Positions 1 through 64,000 of a stretch of DNA of 64,000 bases are shown piece after piece. Source of the stretch: Oceanispirochaeta sp. GTDB taxonomy: Bacteria > Spirochaetota > Spirochaetia > DSM-2461. Numbering within the stretch: the stretch's first letter is position 1; every line of letters starts with the position of its first letter. The notes under the pieces are model-generated. The model was not told the DNA's origin, searched no databases, and saw only the letters and a list, made by a program, of their open reading frames with translations. Position numbers and translations under genes: made by a program. Where the stretch lies: assembly GCA_963666275.2 (NCBI GenBank), contig CAXXOA010000003.1, positions 128,001-192,000 of the forward strand, in the 5' to 3' direction.

Positions 1-1791
1 CTGTTCCACCTGCTTTACCAGAGAATCGGTTTCAACTATTTCTGAAATTATGGTGTTGTAGGCCGCATCGGATTCCCTGGAAACATCGACGACTCTGCTG
101 ATGGATTTTTCAATAGCAGACAGCTGGGCTCCAATTGTCCTGGACTGCTCGGTGGAGGTTTCAGACAGTTTTCTGATCTCATCTGCCACAACGGAAAATC
201 CTTTGCCCGCCTCACCGGCATGGGCCGCTTCAATGGCAGCATTCATAGCCAGAAGATTTGTCTGAGAGGCAATCCCGGCGATCACCTGGTTGGCTTCCAT
301 AAGCAGAGCCGACTGGGAAGATATTCCCTGTATATGACTGGCCGCCTCTTTTTGGGTTGTTCGCCCTTTTTCGGCTGACTGTATCAGTTGGGAAAAGCTC
401 TGGGACATGGTCATCACATTCTGATTGACCATGTTGATGTTTCCCACCATTTCCTCAATGGAACTGGTCGCCTGAGCACTGCTGCTGACCTGGTTTTCCA
501 CAGCCTTTTCCAGAGCCGAAACACTGCTGTTTATCATCTCTATAACAGATGCGACTGCTCCGGCGCTTTCACTCTGTTTTACCGTCTGGTTTCTGACTCC
601 TTCGATGTTAGCCATTATCTGGCTGATAGCGCTGGCGGATTCCTGGGAATTGGTAGACAGCTCCATACCGATAGAGCTGAGGGAGTCCTGGGAATTTTTC
701 AGTGAAGTGATAATGGTGTGCAGTTTTTCTATGAAATTATTGAAACCATTCACCAGCTGACCGATTTCATCATTCCGCTGCTTGAATGCAATCCTTTTGG
801 TCAGGTCCGCATCCCCGGATGCTATGGTATTTATATTCCGGGAAATCAGCCTGATCGGGTTGGCAAGAGTCCGGCCGAGAAGTACGGCAGATACCAGTCC
901 CAGAAGGATGCTTATAAGGCCGGTCAGTATCATCCTGCTGAAAAGTTTCTCCAGCGAAGCCAGAGCTGTGGATACAGGGATGCTTATAGCCAGAGTCCAG
1001 TCCAGATCTCCCACAGGGGTGTAGGCCAGGTATTTGGCCCTTCCGTCGAAGGTGTAGGCTCCGATGCCTTCCTCTCTGTTAATCATTTTTCTTATAATAG
1101 CTGCCAGATCTTCAAAGTCCGGATCTTTTTCGGCAGCAGCAAAGAGATCGAATTTTTTCTCAACCTCTGCAGGATCGGTATGAGCAATAGGATAGGGGTA
1201 ACGGGAAATCAGAAAGTTGGAGGAACCGGGTCCGTTATCAACACTTCTGAGCACTCCATTCAGAACCGAGGCCTGTTTCTGTCCGATCAGTGCCCCTTTC
1301 AGGTCACCATCCCGGAAGATCGGTACCGCCAGCAGGATCGTAAGCATACCTTCCTCTCCCTCTACCGCGCTGTAGACAGGGTCGGAAACGGCCGGTACCT
1401 TTTCTGTCAGTACTTTCTGAAGGTACTCTCTTTTTGAAAGATCCGCAGTTTTTCCCCCTTCCAGGTGAAGAATCCCGTTCAGATCTGCAGGAGACATGGA
1501 GTTGAATCCCAGTCTTTCAGACTCTTCTGCCAGAATCCTATAGGATTCGGGGGAGTAGTCCATATCAATAAACCGGGTTATGGCGCTCAGCTCCAGAAGC
1601 TGTTTGTTTATCCATGTCTCATATTCGAAAGAGAGTCTTCTGGCTTCGGAAAGGAGGCGCTTTTCCACTTCCTGCCTTGTGGTGTTTCTGGATTCGATAT
1701 AGGACAGGGAAATCAGGGTCAAACTGGTCACGAGGGACAGAAGCATAAACGCTCCGATCTGTTTCAGTTTAACTGAGAAATGAATTGTCAT
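1..1791 (-). CDS. Methyl-accepting chemotaxis protein (runs off the left edge)
   Basis: Minus frame from ATG at 1791 (AAGGA upstream) reads [15 protein letters not shown] plus a TM segment; the MCP signalling motif [33 protein letters not shown] lies in the same frame near 170-265. Confidence 0.9.
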
Positions 1792-1946
1792 TGTCTATTC
1801 CTTGGTCGTTTTGATATATTTTATGATTGCCAAAGAATAGATAAAAAATGATTCATTATCCAGAGTTGAAATCGCTAAAATGAACGAAAAAATAGAAAAA
1901 TACTTAAAACGTAATAGTTAAGGAATAAATCTACGGTTTTCGCTTT

Positions 1947-2522
1947 TCATGTGGTTCTGATTTTACCCGCTTTCAGCATCCTCTCTGTCATGGTACTGAC
2001 CGGGCAGACTGTACACCAGGTCCGGGGTTTGTAGAATACGGCGAAAAGGGTTCCCAGAATTGTGGAACTGAGCATCACCGAATACATTCTGAAAGAGAGG
2101 TGGAGCAGCCAGTCGGGTACAGAGGAGAAGGCTATGAGCTGGGGCAGGGCCACAGGAAGTTCAAAAAGGATAAACAGCCGGATCCTGTCGATAGGGGGGA
2201 TCTGCCCCTGATGGACCATCGTGGTGGAGAGACCGATAAACATGAGGTTCAGACAGAAATAGCTAAGGATCAGATTCTTGAGATTCGCCTTTTTCATCCA
2301 TTCGGGCATTTTCCTTTTACGGCTGATCCTTCCGAAAAGAGTCAGGAAGTCCGCCCGGGGGCAGTAGCCAGTACACCAGGCTTTCTTTCCGGTTTTTCCC
2401 GCCAGGACAAAGGGGGTCACCATGCAGGCCAGGGCAGACATGGCCAGGGTAATATTGATAAATCCCAGGGCAAAATAGAGCAGGGTTATCCAGTACAGCT
2501 GCCTGGAAAGGGAATGTTTCAT
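1947..2522 (-). CDS. Membrane 4Fe-4S binding protein (Fer4_5 / NapH-like)
   Basis: Two WCxxxCP motifs (WCTGYCP, WCTVCP) and several TM helices; start taken at MKHS after a GGAGG RBS. Confidence 0.75.
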   Translation of the reverse strand: MKHSLSRQLYWITLLYFALGFINITLAMSALACMVTPFVLAGKTGKKAWCTGYCPRADFLTLFGRISRKRKMPEWMKKANLKNLILSYFCLNLMFIGLSTTMVHQGQIPPIDRIRLFILFELPVALPQLIAFSSVPDWLLHLSFRMYSVMLSSTILGTLFAVFYKPRTWCTVCPVSTMTERMLKAGKIRTT

Positions 2523-2590
2523 AGAGCCTCCTGGCAAATAAAATATATTATAAATAATATATTGTCAAATAACAATATTTGAGGGGAGAT

Positions 2591-3307
2591 TTATGACTGG
2601 GATTCCTGATAGATCGAGACATCTCCGCTGATGGTTTTCTGCAGGGAAGACTGAAAGGTCCAGAGGGCTTCCTTTGTATTGCGTTTTTCAAAGCATTTAA
2701 AAAGTCTCAGGGTATTCTGATAGAGGGCCTGATTCCCATGACGGGCAAAATAGCGCTCCCAGAGACGCAGGGAGAGTTCCTTGAAGGAGAAAAAAATGAC
2801 TGGGAGAAAGGTATTTCCCGATATAATGCATATTTCGTGATGAAAAAGGAAAATCAGCCTGGCCGACTCGGATGCTGTATCGGACTCTCCGAACTGGACA
2901 AGCAGCTTTTTCAGGGCCTCCAGGCTCTCTTTGGTCATACGGGGCGTGGCCAGCTGAATAGCCAGTGTTTCAAAAGCCAGCCGGACTTCCAGAAGGGATT
3001 TCATTTCTGTATTTTTCATAACCCCTCCGTTGTAACGGAGTATGGCCAGGAGAGTTTCCACGGTTCCCTTCCGTTTGAAATCCGCCACAAAAGCGCCGAT
3101 CCGGGGTTTCATTTCAATAAAACCTTTGGCCGCCAGGTCGGATAAACCGGAATTGACCACACTGCGGCTGACACCCATTTTTTCGGCCAGTTCCCGCTCT
3201 GTGGGAAGCTGGTCTCCGATCGAGAGATTTCCGGAAAGTATCCGGTTTTCTATCTCTTTCACAAAGAGCTCCCTCAGCGAGGGGGATGATAATCGGGAGA
3301 AATCCAT
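2591..3307 (-). CDS. FadR/GntR-family transcriptional regulator
   Basis: N-terminal GntR HTH (LPTERELAEKMGVSRSVV) and FCD-like C-terminus. Confidence 0.92.
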   Translation of the reverse strand: MDFSRLSSPSLRELFVKEIENRILSGNLSIGDQLPTERELAEKMGVSRSVVNSGLSDLAAKGFIEMKPRIGAFVADFKRKGTVETLLAILRYNGGVMKNTEMKSLLEVRLAFETLAIQLATPRMTKESLEALKKLLVQFGESDTASESARLIFLFHHEICIISGNTFLPVIFFSFKELSLRLWERYFARHGNQALYQNTLRLFKCFEKRNTKEALWTFQSSLQKTISGDVSIYQESQS

Positions 3308-3329
3308 TTTATTATTACCTCATTCGTAT

Positions 3330-3347
3330 TGGTACAGCCAGATACCA
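3330..3347. promoter_or_regulatory. Candidate FadR/GntR operator
   Basis: Inverted repeat TGGTA-N8-TACCA just upstream of the gntR start, in the divergent intergenic region. Confidence 0.45.
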
Positions 3348-3423
3348 GGATAAATCATTGAGAGAAGAATACTTCCTAATTTGAGGAATAACAAGAGAAT
3401 ATAGATCAATCGATAAAAAATTA

Positions 3424-3451
3424 TTGACAGTTCCATCGGGTGTGGTATTTT
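3424..3451 (+). promoter_or_regulatory. Sigma-70-type promoter of the Ni/oxidoreductase cluster
   Basis: TTGACA-16 nt-TATTTT with an extended -10 TG. Confidence 0.5.
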
Positions 3452-3474
3452 TGAATCCTTGAGAAGGAGACGGG

Positions 3475-4140
3475 ATGGATCAATCTGTTTTTTTATTGCT
3501 GTCAGCCACTTTTTCGGTGGGTTTTATTCACACCCTGGCAGGGCCGGATCACTATCTGCCCTTTATTGCCCTTTCCGGGGCCCGGGGCTGGGCCGTGAAA
3601 AAGACCATGGGGGTTACTCTGTTATGCGGTCTGGGCCATATCGGGTCTGCTGTGCTGATCGCTCTGCTGGCCATGTCCATGGGGTTTGTTTTTGACAACC
3701 TTTCTGTGATTGAGTCATTCCGGGGGCAGCTGGCCTCGTGGTTTCTCATCAGCTTCGGTCTTGTGTATGCCCTGTGGGGATTGAAAAGGGCTGTGAGAAA
3801 GCAGGTTCACAGCCACGGTCATGGTTTATGTCCTCATGAGGGGCACGATCAGAGACGGGCAGTTTCGTGGGTTCTTTTCCTTATATTCATTTTCGGACCC
3901 TGTGAGCCGCTGATCCCGCTGATCCTCTATCCGGAGATTCTGGGAAACGGCCCGCATGTGCTGGCAGTTGTCCTGACCTTCGGACTTGCCAGCATCATCA
4001 CCATGCTCCTGATTGTGGGAGCTTCCCTCTACGGGGTGAAGCGGTTCTTCCGGATCCCTCTGCTGGAGCGGTTCGGCAATGCCCTGGCAGGGGGAGTCCT
4101 CTGTTCCTGCGGGCTGGCCATGGCTTTTCTGGGGCTCTAG
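3475..4140 (+). CDS. Nickel/cobalt transporter-like membrane protein (NiCoT/UreH/TauE superfamily)
   Basis: HTLAGPDHY motif, GHxxS motif, His-rich loop HSHGHGLCPHEGH, PCEP motif, about 6 TM segments. Confidence 0.8.
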   Translation: MDQSVFLLLSATFSVGFIHTLAGPDHYLPFIALSGARGWAVKKTMGVTLLCGLGHIGSAVLIALLAMSMGFVFDNLSVIESFRGQLASWFLISFGLVYALWGLKRAVRKQVHSHGHGLCPHEGHDQRRAVSWVLFLIFIFGPCEPLIPLILYPEILGNGPHVLAVVLTFGLASIITMLLIVGASLYGVKRFFRIPLLERFGNALAGGVLCSCGLAMAFLGL

Positions 4141-4170
4141 ATAAAAAAAAGGAAAAAACAGGAGTTATAT

Positions 4171-4839
4171 ATGGAGAAATACAGGGTCATTGAGATCAGA
4201 AAAAATGTTTTTGACAGTAATGACAGGGAAGCGGAAAAACTGAGACAGGAACTGAAAAAAGAGAAAGTTTTTCTTCTCAACCTCATGTCCTCGCCGGGAT
4301 CGGGGAAGACCTCAACGGTGCTGCAGACCATTGCCTCATTAAAGGACGACCTTTCCCTGGGCGTGCTTGAGGCGGATCTGGATTCAGACGTGGATGCCCG
4401 GAGTGTTTCTGAAACAGGGGTAAAGGTCCTTCAGCTCCATTCGGGGGGAATGTGCCATCTCAATGCGGATATGACAAGGCAGGGGCTGGAGGCCATGGGA
4501 GCCGATGATCTGGACCTTGTGATACTGGAGAATATCGGGAATCTGATCTGCACCGCCGAGTTTGACACGGGGGCCTCCAGAAATGCCATGATCCTGAGTG
4601 TTCCCGAAGGAGATGACAAGCCTTTGAAATATCCCGTGATGTTTTCCATGGCGGATGTCCTTCTTGTCAACAAGATTGATGCCATGGACTTCTTTAATTT
4701 CAGTCTGGAAAGGCTGACAGAATATGTGCGCAAACTGAATCCCGATATAAAGATTTTACCCGTTTCGGCTAAAACCGGAGAGGGAATGGATCAGTGGATC
4801 AGCTGGCTGAAAGAGGAGGTTACAGCATGGCAGAAATAA
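4171..4839 (+). CDS. hypB: Nickel incorporation GTPase HypB
   Basis: SSPGSGKT P-loop, GGMCHL, ENIGNLIC, SVPEGDDKPLKYP, NKID. Confidence 0.93.
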   Translation: MEKYRVIEIRKNVFDSNDREAEKLRQELKKEKVFLLNLMSSPGSGKTSTVLQTIASLKDDLSLGVLEADLDSDVDARSVSETGVKVLQLHSGGMCHLNADMTRQGLEAMGADDLDLVILENIGNLICTAEFDTGASRNAMILSVPEGDDKPLKYPVMFSMADVLLVNKIDAMDFFNFSLERLTEYVRKLNPDIKILPVSAKTGEGMDQWISWLKEEVTAWQK

Positions 4840-7532
4840 CAGGATCAAGAGAGATCATCCTGGATCTTTCCAATCATATCAACAGAACTAAGAAAGGGGC
4901 CAAAAGGGCCATACAGTTCGGGGATCCTGAATACAGGATTCTGGAACCGGTTGTCACAGACGAAATGGCCAGGGTCGGTCTTTATCTGGAGCTTCGGAAT
5001 CCCAAAAGCGCGGCAGATGTGGCTCCCCTGTGCGGTCTGTCAGAAGACACCGTGGAAAAACTGCTCTGGGATCTGGCCATGGCGGGAGTCTGTTTTGTCA
5101 ATGAAATAGACGGTACTGACAAGTACTGGCTGGAAACCTGGATTCCCGGGGTTATGGAGATGATGGTCAACAACAAAGAGAATGTGGCCAGGTATCCCCA
5201 GATTGCCGAGGCCTTTGAAGCCTACGGCAGGGTCCGGGGTCCTATGTCCGCCGGGAACTTCCCTGTGGGAACCGGGCTTATGAGAGTGATCCCCATAGAA
5301 AAATCCATCCAGGGGGAAACCCGGAAAGCCTCGTATGAGGAGGTTTCCCGCTATCTGAATGAAAACTCCATTTTCTCCGTCTCCGACTGCGCCTGCCGGA
5401 CAGCCAGGGAGTCCATGGGCGAGGGATGCGGCCATCTGAAAGAGGATATGTGTATCCAGATGGGCCACGCGGCTGAGTACTATATCCGGACAGGACGGGG
5501 ACGGGAAGTCTCAAGGGAAGAGGCCTTTGAGATCATCCGCAGGGCCGAAGAGAACGGTCTGATGCACCAGATTCCCAACACTGACGGTTCGGGAAAAACC
5601 CATGCCATCTGCAACTGCTGCGGCTGTTCCTGCCTCTCTCTGAGAACCGCCGAAATGTTCATCAACTCCGATATGGTCCGGTCCAATTATGTTTCCACTG
5701 TGGATAAAGACAAGTGCGTTGCCTGCGGGGAGTGCGTGGAAGTCTGCCCTGTGAATGCCCTGAAACTGGGTGAGAAGATCTGTTCGGGGAATCCCCGGGA
5801 TATCCAGAGAAAGGAGACTCCCAATAATACAGAATGGGGAGAGGACAAATGGAATCCCGACTACAGGATCAACCGTCAGGTTGTGACCGAGACCGGTACC
5901 AGCCCCTGTAAGGCCGAGTGTCCCGCCCATATCGGGATTCAGGGCTACGTGAAGCTTGCCTCCCAGGGAAAATATACCGAAGCTCTGGAACTTATCAAAA
6001 CGGAAAACCCCTTTCCCGCTGTCTGCGGCAGGGTCTGTCCCCGGAAGTGTGAGTCCGCCTGTACAAGAGGAGACCTGGACGATCCCGTAGCCATTGACGA
6101 GATCAAGAAATTCATCGCCGAGAAGGATCTTCACAGTGAATCCCGCTATGTGCCCCGGATAAAAAACAGCTACGAAAAGAAGATCGCCGTGGTGGGAGCC
6201 GGACCTGCGGGTCTCTCCTGCGCCTATTACCTGGCCGTGGAAGGCTATAAAGTGACTGTTTTTGAAAAAGAGAAGGAGCCGGGGGGCATGCTGACAATGG
6301 GAATCCCCTCGTTCCGGCTCTCCCGGGATGTGATCCGGGCGGAGATTGATGTGATGAAGTCTCTGGGGATCGAAATCCGGACCTCTGTGGAAGTGGGAAA
6401 GGATATGACCCTGGATGAACTGAGATCTCAGGGATATGAGGCCTTCTACCTGGCCCCCGGCGCCCAGGCGGGAAGAACTCTGGGAATCCCCGGAGAGGAA
6501 GGGGAGGATGTTGAATCGGCTGTGGATTTTCTCAAGCGGATCAATCTTTCCTCCGGTGAAACCCTGACGGGGAATGTCCTTGTCATCGGCGGGGGAAATG
6601 TGGCCATTGATGTGGCCAGAACCGCTGCCCGCTGCGGCGGAGAGTCGGTGACCATGGTCTGTCTGGAGTGCCGCTCTGAGATGCCGGCTCTGGAAGAGGA
6701 GATCGAAGAGGCCCTGGCCGAAGGCATTGAAATCCGGAACTCCCTGGGGCCTGTCAGGATTATCCGCAAATTGGGAAAGGTCACGGGTGTGGAAATGAAG
6801 AAATGCCTTTCCGTTTTTGATGAAAACGGGCGCTTTTCTCCTCGTTTTGATGAAGAGGATACAGTTGTTATTGCGGTCGATCAGGTCATTGTGTCTGTAG
6901 GGCAGGGGATTGACTGGGGAACCATGCTGGAAGGTTCGGCTGTTGAGCTGAACGGGAATAACACTGTGAAAGTGGATCCCCGTACCTGTCAGACGGCTCA
7001 GCCGGATATATTTGCCGGCGGGGATGCCCTGACAGGGCCGCAGTTTGCCATAGACGCCATTGCTCTGGGCAAGGAGGGCGCCCAGTCCATTCACAGGTTT
7101 GTCCATCCCGGACAGAGCCTTGTGTACGGCAGGACCCTGCGGGACTACAAAGCCCTGGACAAGGAGAACCTGCAGCTCTCCGGCTATGACCGCATGCCCC
7201 GGGAAAAGGCGGCAAATCCAGTGGGAAAAGACTCTGTCTCCTCCTTTCAGGATCTGAGGGGGATCTTTTCGGAGGAGCAGATTAAAAAAGAGACCGAACG
7301 CTGCCTGGGATGCGGGGCTACCGTGACGGATCCCTACCTCTGTGTGGGCTGCGGCGCCTGTACTCTGAAGTGCCGTTTTGATGCGATCTCACTGAAGAAG
7401 CAGTACGATGCGGAAGGACTGGTTCTGATGGATATCCGGCCTGCGGTTATGAAGCACGCGGTAAAGAGGAAGCTCCGTATCACTGTGAACAAGCCCGTGA
7501 AGGCTGTGAAAAGTCTTCTGGATCGTCCCTGA
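4827..7532 (+). CDS. Large FAD/NAD(P)-dependent Fe-S oxidoreductase (Cys-rich N-domain, ferredoxin domain, GltD-like core, C-terminal ferredoxin)
   Basis: Start MAEITG after GAGGAGG; motifs CACR, ICNCCGCSC, CVACGECVEVCP, PCKAECP, CGRVCPRKCESAC, GAGPAG, GGGNVAID, CVGCGACTLKC. Confidence 0.88.
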   Translation: MAEITGSREIILDLSNHINRTKKGAKRAIQFGDPEYRILEPVVTDEMARVGLYLELRNPKSAADVAPLCGLSEDTVEKLLWDLAMAGVCFVNEIDGTDKYWLETWIPGVMEMMVNNKENVARYPQIAEAFEAYGRVRGPMSAGNFPVGTGLMRVIPIEKSIQGETRKASYEEVSRYLNENSIFSVSDCACRTARESMGEGCGHLKEDMCIQMGHAAEYYIRTGRGREVSREEAFEIIRRAEENGLMHQIPNTDGSGKTHAICNCCGCSCLSLRTAEMFINSDMVRSNYVSTVDKDKCVACGECVEVCPVNALKLGEKICSGNPRDIQRKETPNNTEWGEDKWNPDYRINRQVVTETGTSPCKAECPAHIGIQGYVKLASQGKYTEALELIKTENPFPAVCGRVCPRKCESACTRGDLDDPVAIDEIKKFIAEKDLHSESRYVPRIKNSYEKKIAVVGAGPAGLSCAYYLAVEGYKVTVFEKEKEPGGMLTMGIPSFRLSRDVIRAEIDVMKSLGIEIRTSVEVGKDMTLDELRSQGYEAFYLAPGAQAGRTLGIPGEEGEDVESAVDFLKRINLSSGETLTGNVLVIGGGNVAIDVARTAARCGGESVTMVCLECRSEMPALEEEIEEALAEGIEIRNSLGPVRIIRKLGKVTGVEMKKCLSVFDENGRFSPRFDEEDTVVIAVDQVIVSVGQGIDWGTMLEGSAVELNGNNTVKVDPRTCQTAQPDIFAGGDALTGPQFAIDAIALGKEGAQSIHRFVHPGQSLVYGRTLRDYKALDKENLQLSGYDRMPREKAANPVGKDSVSSFQDLRGIFSEEQIKKETERCLGCGATVTDPYLCVGCGACTLKCRFDAISLKKQYDAEGLVLMDIRPAVMKHAVKRKLRITVNKPVKAVKSLLDRP

Positions 7533-7542
7533 GTGCCCGGTT

Positions 7543-7884
7543 ATGCATGAACTGGGGGTTATTGCGGAGGTTGTCAAAACCGTTGAGGACATTGTCCGGG
7601 AACAGGGCCTGACAGAGGTGGAAGCGCTGGTTCTCCAGATAGGAGAGCTTTCTTCCATCATTCCCCGGTATGTGGAGGACTGCTATCCTGCGGTGGTGGA
7701 CGGCACCCTGCTGGAAAAGACCCGTCTGGAGATTGAGATCCTCCCGGCCAACGGGCGCTGCCGGTGCTGCGGAAAGGTTTTTCATATAAAGTCAGCCGGC
7801 GGGTTGTGTCCGGACTGTCATATAGAGGACTGGGAGCTCCTGGGTGGCCGGGAGTTCCTGATAAAAGAGATTCTGGCCTGCTGA
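7543..7884 (+). CDS. hypA: Nickel metallochaperone HypA
   Basis: N-terminal MHE, two CxxC pairs, GREFLIKEI. Confidence 0.92.
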   Translation: MHELGVIAEVVKTVEDIVREQGLTEVEALVLQIGELSSIIPRYVEDCYPAVVDGTLLEKTRLEIEILPANGRCRCCGKVFHIKSAGGLCPDCHIEDWELLGGREFLIKEILAC

Positions 7885-7963
7885 CAGGGATCCTGCCGCC
7901 GGCTCTGGTTTTGTGAAAATACGGCTGGATCAGCCGAAGGAATTGGTTTTAAGGAGTTTTATT

Positions 7964-8965
7964 ATGTTTACTTTCAATACAGCCGCAGGAGCCACTCTGT
8001 GGTCTTCCTGGGGGATGTGGCTTGTTGTTCTGGCGGCTCTGTTTCTGCTGAATGAAGTATCCCGCCGGTCTAAACTGGCAGGATTCCTTTCTTTTGTTGT
8101 TCTGCCGCTTGTGTTAACGGTTCTCTGGTTTACCCTGCTCAGGGACACAACCTATACGGACTGGTTTCATCTGGCAAAAGTATACTCTGCCACCGCCGGG
8201 TGTATCGGTTTCTGGCTGATCCGGCATCTCCGGGGAAAGGATAAGGCCACCGGCAGAGAGTGGCGCCTGTCCGAGAAGAAATGGGCGCTCTGTTTTCCTC
8301 CTCTGATCCTGGCCATCAATATCCTGGAAGCCTGTGTCAGGGATTTTCAGATCGGTTTCCTCTATTCCGGCGGGGGAATTACCGCTGATGAGGGCGTGTA
8401 TGTTCTGGGTGGAATCTGGAACTATATGAACGGTGCGGCGGGGATCCTCAATATCATAGCCATCACGGGCTGGTTCGGCATCGTGATCCGCCGGGAGACG
8501 GCAAAAGACAAGAGCCGGGATATGCTCTGGCCCGATATGCTCTGGTTCTGGATCATTGCCTACGACCTGTGGAACTTTGTCTATACCTACAACTGCCTGC
8601 CCCACCACGCCTGGTACTGCGGTTTCGCCCTTCTTCTGGCTCCCACTCTCTGTGCCTTTACCCTGGGCAAGGGCGCCTGGCTTCAGCACAGGGCCCATAC
8701 CCTGGCCCTCTGGTGCATGTTTGCCCAGACATTCCCCTCCTTTCAGGACGAAGGGATGTTTGCCGTCACCTCCACCTACAATCCGACGATCTATATGGTT
8801 TTCGGTGTGGCTTCCCTTGCGGTCAATGTTGCCGTGGTCGGGTATATGCTCAAGAAAATCAAAGAGACAGGACGCAATCCCTACAAAGAGGAACTCTATA
8901 CGGATCATCCCGGTTATCAGGAGGTGAATTCTCTCAGTGAACCTGCTGTGAAACTGGGGGCCTGA
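7964..8965 (+). CDS. DUF5692-like integral membrane protein
   Basis: Start MFTFN after AAGGAG; WFHLAKVYS, INILEA, DMLWPDM, YDLWNF and WLQHRA motifs recalled as DUF5692. Confidence 0.75.
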   Translation: MFTFNTAAGATLWSSWGMWLVVLAALFLLNEVSRRSKLAGFLSFVVLPLVLTVLWFTLLRDTTYTDWFHLAKVYSATAGCIGFWLIRHLRGKDKATGREWRLSEKKWALCFPPLILAINILEACVRDFQIGFLYSGGGITADEGVYVLGGIWNYMNGAAGILNIIAITGWFGIVIRRETAKDKSRDMLWPDMLWFWIIAYDLWNFVYTYNCLPHHAWYCGFALLLAPTLCAFTLGKGAWLQHRAHTLALWCMFAQTFPSFQDEGMFAVTSTYNPTIYMVFGVASLAVNVAVVGYMLKKIKETGRNPYKEELYTDHPGYQEVNSLSEPAVKLGA

Positions 8966-9230
8966 TCCTATGTGCCTGTCTGTCCCGGTGCCTGCCGGTC
9001 CGGGGCAGAGTGTCTCTTTCATTGTTTAAAATATCCGGGGGACCTGGATCTCTTTCTCCTCTAATCTATTTAAGCCCCTGTTTTTCCAGGTTTCCCCTTT
9101 TCTGCCTTCTCTTCCCCTTTCCGGTACTTCTGGAAATTAAATATTATTAAAATAGTAATAATAATGGAAACCCTGCCATAAATCCCTACAATTAATAGAA
9201 TGAAGACTTCAAATAATCAGGGAGAATGGT

Positions 9231-10007
9231 ATGACAGTTACAAAGAAACAGTCTCTTACCCTTCTGCTCATAGCCTCTCTAACTATACAGTTTGCAGCAC
9301 AGACAGCAGGGAATGTCATGACTGAAGTGGTGAAGTACAAAGCCGACGGTGTGGAGATGCAGGGCTATCTGGCCTACGACAGCAGCCTTAAGGGGAAAAG
9401 GCCCGGTGTTATCGTTGTCCATGAATGGACAGGTTTGAACGATTATGCCAGATTCAGGGCGGAAGAGCTGGCCCGGCAGGGGTATGTGGCCTTCGCCGCG
9501 GATATGTACGGGGGAGGGAAGGTTGTTTCCTTTGAGGAAGCCCGGTCCCTTTCCGGGCAGGTGGGGTCGGACTTTCCCCTTATTGAAAAACGCTTCAATG
9601 CGGCTTTGAAGGTTCTGCAGAACCAGCCCGGAGTGGACAGGAGTCAGATCGGAGCCATCGGCTACTGTTTCGGGGGCGGAATTGTGCTGAACATGGCCCG
9701 GATGGGAGCGGAGCTGCAGGGGATTGTCAGCTTTCACGCCAGCATCAATACGGGACTGGATGCAGGGCCCGGAGATGTAAAGACCCCGCTTCTTGTTATC
9801 CAGGGAGCCGGAGACCCGGCCGCACCTGTAGAAAGACAGGAAGCTTTCAAGGCGGAGATGAACGGGGCGGGAGCCGATTACAGATATATTATCTACCCCG
9901 ATGTGGATGCCCATAATTTCACAAATCCCGAAGGACGCAGCTATTACCCCGAAGAGGCAGAAGCCGCCTGGAAGGAGATGCTGGACTTCTTTGATAAGAG
10001 GTTTTAG
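9231..10007 (+). CDS. Dienelactone hydrolase family protein, secreted
   Basis: Signal peptide, VVHEWTG, GYCFGG nucleophile motif, HNF. Confidence 0.9.
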   Translation: MTVTKKQSLTLLLIASLTIQFAAQTAGNVMTEVVKYKADGVEMQGYLAYDSSLKGKRPGVIVVHEWTGLNDYARFRAEELARQGYVAFAADMYGGGKVVSFEEARSLSGQVGSDFPLIEKRFNAALKVLQNQPGVDRSQIGAIGYCFGGGIVLNMARMGAELQGIVSFHASINTGLDAGPGDVKTPLLVIQGAGDPAAPVERQEAFKAEMNGAGADYRYIIYPDVDAHNFTNPEGRSYYPEEAEAAWKEMLDFFDKRF

Positions 10008-10104
10008 TTTTTTTCAAACAGGAAGCACTGAGAGACTTACTTTTCTCCCTTTTCATGAGGTTCGGGATAGGAAAAAAGTCTCTGACAGTTTCAGGACGGG
10101 ATTC

Positions 10105-10983
10105 TTATCTTTTCGGGTTTTTTTCTGAGCGTCCTTTTCGATAGATATGAAATCCCGCAGAAAAGATCAGTATATATCCCGCAAGGCTGAACAGGTCAGG
10201 CAATTCGGAAAACAGGGCTATTCCCAGAATACTGGCAAATACAATTTGGGCGTACTGGTAAATTGAAACCTCCCCGGCAGGGGCGTATTTATAGGCAGCG
10301 GTCAGCATAAACTGTCCTCCCGCTGCGGCTGCACCGGTTGCAAGCAGATATGTCAGTTGAACCGGGGTTGGTATGACCGGTTGTATAAAAAAGAAGGGAA
10401 GGCAGGCAATGGTGGATATCAGGGAAAAGCAGAACACAATCGTAAAACTGCTCTCTTTGTTTCCCAGATAGCTAACCATTGTATAGGTCATCCCAGCCAG
10501 GACCGCACCGGTTATTCCGACAATAGCCGGAAAGGTCGAAGAGAAATGAAATCCCGGTTTAATGATCAAAGCCGATCCCGCCAGGGCCAGTATCAGTGAT
10601 GAGATCTGAAAGGGTTTTATGGGATTTTTTAAAAAGATCCTGGCAAATATTATCACAAAAAACGGACTCATTTTATTCAGCATTGAAGAATCGGCCAGGA
10701 TGAGGTGATCTATGCTGTAAAAAAATAACAGAATACCGATGGCTCCGGTTACGGCTCTCAGCAGCAGAAACGGGCGGTTTTCCCGTTTCCCCCATAGACT
10801 CTGCTTTTTGGATTTCAGGATAGTGAATGAAATGACAAGGCTGACGGCATTTCTGAAAAGGGCCTTTTCCATCGAGGGGATGTCTCCCGCCAGTTTGACA
10901 AAGGCGGTCATAATGGCAAAAAAGAGTGCTGATCCCAGCATCAGAAGTATGGCTTTGGTTTTATGGGATTCCTGGTAATTCAT
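10105..10983 (-). CDS. DMT/EamA family transporter
   Basis: About 10 TM helices with the EamA repeat pattern. Confidence 0.88.
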   Translation of the reverse strand: MNYQESHKTKAILLMLGSALFFAIMTAFVKLAGDIPSMEKALFRNAVSLVISFTILKSKKQSLWGKRENRPFLLLRAVTGAIGILLFFYSIDHLILADSSMLNKMSPFFVIIFARIFLKNPIKPFQISSLILALAGSALIIKPGFHFSSTFPAIVGITGAVLAGMTYTMVSYLGNKESSFTIVFCFSLISTIACLPFFFIQPVIPTPVQLTYLLATGAAAAGGQFMLTAAYKYAPAGEVSIYQYAQIVFASILGIALFSELPDLFSLAGYILIFSAGFHIYRKGRSEKNPKR

Positions 10984-11285
10984 AATTCTCCTTGCACTGG
11001 CCTGTTATTCTCTTCTTTCTCCCCTAATCATGCAAGATCCTGAAGGAATTATAGGGTGCAAAATAAAAAGGTTTATGTTGTGGATACTGCAATGATGGAT
11101 GGGTTCAGTAAGCCTCATCAGAGGGACTGGGAAAGCGTAATCAGAGCCGGGTTTTTATCGGAGATAAAATTACTCATTTCTCTCCCTTTGCCGTAAATGT
11201 CTCTTTCTGAGTTTTACTTTAAATGGTTAGTAATTTTGTAATAATAGCTTGTGAATCTGACACTTCTGATGCTATTCTTCAGGGG

Positions 11286-11615
11286 ATGAAACGGGCTCTC
11301 TTTCTTCTCCTATTAATACTCTCCTGGCAGGTATCTGCTTCAGGTCTCTCCGGTTCTGATTGTTCCGGCACCTTGACGATACAGGTCCGCAGGGCACACG
11401 GGGATGATCACTGTTCTTCCTGCTCCGTTTCATCCGCAATGGAGTCCTCGGATTTCCGCTATTTCAGCTATGAGAAACCTCTGACTCCACTGACCTTCGG
11501 CTCCCATTCCTATAAGAATACTTTCGGACCTGTACTACCGCTGGATTGGCGGCTCCTGAAGGATGGATTCCTCAGGGAAGCGCTCTATCTCCACCATTGT
11601 TCCCTTCTGATTTGA
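11286..11615 (+). CDS. Small exported hypothetical protein with HCSSC motif
   Basis: MKRALF signal peptide after AGGGG; lies directly upstream of the HMA/cupredoxin gene. Confidence 0.5.
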   Translation: MKRALFLLLLILSWQVSASGLSGSDCSGTLTIQVRRAHGDDHCSSCSVSSAMESSDFRYFSYEKPLTPLTFGSHSYKNTFGPVLPLDWRLLKDGFLREALYLHHCSLLI

Positions 11616-11664
11616 GTTTCAGGTTCTCTACAGCCCATAAGAACTCAATACCGGAAAGGAATCT

Positions 11665-13434
11665 ATGAAACAGAAAACAGAACAAACAAGCTATATAAAG
11701 ACCCTGGGCATGACCTGCGGGAACTGTGAAAAAAAAGTATCGGAGAATCTGAAAGAGCTGGCGGGAGTGATCTCTATCCAGGCCGATTTTGTCGGGGGCC
11801 ATGTCCGGATCCGCCATAATGGAGAGTTCTCTCCGGATGAGGCTCTCCGGAGGCTATCCCGGCTGGGATACGAAGGCCGTCAGGTCTCCCGGAAAAGGCT
11901 GGTCTTCGAAAAACTCCGCTTTTATATAATTTCCTCCGTCATTATTGGTTTAATGCTCTACATTAATCAGAAAACCGGCCTTCTGAACCGGATACCCCGA
12001 ATCCCTGAAGAGGCAACTTATATGCTCCTGCTGGTTCTGGGAATCATGACTTCGGTTCACTGCATAGGCATGTGCGGGGGAATCAACCTTTCCCAGACAG
12101 GATCCGCCCGGCTGGACGAACCGGGGAAAGCGGTTTTCCGCAGAGGATTGGCCTACAATGCGGGGAGGATCATTTCGTATACTCTTGTCGGGGCCCTGGC
12201 AGGAGCTTTGGGGTCTGTGTTCTCTCTGGCCCTATCTCTCCAGGCGGCGGTTATTTCAGTTGCGGGAGTCTTCATGGTGGCGGCGGGGTTCCATATGCTC
12301 GGGTTTCTGGGGGGGCTTCGCCGGATCTTTCCCGGAGGGGTCAGTTTGCCATTTTCCCGGTTTTTCAGGGGGAGAACCTTCAGGCATCCCCTGGCTGTTG
12401 GGATAGCCAACGGCCTGATGCCCTGCGGTCCCCTCCAGTCCATGCAGCTCTATGCCCTGTCTACGGGAAGCTTTTGGCAGGGTGCCCTTTCCATGTTTTT
12501 TTTCAGCGTCGGGACTGTTCCACTGATGCTGCTTTTCGGAAGTATCAGCGCTTTCTTTTCCCTGAAATCCCGCCGGATCGTCCATCGGACAAGCGGTCTT
12601 CTGGTTCTTCTGCTGGGAGCCGGTATGATTCTGAGAGGACTCTCCCTTCAGGGGGTGGGGCTGCCTGTGGACAGTGCCGGATCGGACGAAGTCAAAAGAG
12701 CCCTGGCTGTACTAGAAGGCTCTTCCCAGGTTGTGGAGTCCGCAGTGACTCCCTACGGATATGAACCCATAGTTGTTCAGAAAGGGATTCCTGTGGAGTG
12801 GCGCCTTTCTGCCGGTCCGGGGGATATCACCGGATGCAATAATGCCATTATTGTCAGGGAGTACGGGATTGAGCAGCCTCTTGATGATGGAATTACCACT
12901 GTAGAATTCCTCCCTGTGGAGGCGGGGACTTACCTTTTTTCCTGCTGGATGGGGATGATCTCTTCTCATATTGTGGTTGTGGACGATCTGTCTGCCTATG
13001 ATCCGGCAGCCCCGGTGGATCCTCCCGGAGCGTCTTCTACCCGGGAGGTCCGAGTGAAAATACCCGAATTTCAGGCAGAAGATATCGCCTATTCCCGGCA
13101 GGGGGAAGAGACCTATGAAGCAGAGCTTCTGATAGAGAACGGTGGCCTCTCTCCGGCTGTGATTGTCATGAAAAGGGGAGCGGAAACCAGATGGCATCTC
13201 AGCGCCTCAGATGTGGATTCCGAATCCCGCAGGATTGTCTTTCCTTCCTATAATGCGGTGGTGGATGTTCCTGAGGGGGAATCAACAGTATTAACTCTGG
13301 TGCCCGAAGAGGATTTTTATTTCTACAGCTCCGACGGAGAGTTTCTGGGATTTGTTGTTGCCGCTGATGATCCCGGGAGTTATTCAGAAAGGAAAGTGCT
13401 CAGAATCGTGAACTCCTACCTCACGTCTCCATAG
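11665..13434 (+). CDS. HMA domain + sulfite-exporter/DsbD_2 membrane domain + cupredoxin-like domains (heavy-metal handling)
   Basis: GMTCGNC, HCIGMCGG, GLMPCG, GCNN and FSCWMGM motifs. Confidence 0.88.
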   Translation: MKQKTEQTSYIKTLGMTCGNCEKKVSENLKELAGVISIQADFVGGHVRIRHNGEFSPDEALRRLSRLGYEGRQVSRKRLVFEKLRFYIISSVIIGLMLYINQKTGLLNRIPRIPEEATYMLLLVLGIMTSVHCIGMCGGINLSQTGSARLDEPGKAVFRRGLAYNAGRIISYTLVGALAGALGSVFSLALSLQAAVISVAGVFMVAAGFHMLGFLGGLRRIFPGGVSLPFSRFFRGRTFRHPLAVGIANGLMPCGPLQSMQLYALSTGSFWQGALSMFFFSVGTVPLMLLFGSISAFFSLKSRRIVHRTSGLLVLLLGAGMILRGLSLQGVGLPVDSAGSDEVKRALAVLEGSSQVVESAVTPYGYEPIVVQKGIPVEWRLSAGPGDITGCNNAIIVREYGIEQPLDDGITTVEFLPVEAGTYLFSCWMGMISSHIVVVDDLSAYDPAAPVDPPGASSTREVRVKIPEFQAEDIAYSRQGEETYEAELLIENGGLSPAVIVMKRGAETRWHLSASDVDSESRRIVFPSYNAVVDVPEGESTVLTLVPEEDFYFYSSDGEFLGFVVAADDPGSYSERKVLRIVNSYLTSP

Positions 13435-13527
13435 GAAAAGAGTCCGGGAGGGATAGAAAACCCCTCCGCCGGATTCATGAGGCAATTCTCACTTTTTCAG
13501 AATCTGCTGTGCCTTTCCGGGCTGGGT

Positions 13528-14304
13528 CTATTTTTTTTTCCTGCTGGCCCTGTTTCTGAAGACTCCCTGGAGTTTCTGAAAGTTCTGGCGGGTGCCTGTG
13601 GCAAGGGAGGTCGCTTTGTATTTGCTTATGATATTGACCGATTCCATTTCCCATATGCAGAAGTGAAGAGTGCCGTTTCTGGCAAAAATCGGGGTGCATG
13701 ATATCCCTGTTCCTTCGGGGCCGTTCCAGGGCAGTCTCTGTTTTTCCATATGACTGAGAACTTCCGCCAGGGGGATATCCTCTCTTATGTCGCTGATGGT
13801 CATAAGAGAGAGCTCCTCCTGCTCTTTTCCTATTTTTTCAACAAGCCTTTCACTGTAGGTGAAGACCCCTCCGGTCACATCCGTGACAACCACGGGAGAG
13901 TCCACATCTTCACAGAGCATCTTAATCAGGGTATTCAGGGCTGTTATCCTCTCCGATCTGAGATTGACGATCTCATTCTGCTCTGCCATGATCTTTTTCA
14001 GGGCTTCTCCCAGGCTTCCCATCTCTTTCAGTATCCTGACGGCCTGTATATTTGATAAATCCCCGATTCTGCCGATCCTTTCCAGATCTCCTATGAGTTT
14101 TCTCTGTCTGAAAAAGAGGGCTGCCATGATCCACCCCTGAAAAATGAGAATCACAATCCCCCAGAACAGAAGGTTCTCTCTGTCCATGCGGATAGGGGAG
14201 GCTTCTCCGGGGCTGAGCCTGTAGCCGGCAAATATGAGAAGTCCTGTGGAAACAAGTACAAGGAGGAGAGACAGGGCAAGCCTTTTCCGGGTAATCAGTA
14301 TCAT
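13528..14304 (-). CDS. Hypothetical membrane protein (2 TM, coiled coil, PAS-like region) coupled to ktrA
   Basis: ATGA overlap with the upstream gene; two N-terminal hydrophobic segments. Confidence 0.65.
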   Translation of the reverse strand: MILITRKRLALSLLLVLVSTGLLIFAGYRLSPGEASPIRMDRENLLFWGIVILIFQGWIMAALFFRQRKLIGDLERIGRIGDLSNIQAVRILKEMGSLGEALKKIMAEQNEIVNLRSERITALNTLIKMLCEDVDSPVVVTDVTGGVFTYSERLVEKIGKEQEELSLMTISDIREDIPLAEVLSHMEKQRLPWNGPEGTGISCTPIFARNGTLHFCIWEMESVNIISKYKATSLATGTRQNFQKLQGVFRNRASRKKK

Positions 14305-15002
14305 AGGGGCACCTCTCCGCTCTTCTGAAACTCTTCCAGAGCCTTCTCTTCTCCCACCAGGATAAGAACGTCTCCTGTGATCAGTACTTCTCCGGGAACC
14401 GGAAAGAGGAGTTCTTCGTCTCTTTTTGTATTTCCGTCCGCATCCAGAGCCGTACGGATCCTTCTCAGGGCTACCAGGCGGATCTTGAATTTTTCCTCCA
14501 GGTCCAGAGAGGCCACCGTTGATTTCTCATAGGCTCCGGGCAGATACATTTCCGAGAGGATGACCTTCCGGGAGAGGGGGATTTTCTCCATCACAGAGGG
14601 GGCAATGAGGTTCTGGGCGATCCGGCTTCCCTCTTCCTCCTCAATATTGATGACCTCGTTGGCGCCGATCTGTTTCAGCACCTGGTAGTGGGTTTTATTG
14701 ACAGCCCGGGCTATGATGTAGGGCACTCCCGTCTGTTTCAGAAGGGTGGTTGTGAGGATGCTGGCCTCTATATTGTCTCCGATGGCCACAATGGCCGCAT
14801 CCACCTGATCAAAGGGGGCTTCCGCTATGGAGTCCTCATCGGTCGAGTCCATAAGGATCGCCTGGGAGACATAGTCCTTCACCTTGTTGACCAGAGCCGG
14901 AGTATTGTCCAGGGCAATCACCTCACCCCCTTTTTCTGTCAGTACTTCGCAGACCTTCCTTCCGAAAAGTCCCAGTCCTATGACTGCAAATGTCTTGGCC
15001 AT
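14301..15002 (-). CDS. ktrA: K+ uptake RCK subunit KtrA/TrkA
   Basis: Start MAKTFAVIGLGLFG after AGGAG; Rossmann GxGxxG; RCK_C-like C-terminus. Confidence 0.9.
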   Translation of the reverse strand: MAKTFAVIGLGLFGRKVCEVLTEKGGEVIALDNTPALVNKVKDYVSQAILMDSTDEDSIAEAPFDQVDAAIVAIGDNIEASILTTTLLKQTGVPYIIARAVNKTHYQVLKQIGANEVINIEEEEGSRIAQNLIAPSVMEKIPLSRKVILSEMYLPGAYEKSTVASLDLEEKFKIRLVALRRIRTALDADGNTKRDEELLFPVPGEVLITGDVLILVGEEKALEEFQKSGEVPL

Positions 15003-15052
15003 TGTAAAACTCCTGTATGCATTTGTTCGATTCTCCTGTTTCTCCTGATCAA

Positions 15053-16789
15053 TTATCCTATTAAAAGAGTGGCTTCCGGATAGGAGATCGCCGAGCTTTT
15101 CTCCTTCCCCGACGAGGCTGTGAGCAGTGTCAGGGGGCCTATCCTTCCTATGAACATCAGGGCGGAAATCGCCAGTTTTCCGAACAGGGTCAGCTCTCCA
15201 GTTATGCCGGTGGAAAGGCCCACTGTGGCAAAGGCCGAAACCGCTTCGAAGAAGATCTGTACCGGTTCGGCCGCTTCGGTCAGAAAGAGCAGAAAGGTCA
15301 CTGTGAAAATGGACAGGACTCCGAAGAGGATGACTGTAAAGGCCTGGAGAACCTGTTCTTTCGGAACCTGATGGCGGTAGAGCAGGATCTCCTGGTCTCC
15401 TCTGCGGAATGAGCGGATATAGGCCCATGCGGCCCCCAGGGTATTGACCTTGATGCCCCCGGCGGTACTGCCCGAGGCGCCGCCAATAAACATGACGCCG
15501 ATCATCAGCATCAGGGTTCCGGCTCCGAGGGTTTCAAAGGGGATGGTATTGAATCCTGCGGTTCTGAGGGTCACCGACTGGAAGAAGGCCGAAAGGTACT
15601 GGTCCGGCAGGGTCAGGGAAAAGAGGTACCGTCCATGTTCCAGTTTGTAGATCAGAAGCATGGGGACGAGGAGTAGAATCCCTGTGACCTGGAGAACAAC
15701 CCGGGAATTGATGGTGAGTCTGGACCGTTTCTTTCTTAAAAGGTCGGCAATCACCCGGGAGATATCCGTGAGAACCGTAAAACTGATGCCCCCCGCGATG
15801 ATCAGCCCCGCAATGACCAGATTCAGGGGAAGGTTGCCCTGAAAGGAGACCAGGCTGTCTGAATAGAGAGCGAAGCCGGCATTGCAGAAGGCGGAAACCC
15901 CATGGAACAGAGAAAAGAAGGCCGCCTGGCCTATGCTCATGGAGGAGCCCAGGAAAACAGGGAACATCAGGACAGCCCCTGTGAGCTCTATGGAGAATGT
16001 CAGGAAAATGATCCTTTTGACGCTGCTCACAATGCTCTTCATATCCGAAGCATTGAGCATATAACTCAGGAGCTGTCTGTCCTTGAGGCTGACCGAGCGG
16101 CGAAAGGCGAACATCATGAAATACGAGAGCAGCATGATTCCCAGACCGCCGATCTGAATCATCACCATGATGGTTATCTGTCCCGCCAGGGTGAACCGGG
16201 AGGCCGTATCCACAACGATCAGCCCTGTAACACAGACCGCCGATGTAATGGTAAAGAAGGCATCCACAGGTTTAAGGGGAGCCCCCCGGCTCATCATGGG
16301 CATCATCAGCAGGAGGGTTCCCACCATGATGACAATGATAAAGCTCAGCACCACCGTCTGGGCGGGATGGGAGAAAATGGAATTCAGGTATCCCGTCAGC
16401 TTTCTTATCCGGCCGTATACTTTCAGAACCAAAAGGATATTCCTTACAATCATCAGAAAGAAATAGCCCTTGATTGTATTGTTCTCCGGAAAGATTCCGG
16501 GAAGCCTGTTGATCATGAACAGGGTCAGATAGACAAGTAAGAACACAAGGGCGGGGATGTGGTTCTTCAGATAGACCCGTTTACGGGGAGCCCTGAGAAA
16601 ACCGGAGAGTCCTTCTCCCAGAAGAACAAGGACCAGAGTGTAGTCGATGACTTGTATTATCCACCGGTAATTTCCCAGTCTGACCGACTGCTGTTCCAGG
16701 TAGAGTCCTAGGATTCCCAGGAACAGGAGGAACAGTAACGCTGCTTTTTTCACACAAGGGAGTATCTTACGGGAACGGGAAAAAATCAA
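15053..16789 (-). CDS. ktrB: K+ uptake membrane subunit KtrB/TrkH with N-terminal 4-TM extension
   Basis: Four pore motifs SAVCVTGL, SAFCNAGF, RTAGFN and SAFATVGLS, plus GSTAGGIKV. Confidence 0.92.
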   Translation of the reverse strand: MIFSRSRKILPCVKKAALLFLLFLGILGLYLEQQSVRLGNYRWIIQVIDYTLVLVLLGEGLSGFLRAPRKRVYLKNHIPALVFLLVYLTLFMINRLPGIFPENNTIKGYFFLMIVRNILLVLKVYGRIRKLTGYLNSIFSHPAQTVVLSFIIVIMVGTLLLMMPMMSRGAPLKPVDAFFTITSAVCVTGLIVVDTASRFTLAGQITIMVMIQIGGLGIMLLSYFMMFAFRRSVSLKDRQLLSYMLNASDMKSIVSSVKRIIFLTFSIELTGAVLMFPVFLGSSMSIGQAAFFSLFHGVSAFCNAGFALYSDSLVSFQGNLPLNLVIAGLIIAGGISFTVLTDISRVIADLLRKKRSRLTINSRVVLQVTGILLLVPMLLIYKLEHGRYLFSLTLPDQYLSAFFQSVTLRTAGFNTIPFETLGAGTLMLMIGVMFIGGASGSTAGGIKVNTLGAAWAYIRSFRRGDQEILLYRHQVPKEQVLQAFTVILFGVLSIFTVTFLLFLTEAAEPVQIFFEAVSAFATVGLSTGITGELTLFGKLAISALMFIGRIGPLTLLTASSGKEKSSAISYPEATLLIG

Positions 16790-16937
16790 ATCAAATATTG
16801 AAAGCCCTTTGTTGCGGATCCGTCAACATATGATGTTAATAAAGGCTAACTAAATTCTGTTGACCAAATATGACTAAATAAGTAATGTATGGGAGCAGAA
16901 AAACGGATGATCCATCCGTAAGGCAAAGGTGGTTTTT

Positions 16938-19163
16938 ATGAAACAATGGGACAATTTTATCAGTGGGTCATGGATGTTCAAAATCGATGTCCGCGACTTT
17001 ATACAGAGAAACTATACACCCTATGAAGGAGACGATTCCTTCCTGACGGGACCGACAGACAGAACCCTGATGCTCTGGGATAAAGTGAAAGATCTTATGG
17101 AGCAGGAGAGGGCCAGAGGGATCCTCGATGCGGAAACGGAAAAGCCCTCTACGGTGATCTCTCACGGGGCGGGCTACATAGACCGGGAGCTGGAGCAGAT
17201 TGTAGGGCTTCAGACCGACAAACCTCTCAAAAGGGGTATCATGCCCAAAGGGGGGCTGCGGGTGGTGGAATCCGCCCTGGAGTCCTATGGCTACAACCTT
17301 TCTGAGGAGGTGAAAGAGGTTTTCGGAAAGCACAGGAAAACCCATAACGACGGCGTTTTCAGCGCCTATACGGAAGATATGCGGAAGGCCCGGAAGTCGG
17401 GAATCCTCACAGGCCTGCCCGATGCCTACGGACGGGGGCGGATCATAGGAGATTACCGCCGGGTGGCCCTTTACGGGGTAGACCGTCTTATTGAAGACAA
17501 GAAATCCCAGAAGGAGCTTTTTGATACACCCTGTATCACCGAAGAGAGTATCCGCGGACGGGAGGAGATCTCCGAGCAGATTAAAAGTCTGGGAGAACTC
17601 AAAGAGATGGCCTCCTTTTACGGTCTGGATATTTCAGGCCCCGCCGGTACGGCGAGAGAAGCGGTTCAGTGGACCTATCTGGCCTATCTGGCGGCAATCA
17701 AGGAGCAGGACGGGGCGGCCATGTCACTGGGACGGGTGTCTTCTTTTCTGGATATCTATATTCAGAGGGATCTGGAAGAGGGGACTCTGACGGAACAGGA
17801 GGCCCAGGAATTGACCGATCACTTTGTTATGAAACTGAGGATGGTCCGTTTTCTGAGAACCCCCGGCTATAACGAACTCTTTTCGGGAGATCCCACCTGG
17901 GTTACCGAGGTCCTCGGGGGAATGGGAGTAGACGGCCGGACTCTGGTAACAAAGAACACCTTCCGCTTTCTCCATACCCTGGAAAATCTGGGGCCTGCTC
18001 CCGAGCCGAACCTGACAGTCCTGTGGACACCCCGGCTTCCCGAGGGATTCAAGGACTACTGCTGCCGGCTTTCCATTGAAACTTCGGCGATCCAGTACGA
18101 AAACGACTGCCTCATGCGGACCTGGTTCGGTGATGACTATGCCATAGCCTGCTGTGTCTCCGCCATGAAGGTGGGCAAGCAGATGCAGTTTTTCGGTGCC
18201 CGGGCCAATCTTGCCAAAGCACTTCTGTATGCCATCAACGGGGGCCGGGATGAAAAGTCGGGTCTTCAGGTGACACCGGCCTTCAAGCCCGTGGAAGGGG
18301 ACTATCTGGATTATGATGAGGTGAAAGAGCGGTTTGATGTGATCCAGGACTGGCTGGCCGCCCTCTATATCAAGACCCTCAATGTTATCCACTTTATGCA
18401 TGACAAATACAATTACGAGTCCCTCCAGATGGCTCTTCATGACAGGGATATCCACAGGACCATGGCCTGCGGGATTGCGGGACTTTCTGTAGCGGCAGAC
18501 TCTCTCTCGGCCATAAAGTACAGCCGGGTGAAGGTCATACGGAACGAAGAGGGCCTGGCGGTAGACTATGAAGTGGAAGGGGAGTACCCGGCCTTCGGCA
18601 ATAACGATGACAGGGTGGATCAGATTGCCGTAGATCTGGTGGAAGGCTTTATGGGACGTCTGAAAAAACAGAACACCTACAGAAATGCCGAACCCACCCA
18701 GTCTATCCTGACCATCACAAGCAACGTGGTCTATGGAAAGAAAACAGGATCCACTCCGGACGGAAGGAAGGCGGGGCTGCCCTTCGGTCCCGGAGCCAAT
18801 CCCATTCACGGACGGGACACCCACGGGGCTCTGGCCTCTTTCGCCTCTGTAGCGAAGCTTCCCTACGAACACGCCATCGACGGGATCTCCTATACCTTTT
18901 CCATCGTGCCCAAGGCCCTGGGCCGGAGCGGAGAGGAACAGAGGAAGAATCTCTGCTCCCTCATGGACGGCTATTTCCTGGAGGGGGGCCACCATGTGAA
19001 CATCAATGTTCTCAACAGGGAAACCCTTCTGGATGCGATGGATCATCCGGAAAAGTATCCCCAGCTGACCATCCGGGTTTCCGGCTATGCGGTGAATTTC
19101 ATCAAGCTGACCCGGGAGCAGCAGGAGGATGTTATCAACAGGACATTCCATTCGATTATCTAG
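16938..19163 (+). CDS. pflB: Pyruvate formate-lyase
   Basis: IACCVS active-site cysteines and TIRVSGYAV glycyl-radical motif. Confidence 0.97.
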
Positions 19164-19174
19164 GGGGGACACTC

Positions 19175-19906
19175 ATGGCTGAACCGGTAAAAGGGCGTAT
19201 TCACTCCTACGAGACCTGCGGCATGGTGGACGGGCCGGGACTGAGGTTTGTCCTCTTTCTCCAGGGATGCCCCCTGCGCTGCCTGTACTGTCACAATCCC
19301 GACAGCTGGTCCGCCCGGGGAGGCCGGGAGATGAACTCTCAGGAGGTGGTGAATGAAGTCCTGAAGTACAGATCCTGGATGGAGGCTTCCGGAGGAGGGC
19401 TGACCCTGAGCGGAGGGGAAGCCCTTTTTCAGCCCGACTTTGCCCGGGATATCCTGATCCGCTGCGCCCGGAAAGGGATCCACACGGTTCTGGATACGGC
19501 GGGATACGGCAAACTGGAGAGGATCGCTCCCGTGCTGGATGCGGCGGATCTGGTGATTCTGGATATCAAGTCTGTAAACGAAGAGGTCCATAAAAAAGTC
19601 ACCGGCGTGTCCGGCGCAGTGCCTCTGGAAACCCTGAATTACCTTCAGGAGACTGGTAAACCTTTATGGATACGGCATGTGGTGGTTCCGGGACTGACCG
19701 ATGACAGACGGGATCTTGCCGCCCTGAAAGGGATGCTTCTGGGGTTGAAAAATCTGGAAAGGGTGGAACTTCTGCCCTTCCATAAGATGGGGGAGGAGAA
19801 GTGGCTCCCCGGCCGGTATACCCTGGAGAACACGCCCATACCCGAAGCGGATTTTATGAAGGCCCTCTGCAGCGAGTTCCGGGAAGCAGGGCTCCCGGCG
19901 GCCTGA
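19175..19906 (+). CDS. pflA: PFL-activating enzyme (radical SAM)
   Basis: VDGPGLR and CPLRCLYCHNPD; adjacent to pflB. Confidence 0.95.
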   Translation: MAEPVKGRIHSYETCGMVDGPGLRFVLFLQGCPLRCLYCHNPDSWSARGGREMNSQEVVNEVLKYRSWMEASGGGLTLSGGEALFQPDFARDILIRCARKGIHTVLDTAGYGKLERIAPVLDAADLVILDIKSVNEEVHKKVTGVSGAVPLETLNYLQETGKPLWIRHVVVPGLTDDRRDLAALKGMLLGLKNLERVELLPFHKMGEEKWLPGRYTLENTPIPEADFMKALCSEFREAGLPAA

Positions 19907-19967
19907 TTTGACAGGCATCCTCCTTTATGGCCTATAATCAGTCCCTATACCTAACAAGGAGGCAGCC

Positions 19968-20477
19968 ATGCCTGTTATTGAAAAACCTGTAGACTTCAGA
20001 GACATAGAAATCCTCAAAGAAGCAGCCGCGGAAGGCCGGAAAGCCAGAGAGAAGGGGAACCACCCTTTCGGAGCGGTTCTGACAGACAGAGAGGGAACCA
20101 TTATTCTCCGGGCGCAGAATACGGTGACTACCGAACACAACGACTGCGGTCATGCCGAAACGAATCTGATGATGGCCGCTTCAAAGGCCTACTCCCGGGA
20201 GTTCCTTTCAAGTTGCACCCTCTATACCTCAGTGGAACCCTGCGCCATGTGTGCCGGGGCGGCCTACTGGGCCAATGTGGGGCGGATTGTCTATGCCCTG
20301 TCGGAGCATCAGCTTCTGGAAATGACAGGTGACGATCCTGAGAATCTGACCTTCGATCTTCCCTGCCGGGACGTTATTGCCAGAGGCCAGAAAAACATTG
20401 CCGTCTCCGGTCCCTGCGACGATCCTGATCTGATTTCCCTGATTGCGGGAGACCACAGGGGATTCTGGAATTCCTGA
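19968..20477 (+). CDS. Nucleoside/guanine deaminase (CDA fold)
   Basis: HAE and EPCAMC zinc motifs. Confidence 0.9.
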   Translation: MPVIEKPVDFRDIEILKEAAAEGRKAREKGNHPFGAVLTDREGTIILRAQNTVTTEHNDCGHAETNLMMAASKAYSREFLSSCTLYTSVEPCAMCAGAAYWANVGRIVYALSEHQLLEMTGDDPENLTFDLPCRDVIARGQKNIAVSGPCDDPDLISLIAGDHRGFWNS

Positions 20478-20678
20478 ATTAATGGATAAATAATTTCTGA
20501 CTAAAAAACTACAAATTTGTTGGTTTGCAAAAAAAACAGGCTCTGAAACACTTATTTTCAGGGGTTTCAGAATTTCATGTCTTTATGTATATAGACTTTA
20601 TTGTTTGACTGATCAGATAATCAAAGAAAATTAACAACAAAAAATTGTTGGAAAAAAACTCTTGAAAGGACGTAAAGA

Positions 20679-21692
20679 ATGAAAAAAGCCCTATTTCTTA
20701 CCGTTATTTTTCTGATTGGTTCTCTGCAGGTTTTCGCAGCCGGCGGACAGGAATCAACAGGCAGTGAGCAGGTTAAAGTTGCTCTGATCCTTCCCAGTTC
20801 AGCCGATGACAAAGGCTGGAGCCAGGGAATGTATGATGCGGCAATGAATGTCGCCGGCGCCAGCGACGGCGTCATGGTTGTGGAATACAGTGAAAACATG
20901 AAACCTGTTGATGCCGGTTCTGCGGCCAGACAGTATGTTGCTCAGGGATTTACCTACCTTGTTTTTCATGGTTCCCAGTTTAATAACACTGTAGTGGAAA
21001 TGGCCGAAGAGTTTCCTGATGTTACATTTGTATTCGGAACTTCCTCCCAGCTCCTGGGTGACAATATTATCAGCTATCAGCCTGCAACCGAACAGCCCGG
21101 ATACCTTTCCGGAATTATCGCCGGTATGACAACAAAAACCGGTAAAATCGGTATTGTCGGTCCTGTAGATGGGGGAGATGCGGCTCAGTACAACAGAGGT
21201 TTTTGGCTCGGTATCAAATCTGTAAACGAAGATGCGGAAATCGGTGTGGCCCATACAGGCAGCTACGGTGACTATGTAAAAGCCGGTGAGCTGGCTCAGA
21301 CCTATATCGGCGACGGTTTTGACATTATGGCCGGTTCCGCTCAGCAGGGACTGGGAGCTCTTCAGGCAATTGCCCAGCATCCCGATGAAGATGTGTACTG
21401 GATGGGAACTTCCGAGATCCTTTTTGACAGCCCCGAAGGCTACAAACTGATGGCAGCCTGTTCCTATCATTACGATCCTATTTTTGCCACCATCCTGGAC
21501 GCTTTCAAAGCCGGTGAATCCAGCATTCCCGGTCAGGTTTTCTGGCTGACAATTCCCAATGGCGGTTTCTCTTTCAGCATGTCTGATGAAAATCCCCTGC
21601 TGACTGCAGAAGTCAGAGCTGCTGTTGAAGAAGCCTCTGCCAAGCTGATGGCTGATGATCTTGAAATTGACTGGCAGAGTGTTAAATACTAA
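20679..21692 (+). CDS. BMP-family ABC substrate-binding protein (nucleoside/purine)
   Basis: DKGWSQ and GIIAGMTTKTGKIG motifs; signal peptide. Confidence 0.88.
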   Translation: MKKALFLTVIFLIGSLQVFAAGGQESTGSEQVKVALILPSSADDKGWSQGMYDAAMNVAGASDGVMVVEYSENMKPVDAGSAARQYVAQGFTYLVFHGSQFNNTVVEMAEEFPDVTFVFGTSSQLLGDNIISYQPATEQPGYLSGIIAGMTTKTGKIGIVGPVDGGDAAQYNRGFWLGIKSVNEDAEIGVAHTGSYGDYVKAGELAQTYIGDGFDIMAGSAQQGLGALQAIAQHPDEDVYWMGTSEILFDSPEGYKLMAACSYHYDPIFATILDAFKAGESSIPGQVFWLTIPNGGFSFSMSDENPLLTAEVRAAVEEASAKLMADDLEIDWQSVKY

Positions 21693-21859
21693 AAAAGTCT
21701 TTATGTAATAAAGTTGTAAGTTTACCTTTCTTCCCTCTCCTCCGCCCTTAACGGGGCAGGGAGGGTTTCCTGATTCATAAGGAAATTCCTGCCTTCTGCT
21801 GAAGGGGCGGAGACCGGGGAGGGAGTACAGGAAGGGAGTCTCTGGAGTAGAGAAATATT

Positions 21860-23377
21860 ATGGAAAAAATTCGTTCATTGAGGATCGAGGGAATTACAAA
21901 ACGCTTTCCCGGTGTCCTTGCTTGTGATGATATCAATCTGTCGGTGGGAGAAAATGAGGTCCTTGCCATTGTGGGAGAGAACGGCGCCGGCAAGACAACC
22001 CTTATGAATATACTGATGGGACTGTATCAGGCAGATCAGGGAACCATCTATATCAACGACCAACCTGTCAATTTCAAATCTCCCAGAGATGCTTTTGATG
22101 CGGGAATCGGCATGGTTCATCAGAAGTATATGCTTGTTCCCAATCTGACGGTACTTGAAAATATAGCCCTGGGAATGGAAGCCGCCCATGTGAAGGGCCG
22201 ACTCAAACTCGATGTGGTCCGCCGGAAAATTGAAGAGATCGCCAGCCTTTACAATCTGCACTGCGATCCCGATGCCTATGTCTGGCAGCTTTCTGTAGGG
22301 GAGCAGCAGCGGGTGGAGCTTATCAAAACTCTCTGCTATGGCGCCCGTTTCCTGATTCTGGATGAACCCAGTTCCGCCCTGACTCCCCAGGAGACGGATG
22401 AGCTGATTGCTCTTCTGGCGGAAATGGCAAAAAGCCTTTCGATCATATTCATCAGTCATAAACTGCACGAGGTTAAAGCCCTCTCTCATAAAGTTCTGAT
22501 TCTCAGGCACGGGCGGGTCACTTTTGCGGGTGATACCCAGGATTATACTCCCCACGAACTGGCCTCGTTTATGACAGGGGCCGAGGTGGAACTTCCCAAG
22601 AACACCTGCGGCGAGAGCAGCGAGGATGTGCTGCTGGATATTCAGGACCTGACGGTTCAGAGCGACCGGGGATACAAAGCCCTTGATGAGCTTTCCCTGT
22701 GCATCCACAAGGGCGAGATCGTCGGACTGGCCGGTGTTTCCGGAAACGGTCAGAAAGAGCTGGCCGAGGCTATCAACGGACTGAGAAAAGTCCAGTCCGG
22801 AGAGATCCTCTTTCTGGAAGAGAACATTGCCAACCTGTCTCCCGGAGAGGTGATTCACCGGGGTATGGGATACATTCCCGAAGATAGGAATAATGAAGGG
22901 ATCGTCCCCTCCTTCTCCATCAGGGAAAACCTGATCCTCAAGGATCATGATTCTCCCCGGTTCAGTCAGCGGAAGGTGCTGAAACAGAAAGATATCTCCC
23001 TTTCGGCAGAAAAACTGAGAGAGCAGTTTGATATCAGATCTCCTCACACGGAAGTAGCCGCCGGTTCTCTGTCGGGGGGGAATATACAGAAAGTCATTCT
23101 GGCCAGGGAAATTGACAGGAAACCCCGTTTTCTCGTGGCTGTCTATCCCACCAGAGGTCTGGACATGGGGGCTGCCGAGTTCATTCACCAGCAGCTGCTT
23201 GACCTGAAAGACCAGGGTGTGGGAATCCTGCTGATTTCCGAAGAACTGGAGGAGATTATCAACCTCTCCGACAGGGTGGCTGTTATTTACAAAGGAAAAA
23301 TCATGAAAGTTTTGAAAGGCCGGGAAGCGGAACAGAAGAAGCTCGGACTTCTGATGGCGGGGGTTTCGGGTGACTAA
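21860..23377 (+). CDS. Nucleoside ABC transporter ATP-binding protein (two-domain)
   Basis: GENGAGKT, LSVGEQQRVE, LSGGNIQK. Confidence 0.92.
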   Translation: MEKIRSLRIEGITKRFPGVLACDDINLSVGENEVLAIVGENGAGKTTLMNILMGLYQADQGTIYINDQPVNFKSPRDAFDAGIGMVHQKYMLVPNLTVLENIALGMEAAHVKGRLKLDVVRRKIEEIASLYNLHCDPDAYVWQLSVGEQQRVELIKTLCYGARFLILDEPSSALTPQETDELIALLAEMAKSLSIIFISHKLHEVKALSHKVLILRHGRVTFAGDTQDYTPHELASFMTGAEVELPKNTCGESSEDVLLDIQDLTVQSDRGYKALDELSLCIHKGEIVGLAGVSGNGQKELAEAINGLRKVQSGEILFLEENIANLSPGEVIHRGMGYIPEDRNNEGIVPSFSIRENLILKDHDSPRFSQRKVLKQKDISLSAEKLREQFDIRSPHTEVAAGSLSGGNIQKVILAREIDRKPRFLVAVYPTRGLDMGAAEFIHQQLLDLKDQGVGILLISEELEEIINLSDRVAVIYKGKIMKVLKGREAEQKKLGLLMAGVSGD

Positions 23378-24509
23378 AAAACAGTTTCAACTTACCTTTA
23401 AGATCGCTGTGTTTCTGCTGGCGGTTGTTGTCTGTGCTCTCATGGCCTCCATCATTCTCTGGACCATCGGAGCGGAAGTTCTCAAATCCTTTTCGGTTAT
23501 CTTTTTTGAGCCTCTGAAGAATTTTTATATCATATCGGAAGTCCTTATCCGTATGATTCCCCTCCTGCTGGTCGCCCTGGGTATTACAGTGGCTTTCCGA
23601 AGCGGTATTCTGAATATCGGGGGAGAGGGACAGATCATCATGGGGATCCTGGGGACCACCATCGTGGCGGTCTGTTTTCCCACTCTACCCCGGTTTATCA
23701 TGATTCCCGCGGCACTGCTGGCAGGGGCCCTGTTCGGCGGCCTTTATGCGGCCATCCCCGGAATCCTGAAAGCGAAACTGCAGGTCAGTGAGCTCCTCTC
23801 CACGGTGATGCTCAACTATATTGCCGCACAGATCTATGTTCTGTGTCTCAGAGGTCCGCTGATCGATCCCAATGAACTTGTGACAGGCTCGGGGACTCCC
23901 CAGAGTATCCGATTTCCCGAAGCGGCCTGGCTGACCAGGTATGTGAAGGGAACCAGAGTGCATTCAGGCCTTTTGATTGCCCTGGCTCTGGCTCTGATTG
24001 TGTATCTCCTTTTATGGAAAACAACCTTCGGCTATAAACTGAGGGCCGCAGGAGCCCAGCAGAAGGCGGCCCGCTACGGCGGTATCAATGTGGGACGTTC
24101 TCTTGTGACCGCCATGGTTCTCTCGGGCGCCCTGGCCGGTATTGCCGGCGGTTCGGAAGTGATGGGACTCCACAGACGGGCCATCGAAGATATCTCTTCG
24201 GGATACGGTTTTACAGGAATCGTAGTTGCCCTTTTCGGAGGTCTTCATCCGGCGGGGATCATCCCGGCCTCATTCTTTTTCGGTCTGATCCTTGTGGGGG
24301 GCGATATGACCCAGCGGATGGTCGGCGTGCCTGCCAATATGGTTCAGGTGCTCCAGGGGATCATTATCCTGACCATCATCTCCGTGAAAATGGTGATCAA
24401 CAACCCCTATCTCCTGGACAGGGTGACCAGGCGCTTCTCCCATCTGATTTCTGACATGGGGAACGAAAAGAGCGATACCCCCGCAACTGAAGAGGAGGTG
24501 AAAGCCTGA
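23370..24509 (+). CDS. Nucleoside ABC transporter permease 1
   Basis: LNIGGEGQ and GYGFTGIVVALFG motifs. Confidence 0.9.
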   Translation: MTKKQFQLTFKIAVFLLAVVVCALMASIILWTIGAEVLKSFSVIFFEPLKNFYIISEVLIRMIPLLLVALGITVAFRSGILNIGGEGQIIMGILGTTIVAVCFPTLPRFIMIPAALLAGALFGGLYAAIPGILKAKLQVSELLSTVMLNYIAAQIYVLCLRGPLIDPNELVTGSGTPQSIRFPEAAWLTRYVKGTRVHSGLLIALALALIVYLLLWKTTFGYKLRAAGAQQKAARYGGINVGRSLVTAMVLSGALAGIAGGSEVMGLHRRAIEDISSGYGFTGIVVALFGGLHPAGIIPASFFFGLILVGGDMTQRMVGVPANMVQVLQGIIILTIISVKMVINNPYLLDRVTRRFSHLISDMGNEKSDTPATEEEVKA

Positions 24510-25453
24510 TGGATTTTTTAATGAGTGTCCTTGTTCTGGGAATTCCTTTTTCCATCTCACTGCTCCTGGCTTCTTTAGGGGAGATGTACAACCAGAGAGC
24601 CGGTGTGTTCAATCTGGGCTGTGAAGGTATCATGGCCATGGGAGCTTTTGCGGGCTTTCTCATTCCCTATATGGTCGGAGGGGGAGGAGAGTACTCCTGG
24701 ACCCTGAACCTTCTGGGAATCCTGGCAGCTCTTGTTGTGGGAGCTCTGATGGGACTGTTCTTCGGCCTGGTGGTGGTGACCTTCAAAGCGCCCCAGGGAA
24801 TCGCCGGTATCGGGCTTCAGATGTTCGGTGTGGGTGTATCGGGAACCCTGTTCCGCCATTTTATCGGCGGTATCGCCAGTGTCTCCGGAATCAGGGCCCT
24901 GCCGATTCCTCTGCTGTCAAAGATACCCTTTCTGGGCAATATCTTTTTCAACCATAACCTGATTGTGTACATCGCCATGGCCCTGGTCCCTCTGTCGGTA
25001 TTTATTCTGAATAAAACCTCCTGGGGGCTGAAGGTCCGTGCCAGCGGTACCACTCCCGAAGCGGCGGACAGCGTGGGGATCAATGTGAACCGCATCCGCT
25101 ATCAGGCCCTGATCGTGGGGGGAGCCCTGGCCGGACTGGCAGGCGCCTATCTCTCGCTGGGACAGGTGAAAATGTTTGCGGACTCGCTCATAGCGGGACG
25201 CGGTTTTATCGCCGTGGCTCTTGTCTACTTCGGCCGCTGGACCCCCTGGGGCGTTCTCTGGGGAGCCCTGCTCTTCAGCCTGACCCAGGTGTTTCAGCTG
25301 AAAGTCCAGACCATGGGAATCCCTATTCCCTATGAGTTTGCGGTTATGCTTCCCTATGTTCTTGTTATCATTGTTCTGGCCCTTTCGCGGAAGAGTCAGC
25401 ACCTGAGTCCCCTGGCCCTGGGAAAACCCTTCGACAGGGAAAACAGGGTATAG
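24509..25453 (+). CDS. Nucleoside ABC transporter permease 2
   Basis: GVFNLGCEG and AGRGFIAVALV motifs. Confidence 0.9.
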   Translation: MDFLMSVLVLGIPFSISLLLASLGEMYNQRAGVFNLGCEGIMAMGAFAGFLIPYMVGGGGEYSWTLNLLGILAALVVGALMGLFFGLVVVTFKAPQGIAGIGLQMFGVGVSGTLFRHFIGGIASVSGIRALPIPLLSKIPFLGNIFFNHNLIVYIAMALVPLSVFILNKTSWGLKVRASGTTPEAADSVGINVNRIRYQALIVGGALAGLAGAYLSLGQVKMFADSLIAGRGFIAVALVYFGRWTPWGVLWGALLFSLTQVFQLKVQTMGIPIPYEFAVMLPYVLVIIVLALSRKSQHLSPLALGKPFDRENRV

Positions 25454-25633
25454 GTTCCTCTCCGGCCGGCATATGGCATTGCTTGTTTTTGCCTTCTGCC
25501 GGCTTGAGTACGGATCTTAATTTACACTATTTTACATTTGCTTTACTTTCCTTTCACCAGGCTCTCTGGGCTTTCCTTTATCCTGTTCATAGAAGTTAAC
25601 GTATTTATAACTCCATGATTCAAGGATAAAAGA

Positions 25634-26206
25634 ATGATTAAAATCATGAATATTCTACTTGCAGTGGTTTTTACGATTCTGGTTTTTCTCTCCTGCCAGA
25701 CACAGAAAAAAAATTTAGAACAGGAATTATCTGCTGCAATGAAGCCTTCTCCCTTGGCAATGGCGGATCCGGATTCCATGGATCTTCTGTTGAAGCTGGA
25801 ATTATTACTGGACAGCAGCGAAGCATCTCTGGTTTTAACTGATGAACAGATTTCCCGTATCCTTCCCGTTCTGGAATCCTGGAGGGAAGCACTGGATGCT
25901 AATCAGTCCACAGAAAACAGGACTTATGCAGGATTGATCAGTCTGGAATTGACTGAGGAGCAATTAGCATTCAACCCGGTCCGGGAACAGCAGCCCCCCC
26001 GGCACGATCCATCCGAGGATATGGAGGCTCTTTCAGGTGATCCCGGACCAGGGAGAGGCGGCCCCGGAGGTGCAGGACCCGGTGGGCCGGGGGCTCCGGG
26101 AATGGATAGGCCCGGGAAGGGTGAGGCCGGACCTTCTGACCCCGATCAGTTCAATTTCAGGATGCTAATTGATCGTGTCATTGAAAAAATGTCGGAACTC
26201 AAGTAG
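25634..26206 (+). CDS. Hypothetical lipoprotein with Gly/Pro-rich tail
   Basis: Lipobox-like FLSC; low-complexity GPGRGGPGGAGPGG. Confidence 0.65.
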   Translation: MIKIMNILLAVVFTILVFLSCQTQKKNLEQELSAAMKPSPLAMADPDSMDLLLKLELLLDSSEASLVLTDEQISRILPVLESWREALDANQSTENRTYAGLISLELTEEQLAFNPVREQQPPRHDPSEDMEALSGDPGPGRGGPGGAGPGGPGAPGMDRPGKGEAGPSDPDQFNFRMLIDRVIEKMSELK

Positions 26207-26342
26207 CCGATCCTTCTTTATCTGATACTGTGGGGGGGGGGATTTCCCCCCCGGTTCGGATGATCATCCCAATGATGAAGTCTTCAGAGTTTTTCTAACA
26301 GGAATAAGACTCGGGTCCTTCCTGTCTAAAGGGGTTAGCTAT

Positions 26343-28439
26343 ATGAAAAAAGGGTCGAGAAGAAACAGTATTTCTTTAAAAATCATACTGACCATTGTTC
26401 TGTTCCTTATTCTGGCTATGACTGTTATGGAACAGTTCCTTGCCTTCGCCCTGAAGAGGGAGGTCAGGGAAAACATGTCTGAACTGATGCTGGAACAGAC
26501 ACATTCAATCAGTGAACTGATCCAAATGCAGCTGGATATGGTTAATCTGCAAAACAAACTGGAAAGCCGGAATCCAGAAGTGGTCAAGTTCCTTCAGGGG
26601 GAGGACTCTACTGTCTCCAACGCCTATTTCAAAGCCTGTATGGAAAATATCGGATACATCGAAAACATCCTTTTGGTTGATCGGGATGGTATCGTCCAAT
26701 CCGCCGGTCTGGAAGAATCTGTTGGACAGTCTTTAGACAGCTCTCCTATTTATGATTCTCTGATTAATAAGGGAAATATCTCTTTTACAGCTGATCCCTC
26801 CGTGTCTCCCTCTACAGGGCATCCTGTTATTACCCTCTCTCATGTTGTGAAGGATCAGGGAGGACAGGCCATCGGATTCATTCTGACCGGCCTGGATCTC
26901 CAGATGTTTTCTGAAGATTTTGTAAGAACGAAAAATTTCAGTGAAACTGGATATACCTTTCTGATGACTTCGCAGGGAATCATCATTTCCCATCCGGATA
27001 GTTCCGTGATTATGGAAGATCTTAAGGAGGAAGAGTTCTTCCTCAAGGGAAAAGAACTGGTACAGTCTCCGGCGGGAGAAGGTTTCATTGAATATGTTTT
27101 TAATGGTGCAGAAAGAGTCGGGGTTGTGACGCAACTGAAAGATCAGTCCTGGATGGTCATTATGACAATTGAGAAGAGGGATTTCTATAGCGTAGCCGGT
27201 ATCATACGATTGTATCTCAAAATCATCAGCGTGATTATTATAATTGTGTTATGGGGGGCTATTTCCCTTCTCATAAACAGAATATTGAGGAAGAGACTGC
27301 AGCAGCTTCAGGCCCTTATATCTACTGCTTCTACGGGGAATCTTACTATCCGGACGGATTTACAGGGTAATGACGAGCTTACAGGAATGCAGGAGGAAAT
27401 GAACTGTTTTCTGGGAAGCCTTTCCATTCTGATTTCAGGAATTACAGATAAAGTGGAGTCTCTGGGAAATACAGGGTCATTATTGGATTCTGTTTCCGAT
27501 AAAACGGTTCGTTCTGTCAAGCAGATTAACAATACGCTTGATTCAACGAACATAACCATTCAAAACCAGGCCGCTAATGTCTCTGAAACTTCTGCTGCGG
27601 TGGAACAGATGACCAAGAATATAAGTGCTCTGAACATTTCTATTCAGCAGCAGTCTTCCAGTATTGAAGTCTCTTCTGCATCAATCGAGGAAATTATTGC
27701 CAATATCGACTCTATTTCCCACCAGACCGATACTGCTCAGGAAAATCTGAATTGTCTGCAGGATGTTTCTGACACGGGAAAGAAAAAAATTGAGACGGTA
27801 CTTTCCACTGTAAATAAAATCATCAGTAGTTCCTCTGAACTGCAGGAAGCCAATACCATCATCGACAATATTGCCTCTCAGACAAATCTTCTAGCCATTA
27901 ATGCAGCCATCGAAGCGGCTCACGCGGGAGAAGCAGGGAAAGGTTTTGCTGTTGTTGCCGATGAGATACGGAAACTGGCGGAAGAATCCTCGTCAAATTC
28001 AAAGAAAATCAGTGTAAACCTGAAAGAAATATCCCAGACCATTGATGAAATGGCGGCTTCTACCAAAGAGGCGGATTTATCCTTTCAGGAAGTACTGGGT
28101 CAGTTAAAGAGCGTCGATACTGCTTTTATGGGCATCAGTATGGCTATGAAGGAACAAAAATCCGGTTCAAAGGAAATACTGCAGGCTCTGCAGGCTATGA
28201 AGGATATCACCCTGTCTGTTCAAACAGGATCCTTCGAAATGACTGCGGGAAACAACCAGATTCTGGAGGCTATCGGTACTTTAAACTGCCTGACATCGGA
28301 AGTGCTCAATTCCATACATAGGATTAATCAGGAAACCGGAAACATTACAGGAGGGATGGATGAAATCAGGGAACTGTCCGGTACGAACAAAGGGAATATA
28401 GAGGAAATCAGCGAGGCGGCTGAAAAATTTACTATTTAG
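26343..28439 (+). CDS. Methyl-accepting chemotaxis protein (dCache-HAMP-MA)
   Basis: Two TM segments, Cache motif [52 protein letters not shown]. Confidence 0.95.
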
Positions 28440-28519
28440 GGCCCAGGAGGATTTGCATTCCAGGAGATTTTCCCGGCTATGGCCGGCTGATTATACCTTT
28501 TCCTCTTCCTGAGTCCAGT

Positions 28520-30367
28520 TTAAATCCGGCTGTTTTCTAATGTGTTGATCGGGAGTAATATGGTAACCAGACATCCCCCATCAGGGTTGTTGGATAAAGT
28601 AATATTTCCCTTGTATTTGGAAATTATGGAGTGACAAATCGAGAGACCAAGACCGGATATTTCATTATTCTGCTTGGTTGAATAGAATGGTACGAACAAA
28701 TCTTTATCCTTGGGAATGCCAATGCCTGTATCTTTAAAATAGATGCAGAAATTCTTACGTTCACCTGCAAAAAAAATCGCTGTTTCTATAATGATCTTCC
28801 CTCCTTCAGGCATTGCTTCCAGACTGTTTTTAAATAGATTGAGCAAGACCTGTTTCATTTCATTTTTATTGATGGAAATTTCAATGTCAGAACATTTTTT
28901 TTCAAAAATAACTTTTACATTATTTATTTTTGCATTGTAGTTTATTAAATCAATTACTTCCTGAATATGATAATTAATATTAATCTCTTCCCAGGCGTGC
29001 CGCTCTGTTCCGAGTTCCTGCAAATCGCTGACAATGTGAGTAATATAATCCAGTTCTTTCTGAATTTTATCAGTAATGTTCTGCATTTCCTTAGAGCTGT
29101 ACTTAAATCGTAAATTGGTTAAATAGCTATAAATTATTTCCAACGGGTTATTTATTTCGTGTGCAACGCTGGCCGCAACCAGACCGAGCGAGGCAAGCTT
29201 ATCTGAGATGATATCCTGTCTCTGAAGATTGCTGTATTCAGTAATATCTTCCAGAAGTACAATACTGCCCAGGAGGAATCCTTCATCTTTCACAGGGAAA
29301 ATCCGGATATTGAAAATCCCGGTTCTTCCATTTATTTCCATCTCGAAGTGAAAAAACTGTTCTTCCTGAAAGGTATTGATACTACGGATAATCGTATCAA
29401 TCTGAGTCTCATTCGTTCCCTGAAAAAAATCTGCTATCTGCCTGCCGATATATTCCGTCTGATCAAGATCGAAATTTCCTACACAGAACTGATTTATCAT
29501 CCGGATCGTTTTGAGGGTATCAATAATCACTAGATTGACAGGAAGATTGACAAGTATGGCCTCGTTGTATTTTATGAGTTCGTAAAATGCAGTGAAGTGA
29601 TTCTGGGATTCATCAAGATTGGCAATCTGGGTATAGGCCATTTTTATCAATTGAATTTTATCCACCTGCCCGATGGTATCGGAGAAAATATTCTGCCCGT
29701 CTCTTATGATTGTAATTCTATCTGCCAGTTCATGAAGACCATCCACTTTATGGGTTATGATAAGAATGGTACAACCTCTCCTCTTTAAATCAAAAATGAT
29801 ATCCAGGATCTTTGGCAGGGCAATTGAAGAGATATTTTCCAGGCTTTCATCCAGAATCAGAATGGTCGGAGTTTCCCTGATATTGACAAGGATTTCCAGA
29901 ACAGTTCTGTCTGATCTGTTTAAAGAGCCTGTCATTTGCCGGGGATCCAGATTAAACCCATATCCATCTAGGTACTCCTGAGCTTTTTCTATAAGCAATG
30001 CTTTATGTTTCCAGGAAAAAAAAGGCAGTTTTTTGTCAGTATAAAAGAGATTTTCAGCTATTGTGAAATAGGGATTCAGAGCTGAACTCTGATAGACCAT
30101 ATGCACCTTCTGCATCCTAGCTACCTGAAGCGATATGTAGTCGTAATTCTTTTTTAAGAGCCGTATATTTCCTGATTGAGGGCTGATATAACCGCTGATC
30201 AATTGTGCCAGACTTGATTTCCCTGCTCCATGTTCACCAAGTATGGCATGTATTTCTCCGGCATTCAGTTCCAGGTTGATATCATTCAGGACTTTCAGAG
30301 ATCCGAAGGATAAATTGACACTTGTCAGTATCAGAGTCGGTTCGTTATAAACAGCTGCTTCATTCAT
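28520..30367 (-). CDS. ABC-ATPase / PAS / histidine kinase fusion
   Basis: N-terminal GEHGAGKS, ILILDE, ITHK; central PAS-like segment; H-box AHEINNPL, N-box QVLLNLFKNS, DTGIG, GLGLS. Confidence 0.9.
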   Translation of the reverse strand: MNEAAVYNEPTLILTSVNLSFGSLKVLNDINLELNAGEIHAILGEHGAGKSSLAQLISGYISPQSGNIRLLKKNYDYISLQVARMQKVHMVYQSSALNPYFTIAENLFYTDKKLPFFSWKHKALLIEKAQEYLDGYGFNLDPRQMTGSLNRSDRTVLEILVNIRETPTILILDESLENISSIALPKILDIIFDLKRRGCTILIITHKVDGLHELADRITIIRDGQNIFSDTIGQVDKIQLIKMAYTQIANLDESQNHFTAFYELIKYNEAILVNLPVNLVIIDTLKTIRMINQFCVGNFDLDQTEYIGRQIADFFQGTNETQIDTIIRSINTFQEEQFFHFEMEINGRTGIFNIRIFPVKDEGFLLGSIVLLEDITEYSNLQRQDIISDKLASLGLVAASVAHEINNPLEIIYSYLTNLRFKYSSKEMQNITDKIQKELDYITHIVSDLQELGTERHAWEEININYHIQEVIDLINYNAKINNVKVIFEKKCSDIEISINKNEMKQVLLNLFKNSLEAMPEGGKIIIETAIFFAGERKNFCIYFKDTGIGIPKDKDLFVPFYSTKQNNEISGLGLSICHSIISKYKGNITLSNNPDGGCLVTILLPINTLENSRI

Positions 30368-31698
30368 ATGGAGATCCCGTACTTTTTAATCTTCAGATAG
30401 AGTGTGTTACGGCTCATATTAAGAATCCTTGCTGATTCAGATTTGTTTTGTCCTGTGATGGTTAATGTTTTTTTTATCAGCTCCACTTCCTGCTGTTCAA
30501 CTAGACTGTAATTGTAATCACCAAACCCGTTGGATTCATAAAATCGTAAAGAAGGCGGCAGGTCAATCATTGTAATTGCATCTGATGTGCTTATAGTCGC
30601 ACCATAATTAATAACATTCTTTAATTCCCTGATGTTTCCGGGCCATGAATACTGTCGAAATAATGTATTCACTTCTGGAGAAATGGTTTTTTTCTTCTGG
30701 TTATTTTTTTGGGAGCAGTCCGTTAGAAAGTAATCCACCAGTGCAGGAAGATCCATTAAGCGCTCTCTCAAAGGCGGGATCCTCAGAACCGCAGTGTTTA
30801 ACCTGTAATAAAGATCCTGTCTGAAACGGCCTTTCATAATAAGCTCTTTCAGATCTTTATTGGTTGCTCCAATGAATCTGACATCTATTTTATAGGTTTT
30901 ATCTCCGCCAATTCTTCTCACTTCCTGATTCTGAAGAACCCGCAGTATTTTAACCTGGATTGTTTCAGGCATATCTCCCAGTTCATCCAGAAAGAGCGTT
31001 CCTTTGTCTGTCTGCTCGAAAATACCTTTAAAACAACTCGCCGCTCCAGTATAGGCCCCTTTTTCATGGCCAAACAACTCATTGTCTAAAAGAGATTCAG
31101 TAAAGGCTGCGCAATTTATCTTATTCAGTTTTTCCGCTATCCGGTTGGAATGACGGTAGATAAAATCCACCAGCAGCTCCTTGCCTGTACCATTCTCGCC
31201 CTGGATGAGTATGGGAAAATCCGTGGATGCCAGCTTCTTTGCTCTTATCAATGTTTCTGAAAATGCAGGATTCAGGGAAGAGATAGGAGGAAGTTCCTCT
31301 TTCAGTCTTTCTTTGAGTGATATGTTTTCCTTTTTCATCCTGGAGCTCTCGAAAGCTTTTTCCACCAGTTGAGAAAGGTAATCGAAGTTTAAGGGCTTTT
31401 TCAGGTAGTCATATGCCCCGATTTTCATCGCTGCCACGGCAGTTTCCACAGTGGCATAACCGGTAATCATTATGACAGGAATTTCTGAAAATTCATTCCG
31501 GATGTCTTTTAAAGTCTCTATCCCGTTATCTTTTCCCAGCATTATGTCCAGCAGTACAACATCGATTTCTGATGATCGGAGGGTTTCCAGGCATCTTTTT
31601 CTGGATTCCGAATAGACAAGATTATGTCCCATAAAGGCAAAATTCTCTTTCATTACAGAGAATAGGCCCTCTTTATCATCAACCAGTAGAATTACCAT
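30364..31698 (-). CDS. Sigma-54-dependent response regulator (NtrC family)
   Basis: REC domain, GENGTGKE, ELFGHEKGAYTGA, WPGNIREL, Fis-type HTH. Confidence 0.95.
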   Translation of the reverse strand: MVILLVDDKEGLFSVMKENFAFMGHNLVYSESRKRCLETLRSSEIDVVLLDIMLGKDNGIETLKDIRNEFSEIPVIMITGYATVETAVAAMKIGAYDYLKKPLNFDYLSQLVEKAFESSRMKKENISLKERLKEELPPISSLNPAFSETLIRAKKLASTDFPILIQGENGTGKELLVDFIYRHSNRIAEKLNKINCAAFTESLLDNELFGHEKGAYTGAASCFKGIFEQTDKGTLFLDELGDMPETIQVKILRVLQNQEVRRIGGDKTYKIDVRFIGATNKDLKELIMKGRFRQDLYYRLNTAVLRIPPLRERLMDLPALVDYFLTDCSQKNNQKKKTISPEVNTLFRQYSWPGNIRELKNVINYGATISTSDAITMIDLPPSLRFYESNGFGDYNYSLVEQQEVELIKKTLTITGQNKSESARILNMSRNTLYLKIKKYGISI

Positions 31699-31724
31699 AT
31701 AAGGTCCTTTGGAGGGGAATATTC

Positions 31725-31771
31725 TGTCCTAAATCAGGACAGTTTGGTGACACCTGTCCTGATTTAGGACA
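31725..31771. promoter_or_regulatory. Paired enhancer (UAS) sites for the sigma-54 activator
   Basis: TGTCCTAAATCAGGACA (31725-31741) and its exact reverse complement TGTCCTGATTTAGGACA (31755-31771), TGT-N11-ACA type, 120-165 bp upstream of the -24 box. Confidence 0.8.
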
Positions 31772-31890
31772 ATTCATATGATAACATGAAACTTTTGAAT
31801 GGAAGAAAAAATTGCGATTAAATTTTCTTTGTCTTCTAAATATCTTCCATGTAAAGAATTAAGAATATTTCTCAATATGCGGGGTAAAAT

Positions 31891-31906
31891 TGGCACTTCC
31901 TTTGCA
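31891..31906 (+). promoter_or_regulatory. Sigma-54 (-24/-12) promoter of the polyol operon
   Basis: TGGCAC-TTCCT-TTGCA matches TGGCAC-N5-TTGCW. Confidence 0.9.
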
Positions 31907-31932
31907 ATAATACCTGGCAAAGAGGATGATAT

Positions 31933-33423
31933 ATGAGTGTATTACTTGAAGCAAAGAATATAGGTAAATCCTTTCCTGGAGTCCGTGCTCTGAATGACGT
32001 CTCTTTCCAATTGGAAGCAGGTACAGTCCATGCTTTGATGGGAGAAAACGGGGCTGGAAAATCAACTCTGGTGAAATGTTTTATGGGAATCCATATGCAT
32101 GATCAGGGAACATTGGATGTTCTCGGGAAGGTATATAAATTTCAGCACCCGAAACAGGCAATTGATGCTGGAATTGCCATGATTGAACAGGAGTTGACTC
32201 CTGTTGATGAAATGACAGTGGCAGAGAATATATTTCTGGGACGGGAGGATATTAAAAGCGGGATTTTCCTTGATTATGCTGCAATGAATCGTAAAGCCAC
32301 TGAGATGATGAAACAGCTTGAACTCAATATTGATGTAACAAAAAAGATGCTTGAGCTGAGTCTTGCAGAAATACAGATGGTTGAGATCGCTAAAGCTCTC
32401 TCCTATGATTCCCAGATCATCATTATGGACGAGCCAACAAGTGCTATCGGCGAGAAGGAAGTGGAAAACCTTTTCAGGATCGTCAATATGCTGAAGGAAC
32501 AGGGAAAGGGTATTATTTATGTTTCCCACAGGATGGAAGAGATCTTTACAATAACTGATAAGATCACGATCTTAAGGGATGGAGAGTACATTGATACAGT
32601 TGCTACCGCTGAGACCGACAGATCGGAAGTAATCGAAAAGATGGTTGGGCGACGCGTCGATGAAGAATATAAGACGAATAATATTCCCCGTGAAGATTTG
32701 ATCCTTAAAGTTATAGGGTTTTCACAGAAGTCTGTACTTGAAGATGTCAGTCTGGATCTGAAAAAAGGCGAAATCCTTGGAATCTTCGGTCTCATGGGGG
32801 CTGGAAGAAGTGAGTTTTGTGATCTTCTGTTCGGAGTGAACAGTAAAGATGAGGGAAAAGTTTTTATTGATGGTAAACCTGTAACGATCCGGAAGCCGAA
32901 AGATGCTATGAAACATGGTATAGCCTATGTCACCGAAGATAGAAAGAACAGCGGTTTGTATATGAAAGGCAATGTAAAAGACAACATTGCTCTGGCATCT
33001 TTGAAGGAATTAAGCCGATTCGGATTTATCAGAGAGAAGACAGAAAAATTAAAAGCCAATGAAATGGTGGATCTGTTCAGAGTAAAAACAAGCGGACTGG
33101 ATCATCTGGTTGTTAATCTGAGTGGTGGAAATCAGCAGAAAGTCGTTCTGGGAAAGTGGGTTGCCAGAAAGCCCAGGATTCTGATTCTTGACGAGCCTAC
33201 GAGAGGAATCGATGTAGGTGCCAAGAGAGAAATATATGAGTTCATGACTGGTTATGTAAAAGAAGGAAACTCTATTATTCTGATTTCATCAGAGATCCCC
33301 GAGATTCTGAAAATGAGTAACCGGATAATTGTTTTTAAAGATGGAAAAATCCAAAAAGAGTTAACCAGAGACGAAGCAGATCAGAACAATGTGATGCATT
33401 ATGCTTCAGTGACACTTAAATAA
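31933..33423 (+). CDS. Sugar (CUT2) ABC transporter ATP-binding protein
   Basis: GENGAGKS, LSGGNQQK, DEPTRGIDVGAK. Confidence 0.95.
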   Translation: MSVLLEAKNIGKSFPGVRALNDVSFQLEAGTVHALMGENGAGKSTLVKCFMGIHMHDQGTLDVLGKVYKFQHPKQAIDAGIAMIEQELTPVDEMTVAENIFLGREDIKSGIFLDYAAMNRKATEMMKQLELNIDVTKKMLELSLAEIQMVEIAKALSYDSQIIIMDEPTSAIGEKEVENLFRIVNMLKEQGKGIIYVSHRMEEIFTITDKITILRDGEYIDTVATAETDRSEVIEKMVGRRVDEEYKTNNIPREDLILKVIGFSQKSVLEDVSLDLKKGEILGIFGLMGAGRSEFCDLLFGVNSKDEGKVFIDGKPVTIRKPKDAMKHGIAYVTEDRKNSGLYMKGNVKDNIALASLKELSRFGFIREKTEKLKANEMVDLFRVKTSGLDHLVVNLSGGNQQKVVLGKWVARKPRILILDEPTRGIDVGAKREIYEFMTGYVKEGNSIILISSEIPEILKMSNRIIVFKDGKIQKELTRDEADQNNVMHYASVTLK

Positions 33424-33434
33424 ACGGAGGAAGT

Positions 33435-34421
33435 ATGGAATCGGTAAATATAAAGAGAGGGATCAATAAAGATTTTATTACAAAAAAAGCAAGTGAGTAT
33501 GCCATTATTCTGGTTTTTCTGCTGTTTTGTATCATTCTGTCTTTTATCAGTCCCTATTTTCTTACAGGGCAGAATATTTTGAATGTATTCAGGCAGGTCT
33601 CCATTAACGGACTACTCTCTATCGGTATGACTTTTGTTATACTGACAGGAGGAATTGACCTGTCTGTTGGATCTGTTCTGGCATTCGGAGGAGTCCTGGG
33701 GGCCAGCCTGGCCAGTTCCTCCTTCGGCGGGAACGTCGCTCCCGCAGGCGTCAGTTATCTGGTTGCTCTTCTCGGTGGAGTTGTTCTGGGAGCTGCGACA
33801 GGCGGTATCATTGCCAAGTGGAAAGTGGCTCCCTTCGTGGTCTCACTGGGGATGATGAGTATAGCCAGAGGTCTGACATACATTTATACAAACGGTATGC
33901 CAGTTCCTAAAATAGACAAGAGTTTCTTATTTATCGGTAAAGGAGATATCTTAGGCCTTCCCATGCCGGTTATCGTTTTTATAGCAGTATTCGTTATTGC
34001 CTGGATCACCCTGTATAAAACACGTTTCGGACGTTACATATACGCTGTAGGAGGTTCTGAGAAAAGTGCTAAAATTTCAGGAATCAATACACGTCTCATC
34101 ATTTTTTCCGTCTATGTCATCAGCGGATTCCTTTCAGCTCTAGCAGGTGTGATTCTGACAGCCAGGACCACTGCAGGGCTTCCCCAGGCAGGAACATCTT
34201 ATGAACTGGATGCTATTGCAGCTGTTGTTATCGGCGGTACAAGCCTGTCAGGTGGTCAGGGAAGTCTTGTGGGAACCGTATTCGGTGTTCTTATCATTGG
34301 CGTCATCAATAATGGCTTGGATATTCTCGGAGTTTCTTCCTACTACCAGCAGGTCGTCAAAGGTGTAATTATTATTGCCGCAGTACTGCTGGATTCTTTT
34401 AGAAAAGTGAAAAACCATTGA
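33435..34421 (+). CDS. Sugar ABC transporter permease (RbsC family)
   Basis: GGIDLSVGS and YELDAIAAVVIGGTSLSGG. Confidence 0.95.
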   Translation: MESVNIKRGINKDFITKKASEYAIILVFLLFCIILSFISPYFLTGQNILNVFRQVSINGLLSIGMTFVILTGGIDLSVGSVLAFGGVLGASLASSSFGGNVAPAGVSYLVALLGGVVLGAATGGIIAKWKVAPFVVSLGMMSIARGLTYIYTNGMPVPKIDKSFLFIGKGDILGLPMPVIVFIAVFVIAWITLYKTRFGRYIYAVGGSEKSAKISGINTRLIIFSVYVISGFLSALAGVILTARTTAGLPQAGTSYELDAIAAVVIGGTSLSGGQGSLVGTVFGVLIIGVINNGLDILGVSSYYQQVVKGVIIIAAVLLDSFRKVKNH

Positions 34422-34463
34422 GGTTTTCATTTTAATATTTTTTCTAACCTAAGAGGAGGTTCT

Positions 34464-35492
34464 ATGAAATCTTTAAGGAAGTTTATCGTAACCGCACTGA
34501 TTCTTATCAGTCTGACTGGAGCGGCATTTGCCAATGGTCAGAAAGATTCTGACAGCGGGGAGAAAACCTACAGAATCGGAGCAGCAGTCTATGGTCTTAA
34601 AGGAGAGTATATGAGGCTTTGGGCTACGGCTCTGGAACGTCATCCGGCTGTTGAAAGCGGATTGGTTGACATAACAGTTTTTGACGGTCAGTACGATGCT
34701 GGTGTTCAGCAGTCTCAGTTTGAGACTATGGCAGCACAGCAGTTTGATGCAATCCTTTTTGTTCCCATTGATATTGAAGCCGGAGCATCTGCTGTACAGG
34801 TGGCTTCTGAAGCAGGAATCCCTGTTATCGGATCCAATACCAGAGTAAACAGTGACATGCTGACATCTTATATCGGTTCTGACGACGTTAAATCCGGTTA
34901 TATGGAAGCCAAAGCTGTTATCGATGCCATGGGCGGAGCCGGTAATGTGGTCATTATCGAAGGACCTATCGGGCAGTCTGCACAGATTGAGAGACGGAAA
35001 GGAAATATGAAAGCCATTGAAGAGTATGGTGATAGTGTAAAAGTTCTGGAAATGAAAACTGCCAACTGGTCTAGAGCCGAAGCAATGAGCCTTATGGAAA
35101 ACTGGCTCAGTGCTCATCCCGGTGAAATCGACGGAATTATCGGTCAGAATGATGAGATGGCACTTGGTGCAATTCAGGCAATCAAAGATGCCGGTCTTAG
35201 TATTAAAGATTTCCCTACCGCAGGAATTGACGGTGTTACCGATGCCATGCTTGCTGTAAAGAATGACGAGATGGTCAGTATCCTTCAGAATGCTGTCGGT
35301 CAGGCTCAGGGAGCTCTTGATCTGGCTCTGAGAGCTGTTATCGGAGAATCCTATGAACCTGCCGCTGCTTGCTGGGACGATATGGAATGGGGAAGTTCTA
35401 TGCAGGATGTATACAATGTGCCCTGGGTTCCCATCACATTGGATAATGTAGACGGACTCCTCTCGGAAAGAGAAGCCCTGACTACAAGATAA
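34464..35492 (+). CDS. Sugar/polyol ABC substrate-binding protein
   Basis: Signal peptide; periplasmic-binding-fold motifs ANWSR, NDEMALGA, GIDG. Confidence 0.92.
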   Translation: MKSLRKFIVTALILISLTGAAFANGQKDSDSGEKTYRIGAAVYGLKGEYMRLWATALERHPAVESGLVDITVFDGQYDAGVQQSQFETMAAQQFDAILFVPIDIEAGASAVQVASEAGIPVIGSNTRVNSDMLTSYIGSDDVKSGYMEAKAVIDAMGGAGNVVIIEGPIGQSAQIERRKGNMKAIEEYGDSVKVLEMKTANWSRAEAMSLMENWLSAHPGEIDGIIGQNDEMALGAIQAIKDAGLSIKDFPTAGIDGVTDAMLAVKNDEMVSILQNAVGQAQGALDLALRAVIGESYEPAAACWDDMEWGSSMQDVYNVPWVPITLDNVDGLLSEREALTTR

Positions 35493-35502
35493 TTTAAACT
35501 TC

Positions 35503-35534
35503 GGTTCTATCAGCCCGGCACGGCTGATAGAACC
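35503..35534 (+). other. Intercistronic 13-bp hairpin after the SBP gene (mRNA stabiliser or attenuator)
   Basis: GGTTCTATCAGCC-CGGCAC-GGCTGATAGAACC perfect stem with no U-tract. Confidence 0.6.
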
Positions 35535-35555
35535 TGACAACATAAGGGTGTTGCT

Positions 35556-36332
35556 ATGATTCAATATAAAGAGTTTGACAAAAATTTCAACCTTAATGGT
35601 AAAAACGCCATAGTAACCGGCGGGGCAAATGGTATCGGAAAAGCCATAGCGGAACTTTTTGCTGAAAAAGGGGCAAACATATGTATTTTTGACCTTTCCG
35701 ATACCGGTGCGGAAGCCGCTGGCGAATTGGAAGAGAAATACAATATTAAAAGTGTTTTTGCCAGAACCGATATTACAAATTCAGAGAATATTCAGAGGTC
35801 TGTTGACTTTGCAGAAGAAAAACTAGGTTCTGTGGATATTCTGGTAAACTGTGCTGGAGTGGTATTCCTTGATGCTGCTGAAAATCTCAGTGAAAAAGAG
35901 TGGGATATCACTATCGCCGTAAACCAGAAATCCATTTTTCTTGTATCCCAGATTATCGGGCGAAAAATGATAAAGCAGGGGTACGGGAAAATCGTAAATA
36001 TGGCATCCCAGGCCGGAGTCATCGCTCTGGATAAACATCTGGCATATTGTGCATCCAAAGGTGCCGTTATTTCCATGACAAAGGTACTGGCATATGAATG
36101 GGCTCAGTATGGTATCAATGTCAATGCTATCTCTCCTACAGTTGTTCTGACTGAATTAGGGAAAAAGGCCTGGGCCGGCGAAGTCGGGGAGGCTATGAAA
36201 AAAACGATTCCCAATGGTCGTTTTGCCTATCCTGATGAAATTGCAGCTGTCGCTCTATTTCTGGCAAGTGATGCTGCAGCCATGATTAATGGTGAAAACA
36301 TCCTGATTGACGGCGGTTATACGATAAAATAG
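35556..36332 (+). CDS. SDR polyol dehydrogenase, GolD/DthD (D-threitol dehydrogenase-like)
   Basis: TGGANGIG, YCASK, and NAISPTVVLTELGKKAW typical of GolD/DthD. Confidence 0.85.
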   Translation: MIQYKEFDKNFNLNGKNAIVTGGANGIGKAIAELFAEKGANICIFDLSDTGAEAAGELEEKYNIKSVFARTDITNSENIQRSVDFAEEKLGSVDILVNCAGVVFLDAAENLSEKEWDITIAVNQKSIFLVSQIIGRKMIKQGYGKIVNMASQAGVIALDKHLAYCASKGAVISMTKVLAYEWAQYGINVNAISPTVVLTELGKKAWAGEVGEAMKKTIPNGRFAYPDEIAAVALFLASDAAAMINGENILIDGGYTIK

Positions 36333-36414
36333 GCCTGATTGAAAAGAAAAAATCCTTTATTACAAAAATAAAGTTATACGAAATAATAAAAATACAGTGA
36401 AGTCCGGAGGTTAT

Positions 36415-36873
36415 ATGAAGATAGCAGTCGGCTGTGATGAAGCAGCTCTGGAAATGAAAGAAGTAATCAAAAAGCACCTGGAAGAACAGGGGCATACAAT
36501 TCAGGATTTCGGTGTGTATTCCACAGATCCTGTTCTCTATCCCGATATAGCCGTAGCGGTCGGATCCTCCGTGGCGAAAGGGGAGAATGAGAGGGGAATC
36601 CTCATGTGCGGAACCGGACTGGGAATGGCTATAGCGGCCAACAAAGTTCCGGGAATCCGGGCGGCAACCTGCCACGATTCCTTTTCTGCCCAGAGGGCTA
36701 TGAAAAGCAATAATGCCCAGATCATGACCATGGGTGCCCGGGTCATCGGCCTGGAGCTTGCCAAGAATCTGGTGGATATCTGGATGGATTCGGAATTCCA
36801 GGGAGGCGGCTCCGCCCCCAAAGTGGACAAGATCATGGAGTGGGAAAGAGAACTCCATAAATCGGCTAAGTAA
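36415..36873 (+). CDS. rpiB: RpiB/LacAB-family sugar-phosphate isomerase (DerI-like)
   Basis: MKIAVGCD and CGTGLGMAIAANKVPGIRAA. Confidence 0.88.
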   Translation: MKIAVGCDEAALEMKEVIKKHLEEQGHTIQDFGVYSTDPVLYPDIAVAVGSSVAKGENERGILMCGTGLGMAIAANKVPGIRAATCHDSFSAQRAMKSNNAQIMTMGARVIGLELAKNLVDIWMDSEFQGGGSAPKVDKIMEWERELHKSAK

Positions 36874-36893
36874 AAAAAGAAGGAGTACTGACA

Positions 36894-37895
36894 ATGCAGA
36901 GAATTATCAATGATCCCAATCTTGTTGTTGAAGATATGTTAAAAGGCTTTCTCAAAACCCATAAGGATATTGTCTCCCCTACGGAGCTTGCAAGGGTTAT
37001 CAAATATAAAGAGGCCCCCGTAGACGGTAAAGTAGGTATTGTAACGGGGGGAGGCTCCGGTCATAAGCCGGCCTTTGTCGGGTATGTGGGAAAGAACATG
37101 GTTGATGCAGTTGCGGTTGGAGAGGTTTTTGCCTCTCCCACTGCTAAAGCTTTCTTTCAGGCAATGAAAGAGGCTGATTCCGGTGAGGGTGTTGCCTGTC
37201 TCTACGGCAACTATGCCGGAGACAACATGAACGTCAAAATGGCTATGAGGATGGCCGAAAAAGCCGGAATCAAGGTGAAGACCGTTGTGGCCAATGACGA
37301 CGCCGCTTCAGCTCCCAAAACAGAACTGGAAAAGAGGCGCGGTGTGGCCGGTGAGATCCTTATGTGGAAAGCCGGCGGGGCCAAAGCGGCTCTGGGCGGA
37401 AGTCTGGATGAAGTCATTGCGGCGGCGCAGAAAGCCATCGATAATACCAGGAGTGTGGGAATCGGTCTTACATCCTGTACGATCCCTGCGGTGGGGCATC
37501 CCAATTTCTCTATTGAAGAGGGAACCATGGAAGTGGGGATCGGACATCATGGAGAACCGGGCATTAAAGTGGAAAAATTGAAATCCGCCGATGAGATGGC
37601 TCAGGAAATGGTGGATGTTATTGTTCCGGATCTTCCATTTGAAAAGGGACATGAGGTGGTTGTCCTTTTATCCGGTCTGGGGGCCACTCCGGTAATGGAA
37701 CTGTATATACTCTATAATAAAATAGAAGAGCTCCTGGCGGAAAAAGGGATTACTGTCTACAGGTCCTATGTGGGGAATCTTTTTACCTCCCTTGAAATGA
37801 TGGGTGCCACACTGACAGTGATGAAGCTGGATGATGAGCTGAAGCCCCTGATGGACATGGAAATAAACACAATGGGATTGAAACAGTTCTCATAA
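36894..37895 (+). CDS. dhaK: Dihydroxyacetone/erythrulose kinase subunit K
   Basis: GGGSGH, NYAGD, GIGHHGEPG. Confidence 0.9.
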   Translation: MQRIINDPNLVVEDMLKGFLKTHKDIVSPTELARVIKYKEAPVDGKVGIVTGGGSGHKPAFVGYVGKNMVDAVAVGEVFASPTAKAFFQAMKEADSGEGVACLYGNYAGDNMNVKMAMRMAEKAGIKVKTVVANDDAASAPKTELEKRRGVAGEILMWKAGGAKAALGGSLDEVIAAAQKAIDNTRSVGIGLTSCTIPAVGHPNFSIEEGTMEVGIGHHGEPGIKVEKLKSADEMAQEMVDVIVPDLPFEKGHEVVVLLSGLGATPVMELYILYNKIEELLAEKGITVYRSYVGNLFTSLEMMGATLTVMKLDDELKPLMDMEINTMGLKQFS

Positions 37896-37914
37896 AAAAT
37901 AGGAGTAATAAAAA

Positions 37915-38559
37915 ATGGGTGATACTTTTAAAAACAGCAGCGCTCAGGTTGTGGTTGAGAATCTGGTGGTCTGTATAAAGAAAAATGTAGAGTATCTGAG
38001 TGAAGTGGACGGTAAGATCGCCGATGGCGATCACGGGATCAATATGCAGAAGGGGTTTACCATTACCGGTCAGAGGATCGAAGGGAAATCCCTGAGCTAT
38101 ACAGACGCTCTGAATGTACTGGGTGATGTTCTTGTTTCTGAAATCGGCGGTTCCATGGGACCGATCTACGGAAGTTATTTCATTGAACTGGGAGACGGAT
38201 GCCAGGGGGTGGAGGATATTGATAAAGCCACCTTCCTGAAATCCTACGAGACAGCACTGGAAGTTGTCCTTTCCCTGGGAACAGCCCAGCTGGGAGATAA
38301 AACCATGCTGGATGCGATGATTCCCGGAATCAATGCCCTGAAAGCGGCAGTAGAGGCGGATAAGCCTTTTGCGGTCTGCCTGGATGAAATGACCGCAGCG
38401 GCGAAAACCGGCATGGAAGCCACAAAAGACATGATTGCCAAGGTCGGAAGATCCGCCCGTCTGGGAGAACGTTCAAGAGGTGTTCTTGATGCCGGGGCTG
38501 TTTCCTGTTTTCTGATAATTGAAGATATGGGAAACTCAATAAAAAAACTGCTGCAGTAA
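37915..38559 (+). CDS. dhaL: Dihydroxyacetone/erythrulose kinase subunit L
   Basis: DGDHG, GGSMGPIYG, GDKTMLD, GRSARLGERS. Confidence 0.9.
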   Translation: MGDTFKNSSAQVVVENLVVCIKKNVEYLSEVDGKIADGDHGINMQKGFTITGQRIEGKSLSYTDALNVLGDVLVSEIGGSMGPIYGSYFIELGDGCQGVEDIDKATFLKSYETALEVVLSLGTAQLGDKTMLDAMIPGINALKAAVEADKPFAVCLDEMTAAAKTGMEATKDMIAKVGRSARLGERSRGVLDAGAVSCFLIIEDMGNSIKKLLQ

Positions 38560-38582
38560 AAAAGAATTCCTCCTAATTCTTT

Positions 38583-38616
38583 AACCGGAAATATCAGTCT
38601 GAAATTTCCGGTTTTT
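38583..38616 (+). terminator. Rho-independent terminator after dhaL
   Basis: AACCGGAAAT...ATTTCCGGTT stem followed by Ts. Confidence 0.7.
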
Positions 38617-38793
38617 CAATTTATAAAACCATTAATCCGAGTTTTAAACAGTCACCAGCGAACCTTATTCATAAGTAAACGTCCCTGCAATTATATATTG
38701 GTGTAGTAAATTGCTAAATATCACTTTTTAGATAACTGGATTCTGTAAAATAACGTAAAAAAATGCCAAACTAGGTATTGTTTTTCAAGCTGT

Positions 38794-38821
38794 TTGACAA
38801 AAATCCTATTAATGTTATGAT
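38794..38821 (+). promoter_or_regulatory. Sigma-70-type promoter upstream of ablA
   Basis: TTGACA-16 nt-TATGAT with extended -10 TG. Confidence 0.5.
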
Positions 38822-39061
38822 AAAGGAAGGTTTTTCAGAGTCGAGGTAAAAGTATCCCCTGTGGTTATCCTCTGAAATCGTTTCTTTTGAATTAATCTTC
38901 AAAATACAAATTTTACACCGTTACTGTTATTTTTTTACTGATAAAAAAGTCTGAAAATAGAAGGTCTCATCATTTTCATTTCGACCGGGGGAGTCTGTAG
39001 ATTTACTGACTCTGCAGCGGTGTATGTAAGGCATATTCATGCCTTAAAGGAATCACGTATT

Positions 39062-40372
39062 ATGGTTTACACGGAAAACCAGCAGAATATTGCGGAAGCA
39101 ATCGATGAATCTGCCAGTATCGAAAACTGGAAAAACTGGCACTGGCAGCTTCGGAACAGCATTCAGGATCTTGATGAGCTCACAGAGATCCTGGGGATCT
39201 CCATCGATCCAGTCCGAAAGGGGAAACTGGAGGAAACCCTTGAAAAATTCCCCATGAGCATTACCCCCTACTATCTCTCACTGATCCAGTGCGATGATTT
39301 TATGAATGACCCCATTTTCAAACAGGCTGTACCGGAACCTGAAGAGCTTGTGCTGACCGAGTGCGATATGAGGGATCCCCTGGCGGAGGACAAGGATTCT
39401 CCCGTTCCGCACCTGACCCATCGCTATCCCGACCGGGTGCTGCTCCATGCGAGCAACACCTGCTCCATGTACTGCCGACACTGCACCAGAAAGCGGAAGG
39501 TGGGGGACCAGGACAGGATCCCCGGATTTGAGGAACTCAAACCGGCTCTGGAGTATATCGATAATCATCCGGAAGTCCGGGATGTCCTGATTTCCGGAGG
39601 AGACCCCCTGATGCTGAGCGACAAAGCTCTGGACCGGCTGCTCGGCGCAGTCAGCGCCATTCCCCATGTGGAGATTATACGGATCGGAAGCCGTATGCCT
39701 GTGGTTCTGCCCTACAGGATCACCGAAGAGCTGATTGCGGTTTTAAGCAAATACAAACCCCTGTATCTGAATACTCACTTCAATCATCCCCGGGAGGTAA
39801 CCCGGTCGTCCCGGAATGCCCTGGCCCGTCTGGCCGATGCGGGCATTGTTCTGGGAAACCAGTCTGTCCTCCTGGCGGGAGTGAACGACTGCCCCCGCAT
39901 CCTGAAGTCCCTGTTTCAGAAGATGCTTCAGAACCGGGTGCGGCCCTACTACCTCTACCAGTGCGATCTTTCCGAAGGGCTATCCCACTTCCGGACTCCT
40001 GTGGGGAAAGGGATCGAAATAATGGAAAGCCTGATAGGACACACCTCCGGTCTGGCTGTACCCACCTATGTGATTGATGCGCCCGGCGGAGGAGGGAAGA
40101 TCCCTGTGATGCCCCAGTACCTGATCTCCTGGTCTACCAACAAAGTGGTTTTAAGAAACTACGAAGGGGTGATCACAACCTACAAAGAGCCCGACTCGTA
40201 TGAGCCCTATTACTGTGACAGAAAGTGTGAAAGCTGTGATTTACAGCTCAAGCTGGATGATGCGGTGGAGGCTGATCCTATCGGTATCCAGCAGCTTCTG
40301 GCGGATCATGACAGGACTATCTCGTTTACTCCCAGCGGGAATGACAGGATGGAACGAAGGGAGGATTTCTGA
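39062..40372 (+). CDS. ablA: Lysine 2,3-aminomutase
   Basis: [31 protein letters not shown]; start MVYTEN; followed directly by an acetyltransferase. Confidence 0.93.
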
Positions 40373-41208
40373 TGGACACGCAGGACTATCTTGACGGTGC
40401 ACTGATACAGCACGGCAGCGCCAGCGACAGGATATATCTGATGGGGTATACACCCGACAGCAGGGAAAGGCTCTATCTGGAGATGATGTCTCTGGCCAAA
40501 AAAGAGAACTACGGAAAAATCTTTATCAAAGTTCCCCAGATGGACGAGGATTTTTTTGAAGTAAGGGGGTTCCGCCGTGAGGCCGTGATTCCCCGGTACT
40601 ACCCCGACGGCGACTGCATTCTCATGGGGAAGTATCTGAAAGAAGAAAGGAAGTGGATCCCCGAAAAGGAGAAAAACACGATCGAAAGGGTCCTGGAGTT
40701 CTCTGTGAAAAACGAAAATACCCTGGAAGAGGCCAACCCTGTTTCGGCCTTTTCCTTTGAGCTCCTCACGGAGGAACATATAGTGGATATGGCCGCGCTG
40801 TATGCCAGAGTGTTTGACAGCTACCCCTTTCCGATCCACGATCCCGAATATCTGAGAGAGACCATGGCCAGCCATATCTACTATTTCGGCTGTTTTATCG
40901 ATGATCGTCTTGTAGGAGTCTCCTCGGCGGAAACGGATGTAAAAAACGGTACCGCCGAAATGACGGACTTTGCTGTCCTCCCCGACTTCAGAGGGTACAA
41001 GCTGGCCTACAGGCTTCTGCAGGAGATGGAGGAGTTTATTACAAACAGAGGATTCCGGGTGGCCTATACCATAGCCCGGGCTGTGTCTTACGGTATGAAT
41101 AAAACCTTTGCCAATGCCGACTATACCTATGGCGGCACCCTGGTAAACAATACCCAGATCAGCGGTAAAATCGAAAGCATGAATGTATGGCATAAGGATC
41201 TTCTTTAA
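40372..41208 (+). CDS. ablB: Beta-lysine N-acetyltransferase
   Basis: YPFPIHDP, AEMTDFA, YTIARA, NNTQISG..ESMNVW; TGATG coupling to ablA. Confidence 0.9.
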   Translation: MDTQDYLDGALIQHGSASDRIYLMGYTPDSRERLYLEMMSLAKKENYGKIFIKVPQMDEDFFEVRGFRREAVIPRYYPDGDCILMGKYLKEERKWIPEKEKNTIERVLEFSVKNENTLEEANPVSAFSFELLTEEHIVDMAALYARVFDSYPFPIHDPEYLRETMASHIYYFGCFIDDRLVGVSSAETDVKNGTAEMTDFAVLPDFRGYKLAYRLLQEMEEFITNRGFRVAYTIARAVSYGMNKTFANADYTYGGTLVNNTQISGKIESMNVWHKDLL

Positions 41209-41351
41209 CCGGAAAACAGAGCTCCGCGGAAGGGGAGGGGACCCTTCCTGACCGAAGGAGCTTGCTGAGATGGGATCTTTAGTGGATGATGGGAGGAGGA
41301 GAGGATGTTTCCTCCTCCTGAGACATTGTAACCAATGAAAGGGTATTTAAC

Positions 41352-41711
41352 ATGCATTTCAACCATCTTGCCATCCGCGTTAAAGATATTGATGAATCCA
41401 TCGGTTTTTACGAAAAAATGACAGAGCTGAAAATCTCAGAACGCTTTTCCTACGAAAGCGCCGAGATCGCCTATCTGGAGGACCGGGAAGGGGCCACCAA
41501 AATAGAGCTCATCTATTTTCCCGATCAGCCCACCTTTGAAGGATCGGGCCTTGTGGTGTGTTTTCTCTGCGATGATCTTGAGCAGCACCATCAAACTGTG
41601 ACAGAGGCGGGGCTGAATCCCTCGGAGATCCGCAATCCCGATCCGTCGAATTTCTACTTTTTCGTTTATGACCCCAACGGGGTTTCCATTCAGTTCAAAC
41701 AGAAACTTTAA
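41352..41711 (+). CDS. VOC/glyoxalase family protein
   Basis: HLAIRVKDIDESIGFY and DPNGVSI. Confidence 0.88.
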   Translation: MHFNHLAIRVKDIDESIGFYEKMTELKISERFSYESAEIAYLEDREGATKIELIYFPDQPTFEGSGLVVCFLCDDLEQHHQTVTEAGLNPSEIRNPDPSNFYFFVYDPNGVSIQFKQKL

Positions 41712-41762
41712 AATCCCCCGGGCCTGCCCTGCCGGCGGGTTCGCAATTCCAAGGAGACAGCC

Positions 41763-42878
41763 TTGCCCAAGCCGATTATGACATCTCTGGAGGGCTCTTT
41801 TGCCCGTTTTACCATTATAAACAGGGTCCCCGGTATCTTGGCGGACATGATTGCCGGCAATTCCTTCCCCCCGGAAGTGGAGAAGGAGCTGAAAGATCTG
41901 GAAAACTCACTTCCCGAAGGAGATCTGGTTCCTCTGAAGGAGGATTCTCCCTATGCGGAAGAGATCAACCGGACCCTGCGGGAGAACCCCGGTTACAACT
42001 GGCTGAACGGTCCCTTTCTTTTTCTTGAAAACTACCTGTATCACCGGATTTCCCAGATTTGCGGTTATGATATCCAGGGCAGGGACTATTTCCTTTATAG
42101 GAAGGAAGCCGAGGCGCGCCGGGGGCTGGTAAAGTTTAAAGAGAATCTGAAGACTCTCCCGGGACTGGACAGCTTTGCCCGGGTCTGCCTGCTCAACCTG
42201 ATGGGGAACAAGGCCGATCTGAGCCAGAACGGTTCCTATTACTCTTCCGATGCGTCCTTTGATCTGCTGATCGATTCCCGCTGTGAGGCGGAAAAAATCC
42301 TGGAGAAAGCTTTCCGGGTGGATATCGTTCTGGACAACGCGGGGGAGGAGCTCTTTTTCGATCTTCTCATGGCTCACTGGCTCCTGAGCCGCAGCACTGT
42401 GGAAAAGGTAAAGCTCCATTTTAAAAGTATGCCCTATTTTGTGTCGGATGCTCTGATCAGCGATTACAGGATGCTCCTGGATCTTCTGTCGGAACAGGAG
42501 GAGACCTCCCGGTTCAGCCGGGATCTGGAGCGTTTTGAAAAAGAGGGGAAGCTGGAACTGGGTGCCCATCCCTTTTTTGCCGGGGGCGGTCTCTATTCCC
42601 GTATGCCCGATGATCTTTCAAAGGAGTTCTCCCGGTCGGACCTGGTGATCTTCAAGGGAGACCTGAACTACCGGCGGCTGGTGGGAGACGATATGCTGGA
42701 TTATGAAACCCCCACGTCCTCCCTGGTAGACTACTTTCCCGCAGATATTCTAATCTGCCGGATTCTGAAGTGCGAACTTGTGGTGGGACTGACCCCGGAG
42801 GTGATTCCCCACAGGGATAAAACAGAGTGGATGTTCAACGGAAAGTACGGGCTTATTGAGCTTGTGCCCTCCCGCTAG
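41763..42878 (+). CDS. Damage-control phosphatase, ARMT1/DUF89 family
   Basis: GNKADLS, DNAGEEL, FKGDLNYRRL. Confidence 0.88.
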   Translation: MPKPIMTSLEGSFARFTIINRVPGILADMIAGNSFPPEVEKELKDLENSLPEGDLVPLKEDSPYAEEINRTLRENPGYNWLNGPFLFLENYLYHRISQICGYDIQGRDYFLYRKEAEARRGLVKFKENLKTLPGLDSFARVCLLNLMGNKADLSQNGSYYSSDASFDLLIDSRCEAEKILEKAFRVDIVLDNAGEELFFDLLMAHWLLSRSTVEKVKLHFKSMPYFVSDALISDYRMLLDLLSEQEETSRFSRDLERFEKEGKLELGAHPFFAGGGLYSRMPDDLSKEFSRSDLVIFKGDLNYRRLVGDDMLDYETPTSSLVDYFPADILICRILKCELVVGLTPEVIPHRDKTEWMFNGKYGLIELVPSR

Positions 42879-43085
42879 GCCAGCAGTCCTTCCCCCAGGA
42901 TCTCCTGTCTGGCATCCCTGACCATCCTGTAGGCTTTCGAGGCAACACGCATGTCAGCGGCCGAGGGGTTTCCCGGTGCCAGGGCTGCTGTGAGGATAGA
43001 GTTTGCCTTGCTGAGAGTACTGCGGGGATCTCCCGGGACAGGGCTCATATCAACCTTGATTCCTCCCCCCACCGCATAATTGGAA
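42875..43085 (-). pseudogene. C-terminal fragment of an SprA-related (CJM1_0395-like) protein
   Basis: NYAVGGGIKVDMSPVPGDPRSTLSKA..AALAPGNPSAADMRVA; no N-terminal HExxH half; frame closed upstream by the TGA at 43109. Confidence 0.55.
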
Positions 43086-43108
43086 TATAACTCTGTAAAG
43101 GGCGGGAT

Positions 43109-43741
43109 TCAATGTGAAATGGACTCCTGTGGGACTTTCTTTGCCTGTGTCTGGGTGGTTCTGGATTTTTTTTTGCCCGGCTGATCCCATTGCAGAGTGA
43201 TATGCCGGATCTCATGGCTTTCGATAATCCGGTCCTGATTGGAATCGATGAAGAGGGAGAGATAGACCTTCCGGGGGTGCTCCTGCCGGCCCTCAATGGT
43301 CTGGAATCCCAGAATATTCAGAGTCGCTCCGTTCTGCCTGTTGATCCTTCTATCCGGGCTCATGTAGTTGTGGGTGCCCTCCCGATTGAGGGAGAGGTAA
43401 TAGGCCCTGTCTTTGTTCTCGTACATGGCCAGTCCCGTGGCCGGGGCAAACATCACCGTGTCGGAGGTGCTGACGGGGTAGATGTAGCGGTGAAACATCT
43501 CATCCGTAGGATAGGCAAAAATGGCCACCGCCACTTCCGGGGAGACGCCCTCTATGTCTATCTGAAAGGGCCGGTCCTGCAGGGGATAGTTCCCCGCATC
43601 GGGCAGGATCTCCCGGTTGTCCTGGAGAATGGAAAGGGTAAAATCCGACCGGTCCTCCTGTGAGCTCAGGGGCAGGAGAGTTCCTGTCAGCAGGAATAGG
43701 AAAAAAAGAATCTGTGAACTGTTCAATTCTCCTCCCTCCAT
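43109..43741 (-). CDS. Hypothetical exported protein
   Basis: Hydrophobic signal-like N-terminus; true start may be the TTG a few codons in, after GGAGGGAGGAG. Confidence 0.6.
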   Translation of the reverse strand: MEGGELNSSQILFFLFLLTGTLLPLSSQEDRSDFTLSILQDNREILPDAGNYPLQDRPFQIDIEGVSPEVAVAIFAYPTDEMFHRYIYPVSTSDTVMFAPATGLAMYENKDRAYYLSLNREGTHNYMSPDRRINRQNGATLNILGFQTIEGRQEHPRKVYLSLFIDSNQDRIIESHEIRHITLQWDQPGKKKSRTTQTQAKKVPQESISH

Positions 43742-43928
43742 TGCATCTTCAGGTCCGATGCCGGATCCATGCTTAAGATCTCAATCATTTCTCTGTACTC
43801 AAGGAGTTTGTGCCCGGCTATCTGCTTATCCACACCTTACAGTTATGTTCAGTTCTATGTCCAGTCAAAGAACTGAATCGGTTCTTTGATATGTTCAGGA
43901 ACCTTTCCGGTTCCTGTTGAAGCCTGTG

Positions 43929-44393
43929 CTATGGATTTACAGGGATATAATAGGTTGTAAACCGGCGGCCTTCCATTTCTGTGGCGGTCACCCGGGAGGC
44001 CATTTTTTCCAGAGCCCTGTAGGCGGGACGGGAATCAAGCAGGTGAAACAGGACCTCCCTGTGTCCCAGCTCCTGCGCCCAGCTCATAAGATCCTTGAAA
44101 ATGGCCAGGCCGGTTCCCCAGAACTTTGAAGAGATCACAATGGCCAGTTCAAATCCCAGTTCATCCGGCTGGATGCCGCACCATCCTGCCAGTTCTCCCC
44201 GGACTGTCACCGCCCTGACCCGGCAGCCCGGAGTCTCATCGATCCGAGTCTTCTCTTCCATCCACTGGCGGGCGGCGGGGACATCAAAAACAGGATATTC
44301 CATTAAATGGGTTCTCAGAGAGTCTTCATTCATCAGAGCCATCATTCTCTCAGGGGCGACATCCTGAAGACGGATGTATTCAATGCGTTTCAT
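43929..44393 (-). CDS. GNAT-family N-acetyltransferase
   Basis: Start MKRIEY after GAGG; AGWCGIQ and FWGTG motifs. Confidence 0.78.
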   Translation of the reverse strand: MKRIEYIRLQDVAPERMMALMNEDSLRTHLMEYPVFDVPAARQWMEEKTRIDETPGCRVRAVTVRGELAGWCGIQPDELGFELAIVISSKFWGTGLAIFKDLMSWAQELGHREVLFHLLDSRPAYRALEKMASRVTATEMEGRRFTTYYIPVNP

Positions 44394-44768
44394 CCAGTCC
44401 AACCTCAATTTTTGTATTTTCGGGTACTCCGGAATTCCATTGTAGGCGAGTCCGTCTTCTAAAGCCAGTCCTGTCTCAAAAAAGGGAATTTGACTTTTGC
44501 CTCCGTTCTTCTTAAGTTTATAAAAAGAGAACAATAGATATGTTTTTTATTCTTTTCAAAGTCCATACCTCAAATGATTTATTCAAAAGCCGAAAAATAG
44601 ATTTCGTTTTTTTTTAATCCGGCCGCTCAGGGGCTGGAAGGCGAGTCATCCCTTTTCATTCCCTCTTTTATCCTGTTCCGGTTCATCCCCTATGGGGATA
44701 GTTTTACTGTTATGCCGGAGCGGCAGCGGTCTGTTTTATTCAAATATATTTTTTAAGGAGAGTTTATT

Positions 44769-45191
44769 ATGTTACGAAAAGCTTCAGCTGTCTGGAAAGG
44801 TTCCATCAAAGAAGGAAAAGGTTCAGTTAAAACAGAAACCGGTCTTCTGGATGCGCCCTATTCATTTACATCCCGCTTTGAGAGCGGTAAAGGGACAAAT
44901 CCGGAAGAGCTTATCGGGGCCGCCCATGCGGGTTGTTTTTCCATGGCCCTAAGCCTGATGCTGGGTGAGGCTGGATTCGAACCTCAGGAGATCAGCACCA
45001 CCGCAGAAGTAAAAATTGAAAAAGACGGTGACGGATTTACCATCACCGGTATAAAGCTGCTCACGGAGGCCGTGGTTCCGGGAATCGACAGGGACACTTT
45101 TGTGAAACATGCGGAAGAGGCCAAGGCGGGCTGTCCCGTGTCACGGGCTTTACAGGGAACCGAAATATCCCTTGAGGCAAAATTACAATAA
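44769..45191 (+). CDS. osmC: OsmC-family peroxiredoxin
   Basis: GTNPEELIGAAHAGCFSMAL and CPVSRAL. Confidence 0.93.
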   Translation: MLRKASAVWKGSIKEGKGSVKTETGLLDAPYSFTSRFESGKGTNPEELIGAAHAGCFSMALSLMLGEAGFEPQEISTTAEVKIEKDGDGFTITGIKLLTEAVVPGIDRDTFVKHAEEAKAGCPVSRALQGTEISLEAKLQ

Positions 45192-45222
45192 TTGTTCTGA
45201 GACTGCTATAAAGGAGTAAAAA

Positions 45223-45732
45223 ATGGGAGAACGTGGAAAAAGTATTCTGAATCTCGACACAGACAAACTTCTGTCTATGCTCAATTCCGCATTGGCAGAA
45301 GAGTGGCTGGCCTACTATCAGTACTGGATAGGAGCGCGGGTTATGGAAGGGCCCATGCGGGGGGATATTGAGAAGGAGCTGCTGCTCCATGCGAATCAGG
45401 AGCTGAACCATGCTGTGATGGTCTCCGAAAGGATCATCCAGCTGGGAGGCACTCCTGTATTGAGCCCTGATGAATGGAGCGCTCTGAGCCATTGCACCTA
45501 TCAGAAGCCGGAGGATCCCTATATTGAAGAGGTGCTGAAACAGAATCTCAACGGGGAACAGTGTGCCATTGAAACCTATGACCGGCTGGCAAAGTTTACC
45601 AGCGGAGAAGATGTGGCTACCTATGATATGGCGGTATTCATTCTCAAGGAAGAGCTTGAGCACGAACAGGACATCGAAGACTGGCTGACAGATATCAGGT
45701 CAATCAAAGAGAATTTCAGGAAAATGAAATGA
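45223..45732 (+). CDS. Ferritin-like protein (DpsL / bacterioferritin-related)
   Basis: EEWLAYYQYW, ELNHA, EQCAI, EELEHEQD. Confidence 0.88.
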   Translation: MGERGKSILNLDTDKLLSMLNSALAEEWLAYYQYWIGARVMEGPMRGDIEKELLLHANQELNHAVMVSERIIQLGGTPVLSPDEWSALSHCTYQKPEDPYIEEVLKQNLNGEQCAIETYDRLAKFTSGEDVATYDMAVFILKEELEHEQDIEDWLTDIRSIKENFRKMK

Positions 45733-45864
45733 CAGGAGCCTGTCCTCCGGGCGGAGGTTCCTGAAGCCGTTTGGGGATTTCTGCCCGGTCACATCTTCTG
45801 CCTGTAAAGACAGGCGGGAGAAGGCCGATCCTTTTCCCTGCCCCGGAGAGAGGACAGTTGTACT

Positions 45865-46119
45865 ATGAAAGATAAAACCATACTCCGCAAACTGCTCTGG
45901 AAAGAGTTCAAATACCTTTTGCTCTTTATAGGTCTGGGACTGTTTCTTATTGTTTTTAATCCTGATGTGGGCTCATGGAAGTATCCCCTGGGTTTTACAC
46001 AGGAGGTAAGGGAAGTTCTCAGGGCTGTGGGGTACGGTATCCTTATTGCGGGCTATCCCGTCTTTTTACTGACACGGATTTTTGCCTCCCTTATATTAAA
46101 ACTGATCAGACGTTTATAA
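45865..46119 (+). CDS. Small two-TM hypothetical protein
   Basis: AGAGGA RBS and two hydrophobic segments. Confidence 0.55.
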   Translation: MKDKTILRKLLWKEFKYLLLFIGLGLFLIVFNPDVGSWKYPLGFTQEVREVLRAVGYGILIAGYPVFLLTRIFASLILKLIRRL

Positions 46120-46439
46120 TCACTCTTTCAGAATCCCCCGGTTTCTTATGCTGTAGTTCACAAAGGATTTATCCAGCAGGAAAAGGATAGCAATCAGGAC
46201 ATGGCAGGTTCCCCCCAGGATCAGCCAGCCTATGATGCCGATCAGATGGGTTACCGGTATGGCAATGGTGAGCCCCAGGGGGATCATAAGCTGCGACAGG
46301 GCTGAACTCCCATATAGATGGCGAACTGGGTAATGCCGCTGCCGAAGAGGCTCAGGAACTGGCCGACCCAGAGGGGCAGGGTGTTGGTTTTCCAGTTTTC
46401 TTTTATATCTGTGACGCCCGGGGGTAAACGCGATTTCAG
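46120..46439 (-). pseudogene. Internally deleted MFS (Mef/DHA3-like) transporter remnant
   Basis: TM1-like ENWKTNTLPLWVGQFLSLFGSGITQFAIY joined out of frame near 46312 to a TM11-12-like LMIPLGLTIAIPVTHLIGIIGWLILGG...KE stop. Confidence 0.65.
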
Positions 46440-46646
46440 ATTTGCGACTCCTCAGTGTATTTCTCCGATTTTCCTCAGAGAGTCAGCGGATACTGTCCCT
46501 GTCTGTAGATTTTTATCCGGAATCCGGACAGGGCCAATCCAATCTCCATTGGAAACGAGGATTCTCTATTTGTGGCTTTTTTATTATAGGGAGAAGAGAC
46601 TCAGGATAGAGAGGAGGTAAGGAAACCGGATTCCTTTTCGACAGGT

Positions 46647-46985
46647 TCAGTTTGCCGCCAGAAGGGTTATGAGAACATTGAAATTGGCGGAGTCGTATTT
46701 TTTGAGATACTTTTTTGTCCGGATACCCGCATCATAGACATCTTTTACAACCAGGTTGACCGCAGAGAGGACTTCCCTGTTGTTGATGGACCGGACAATA
46801 TCAATCATCTTTTCGGGTTCCCTGTTTTCCGCCATGCGCCGTCTCATCCGGGTCAGATGGTCATTCCGCAGATTGTCCGGCAGGGTTTCCAGATCGGAAA
46901 GCCAGTTCATCAGCTCCTGAGAGTCTACGGCGGCATCGATAAAGTCTATAACATTCTGATAGGGGTTATTGTTGATCAGTTTCAT
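46647..46985 (-). CDS. Hypothetical protein
   Basis: Start MKLINN after AAGGGA; follows the DUF58 gene. Confidence 0.65.
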   Translation of the reverse strand: MKLINNNPYQNVIDFIDAAVDSQELMNWLSDLETLPDNLRNDHLTRMRRRMAENREPEKMIDIVRSINNREVLSAVNLVVKDVYDAGIRTKKYLKKYDSANFNVLITLLAAN

Positions 46986-47098
46986 TGGTATTCCCTTATT
47001 TTCAGTATACCGCAGGTTGAGGGGGATATCCGGGTTTTTCCCGGGAAGTTCGGAGAAACCGGATCCTTCCGGGGCAGATGAGTTCACATCTCTCATCC

Positions 47099-48421
47099 CT
47101 AAACCCGATTGGACGCCTTGATTTCCAGATACTGGTCGACCAGCCTGGCCGTGACCATTTCGGGAAGAATATCCAGAACTTTGATTCCCCTGTGTTTAAG
47201 TCTGGTTATGGACTGATTCCTTTTCAGGATCATGGACCTGGCCGCTGTTATAGAATAGATATCCAGTAGATTTTCCGACTCCCTTTCGGCTTCTTCCTGC
47301 AGTATCTTATCTCTTAATAAAATAAACAGGAAGGCATGTTTTTTGGACAGTAGAGATAAGTTTTTCCTGAACAGGGAGTAGTTTATATCATCTATGATAT
47401 CGGAAATAAAAATAACGATGGATCTCTTATTGATATTCCCGAACAGGTAGTTGAAGACAAGGGAATAGTTTGATTCCACGAACTCCGCCTGAACCGGAGA
47501 GATGAACCTGATGATATTCTGCATGGGATTTTTGTGGCCAGTTGCGGTGAAGTCCCCGATAATGCGGTCAGAAAAGGGGATGATCCGAATGCGGTCACCC
47601 ATGGAAATCGTGACATAAGAGAGAACGAGAAGAGCGTTTATGGCCAGATCAATGGAGGAAAAACGCCCTTCTTCAGATGTCATGAGCCGCCCGCAGTCCA
47701 GGACGAATACCACATCATTCATACTTTCCATCTGGTATACCCGGGAGATTGGTCTGTTCATCCTGGCCGATGCCTTCCAGTCGATGAATCTGGAATCATC
47801 GTCTTTGCTGTATTCGCGAAGAGACTCCAGCTCCGTTCCCCGCCCCTTATAGCGGTTTTTATGAATCCCCATTTCAAAGAGCCGGTTGTTACGGGCCATG
47901 CGAAAGTACTCTTTCAGTTCCCAGATATCGGGATAGACATCCAGTGTGACGGCAAGGGACTCCTTACAGTAAAGGTGAAACAGTTTCCGGGGACTGGAAA
48001 TCCTTATATTCATGGTATCCAGAGTGTATCTGCCTCTCCTTTTCGGATGAAGCACAAAGGGAATGGTTTGAGTCTCTCCCTTTTGTATTTCCACGTTCAC
48101 CATTCCCTCATCCTGAGTCCAGAAACGGGGAAGGTCTAAAAGCATCTCCGCCTGTATGGCAAGGCTGCCCGTATTGTTCATCTCAAAAAGGACATCAGAT
48201 TTCCGGTCTATATAAAATTGAAACCGGTCGTTCACTGAGAGCTTATAGTCCATTTTCCTGAGCATTAAATGCACTTCATAAAGGCAGAGCAACAGGAGTA
48301 TAAGGTCGAAAAGGAGAGCCAGTTTCAACAGCGCCGGAAACACAATTCCAAGCATCGTAACAGCCATAGGTATGAGGCAGATTTTAAGCAGAGTCACCGT
48401 AGGGACGAAAAACCGTCTCAT
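47099..48421 (-). CDS. DUF58 (vWA-like) protein
   Basis: GTELESLREY..DDSRFIDWKASAR and LDCGRLM. Confidence 0.9.
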   Translation of the reverse strand: MRRFFVPTVTLLKICLIPMAVTMLGIVFPALLKLALLFDLILLLLCLYEVHLMLRKMDYKLSVNDRFQFYIDRKSDVLFEMNNTGSLAIQAEMLLDLPRFWTQDEGMVNVEIQKGETQTIPFVLHPKRRGRYTLDTMNIRISSPRKLFHLYCKESLAVTLDVYPDIWELKEYFRMARNNRLFEMGIHKNRYKGRGTELESLREYSKDDDSRFIDWKASARMNRPISRVYQMESMNDVVFVLDCGRLMTSEEGRFSSIDLAINALLVLSYVTISMGDRIRIIPFSDRIIGDFTATGHKNPMQNIIRFISPVQAEFVESNYSLVFNYLFGNINKRSIVIFISDIIDDINYSLFRKNLSLLSKKHAFLFILLRDKILQEEAERESENLLDIYSITAARSMILKRNQSITRLKHRGIKVLDILPEMVTARLVDQYLEIKASNRV

Positions 48422-49398
48422 CTCGGGACTTCCACCTTGTCGATAATACTCCTTAAGAGCTCATCGGGGTTGATGTTCTCCATCACGGCTTCCACCTCGA
48501 GTATCATCCTGTGCCTCAGAACAGGATAGGCAATTTCCTTCACATCATCGGGTATGACATAATCGCGGCCCGACAGGACGGCCATTACTCTGGCGCCCTT
48601 GAACAGATCCACGGAACCTCTGGGGGACGACCCGACTTCAATTCCGGGATAGTCTCTTGTGGCCGTGACAAGATTTGTTATGTAGTCAATAATCCTGTCG
48701 TCTACCGTGACTGTTTCCATTAATGTTTTGATCCTTCGGAGCATCTCTTTATCAACTACCGTCTTGAGATCGGCCTTCTGCAGTTTCGCCGCATCAAATC
48801 CGGCTCTGTAGTTTTTTAAAAGGTCCCGTTCTTCGCTCAGGCTGGGGTAATCTATCAGGATTTTCATAAAAAACCTGTCGATCTGGGCCTCCGGCAGGGG
48901 ATAGGTTCCTTCCATTTCAATGGGATTCTGCGTGGCGATGCAGATAAAGTAATCCTCCAGGGAATAGTCCGTTCCGTCCAGTGTAACCTGTTTTTCCTGC
49001 ATGACCTGCAGCAGGGCAGACTGAGTTTTAGCCGGAGACCGGTTCACCTCGTCAGCCAGAAGGACATTGCAGAATACAGGCCCCTTGCGGATGGAAAAGT
49101 CCTTAAGCTCTGCGTTATAGACAGTCGTTCCGATAATATCGGAAGGCATCAGGTCGGGAGTGAACTGGATCCGTTTATACTCCCCGGCAATAATGCGGGA
49201 AAGGCTGCCGGCCAGCAGGGATTTTCCCAGTCCGGGAATCCCTTCTATCAGAACATGCCCTCCGGCAAAAAGAGCCAGGAGTATATTTTCAACCACCCTC
49301 TCCTGTCCGACAATGACCTTGGACAGTTCTTTTTTCAAACTCTCATGGATGGCAACCACTTCATTGATTTCAAGATCGCGTTCTGTTTCAGGGCTCAT
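48418..49398 (-). CDS. moxR: MoxR-family AAA+ ATPase
   Basis: Start MSPETE after AGAGGAG; RIQFTPDLMPSD, DEVNR, ATQNPIEMEGTYPLPEAQIDRF. Confidence 0.93.
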   Translation of the reverse strand: MSPETERDLEINEVVAIHESLKKELSKVIVGQERVVENILLALFAGGHVLIEGIPGLGKSLLAGSLSRIIAGEYKRIQFTPDLMPSDIIGTTVYNAELKDFSIRKGPVFCNVLLADEVNRSPAKTQSALLQVMQEKQVTLDGTDYSLEDYFICIATQNPIEMEGTYPLPEAQIDRFFMKILIDYPSLSEERDLLKNYRAGFDAAKLQKADLKTVVDKEMLRRIKTLMETVTVDDRIIDYITNLVTATRDYPGIEVGSSPRGSVDLFKGARVMAVLSGRDYVIPDDVKEIAYPVLRHRMILEVEAVMENINPDELLRSIIDKVEVPR

Positions 49399-50464
49399 AT
49401 TTTCTCCTCTTGTCCAGGAGCTTTTCAAGTTCCCGGCGTTTTTTAAATCTGCGGAAGATCTCGTCTTCTGTAATATCCTTATGTTCATATCCCAGATCTG
49501 AATAATCCTTTTCAGAAATGTCTGGGGGCTTCCTGTTCCAACAGGAAATAATTCTGAAATAACTGCAGTCTACGGTTTCCACGATTTCACTGGCATTCGC
49601 CTTCTGAAAAAAAAGTCCCACAGCCCTTGTATGCTCCGTGACCTTCCGCATCTTCTTCCCTTCCAGCAGTTCGGGCCTGGCAAAGCGTTTTCCAAGGATC
49701 ATGACGGAAAGTGCGAACAGGATGGCAATCTGGAAAAATATATAGGCGCCCTTTTCCTGAAGGAGTCCTTTGAGTAGAGATACATCGTACAGGGCTTCAG
49801 GGCTTCTCTCCCGCATGTTGAGGGGCTGGCCCTTCATATTGGAAAAAAGATCATCCAGCATCAGGGCATTCTGAAGATTATGCATGTTCCGGTTATTGAA
49901 AAGAGATCTGTCGGCTACATAAAGCACCCGGCCCGAGCCGACTGCGGATTCCGCCACCACAGCCCCTTCCGAGGTTCTGAAATGGACCTTGTACCGGTCC
50001 AGCTTTTCCATCACCGGATCATCAAACCAGGCTGTGACAGTCAAGGGCTCCCTGTAGGGCTGTTTATTGTATAGATCTCTGACTACAAGGGGCTCTCCAT
50101 ATTGTAGAGCCTCTTCGTCCATCAGCAGGGAGATGCTGTCACCGATGAGGACAAGGGTATTCCCTTCGGTCAGCCAGGAGATATATTTTTCTCTTTCAAA
50201 ACCCTGCTCGGGAGCCGTCACATAGATAACGGTTGATTTCCCGGCCTTTGGAATTTTATATCTTTTTTCAAACTGAACATTGTGGTCCAGTTCTTCCAGC
50301 AGTCTGTAAAAGACATAGTATCCGTTGTCGAATTTGTTTTTATACAGCATGCTTCCCGGCAGGACGCCCCGGTATCCGGAGGCCGCCACTGCCAGGAATA
50401 CCAGAATCAGAAACAGGGAGAGTACGGCAAGAAGTCTGATGGGATGAACTTTATTCTGCTGCAT
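49388..50464 (-). CDS. DUF4350-like protein
   Basis: N- and C-terminal TM segments, GSGRVLYVAD..FNN; operon position. Confidence 0.7.
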   Translation of the reverse strand: MQQNKVHPIRLLAVLSLFLILVFLAVAASGYRGVLPGSMLYKNKFDNGYYVFYRLLEELDHNVQFEKRYKIPKAGKSTVIYVTAPEQGFEREKYISWLTEGNTLVLIGDSISLLMDEEALQYGEPLVVRDLYNKQPYREPLTVTAWFDDPVMEKLDRYKVHFRTSEGAVVAESAVGSGRVLYVADRSLFNNRNMHNLQNALMLDDLFSNMKGQPLNMRERSPEALYDVSLLKGLLQEKGAYIFFQIAILFALSVMILGKRFARPELLEGKKMRKVTEHTRAVGLFFQKANASEIVETVDCSYFRIISCWNRKPPDISEKDYSDLGYEHKDITEDEIFRRFKKRRELEKLLDKRRKYEP

Positions 50465-51083
50465 AAAAGGCCTCTGTAAACTGCTCTTCCAGATGAGTAT
50501 ACCTTAGGGAATCCGACTGATCTCCCCGAAACACGATCATCTCGGATGTCAGGGCGATCTCTTTGAAAGGGTTCAGCTTTGTACTGTTTTTCAATCGTCT
50601 GAAAATCTCTCTGTTGGTATAATCCCGCCCCTTTTCAAGGATCTTCGTATAGTAGAGATACTCATAGCTTCCCTTATGCAGTTCCAGTACTGCCCGGGAA
50701 TAATTTCCTTCTTCATAAAAAGCCCTGGCTCTCTGGAGGAAGTCGGTCTGTCCTTTCAGGAAGGCCTCTCTGTTTTCCGGCCCCGGTTTCTGCTGCGGGC
50801 GGAGAAAAATCAAGTCCTTCACAAGGAGTGTAATGAGCTTGTAGAGAATAAAGATGACCAGGGCGATAACACAGAGGAGGAAAATAATGCGATACAGCAG
50901 TCCCAGCCCGGCAAAAAACCTGAAAAAATTGATCAGGAAATCGGGTATCTCCCAGTTCAGAGGGGTGGGAGATTCCAGCTCCTCCAGTACAAGATCAAGC
51001 TTCTCCCTGACCAGATCGTTGTCTGCAGCCAGGAGGGTGAGGGGAACAACCATGTGAATGAGAGATAAAAGGTATTTTCTCAT
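50451..51083 (-). CDS. DUF4129-like protein
   Basis: Start MRKYLL; TNRE motif; operon position. Confidence 0.7.
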   Translation of the reverse strand: MRKYLLSLIHMVVPLTLLAADNDLVREKLDLVLEELESPTPLNWEIPDFLINFFRFFAGLGLLYRIIFLLCVIALVIFILYKLITLLVKDLIFLRPQQKPGPENREAFLKGQTDFLQRARAFYEEGNYSRAVLELHKGSYEYLYYTKILEKGRDYTNREIFRRLKNSTKLNPFKEIALTSEMIVFRGDQSDSLRYTHLEEQFTEAFYAAE

Positions 51084-52057
51084 TCCGATCTCTTCTGCCT
51101 GAGTGGCAGGATGACGAAATACAGCAGTACCAGAACGATGCTGACTATGGCCACTGCGACTTTCCAGGAATAGGGAATTTCCGCCGGAGATATATACCCC
51201 TCTATCATTGCCGCACAAAAGAGAAGGATGGCCGCTGTTCCCACAAGGAGCAGAATCTCATCGCGTTTGGCTTTCACTCCGTCCCAGGAGTAGAGTTTCC
51301 ATGATTTGAGCAGCGACATCCCCAGCATCAGACCTGCGGCTCCTGATATGGCTATGGCATTAAGCTCCAGAAAGGCATGGGCGGTCACAAACTCAAGCAG
51401 ATGATTTCCCATTCCCTGATTCACAAGATGAGCGAATATGGTTCCCAGAAAAACACCATTGTAGATAAGAAAGTAGACCGACCCCAGTCCCAGGAAGATC
51501 CCTGTTGAAAAACAGAGAAACGCAATGGAGGTATTGTGCTGGATATAATAGGCAGACATATGAGTCTGTTCTGCAGCGGTCCTTCCGGTTGCCGCCGATT
51601 CCCTGTACATCGTTTCAAGCTGCTCCACCACATTTTGCGAGAGGAATCTATAGACCATATCAGGCTGATAGAGTACAGAAATAAAAGAGGCTGCCGCGCT
51701 TCCCCAGAAGAGGAGCAACGCAATCAGGACAAAGGGGGCATTATCTATCAGCCCATGAGGCAGGAATCTCCTGAAGAATCTGGAAATATCAAGACGGGAG
51801 AGGGGTTTTACAAAATATAGATACGAGTGGGCCTGTCCTGTTATCCCATTCAGGTATTCAATCACATCGGGAGACAGATTGAGCATCCTTGCTTCCGCCA
51901 GGTCCTGGCAGCAGCTCCGATAGAGATCGGGAAAACAGGATATTTCATCGGTTGACAGTTTCCTTACCCCTTTTTTGGAGATTTTCTTAAGGATCTCTCT
52001 CAAGGAAGCCCAGCTCTCGCGTCTGGAATCGACAAAACGCTCGCTTTTAGTCTTCAT
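51080..52057 (-). CDS. Stage II sporulation protein M (DUF95) family membrane protein
   Basis: LYRSCCQDLA, YIQHN, HAFLEL, AAMIEGYISP. Confidence 0.88.
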   Translation of the reverse strand: MKTKSERFVDSRRESWASLREILKKISKKGVRKLSTDEISCFPDLYRSCCQDLAEARMLNLSPDVIEYLNGITGQAHSYLYFVKPLSRLDISRFFRRFLPHGLIDNAPFVLIALLLFWGSAAASFISVLYQPDMVYRFLSQNVVEQLETMYRESAATGRTAAEQTHMSAYYIQHNTSIAFLCFSTGIFLGLGSVYFLIYNGVFLGTIFAHLVNQGMGNHLLEFVTAHAFLELNAIAISGAAGLMLGMSLLKSWKLYSWDGVKAKRDEILLLVGTAAILLFCAAMIEGYISPAEIPYSWKVAVAIVSIVLVLLYFVILPLRQKRSE

Positions 52058-52817
52058 AGGTGTGAGCCTTGTATATCTCTTCTATAAGAGTTATGTCGCT
52101 GATATCGTCCAGGTCCTTGAGCTTGTACCGTCTTTTCAGTTTCTGGGCCACCGTAGCCGTGGTCCTTTCCAGGGCGTCTTTGCTCATGGAATCCTTATCA
52201 TTCAGTAAACGTCTGAGAATATAGAGATCCTTTTCTGTGAGTCTGTCCTTTTCCAGAGGTTTGCCGAACAGACGGTGCTCGGTCATGGAAATGGCGGTTT
52301 CAAAATCCGGTTCCTTCAGATTGAATCCGTTATCCACCACTACCAGGGTGCCCACCACAAGGTCTCCCAGCCTCCTGTTCTCCTTCTGCAGGATGGCGAC
52401 GATGCCGCCGAGAATGTTGAACAGGGGAAAAGGAATGGAATCGGCAGACCTCAGGAGATTCCTTATCACCAGAGTCTGGAAATCCAGGCGATCTCCGTTT
52501 CTGGATATGACCCGGATCTGGCAGATCTTCTTTCCCGGGGTCTGGCCGTTCATGAGGGTTTCGAAGAACAGAAAATAGCCCCACTGGAAGAGAAACATCA
52601 GGATATAGAAGACCGCCGCATAATAGAGGTAGCCATCCTCACCGTTACTGATGATTGAAAAGGAATTCAGCCCCCCGATAATAAGAAGGAAAAGCAGAAT
52701 ACCTCCCTGGATAAGACAGTCTATGATATAGGCGGCGGCTCTGGTACCCAGTTCCGCGATGACATATGTGAATCTGATTTTCTCGGGAGTTTCGAGCATC
52801 AGAACCTTTGACTTCAA
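52047..52817 (-). CDS. RDD family protein
   Basis: RAAAYIID, GQTPGK, IRNLLR, RRLGDLVVGT. Confidence 0.9.
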   Translation of the reverse strand: MKSKVLMLETPEKIRFTYVIAELGTRAAAYIIDCLIQGGILLFLLIIGGLNSFSIISNGEDGYLYYAAVFYILMFLFQWGYFLFFETLMNGQTPGKKICQIRVISRNGDRLDFQTLVIRNLLRSADSIPFPLFNILGGIVAILQKENRRLGDLVVGTLVVVDNGFNLKEPDFETAISMTEHRLFGKPLEKDRLTEKDLYILRRLLNDKDSMSKDALERTTATVAQKLKRRYKLKDLDDISDITLIEEIYKAHTYED

Positions 52818-52853
52818 ATACTTCTCCTAAAAATATTTATGGCGCCTGCTGAG

Positions 52854-53660
52854 TCAGGCCATAAACTCCTGAGCCAGCTGTTCGGTAGCGAACCCTTCTT
52901 TATCCTTCAGGATATTATAATAGATCACATTCATAAAGACCGTGATCAGAGGATATATAAGGGCGTACATAAGAAAATAAAACACCAGGACGATTTTAGT
53001 TATCATCGATATATCGCTGTTTTCAAGATTTTCGATCATACCGGCAATGAATCCGCTGATAGCATGCTGTCCCAGAAACAGGACAAGAGCCATGAGGGCA
53101 TAGACGATTATGATCAGAACAAAGAAAATACCGAATAGTTTCCACTTGTATCCCTTTGTCAGGGTCCAGCTCCTTTTTAGAGACGCTCTGGCGCCTTTGC
53201 CTTCTATGACAAAAACGGTGTAGCTCAGGCTCCAGCCTATCATCAGAATATAGGAGGGGATCACCAGGGCTAGAGCTGCCCCGAGGGTTCCCAGCATAAA
53301 GAGGAGACTCATACCGAGGAAGGGAAAGGTCCTTTTCAGGCTTAAGCTGAAAAGTTCCGAAGGGCTCTCTGTTTTATTCAGATAGAAGTTTGAAGAGATT
53401 CGTATCTGATAAAAGTTGTATGTCAGGAAGAGGATTCCGAAGACAAAGTATCCTGCAAACATGAGGATACCCGAGGGAGACATCTCCGATCCGAGCATCA
53501 TCATGGTAAGGTACTTTGAGTAGAACAGGAATACCAGAACAGCGACTCCTCCGAAAAAAGCAAGTGCCGGATAGAGCAGGGGGAGGAAATTCTGGGTATA
53601 AAGATTGAATGTTTCTCCAAAGAGTGTTCCGATTTTAAAATGCTTTTTAACTTCTGCCAT
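52854..53660 (-). CDS. Integral membrane protein (paralog B)
   Basis: About 6 TM; EGKGARASLKRSWTLTKG motif; C-terminal KDKEGFATEQLA. Confidence 0.75.
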   Translation of the reverse strand: MAEVKKHFKIGTLFGETFNLYTQNFLPLLYPALAFFGGVAVLVFLFYSKYLTMMMLGSEMSPSGILMFAGYFVFGILFLTYNFYQIRISSNFYLNKTESPSELFSLSLKRTFPFLGMSLLFMLGTLGAALALVIPSYILMIGWSLSYTVFVIEGKGARASLKRSWTLTKGYKWKLFGIFFVLIIIVYALMALVLFLGQHAISGFIAGMIENLENSDISMITKIVLVFYFLMYALIYPLITVFMNVIYYNILKDKEGFATEQLAQEFMA

Positions 53661-54438
53661 GTTCTTCCTCCAGGAATCCGTCAGCCAGCTGTTCGGTGGC
53701 GAATCCTTCTTTTTCCTTTAATAGATTTATATAGATAACAACGGAAAGCACTGTATACAGGGGCATGAAACAGCTGCTTACCAGCGAATACAGTATATTG
53801 ATCAGAGGCCTGTTCGCTATGGTTCCAGCGATACCGGCAATCTGATCCAGTCCTCCTCCGAAAGTGATGCCGAGGAGTCTGTAGTACACCAGGAGAAGCA
53901 CAAACATCATGATCATCAGAAGGACAAAACAGATAAAAATGGCAAACCGTTTTTTCTTTGTGAGAACCCGGCTTCTCTTCATGGACGCTCTGATGCCCAG
54001 ACCTTCCCGGACCATAACTACAGCGGCAATGCTTCTGGCGGAAAAATAGATGGCTCCGGGAATTATAAGCAGTATGGACCAGAGCATTGAGAATAGAATA
54101 ATCATAAAACTCATAAATCCATAGGGGAATAATCGGGGAAGGAGAGAGGCAATGGCTTCTTTTGCTGCAAACTTTTTATCTTCATACCGGTTCAGTATCG
54201 ATATGGTCAGATAAAAGGAGACGCCGTAGGAGAGGACCAGACTGATAAGAGTGGTCATGAAGGAGACGTACCAGGGAGGCCCTGCGGTACCGAATAAAGA
54301 ATTAAAGAGGGTCTGCAGCTGCCCGAAGGGAAAAAGAATAATCACATAGGGCAGACAGACCAGAAGAAAGTTACTGAAGTAGAAGTTAAAGGTCTCGCCC
54401 AGCACATTGCCGATGGTGAGATATTTTTTTTGCTCCAT
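53647..54438 (-). CDS. Integral membrane protein (paralog A)
   Basis: About 6 TM; EGLGIRASMKRSRVLTK motif; C-terminal KEKEGFATEQLA. Confidence 0.75.
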   Translation of the reverse strand: MEQKKYLTIGNVLGETFNFYFSNFLLVCLPYVIILFPFGQLQTLFNSLFGTAGPPWYVSFMTTLISLVLSYGVSFYLTISILNRYEDKKFAAKEAIASLLPRLFPYGFMSFMIILFSMLWSILLIIPGAIYFSARSIAAVVMVREGLGIRASMKRSRVLTKKKRFAIFICFVLLMIMMFVLLLVYYRLLGITFGGGLDQIAGIAGTIANRPLINILYSLVSSCFMPLYTVLSVVIYINLLKEKEGFATEQLADGFLEEEHGRS

Positions 54439-54644
54439 TTTCTATACCGTTCCTGCTATTATATTTTTAAAAAAATACACTTATTCTGTATAAGATAGCA
54501 CAGATGAACTATAAGCAACAGTTCATGGATAATTTTTTTTTAGCTTTGGAGAAAAATCTTTTTTATATATTGGACTGTGGGCGGATGTATTGCTGAGGAT
54601 AGAGAATTTCTACTGTGTCAGGTGAATACTGTCATGAAACATTT

Positions 54645-54668
54645 GTTTAAAGCCTCCGGCTACCCGAT
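54645..54668 (+). mobile_element. Remnant 3' end (domain VI) of a third group IIC-attC intron
   Basis: GTTTAAAGCCTCCGGCTACCCGAT matches 61605-61628 at 23/24 nt and is followed by TTCTACAGA, the rest of an attC R'' box. Confidence 0.85.
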
Positions 54669-54683
54669 TTCTACAGATTTTTT

Positions 54684-55283
54684 TTAATCAACATTTAGTA
54701 TTATATATCTTTCCAATTTTTTAATGATTGAAAGTCGTCTGTAATATTTGTAATTAATTATAACAGATAGTGGATTTAAAATAATCGGAATCAATATGGT
54801 AATAAAAACAATTCTGAACATGAAGAAAAAATCATTTGCAATTTTATCATTAAAATGAATAAATAATGTTGGGATAATGATTAAAGCTAGTATAGAAGAA
54901 AATATTCGTTTAAATTTATAATCTATATAATTGTTTTCTAATTCAAATAATGCTTTTGCTTTTTTTATATCATTATATTCAATTTTGTGTTTATTAATTT
55001 CTTGCTCAAAGCATTTATAATAGTCCTTAGAATCTGTTTCCCCATAGTCTTCAATCATTTGCTTTTTTATAGCCGTATCAATTAAAAATGTCATTAATAT
55101 TGATATCGAAAAAAATATTACATAGACCAATCGGTCAATAAATATAAATGAGAAAATAAGTGACAATACCATGATTAATAATGGCAGTATTACTTGAATC
55201 AACATATTTTTAGTCTTCATTCGCTTAATAATATCAATTGTAATTAATTTTCTATATAGTTGTTCAATTTCTTTGTCTATCAT
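54684..55283 (-). CDS. Cassette-borne hypothetical membrane protein
   Basis: AAGGGAG RBS, 4 TM segments; stop lies a few bp from the R'' remnant. Confidence 0.75.
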   Translation of the reverse strand: MIDKEIEQLYRKLITIDIIKRMKTKNMLIQVILPLLIMVLSLIFSFIFIDRLVYVIFFSISILMTFLIDTAIKKQMIEDYGETDSKDYYKCFEQEINKHKIEYNDIKKAKALFELENNYIDYKFKRIFSSILALIIIPTLFIHFNDKIANDFFFMFRIVFITILIPIILNPLSVIINYKYYRRLSIIKKLERYIILNVD

Positions 55284-55352
55284 TTTTTTCTCCCTTTTAT
55301 AGAAAATTCATTTCTTCATCTTTGTTTTGTATTCTAATCGCATTATTTAATC

Positions 55353-55910
55353 TTAGATGAAAAAAATCTGTTGTAAAATAAATCCAGTTGCGATTAGCAA
55401 TATCGCTGGAATAATAATTAAAAATTCTGGAATTAAGGCATAAATAATTATTTTCTTTTTACAATCATATAATACTGAAATCGAATAATACCTTAATAGG
55501 ACTAGATATATCACAGGAATTATATAAAGTACTTTTATGTCGGTAAGATTTATTATATTCCCTATAATTGTATTAACAGAACAAAATGATGCTATCTTCA
55601 GTGCAACATGGAAGTCTCTTTCACAATTAAATCTAGGAGCAAAATAATCAATTACTTTAGCGGCAATATAAATAGTAATAATTCCCATTATATTAAATAT
55701 GGTTGCTTGTAATATACTATTGCTAAGTGAATAACCTTTATAAGGTCCGTAAATATAGATTTTGATAATGCTCAATATGATATTAATTAAGCAAACATAT
55801 ATCAAAAAATCTTTTATAATACTGAAATATGATCCTTCATATTTTTTTAATTTTTGAAACTCGATATATGGGTGAATAATAATTCCCCAAAATGTTTGTA
55901 TGAAAAACAA
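55353..55910 (-). CDS. Cassette-borne Yip1-like membrane protein
   Basis: GGAGG RBS with TTG start; IIIHP..F and IDYFAPRF...DF..ALKIA pattern. Confidence 0.65.
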   Translation of the reverse strand: MFFIQTFWGIIIHPYIEFQKLKKYEGSYFSIIKDFLIYVCLINIILSIIKIYIYGPYKGYSLSNSILQATIFNIMGIITIYIAAKVIDYFAPRFNCERDFHVALKIASFCSVNTIIGNIINLTDIKVLYIIPVIYLVLLRYYSISVLYDCKKKIIIYALIPEFLIIIPAILLIATGFILQQIFFI

Positions 55911-55925
55911 TTATCCCTCCATTCT

Positions 55926-56036
55926 GTAGAACATTCTTTTCATTTGCAGACCGTTAAGCTGGCGTGAAACCTGCCTGCGTAGCAGAAAAGCGGGTTTCAT
56001 GACAGTAGGGCTGACAATTGCAAAAGCATGTTCTAC
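55926..56036 (-). other. attC site, intact (111 bp)
   Basis: CTGTAGAACATTCTTTTCATTTGCAG pairs with CTGACAATTGCAAAAGCATGTTCTACAG, leaving extrahelical C56021 and A56014 on the 3' arm of the + (bottom) strand. Confidence 0.88.
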
Positions 56037-56078
56037 AGCATTATCATCTCCATTCTTCTTAGTTAAAACTAATTATCC

Positions 56079-56107
56079 TTGATAATATTTGTTACATGGG
56101 TTATATT
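56079..56107 (+). promoter_or_regulatory. Promoter for candidate small RNA
   Basis: TTGATA-17 nt-TATATT. Confidence 0.55.
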
Positions 56108-56113
56108 TTAATT

Positions 56114-56179
56114 AGTGATACTCATCTACCCATGGTAGAAGGAGCTGAGGGATCGATTAATATTCGGGTCCCTTTTTTT
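56114..56179 (+). ncRNA. Candidate ~65-nt small RNA convergent with the DUF3800 operon
   Basis: Hairpin CTC-A-TCTACC-CAT-GGTAGA-AG-GAG (56121-56144), then terminator AGGGATCGA-TTAATAT-TCGGGTCCCT with T-run 56173-56179; GC-richer than its surroundings. Confidence 0.6.
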
Positions 56180-56645
56180 ATGCATTATCATATTTCTTCT
56201 GATAATAACTTTCATTACGGCCTTCATTTACATAAAATGCTGTAGTAAGAAAATATTTCTTCGGTATTTCTTTCAATATAATGAGATAGTGTCCTTTCTT
56301 ATACCAGAAATACGATTTATTTATCACCTTACCCCTTCTATCCATATCTAGTTCATTCCAAGTTAGAATCTCTGGATGAGCAGCATTCTCGATGATCGGT
56401 CTGAGCCAAGGTAGCCTTTTTGCTCTTTTAAAATCAATCAATCTTTCTTCTTTACCTCTCGTGACTACATGCCAGAAACCTTCTTCATAATCAGAGTCAA
56501 TTTTTCTGTTATCTACAATAATAGGTAAAGATTTGAAATATAAACGATTTTTGATTAAATCATTGAAAAATACATCATATAAAGAACTAATCATTTCTTC
56601 AAAGGTTGAATCGAGAACAAGTTTTTCAGGCAAAAAATCAAGCAT
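56178..56645 (-). CDS. Cassette-borne putative BECR/RelE-like nuclease (phage P1-related hypothetical type)
   Basis: EEGFWHVVTR, RAKRLPWLRPIIE, YLIILK...FLTTAFY pattern; starts 2 bp after the DUF3800 stop. Confidence 0.6.
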   Translation of the reverse strand: MLDFLPEKLVLDSTFEEMISSLYDVFFNDLIKNRLYFKSLPIIVDNRKIDSDYEEGFWHVVTRGKEERLIDFKRAKRLPWLRPIIENAAHPEILTWNELDMDRRGKVINKSYFWYKKGHYLIILKEIPKKYFLTTAFYVNEGRNESYYQKKYDNA

Positions 56646-56647
56646 GT

Positions 56648-57349
56648 TTATATTACCTTTGGAGAAAAATGAAAAAGGTTAAATTTCTGCTCCCAAGGAG
56701 GAGTTGTATATAAGATATTGTAACCAGATTTAGATTTCAAATACTCTGAAACATGTAATTTTGCGGGGCTTGATGACATCCCTTTGTTAATATATGTGAT
56801 CGCTCCCAATAAGAAATCACATAATTGCAATAAATTTGACTCATGAGATCTTATCTGTTGAATTCTGCAAACTTTTTCTTGATTAAAATCATAAAATTTA
56901 TTACTCAAGACATCATGTAACTTATGAACTTTTTGAAATCCTTTTGTATCCTTGATATCTACATATATTTCAAAGCAATCATCAGATTTAACTTCGATAA
57001 TATTTCTTAATAGTTCATAATACATTTTATAATAGAACGTATCATGATTACCATCATTATACTGTTCATGATCTAGATTTTCTTTATTATGTACGATCAA
57101 AGATCTAAAATGTAAATTCTGTTCAGAAAAAAATAAATCAATAAGTCTATAGTAGAAATCGATGTTTTTTATCGATACTTTTGTCCATTTCAATTCACCA
57201 TTACAGTTATGTTGATGTTTTAATGCTTTAATTTTTAAGGATAAATCTCTTACGTTTTCTCTTGGATATTGAATTGCACCAAGAGTCATTATTGGAATAT
57301 GGTCATTTAGAAGATGACAACTCTCATCACAATAAATATTTATATCCAA
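56648..57349 (-). CDS. DUF3800 family protein
   Basis: IYCDES, ELKWTK, SHESNLLQLCD motifs; GAGGTG RBS with TTG start. Confidence 0.85.
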   Translation of the reverse strand: MDINIYCDESCHLLNDHIPIMTLGAIQYPRENVRDLSLKIKALKHQHNCNGELKWTKVSIKNIDFYYRLIDLFFSEQNLHFRSLIVHNKENLDHEQYNDGNHDTFYYKMYYELLRNIIEVKSDDCFEIYVDIKDTKGFQKVHKLHDVLSNKFYDFNQEKVCRIQQIRSHESNLLQLCDFLLGAITYINKGMSSSPAKLHVSEYLKSKSGYNILYTTPPWEQKFNLFHFSPKVI

Positions 57350-57401
57350 GTAGCACCTCCTCTCTAAATTGCAATTTTACCATTTTCTTCTTTTTTTGTC
57401 T

Positions 57402-57562
57402 GTAGAACGCCCATATATGCTGCTTAGCAGCCTGGCCGAAGGGCAGGTTAGGCGCTTTTATTCCAACTTTATTCTAAAAACCAATTCGTTATTTGAAAAT
57501 AACTAATACTATGTCGAAATTATCTCTGCATGAAATATGAATGCATCATTTGTTTGCTCTAT
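57402..57562 (-). other. attC site, degenerate (161 bp)
   Basis: GTAGAACGCCCATATATGC pairs with GCATCATTTGTTTGCTCTAT with an extrahelical C; the R'' GTT has become GCT; lies beside the next ORF's stop. Confidence 0.6.
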
Positions 57563-57568
57563 AGTGTT

Positions 57569-57982
57569 TTATATTCCAAGATTCTTGTATTTTTCTAGGT
57601 TTAGGGAGTAGTTCCCGTTTTTTACTTCATTTAGGATTTCAAGATATATAGGTTTAAGTTTACTTGTTTTTGATTTTACAATGTCTCTTTTCACAGAGAA
57701 AATCAAATCATCTTCAAAAGTTGGATCTTTTACTTCACCATTTAGCAATATGCTTGTATACCTTCTTTGAAGATAAGATACTGATTCAGCTTGATTTTCA
57801 TTTTCCCAGCAATGAGTTTCTTTCTGATTATTTGAGATTTCAATTGTTCCAAACTCATAGTTATTTATAATTATTTGAATAACTTCAAATGTATTCTCAA
57901 AATACTTAATTACGATTGAGGATTGAACAAAATCTTTTCTTAATAATTTCTCAAATAGTATTTTTTTAACTTGTTTTCCCAT
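57569..57982 (-). CDS. Cassette-borne hypothetical protein
   Basis: Open frame filling the cassette; start taken at MGKQVKK because the track's TTG at 58063 lies inside the attC. Confidence 0.55.
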   Translation of the reverse strand: MGKQVKKILFEKLLRKDFVQSSIVIKYFENTFEVIQIIINNYEFGTIEISNNQKETHCWENENQAESVSYLQRRYTSILLNGEVKDPTFEDDLIFSVKRDIVKSKTSKLKPIYLEILNEVKNGNYSLNLEKYKNLGI

Positions 57983-58126
57983 AATCCAATAAACCAAATT
58001 ATTTAATGACTGTTTAGAACCAATAATATATTTATTTTTTTTATTTGTCTGTAGAACGCCCAAATCTGCTGCAGACTAAACCACCCCGGGTTTCCCGGAG
58101 ACACAATTATATGAGAGGATTGTGTT

Positions 58127-58447
58127 ATGGGAAAAAGAATCAGGTATGCTCAAGAAGTTAAAGAGCGGGCAGTTCGGATGGTCTTTGATCATGAAAAAGA
58201 CTATGAATCACGGTGGGCAGCAATAATTTCAATAGCCTCAAAAACCGGGTGTACTCCGGAGTCTCTGAGAAAATGGGTAAAACAAACCGAGATAGACCGT
58301 GGTATCAAGGACGGTATTTCCAGTGAAGACCAGGCAAGAATAAAGGAACTTGAAAGAGAAGTTCGTGAGCTTCGAGAAGCCAATGAGATATTGCGTAAGG
58401 CATCAGCATATTTCGCCCAGGCGGAGCTCGACCGCCGAAAGAAATAA
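58127..58447 (+). CDS. IS3 transposase OrfA
   Basis: HTH followed by leucine zipper ELEREVRELREANEILRKASAYFAQAELDR. Confidence 0.95.
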   Translation: MGKRIRYAQEVKERAVRMVFDHEKDYESRWAAIISIASKTGCTPESLRKWVKQTEIDRGIKDGISSEDQARIKELEREVRELREANEILRKASAYFAQAELDRRKK

Positions 58448-59352
58448 TGGTCAATTTCATTGATAAGAATAGGGAAGATCATGGAGTCGAGCCTCTCTGT
58501 AAAAATATTCAGATAGCTCCATCAACCTACTACGAAATGAAATCGAGGCAATCAGATCCAGACAAAGAGCCTCCAAGAGTAAAAAGGGATAATCACCTGA
58601 AAGATGAAATCAAACGGGTCTGGTTTGAGAATAGATGTGTATATGGAGCTAAAAAAGTCTGGCAGGCCATGAATAAAGAAGGAATCCCCGTCGCCAGATG
58701 CACTGTAGAGCGTTTAATGCGTGCTATGGGGCTTCGTGGTGTTATTCGTGGTAAGAAAGTCAGGACAACAATTCCGGTGAAAGACAACAGGCCGGATGAT
58801 CTTGTAAATCGGGATTTCACCGCTTCCAGGCCAAACGAGTTGTGGGTGGCTGACTTCACCTACGTTTCCACCTGGAGGGGATTTGTCTATGTAGCTTTCA
58901 TAATCGATGTATTTTCAAGAATGATTGTCGGCTGGCGGGCATCAACGTCAATGAAAACTGATTTCACTCTAGATGCTCTCAATCAGGCATTGTGGGCAAG
59001 GCAGGTAACAGAAAAACTGATTCATCACAGTGATCGTGGGTCTCAATATCTGGCCATTTCCTATACCGAACGATTGATTGAAGCTGGAATTGATCCATCA
59101 GTTGGGAGTAAAGGGGATTCCTACGACAATGCTCTGGCAGAGACAATAAACGGTCTGTATAAGGCTGAAGTCATTCACAAAGATGGCCCCTGGCGTTCGA
59201 TTGAACAGGTAGAACTGGCAACCTTGGACTGGGTGGATTGGTATAATAACAAACGGATCATGGAACCTCTGGGATATATTTCTCCACAAGAGTTTGAAAT
59301 GATGTATTATGAACAGGAAATTAGTCTGGCAGTAACAGCCGGACTCAAGTAA
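58447..59352 (+). CDS. IS3 transposase OrfB (DDE)
   Basis: WVADFTY, HHSDRGSQY, DNALAETING; -1 frame relative to OrfA. Confidence 0.95.
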   Translation: MVNFIDKNREDHGVEPLCKNIQIAPSTYYEMKSRQSDPDKEPPRVKRDNHLKDEIKRVWFENRCVYGAKKVWQAMNKEGIPVARCTVERLMRAMGLRGVIRGKKVRTTIPVKDNRPDDLVNRDFTASRPNELWVADFTYVSTWRGFVYVAFIIDVFSRMIVGWRASTSMKTDFTLDALNQALWARQVTEKLIHHSDRGSQYLAISYTERLIEAGIDPSVGSKGDSYDNALAETINGLYKAEVIHKDGPWRSIEQVELATLDWVDWYNNKRIMEPLGYISPQEFEMMYYEQEISLAVTAGLK

Positions 59353-59705
59353 ATCTGTCTCCGGGATTCTCGGGGTGGTTCAGACCGTTAAGCTGGCGTG
59401 GTTTGTGCGAATGCAGAAACCATGATCAGTAGGACTGACAGTAGCATTTGCTTGGTACGCCTGACATGGCAATAAACTTATGAGGTGAAAGTCCTCTACA
59501 GCTACCCACGTATAGCAAACATGCTATACCAACTGTTAGCCGACGGCAAGGGCAATTCCGTGAGGAATTGTCTGGAGGAAGCCTGAGTGCAAAACCGGGA
59601 GCCCATGTACAAGAATGTGATAGAAGGCCCAGTTCTGGAGGTGAGTCAGCCAATGATGACGATGCCCCGTGGGTGAGGGATAGGGTAAATCACAGGGTTG
59701 TCCGG

Positions 59706-59747
59706 CCCTGGTCGTAAACTTCGTTTACTGCTCGGGTATGCATCCGA
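59706..59747. repeat. 42-bp hairpin mini-element, variant A (intron domain I, copy 1 only)
   Basis: CCCTGGTCGTAAACTTCGTTTACTGCTCGGGTATGCATCCGA, absent at the equivalent TGTCCGG/GGAA site of copy 2. Confidence 0.8.
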
Positions 59748-59771
59748 GGAAAGTTTATTGTCTTATTCGGG

Positions 59772-59872
59772 AACCGAAAGCCGTTTCGGCTGGAGGTTGT
59801 TATTCAAGCGGCATGGCCGCAACCTTATCGAACACAGATCGAAGCAGCTTGCTGCGTAGAACTTTATTCGGG
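59772..59872. repeat. 92-bp multi-hairpin insertion plus duplicated TTATTCGGG (copy 1 only)
   Basis: TTATTCGGG at 59763-59771 and 59864-59872; copy 2 has one copy and no insert. Confidence 0.8.
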
Positions 59873-60203
59873 GAGATCTGTCTGCAAGGCGGTAACGGCG
59901 GTTTGACCGTGAGAATCCGGAGGATACCGGGGTAACAAATCCAGGCCTATCAGGGGATGACACTCTGATAAGGAGCCGTTTATACGGAACACAAAGAAGT
60001 CGTCACAGCGATTCAAACCGGATGATACAGCGTCAGCAGGAGTAATTCTACTGATAAGCAGACAGAAGTCAGCAGAAGGCATAGTAGCCAACGCCCGGAG
60101 TAATGTCCGGTTCATGGTGAAGGTCTGAACATTTCACAAGGAGGAGCCTGATGGTTCTCAAAGGAACAATTTCAGTTTATGCCGGAATCACTTTTGGCGG
60201 ACC

Positions 60204-61526
60204 ATGGAGAAACCAGCCTTGAACGAATCTATGATGGATTTGATTCTGTCGCAAGATAACATGCGTGATGCCTGGAAACGGGTCAAACGCAACGGTGGAA
60301 GTCCGGGGATTGATGATATATCAATCTCTCAATTTCCTGATTACCTTAAAAATCGGTGGCCAAGAATCAAACGAGCTTTGCTCAATGGGTACTATGTACC
60401 TTCTCCGGTGCTGAGGGTGGAAATCCCGAAGAAATCCGGAGGCTGGTCGCAAACAAGTTTGCTGCTCGCCCATGCAACCGGGGGAAAACGGATGCTGGGA
60501 ATCCCGACAGTTCTAGACAGGGTTATCCAGCAGGCTATTTCACAGGTTCTGAATCCCATATTTGATCCGGATTTCTCGGAGCATAGCTATGGATTCAGAC
60601 CGGGAAGATCGGCTCACGGAGCAGTGAAACAGGTAAATCAACATGTCAAATCCGGGTATAGATACGCCGTGGATCTGGACTTGGAAAAGTTCTTTGATAC
60701 AGTTAATCATGATATCCTGATGCATTTTGTGGCTGTAAAAGTCTGGGACAAATCTGTCCTCAGACTCATCGGCCGTTACCTGAGAGCCGGTATTCAGTTG
60801 GACAATGGAAAAGTGATTCCTACAGACATCGGCACACCCCAAGGCGGGCCCTTATCACCTCTGCTTTCCAATATCCTCCTTGATCGGTTGGATATGGAAC
60901 TGGAGAGAAGAAATGTGAGGTTCGCACGGTATGCAGATGACACTATCCTTTTAACGAAGAGATTGTGTGATGCTAGGAAGATCCTACAGGAAGTTTCAAT
61001 ATTTCTGGTAAGGAAATTGAAATTGGTAGTGAATCAGGAGAAAACGAAAGTTGCAAAGATAAGGGAGTGCAGTTTCCTGGGATTCACATTCAAGGGTAAG
61101 AAGATTCGCTGGACAGAGTCGTCCTTTGAGGATTTTCGGTATCATCTGAAATATCTGACAAGGCGTTCCTGGGGTGTTTCCATGGAATACAGAATCGGGA
61201 AACTCAATGAGTATATCCGGGGCTGGATGAACTACTATGGGATCTCCCAATATTACAGCCCTATACAGAATCTTGATGACTGGCTCCGTAGGAGGATTCG
61301 CATGTGCTACTGGAAACAGTGGCGATATCCCAGAACGAAAGTCAGGAAACTGATGGAACTGGGAATTCCGAAAGATTTTGCCATTATCACCGGTGCCAGT
61401 AGTAAATCCTATTGGCATCTCTCCAAGTCTTACGCTACCAATGCAGCTATGTCCAATAAATGGCTGGAAGAGCAGGGATTGGTCAATATCAAATATCTGT
61501 GGTGTAAAGCCCAGGGATATATCTGA
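60204..61526 (+). CDS. ltrA: Group II intron reverse transcriptase/maturase (class C, no endonuclease domain)
   Basis: SPGID, LGIPTVLDRVIQQA, SYGFRPGRS, GTPQGGPLSPLL, RYADD, GWMNYY, YWKQW. Confidence 0.96.
   Translation: MEKPALNESMMDLILSQDNMRDAWKRVKRNGGSPGIDDISISQFPDYLKNRWPRIKRALLNGYYVPSPVLRVEIPKKSGGWSQTSLLLAHATGGKRMLGIPTVLDRVIQQAISQVLNPIFDPDFSEHSYGFRPGRSAHGAVKQVNQHVKSGYRYAVDLDLEKFFDTVNHDILMHFVAVKVWDKSVLRLIGRYLRAGIQLDNGKVIPTDIGTPQGGPLSPLLSNILLDRLDMELERRNVRFARYADDTILLTKRLCDARKILQEVSIFLVRKLKLVVNQEKTKVAKIRECSFLGFTFKGKKIRWTESSFEDFRYHLKYLTRRSWGVSMEYRIGKLNEYIRGWMNYYGISQYYSPIQNLDDWLRRRIRMCYWKQWRYPRTKVRKLMELGIPKDFAIITGASSKSYWHLSKSYATNAAMSNKWLEEQGLVNIKYLWCKAQGYI
60440..60481. repeat. 42-bp hairpin mini-element, variant B (in frame within the RT gene)
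   Basis: AGGCTGGTCGCAAACAAGTTTGCTGCTCGCCCATGCAACCGG; removing it restores EIPKKSGGKRMLGIP. Confidence 0.8.
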
Positions 61527-61660
61527 TCAAATCAGGATTTCGTTTGCTCCATGGAGTGAACCGCCCCGTGCGGACCCGCATGCGGGGTGGTGTGGGGGCT
61601 GGAGGTTAAAAGCCTCCGGCTACCCGATTTATCTAGCCCTCATATTTTCTGTTCAGTAAT

Positions 61661-61981
61661 TTAAGATGTGAGTCTATAATCCAGAATATGTGGTTCTCTT
61701 TCTAACAACTCTAATAATATTTTTGTTGAACCTGTGGGTGTTCGTTTTCCCTGTTCCCATTGCCTAACCGATGATGCACTTACATTGAGTAATTTCGCAA
61801 ATACTGCCTGACTAAGATGTATTGATTCTCGTATTTTCTTTATATCTTCTGCTGAAACATTTACTTCAGGTATGTTAATTCCCAGTGATTTTAATTCCTT
61901 GTCAGTGAAGGATGTGGGAAGACCTGCATCGATTAGATCTTGTACAGTTTCGGCAATAGAATCTTTTATTGAATCTCTCAT
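61661..61981 (-). CDS. HTH (XRE) antitoxin, HigA-like
   Basis: IRESIHLSQAVFAKLLNVSASSVRQWEQGKRTP. Confidence 0.9.
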   Translation of the reverse strand: MRDSIKDSIAETVQDLIDAGLPTSFTDKELKSLGINIPEVNVSAEDIKKIRESIHLSQAVFAKLLNVSASSVRQWEQGKRTPTGSTKILLELLEREPHILDYRLTS

Positions 61982-61982
61982 A

Positions 61983-62351
61983 CTATTCCCCTATTATCTG
62001 CAAAGCATTATTTTTTATGGCAGTATCTAGTTGCTTATTGTTCAAATTTAATAAATCTTTGCCAATTTTCTTGAAATACTCCAATTCTTTACTGGAGATA
62101 TTATCCATTTCATTCTTCGAAAAACCATATATAAATACAGCTCTGTCATTTTCTTTAAAGACCAGAATTGTCCTGAAACCTCCACTTTTACCGGAACCTT
62201 TCCTGGCGATTCTGACTTTGAATATATTGGATCCGAGTTTGACCGATGATAAATCTGATTCAAGATTACCGATAGCATCCTGAAGATTCTTATCAGCAAT
62301 ATCATTCTTTTTCGCCCATTTGGTGAACCATTTAGTTTTCAGTTTCTTCAC
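61983..62351 (-). CDS. RelE/HigB-family toxin
   Basis: TKWFTKWAKK, KVRIARKGSGKSGGFR, FIYGFSKNE; toxin-first gene order. Confidence 0.9.
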   Translation of the reverse strand: MKKLKTKWFTKWAKKNDIADKNLQDAIGNLESDLSSVKLGSNIFKVRIARKGSGKSGGFRTILVFKENDRAVFIYGFSKNEMDNISSKELEYFKKIGKDLLNLNNKQLDTAIKNNALQIIGE

Positions 62352-62357
62352 AATTCA

Positions 62358-62386
62358 AATATAACACATTGTGGTATAGCAGTCAT
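62358..62386 (-). promoter_or_regulatory. TA promoter with overlapping operator palindrome
   Basis: ATGACT-17 nt-TATATT on the minus strand, 6 nt before the GTG start; palindrome TATAACACA-T-TGTGGTATA at 62360-62378. Confidence 0.65.
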
Positions 62387-62679
62387 GATCTATTTTAGTT
62401 TACTTATATGATTATTTATGTGATCCAATTCAGAAAGTAGTTTTTCATTGCTTTGGTATTATTCTGATTGTACAAACTCGGAGTGTTTTATTACTATCTC
62501 TTGCACCTGCGGTTTTCTATTTAAATGGATTGATCCAGGATAATGATGTTCATAGCATTCATTCCAATTCTCATGGTTATATCTATATATTTCTTCCATC
62601 TTCCGAAGGAAGATTTAAATGATTATAAATTTGAAGAGAGAATCAGTTTAGAAAAATCAATTATCTGATAGCCAATGCT

Positions 62680-62779
62680 AGATAACGCCCGCATCAGCTG
62701 CAATTTTGTCCCGTAGGGTTGGCGACCTTATTGAGTATTCAAAAAGGGTGACAAAAAAATTGTCAGTTGCATGCGCTTG
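62680..62779 (-). other. attC site interrupted by intron copy 2
   Basis: AGATAACGCCCGCATCAGCTGCAATTTTGTC pairs with GACAAAAAAATTGTCAGTTGCATGCGCTTG, with extrahelical C and T on the 3' arm; GCTAGATAAC is the complement of G/TTATCTAGC at 61629. Confidence 0.88.
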
Positions 62780-63385
62780 GTACGCCCGACATGGCAATAA
62801 ACTTATGAGGTGAAAGTCCTCTACAGCTACCCACGTATAGTAAACATGCTATACCAACTGTTAGCCGACGGCAAGGGCAATTCCGTGAGGAATTGTCTGG
62901 AGGAAGCCTGAGTGCAAAACCGGGAGCCCATGCACAAGAATGTGATAGAAGGCCCAGTTCCGGAGGCGAGTCAGCCAATGATGACGATGCCCCGTGGGTG
63001 AGGGATAGGGTAAATCACAGGGTTGTCCGGGGAATGTTTCTTGTCTTATTCGGGGAGATCTGTCTGCAAGGCGGTAACGTCGGTTTGACCGTGAGAATCC
63101 GGAGGATACCGGAGCAACAAGTCCAGGCCTATCAGGGGGTGACACTCTGATAAGGAGCCGTTTATACGGAACACAAAGAAGTCGTCACAGCGCTTCAAAC
63201 CGGATGATACAGCGTCAGCAGGAGTAATTCTACTGATAAGCGGACAGAAGTCAGCAGAAGGCATAGTAGCTAACGCCCGGAGTAATGTCCGGTTCATGGT
63301 GAAGGCCTGAACATTTCACAAGGAGGAGCCTTATGGTTCTCAAAGGAACAATTTCAGTTTATGCCGGAATCACTTTTGGCGGACC

Positions 63386-64000
63386 ATGGAGAAACCAGCC
63401 TTGAACGAATCTATGATGGATTTGATTTTATCCTCTGAGAATATGCACAAAGCCTGGAAACAGGTCAAACGCAATGGAGGTAGCCCTGGAATCGACGGTA
63501 TCACTGTCGAGAAGTTTCCAGGATATCTGAAAACCAGATGGCCTAGAATCAAACGAGCTTTGCTCAACGGGTACTATGTACCTTCTCCGGTGCTGAGGGT
63601 AGAAATCCCGAAGAAATCCGGAGGCTGGTCGCAAACAAGTTTGCTGCTCGCCCATGCAACCGGGGGAAAACGGATGCTGGGAATCCCGACAGTTCTAGAC
63701 AGGGTTATCCAGCAGGCTATTTCACAGGTTCTGAATCCCATATTTGATCCGGATTTCTCGGAGCATAGCTATGGATTCAGACCGGGAAGATCGGCTCACG
63801 GAGCAGTGAAACAGGTAAATCAACATGTCAAATCCGGGTATAGATACGCCGTGGATCTGGACTTGGAAAAGTTCTTTGATACAGTTAATCATGATATCCT
63901 GATGCATTTTGTGGCTGTAAAAGTCCGGGACAAATCTGTCCTCAGACTCATCGGCCGTTACCTGAGAGCCGGTATTCAGTTGGACAATGGAAAAGTGATT
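63386..64000 (+). CDS. ltrA: Group II intron RT/maturase, copy 2 (partial)
   Basis: MEKPALNESMMDLILSSENMHKAWKQVKRNGGSPGID..., open to the window end. Confidence 0.93.
   Translation, partial: MEKPALNESMMDLILSSENMHKAWKQVKRNGGSPGIDGITVEKFPGYLKTRWPRIKRALLNGYYVPSPVLRVEIPKKSGGWSQTSLLLAHATGGKRMLGIPTVLDRVIQQAISQVLNPIFDPDFSEHSYGFRPGRSAHGAVKQVNQHVKSGYRYAVDLDLEKFFDTVNHDILMHFVAVKVRDKSVLRLIGRYLRAGIQLDNGKVI
63622..63663. repeat. 42-bp hairpin mini-element, variant B (copy 2 RT gene)
   Basis: Identical to 60440-60481. Confidence 0.8.

Follow-up and report, generated by a model that had tools for sequence, protein, structure and literature searches.

An Integrase-Less Gene-Cassette Array with an attI-Like Head of Its Own in an Oceanispirochaeta Genome

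The Array and Its Cassettes

The window, a stretch of 64,000 nucleotides of Oceanispirochaeta sp. DNA, holds the distal part of an integron gene-cassette array. The whole array extends over 22.6 kb (C3:182645-205222) and comprises six cassettes; it lacks intI and carries its own attI-like head at C3:205220, 13.2 kb to the right of the window. Five attC sites belong to it, four in the window and one at C3:203937, where two are the minimum for a CALIN, and no intI lies near it, as an adjoining one would in a complete integron. The array is therefore classed as a CALIN with a spare candidate attI, the latter being called from its position and homology.

At the distal edge, a 28-nt insertion sequence end (54615..54642) agrees with the terminus of a 1.2-kb element that has two copies on contig C1 and a transposase-like frame of 359 aa. 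It is followed on the + strand by what is left of the 3′ end of a group II intron (54645..54668, 24 nt) and then by the R″ belonging to the last cassette; this R″ is the remnant that the initial annotation reported at 54669. The gene on the left flank of the array, used as a synteny query, had no match in any of 10 genus members, and thus no empty allele was seen.

All cassettes in the window lie on the - strand. The most distal (54669..55932) carries two open reading frames, one of 199 aa to which no function is assigned and one of 185 aa with a Yip1 domain (Pfam PF04893). The next (56031..57408) encodes a candidate two-gene anti-phage system, PDC-M04A (DUF3800) and PDC-M04B, matched by PADLOC at E 1e-86 and 8e-38, respectively. 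A short cassette with one open frame (57557..58057) is followed by one encoding a RelE-family toxin (PF06296) and an HTH antitoxin (PF01381), both assigned by Pfam (61629..62686). The two ends of these cassettes are complementary at 9/10 (54669-55932), 8/10 (56031-57408) and 9/10 (61629-62686) bases, while the cassette at 57557-58057 has a decayed R″ and matches by eye at six of its first eight bases. Across 86 cassettes from relatives, an end agrees with the other end of its own cassette at 5.56 of 6 bases, compared with 3.52 when paired with a neighbour's end and 3.17 ± 0.11 after shuffling. The complementarity noticed earlier is real, but it is normal for any cassette and cannot serve as a signature of circular intermediates, with which it is compatible without being proof of them. 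No coding region is common to the genome's five arrays at the thresholds used, short stretches aside; the matches between arrays are mostly attC, which gives no sign of traffic from one array to another.

Anatomy and Folding of the attC Sites

The four sites in the window all lie on the - strand. The only intact one (55926..56036, 111 nt) has extrahelical C and A bases six positions apart and folds at -28.8 kcal/mol on the + strand (z -7.12; reached by 0 of 200 shuffles) versus -21.5 on the - strand, which identifies the + strand as the bottom strand. Model R1, whose training set includes this site, gives it 91.8 bits, and it had no blastn match in plasmids. The site at 57402..57562 is long (161 nt) and decayed, with an altered R″ triplet; it folds poorly (z -1.9 for 57404-57562) and was missed by both the HMM and the covariance model, and it is 76-82% similar to long sites of other arrays over 136-144 nt. 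A 99-nt site is split into two pieces, 58051..58076 and 59386..59454, by an IS3 element and an intron; its second piece ends at the G of R″ and scores 41.2 bits with R1, and removal of both inserts in silico restores a hairpin with a C extrahelical base. The last site (62680..62779) has extrahelical C and T bases six positions apart, is parted from its R″ by a second intron, and folds at -21.0 (z -4.21) versus -15.8 on the other strand. The bottom strand is also the more stable in a third fold comparison (-17.4 versus -12.0). Neither the IS3 element and intron within one site nor the second intron in another had been recorded in the initial annotation.

The AAC (R′) and GTT (R″) triplets that close the hairpin are intact at 55926 and split by an intron within the triplet at 58051 and 62680. 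The extrahelical bases lie opposite AAC, about six bases apart, the central spacer is unpaired, and 25 of 31 pairs show two-sided changes in an alignment fitted to the model. The palindromic sites fold as attC bottom strands, as the z scores at 55926 and 62680 attest. The nine-letter site start pointed out earlier occurs four times in the window (55924, 57400 and 58049 on the + strand, 56030 on the - strand), where 0.25 occurrences are expected and none of 100 shuffles reaches four. What had been taken for a shared resident repeat is the inner stem common to sites of this attC family. An anatomical scan in fixed register returned 101 matches genome-wide; 17 of them fell in the four regions known at that point, including one spurious match, and the scan therefore served solely for seeding models. 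A substitute for the standard attC model, derived from mobile integrons, was abandoned, as only about 13 sites were recovered.

Introns and Insertion Sequences

The IS3-family element of the split site (58077..59382, + strand) has an ALIL frameshift pseudoknot and a 3-bp target duplication. The adjacent group IIC-attC intron (59455..61628, + strand) splits the bottom-strand R″ between G and TT and contains an RT/maturase ORF at 60204-61526. It matches Rfam families RF02001 and RF01998 as well as TIGR04416 over cut-off, and so combines a class C ribozyme with an RT/maturase. A second group IIC-attC intron on the + strand starts at 62780, runs through the end of the window at 64000 and onward to C3:195140; an IS66 sits in the terminal part of its ORF. 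Introns occupy 11 of the 27 attC sites of the genome, 10 at the same G and one, a divergent copy, three bases further; they lie within R″ of the attC bottom strand, antiparallel to the cassettes. All three of the best plasmid matches to the intron-encoded protein (IEP) that were opened lie inside class 1 integron arrays, a relation of similarity and not of tree position.

Within the window array, two of five attC sites carry such an intron at the G of R″, one of them also bearing the IS3 element, one further site is decayed, and the head is interrupted by an IS66 at a distance of 53 bases from the crossover. This would leave the array largely frozen at present, the introns probably blocking cassette excision.

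The attI-Like Heads and the Single Integrase

The genome contains five attI-like copies, one at the proximal end of each array, and one of them adjoins intI. The four arrays that lack an integrase gene are all headed, in the correct orientation and directly against the first cassette. A matrix built from the five heads scores 42-43 at the heads, self-hits by construction, and no more than 17.5 in the rest of the 5.27 Mb. The homology of the heads starts with the AAC triplet; toward the cassette, the bases differ. At the head of the window array, the crossover triplet abuts a first cassette whose far end is complementary to the junction at 8/10 bases, as expected of an attI; the other four heads match by eye at 9, 9, 8 and 6 of 10. 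Short-read contigs span the head and first cassette; these reads probably come from the source sample and so do not constitute independent support. Another sample labelled as the same species gave no matches on the head region. Joints in the short-read contigs, considered as excision products, were rejected because they correspond to paralogous heads. At the C1 attI, the one that was scanned, there was no consensus promoter (Pc) on the cassette strand and the scan stayed at chance level. Among 14 relatives examined, eight have candidate solo heads; none was found with the queries used in G003, G005, G008, G012, G016 and G018.

The initial annotation had placed intI beyond position 64000. The rightward search found none in C3:191000-240000 nor elsewhere on C3, and no intI remnant lies beside the head of the window array. 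The only TIGR02249 match over cut-off in the genome is at C1:1063760-1064701 (about 389-390 bits versus a cut-off of 265), next to a different array. This IntI, whose alignment with VchIntIA (2A3V) covers residues 94-403 (E 3.5e-82), has the tyrosine recombinase residues and the integron-specific domain, and keeps the catalytic and extrahelical-pocket positions. At 79 of 80 loci of related integrases, the HMM detected no attC, and many of these loci have intI at a contig end.

Origin of the Array

Any account of the array starts from what is observed, namely the anatomy and covariation of the sites, the complementary ends, the location of intI, the five homologous heads and the insertion points. 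It appears most likely, with a probability of roughly 0.7, that the array is a CALIN with its own attI-like head that was built in trans by the single C1 IntI and is now largely frozen. The bottom strand of a cassette attC would fold into a hairpin, IntI would recognize the hairpin shape and the two extrahelical bases, and one strand would be exchanged with attI at the AAC triplet. Since the bases beside the triplet are free, every cassette would retain its own complementary core pair, GTTCTAC included. Among 10 relatives with a readable junction, two have GTTCTAC immediately at the attI beside intI. The heads would then be working attI sites, and the C1 IntI would act on the satellite heads in trans.

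The satellites could instead be dead complete integrons that have lost intI, their heads being fossils at which cassette uptake has ended. CALINs have been described as arising through loss of intI (PMC4889954, PMC8618304), which would fit the decay of the window array; in addition, homology at two heads of the genome stops no more than about 12 bases from where intI starts, and 4 of 14 solo heads are closer to another genome's attI than to their own, as incoming integrons would be. Yet within 1.5-3 kb of the 14 solo heads there is no intI remnant (best E 0.096, control 6e-212), and the largest flanking frames appear by eye to differ from site to site. The other 10 solo heads are closest to the attI of their own genome, some at 87-93% over 142 nt, and the 30 bases beside the triplet are far better preserved than the DNA further out. 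Such an origin is accordingly considered unlikely.

The initial annotation favoured a divergent integron, which could have an integrase of specificity altered toward GTTCTAC and a C extrahelical base. It was right that this is an integron cassette array with long attC sites and that the first extrahelical base is C at all four sites (55926, 57402, 58051 and 62680); in the 13 genomes sampled from the lineage, 114 of 116 distinct sites have C, versus about 8% in a published Spirochaetes model (PMC8352920). It was also right that the cores mostly break GTTRRRY, which fits none of the four window sites, 3 of the genome's 27 (tallied by eye) and just 11 of the 116. GTTCTAC, however, is a minority core rather than a characteristic one, present at three of the 27 sites, again by eye, and at 12 of the 116. 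Across the class, the same attC family carries C at 21, G at 9 and A at 4 of 34 sites, with G in Spirochaeta caldaria. The IntI1 residues that contact the first extrahelical base, K156, R168, K219, Y220 and W229 (PMC3053210), align with K, R, K, Y and W in the C1 IntI, and no compensating change is seen in the integrase pocket. Moreover, C at this position recombines well and is tolerated or favoured by IntI1, IntI2*, IntI3 and SonIntIA (PMC3053210), and the AAC triplet is described as the sole element conserved in all attC, GTTRRRY being a tendency (PMC5027507). The concern that standard models may miss such sites is fair in part: the attc_4 model of IntegronFinder reported the GTTCTAC core in S. 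caldaria at weak E-values of 0.48 and 0.59 (PMC4889954 supplement), in a range of 0.00014-0.59 for the related sites there (PMC4889954). The core, already listed, is nevertheless not new. The claimed novelty of the core and the C base mostly fails, both lying within known attC variation, and an altered specificity is quite improbable.

Off-target insertion at a secondary, attG-like site, with a head acquired later or by chance, is another published route to CALINs (PMC4889954, PMC8618304) and would suit two arrays of the relative G002 that have no detectable head, but the heads of all four integrase-less arrays largely refute it for this genome, where it can hardly apply.

Building in trans by the C1 IntI may extend to the whole family. 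In a tentative generalization, the family would have a distributed integron with one intI and several dispersed working attI sites, which would arise repeatedly by copying of attI without intI and on which arrays would be built in trans; its attC family would be the source type of the dfrA1 and dfrA14 cassettes. If so, many arrays filed as integrase-less remains would be live capture sites.

Comparison with Known Systems

The array shares with the CALINs of Cury et al. 2016 (PMC4889954) several attC sites, no intI nearby and an intI elsewhere in the genome; those of S. caldaria tabulated there also have the same inner TGGCG/TGACA stem and the GTTCTAC core. The CALINs of that study were defined without an attI search, attI being sought, as described there, for classes 1-3 only, whereas the window array bears a copy of its genome's attI. 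In the literature outside subscription papers, bioRxiv supplements and Cury supplement files 2 and 13-16, no description of a spare attI at a CALIN was found. The origin and liveliness of CALINs are left as an open question by Cury et al.; here, attI is conserved enough to show at every array head, which makes the question testable, and the system offers five natural attI variants for one integrase. It is this spare attI that makes the array of interest; the core and the C base matter little.

The Spirochaetes-type attC model of Ghaly et al. 2021 (PMC8352920), compared by eye from its consensus (published score threshold 43 bits), has in common with the present sites a length of about 100 nt, the inner stem motif and extrahelical top-strand positions 16 and 23. 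It differs in having G (52%) or A (32%) as the first extrahelical base of the bottom strand and a purine at core position 5, where the sites here have C and mostly T. Attention may also be drawn to attC-dfrA1 (Larouche and Roy 2011, PMC3053210), which has C as its R-proximal extrahelical base and the same inner motif, and which a model from this genome's sites scores at 50 bits (E 7e-11), with the dfrA14 site at 37 bits. A-N6-C and T-N6-C sites are excised by four integrases in that study; the wild-type dfrA1 spacing is 7-8 bases versus six here, and C is given there as rare, in contrast to its near-fixation in this lineage. The lineage-wide C and the attC-dfrA1 match provide a lead on the origin of C-type resistance cassettes.

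The introns share class C, orientation, insertion in R″ and 5′ and 3′ ends with the group IIC-attC introns of the S.ma.I2 type (PMC3001079, PMC7923331), and their IEP is 51% identical to IEPs of group IIC-attC introns borne by class 1 integrons. They are notable for their high occupancy and differ in inserting one base earlier, after TTG rather than TTGT, the majority target being TTGT/T (PMC7923331). The probable EBS1 loop is correspondingly shifted by one base, and the intron would represent an attC-homing ribozyme retargeted in nature by a single base.

The window array and its integrase

The window corresponds to C3:128001-192000 in a 5.27-Mb genome of three contigs (C1 to C3). In its 55-58 kb stretch, GC drops to 27-31% from about 48%, and the short ORFs there are encoded on the minus strand. 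The attC-like palindromic sites proposed in the initial annotation are borne out: the 9-letter attC start that it quoted occurs four times against 0.25 expected in the window, and the complete hairpin at 55926-56036 has a plus-strand fold z of -7.1. Because this hairpin folds better on the plus than on the minus strand, plus is the bottom strand. C as the first extrahelical base also holds at all four window sites, followed six bases inward by A or T as the second, and the complementary cassette ends agree at 8-9 of 10 bases in three cassettes. The site at 57402 is long and decayed. Several inserts had escaped the initial annotation: an IS3 (58077-59382) and a group II intron (59455-61628), which interrupt the 58051 attC, a second intron after 62779, and 24 bases of an intron end plus an IS end ahead of the remnant at 54669 of R'' (with R', an outer attC core half). 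In its mode of action the window array resembles ordinary integron arrays; it qualifies as a CALIN, i.e., a cassette array without intI nearby, not as a complete integron.

The intI gene expected rightward of 64000 is absent there; the only one is on C1, where TIGR02249 exceeds its cut-off at a single locus of the genome (C1:1063487-1064710). This 407-aa IntI stands at the head of a separate C1 array and carries a 90-aa N-terminal extension that is conserved among relatives and missing from IntI1 (L001:1228-1500). The array of this complete integron ends beside tRNA-Thr and tRNA-Tyr genes (C1:1032055-1032219).

attI-like heads of integrase-less arrays

Beyond the window, the array includes an 8.8-kb cassette (C3:195141-203943; L093:5141-13943) whose ends agree at 9 of 10 bases. 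Encoding a 5-hmdU kinase helical domain, two ThsB-like TIR proteins, Nmad2 and a TIR-SLOG protein, with a weak thymidylate synthase match, and broken by an IS66-like element, it is likely a modified-base-linked anti-phage system. A 1.1-kb cassette separates it from C3:205220, where homology to the intI-adjacent site begins at the AAC triplet. The window array possesses its own putative attI, interrupted 53 bases past this triplet by an IS66 with an 8-bp duplication. The remaining three integrase-less arrays (C1:1288k, C2:1180k, C3:280k) start with the same attI-like element, one copy with 89% identity across 143 nt; apart from the array heads, no further copies were found in this genome. Behind two of the solo heads (attI-like copies without adjacent intI) comes a GC-rich element of ~100 nt (C3:207750-207850, C2:1180150-1180250), with one further copy on C3 (C3:217770-217876). 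Three related cassettes share near-identical 174-nt attC sites and reverse-orientation ORFs (C3:204105-205222, C3:278030-279387, C2:1169974-1173757).

Among 14 relatives examined, eight hold 11 candidate solo heads. At eight candidates attC sites lie on the expected side and strand; three have no attC within 1.5 kb of flank, two of these near contig ends. No intI remnant was found beside the 14 solo sites tested (15 in all). In 10 of 14 cases the intI-adjacent site that a solo site resembles most is that of its own genome, in four that of another genome; one solo site without an intI-adjacent counterpart of its own was left out. GTTCTAC, the core proposed as novel, adjoins the intI-adjacent attI of two relatives (G001, G017), suggesting that cassettes with this core were inserted there. 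Against a satellite attI stand arrays of some relatives without a detected head, six of the 14 relatives in which no solo site was detected, the failure to find cassette genes common to different arrays, and a promoter scan that found none. In two relatives (G002, G006), intI has in-frame stops despite large arrays and solo heads (L157, L160). In another relative, G013, roughly twelve near-identical attC sites recur with a 399-base period (C1:3602958-3609566, L132), which points to one small cassette having been amplified in tandem.

Insertions at R''

The introns are of class C, lie antiparallel to the cassettes and enter the bottom-strand R''. They occupy 11 of the genome's 27 attC sites; among 13 sampled genomes of relatives, only G003 has them at anchored sites (5 of 14). 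Since the insertion separates the hairpin from R'', intron-bearing sites would no longer recombine, and the window array is probably mostly frozen. In two further sites, an IS110-family element sits at the intron-used G of R'' (C1:1294212-1295330, C2:1166478). Some intron copies carry, in frame in the RT gene, a ~39-nt piece of a small dispersed repeat adding 13 residues (window 60436-60477); the repeat also occurs in domain I of other copies, with more than 20 related copies elsewhere in the genome. Intron 3' remnants of ~70 nt and variant sequence precede R'' sites (C2:1173757-1173876, C1:1034446-1034514, C1:1032446-1032512), one being fused to half an attC. Three of the five arrays have an intron 3' remnant at their distal end.

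Cores and extrahelical bases

Five arrays hold the 27 sites (26 listed plus the split 58051 site). By eye, three fit the canonical GTTRRRY and three, all in the window, have GTTCTAC. C is the first extrahelical base in 25 sites in fixed register, and in the other two after end-coordinate correction. A covariance model built from 13 short sites, all C-type, finds the family in 10/10 genus, 16/18 family and 25/80 class members. The host is probably a spirochaete, since a Spirochaetales genome has this attC family too and many Spirochaetota records are among the best relatives of the integrase. In the 13 sampled genomes, 141 matches at 21 fetched loci, less 17 unanchored and eight duplicates, left 116 sites: C in 114, GTTRRRY in 11, GTTCTAC in 12, T at core position 5 in 86, and length above 141 nt in 29. 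Class-wide, 39 matches less three unanchored and two antisense gave C 21, G 9 and A 4 (n=34), the C-trained model thus still finding non-C sites. Each cassette retains its own core pair: across 86 cassettes, 5.56 of 6 bases agree within a cassette, against 3.52 across a site and 3.17 when shuffled.

Comparison with known systems

In class, orientation and R'' entry, the intron is as described for IIC-attC introns (PMC3001079, PMC7923331), and its closest plasmid relatives sit in class 1 integrons. Its insertion, however, lies one base ahead of the usual point; the loop aligning with the probable EBS1 has a matching one-base shift and may be its EBS1.

The claimed novelty of the core does not survive. 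According to Nivina et al. (PMC5027507), AAC is the sole element conserved across all attC sites, and supplement 12 of Cury et al. (PMC4889954) includes two S. caldaria sites with GTTCTAC as R', which attc_4 had picked up at E-values of 0.48 and 0.59; they have the same inner stem as the sites here, but their extrahelical base is G. The Spirochaetes model of Ghaly shares the inner motif and assigns C about 8% (PMC8352920). A C base is reported as rare, with excision equal to or better than G (Larouche and Roy, PMC3053210). The novelty left in the sites comes down to C being nearly fixed within a single lineage, and the aligned extrahelical-base pocket of the integrase shows no visible accompanying change. 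attC-dfrA1 and attC-dfrA14 share the inner motif and score 50 and 37 bits with the model built from this genome's sites (L149:7126-7220, L147:5238-5317), a lead on where these cassettes originated; that model matched none of the short G-type sites at nine plasmid loci.

The origins of CALINs named in reviews are insertion at off-target sites, loss of intI and rearrangement (PMC4889954, PMC8618304), and our literature searches found no description of spare attI copies at CALINs. The satellite layout, its attI being putative, would carry the main interest if shown active, above the claims on the core and the C base. Variation in the core and in the extrahelical base is already known from the literature.

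Follow-up and report, generated by a model that had tools for sequence, protein, structure and literature searches.

Hairpin inserts in a group IIC intron

The window (the whole 64,000-nt stretch of Oceanispirochaeta sp. DNA analyzed here) contains two copies of a group IIC intron. Copy 1 was recognized from Rfam D1-D4 matches and from the similarity of its reverse transcriptase (RT) to the GsI-IIC RT (E=1e-118). It is oriented opposite to the flanking genes and probably occupies an attC-like site within a cassette array; the IIC-attC behavior of group IIC introns is described in PMC3001079. The introns carry small inserts, which we refer to as mini-elements, and matching empty alleles. Scores in bits are from a covariance model (CM).

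59455..61628, + strand: group IIC intron copy 1 (host)
59634..59641, + strand: site 1 in its empty state, with the insertion point at 59639/59640
59706..59747, - strand: mini-element variant A, foot dinucleotide CC on the + strand, 63 bits
59772..59872, no strand assigned: separate hairpin-rich insert of 101 bp with a 9-bp direct repeat, adjoining variant A
60204..61526, + strand: reverse transcriptase/maturase of the intron, 440 aa long when the insert is counted
60441..60482, - strand: mini-element variant B, foot dinucleotide GG, in frame in the RT, 55 bits
62780..64000, + strand: host intron copy 2, extending past the window end
63026..63032, + strand: empty allele of the variant A site in copy 2, insertion point 63030/63031
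63623..63664, - strand: second occurrence of variant B, lying in intron copy 2 with an unchanged sequence

The genome contains 11 copies of the intron, in which three mini-element sites are polymorphic, filled in 2/11, 4/11, and 5/11 copies; filled and empty site pairs, which the preliminary description had proposed to look for, are therefore present. Variant A lies in intron domain I, before GG, and is present in four copies and absent from seven. Comparison of the sequences agrees with its earlier placement at 59706-59747 and its absence from copy 2 of the window. Its folded form is probably that of the - strand. Variant B, filled in five copies, adds 14 residues to the RT. Neither the GsI-IIC RT nor a second IIC maturase of solved structure has these residues, and six genomic intron copies also lack them. 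Both window copies of B are in frame, as had been described, but their coordinates had to be corrected to 60441-60482 and 63623-63664 because the empty RT site reads A after TCCGG, which places B before GG.

The core shared by variants A and B is real. Site 1 is filled by a B-like unit with a different tail in two other genomic intron copies, and because the cores at sites 1 and 3 are identical while their tails differ, the tail does not derive from the target. The TCCGG preceding each insert and its near repeat at the end had suggested a 5-bp target duplication, a reading that both the empty RT site and the differing tails contradict. The 101-bp insert does not belong to the family. Within the genome it is confined to 3/11 intron copies (fold z=-3.2), and plasmid searches with it and with the mini-element unit gave no match. 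The window intron would act as a tolerant host, in which single insertion events spread through intron copying and recombination between intron copies may shuffle the insertions.

Fold, strand, and junction of the element

Read on the bottom strand, the element begins with a 10-11-nt tail (N1-3, GG, one base, TGCAT) that places TGCAT at the foot of a hairpin; on the top strand the tail consensus is ATGCA-N-CC. The hairpin consists of a variable foot of 2-3 bp, a two-fold symmetric conserved internal loop (GAGCA facing GACCA), and a freely covarying stem of 5-7 bp closed by a C(GNA)G, C(GNNA)G, or C(TT)G cap. The two heptamers of the element are direct near-repeats. In an alignment of 78 units, 95.6% of cells were paired and 8/11 pairs had changed on both sides. 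The covariation score was 0.61, compared with at most 0.10 in slid controls, and none of 500 shuffles reached it, which bears out the stem covariation first noticed between A and B. Part of the core's invariance comes from the search pattern itself, and genomes of relatives do not count as independent samples.

The apical loops differ in the two readings. Among 122 distinct stems, odd loops read as GNA 77 times on the bottom strand and twice on the top strand, and longer even loops (n=35) read as GNNA 21 times and once, respectively. The loop is closed by C-G in 103/122 stems. Variants of the G10/C24 pair comprised five compensatory changes, four wobbles possible on the bottom strand only, and none possible on the top strand only. 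Excerpts of PMC3201870 and PMC13037366 describe GNA/GNNA caps with C-G closure as extra-stable DNA mini-hairpins whose RNA counterpart is much weaker. The bottom-strand GNA/GNNA loops point to a fold of single-stranded DNA; the strand that folds is probably the bottom one, and its loops are of the DNA type. In standard energy models the unit does not stand out (z -1.4 to +0.3).

Statistics over junction sequences show that the element inserts before a dinucleotide that is mostly GG or else matches its own foot; it brings its own tail, and foot and tail both move with it. The dinucleotide after the tail was GG in 153/230 last units (31-42 at control offsets). If the foot was not GG, the element was followed by its own dinucleotide in 29/71 cases, against a permutation mean of 10.8 (0/5000 permutations), and for 24/86 paired non-GG elements the next two bases were neither GG nor those of the foot. 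Where foot and target mismatched, the foot remained with the element in 26 cases and not in 1; this asymmetry fits a one-strand exchange and not a 2-bp staggered cut. CC upstream of the insertion point is a tendency only (67/198 versus 37-49 in control windows).

Copies, hosts, and distribution

A search of the genome with nhmmer returned 33 matches at E<1e-5, whereas the best match in the reversed genome had an E value of 6.7. The pattern and covariance searches that had been suggested gave 29 exact core matches and 37 CM matches. Three genomes contain 37 to 82 copies by CM, with 82 in G182. Members of the family, be they single, in tandem, or nested, are present in Spirochaetota, Bacillota, and Fibrobacterales, so that at least three phyla are covered; culturable carriers include Paenibacillus and Cohnella. 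Its distribution is patchy, with the element in 4/300 other phylum genomes and zero copies in several relatives. Rfam covariance models gave no match to the unit in the window (gathering score) or in four array loci (E<=5), and a word search of main texts in the open-access literature returned no description of the motif.

Lengths of 60 tandem units were 40 bp (5 units), 41 bp (20), 42 bp (21), 43 bp (12), 44 bp (1), and 45 bp (1). The initial statement that the element measures exactly 42 bp is thus true of variants A and B but not of tandem units. In a related intron RT, inserts of 40 and 41 bp break the frame. Because lengths run from 40 to 45 bp and some inserts frameshift, 42 bp is no adaptation to codons, and the codon-multiple length once put forward as a property of the element has to be given up; in-frame cases are simply those able to survive inside genes.

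Related introns contain three more element sites, at one of which two genomes carry different variants. Filled and empty alleles were also found in the loops of palindromic repeats and at a duplicated tRNA 3' end; at one tRNA-linked copy, the sample's own contigs included no empty allele, a result that carries no evidential weight. Further hosts are coding genes, broken transposases, rRNA spacers (in antisense), IS91-like genes, and the element itself. Genes of other mobile elements are disrupted or lengthened by it, and ribosome-binding sites and the starts of tRNAs are among its landing places. Of 174 flanking open reading frames (ORFs), the first 140 were compared with Pfam and belong to unrelated families. 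Matches in a first viral scan were mostly due to chance, and 13 viral loci were judged by eye to be pieces of tailed prophages. These data show insertion and amplification of the element, the coexistence of filled and empty sites, and covariation of the hairpin type.

Arrays are direct head-to-tail repeats, and close inverted pairs are rare (L072, L311). Different stems are joined at 6/51 tandem junctions. Neighbors share the same orientation in 19 versus 7 cases, counts that are not independent. With respect to the replication strand, copies outside introns in genome G000 divide 11 to 12; the hosts are themselves mobile.

Mode of movement and alternative explanations

On balance, we lean toward a mobile element, 40-45 nt long and devoid of genes, that functions as single-stranded DNA in a folded state and is moved by one-strand exchange. 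Only the bottom strand would be excised and joined, at a position 3' of a dinucleotide (CC in most cases), and the intermediate would probably be a small closed single-stranded form. By analogy with REP and IS200/IS605 systems, an enzyme encoded elsewhere, most likely of the HUH type, may read the internal loop and tail. Tandem and nested copies would arise because each insertion re-creates a junction. Points against this view are that the searches returned no enzyme, that several phyla share the motif, that orientation in IS91-like hosts follows no rule, that standard energy models do not favor the unit, and that 24/86 paired non-GG elements depart from the junction pattern; neither an excised nor a circular version of the element was observed. 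Very small mobile hairpins were previously known. This family offers natural variants in the hundreds, precisely defined alleles with and without the insert, a defined folding strand, and a junction rule. A 42-mer oligonucleotide suffices to fish for the enzyme, and if the junction rule is true, changing two bases in the stem foot would redirect insertion.

In the REP/TnpA logic, as set out in part of PMC8266576, single-stranded DNA carries a bulged hairpin, a tag on its 5' side, and a cut site at a dinucleotide; the element follows the same pattern. Like the REP/TnpA-REP/RAYT elements covered in portions of PMC8266576, 10.1101/279083, PMC3116915, and PMC3733652, the element is an imperfect hairpin of 20-50 nt in which the bulge and the tag 5' of the foot are both conserved; it folds in a strand-specific way, has a dinucleotide junction, and occurs in dispersed and tandem copies. 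Unlike REPs as those portions present them, it has TGCAT at the foot in place of a GTAG/GTGG or CGTC tetranucleotide, has no linked tnpA, forms direct head-to-tail units instead of inverted doublets, numbers tens of copies and not hundreds, and inserts as single units, coding genes included. REPs are species-specific according to a section of 10.1101/279083, whereas this sequence is common to several phyla. Similarly, single units, and not inverted REP doublets as in REPIN/BIME, fill the empty sites. The "REP-like" label applied earlier may hold for the mode of movement but fails for membership. With IS200/IS605, in the accounts partly given by PMC8266576 and 10.1101/279083, the element shares the single-strand logic, the lack of target duplication, and a target word resembling its own end; it differs in having one hairpin instead of left and right ends, two-base instead of 4-5-base specificity, a variable tail length, and no autonomous tnpA/tnpB parent that we could find.

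The element resembles RPEs and MITEs as a gene-less repeat able to sit in frame in proteins, but it is about one-third of the RPE size listed in an excerpt of PMC3184786 and is not codon-bound in length. The earlier view of a non-autonomous mobile hairpin that conserves structure over stem sequence stands, but its MITE-like anatomy does not: terminal inverted repeats at both ends and a fixed target duplication are lacking, the hairpin stops 10-11 nt before the right end, and tails differ from targets. The SDRs of Nostocaceae, from Elhai et al. in 2008, are reportedly 21-27 nt long, with nesting, compensatory changes, and an unknown mobilizer. Compared by description only, the element is longer than SDRs, probably differs in sequence, and occurs in other phyla. 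It is like them in being very small, conserved in structure, apparently mobile, and selective of sites (PMC5861425 and PMC3116915, in part); the relevant passage of PMC5861425 places no SDR outside Nostocaceae among HIP1-rich cyanobacteria.

We searched for a mobilizing enzyme by comparing carriers with genomes having 0-1 core match, taking single matches in G029, G034, and G036 at face value. None of six enzyme families was present in all carriers, as judged with a loose first filter that divergent genes may escape. Y1 transposases occurred in 4/14 carriers and 3/12 other genomes, and integron integrases in 13/18 and 7/12. IS91-like Y2 genes, searched with one query, were present in 8/41 relatives but not in G000 or most high-copy relatives; a Pfam Y2 search of G000 gave no control signal and so carries no weight. 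Copies flanking a transposase or HUH gene, suggested as a place to look, did not appear at 20 Y1 loci by CM or at 6 more by pattern, and the 140 flanking ORFs included one Y1 gene, about 480 bp from the element. When 2610 ORFs from 275 loci were clustered all against all, no family recurred except hosts such as the intron RT, and ORFs between element pairs and at the 13 viral loci included no recurring enzyme, in keeping with the earlier remark that no mobilizing gene lies nearby. A TnpB gene between two copies (L301) was rejected as a mobilizer; it is a target, with nested copies in its 3' region. One-orientation insertion into an IS91-like single-stranded intermediate was dropped because elements occur in both orientations, with no sense/antisense rule.

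These results bear on a possible, though improbable, alternative in which the hairpin is minimal selfish DNA: a closed single-stranded form of 40-45 nt, with no dedicated transposase, would be joined by a conserved host enzyme (a topoisomerase, recombinase, or repair or priming protein) or by its own fold and would pick its target dinucleotide by pairing with the stem foot. The absence of each of the six families from some carriers, the lack of a recurring neighbor in 275 loci, hosts aside, and the single motif common to Spirochaetota, Bacillota, and Fibrobacterales would fit. A transient mobile enzyme is a simpler account of the patchy distribution, however, and the filter could have missed divergent genes. 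We regard as less probable a retro-element parasite, in which an RT such as that of the intron copies the transcribed top strand and folded bottom-strand cDNA is inserted. In one group II intron family, the element lies in the sense orientation at all six sites, cDNA would correspond to the bottom strand, and the maturase domain occurs in 8/14 carriers versus 2/12 other genomes; yet the 82-copy genome G182 and G018 have no maturase match, copies lie antisense in rRNA spacers and in IS91-like genes, and neither a target duplication nor a retro-type tail is present.

The remaining two explanations seem very unlikely to us, the first marginally more so. A double-stranded MITE, or a substrate of a serine or IS110-type recombinase with GG as its core and the heptamers as binding sites, would suit the GG at most junctions and the direct near-repeats. 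Stem covariation and strand-specific loops speak against it, the 26:1 junction asymmetry weakens it further, IS607 TnpA was found in 0/30 genomes, and IS110 was found in 10/18 carriers versus 4/12 others. If the element were instead chiefly a regulatory structure kept in leaders by host selection, in many cases as tandem units just before ribosome-binding sites, and only secondarily spread, its insertion into coding genes and broken transposases, into palindromic repeats and rRNA spacers, and into other copies of the element would be hard to reconcile, as would the lack of a common function among downstream genes. This explanation draws on the Shine-Dalgarno-like word and start codon that directly follow 44/230 last units, compared with 3/198 in the mirror control. 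The preference for GG accounts for such positions, with the Shine-Dalgarno word left intact.

Copies of the element in a group IIC intron

The element is a gene-less hairpin unit of 40 to 45 bp with a foot dinucleotide, two heptamers (CTGGTCG and CTGCTCG), an apical loop and a tail. Its two versions in the window, variants A and B, lie in an intron that we assigned to group IIC from Rfam matches to D1-D4 and from its RT (E=1e-118 to GsI-IIC):

59706-59747, variant A, intron copy 1
60441-60482 and 63623-63664, variant B, RT gene of intron copies 1 and 2

Comparison of the 11 intron copies in the genome of the window (G000) provided empty and filled alleles. The A site is occupied in 4 copies, the RT site in 5, and an additional domain I site, missed in the preliminary description, in 2. 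The hairpin is thus an insert at two intron sites, as originally proposed, and variant A lies where it was first placed. Variant B also adds 14 codons to the RT as described: alignment with two solved IIC maturases shows a clean gap of 14 residues. The A and RT sites are filled or empty in all four possible combinations, which means that intron copies recombined or that inserts were lost, and the spread of variant B is therefore no proof that the padded RT works.

Other details required revision. In the empty RT allele the base A comes after TCCGG, which places the insert before the following GG, one base to the right of the initial 60440-60481, and removes the TCCGG repeat thought to flank it. 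Site 1 (domain I, 59639/59640) and site 3 (the RT site) share an identical core with differing six-base tails, indicating that the tail is part of the element and not a target duplication. Related introns hold inserts of 42, 41, 40 and 42 bp at three further sites, one of them occupied by different variants in two genomes, and head-to-tail arrays of units have a period of 40-45 (60 junctions). A codon-multiple length of 42 bp, once proposed as a trait of the element, is consequently not one of its properties. Units are also inserted into one another.

The introns showed several other features. An unrelated 101-bp insert (window 59772-59872, domain I) contains four or five hairpins as well as a 9-bp direct repeat; it is present in 3 of the 11 copies and nowhere else in G000. 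A 24-bp hairpin insert immediately precedes site 1 in the two copies that also have the site 1 element (contigs C1 near 1038180 and C3 near 269880). In one copy a deletion (C1:1038322-1038370) runs from within a chimeric element to the point that corresponds to site 4 of a related intron; recombination between two elements is the probable cause. The introns at window 59455 and 62780 and at C1:1038000-1064700 occupy attC-like sites of cassette arrays. The sole integron integrase match in G000 (C1:1063760) adjoins the C1 intron cluster, and the window's array may have no integrase of its own. Immediately upstream of intron copy 1 lies an IS3-type element (window 58127-59384), which has an ALIL pseudoknot.

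Family size and distribution

The preliminary description took the variants for a mobile hairpin, and pattern and covariance model (CM) searches recovered many further copies. G000 contains 29 exact core matches, 33 profile matches at E<1e-5 (best E on the reversed genome, 6.7) and 37 CM matches at E<=1. Outside the intron, copies interrupt the loops of another palindromic repeat, which often occurs without the insert; others lie in four 23S-5S spacers, at base 1 of a tRNA-Met gene and in a duplicated tRNA 3' end. This tRNA-Met 3' end is duplicated ~25 kb downstream of the gene (C2:623366 and C2:648440-648620), with the element at both places, suggesting an integrated island.

The core pattern was found in 10/10 genomes of the genus and 19/24 of the family. 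The reversed pattern gave one or two matches in 5/41 genomes, so lone core matches outside the family are weak. With a stricter pattern, only 4 of 300 further genomes of the phylum matched, one with 54 copies. A GTDB scan returned at least 121 loci; 85 of 121 pass a stem-and-tail filter, and by their titles the 54 titled loci among these comprise 38 Bacillota, 14 spirochaetes, 1 Fibrobacterales and 1 Geobacteraceae. Whole-genome CM searches of two Bacillota recovered 26 and 13 copies, and a search of the Fibrobacterales genome, 11. A metagenome scan yielded at least 123 loci and a strict viral scan 13. In two other spirochaetes (G182 and G083; L280-L288), most copies are carried within larger dispersed repeats whose AT-rich flanks are conserved, and in two Paenibacillus species (L100, L106) in-frame copies occupy matching positions within very long ORFs.

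Rfam contains no match to the element, and a word search of open-access main text (including PMC3116915, PMC3184786, PMC3733652, PMC3001079 and preprint 10.64898/2026.09.22.753630), found no description of it. The family is real and cross-phylum, and apparently undescribed; the broader kind to which it belongs is already known, if poorly understood.

Hairpin fold and junctions

The stems covary as first reported: among 78 same-length units, 95.6% of cells are paired, both sides have changed in 8/11 pairs, and the covariation score is 0.61, versus 0.14 shuffled and <=0.10 slid. The two bases of the foot are paired in 272/290 distinct copies (92/105 among non-GG feet). Heptamers and tail belonged to the search pattern, so their invariance is partly imposed, although relaxing one pair per search found few variants; the loops were unconstrained. 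Among distinct stems with odd loops, GNA appears on the bottom strand in 77/122 and on the top in 2/122; for longer even loops, GNNA appears in 21/35 and 1/35, respectively. A C-G pair closes the loop in 103 of the 122 odd-loop stems. RNA GNRA loops need a purine as third base; here, that position is not limited to purines. Two studies describe C-G-closed GNA and GNNA caps as extra-stable DNA mini-hairpins with a much weaker RNA counterpart (PMC3201870, PMC13037366). From these sequence patterns, the functional form is quite probably folded single-stranded bottom-strand DNA. The bottom-strand internal loop reads G-A, A-C, G-C, C-A, A-G. This fold was not apparent from nearest-neighbour energies, in which internal-loop pairs of this type score poorly.

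At the junction, GG directly follows the tail in 153/230 last units (31-42 at control offsets). All junction counts are of copies de-duplicated by flanks only, and the related genomes among their sources are not independent. After non-GG-foot elements, the element's own foot dinucleotide comes next in 29/71 (permutation mean 10.8, 0/5000) and GG in 30/71; counting against a tidy rule, 24/86 paired non-GG elements have neither. In 26 cases of unequal foot and target the element kept its foot at the left end; the reverse was seen in 1. This ratio fits exchange of the bottom strand only, 3' of the dinucleotide, as a 2-bp staggered double-strand exchange would yield both types. At most resolved empty sites, CC lies one to five bases upstream, resembling the element's tail (one site lacks it); overall, the excess is modest (67/198 versus 37-49). 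A Shine-Dalgarno word and start codon immediately follow 44/230 units (control, 3/198), a placement attributable to the GG preference.

Movement and candidate mobilising enzymes

The element has inserted and amplified, with a covarying hairpin and asymmetric loops and junctions, and it is almost certainly mobile. How it moves is less secure; we lean slightly toward a model in which it travels as folded single-stranded DNA. The bottom strand would be released, probably in the form of a small closed hairpin, and joined into the target by one-strand insertion, with an enzyme acting in trans. These steps follow the logic that PMC8266576 and 10.1101/279083 describe for REP and IS200/IS605: a single-stranded bulged hairpin, a tag 5' of the foot and a short cut site picked by base pairing. 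In its mode of action the element comes closest to a REP singlet or to a one-hairpin IS200/IS605 miniature, yet it has neither REP tag nor linked transposase and is therefore not classed as REP. Cyanobacterial SDRs are close in kind. MITE identity was considered and rejected.

Neighbourhood analysis of element loci revealed no recurring protein family except hosts, and none of Y1, IS91-like Y2, group II maturase, integron integrase, IS110 and IS607 was found in every carrier. The element is present in 0/20 Y1 loci, versus 2/11 IS91-like loci chosen by protein similarity. IS91-like genes are frequent targets; one contains three inserts, and in genome G027 all 4 CM matches overlap IS91-like matches. 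An IS91-like enzyme could conceivably be a passing mobiliser of the element. Of the element loci, 3/73 from the metagenome set and 0/57 from the GTDB set are IS91-like genes. Such genes hold the element in both orientations, although IS91 itself is moved as one strand only (PMC13181058). Broken IS110-, IS21- and IS607-like elements (family names partly from reading translations) also carry inserts. The simplest reading is that transposon hosts are dispensable DNA and a safe landing place.

Three copies nested one in another lie in the 3' non-coding region of a TnpB gene (L301:3830-3940). G000 also has seven RAYT-type Y1 transposase-like genes unrelated to the element (e.g., C2:585130 and C1:510108), several of them preceded by a short GC-rich word or followed by the reverse complement of that word.
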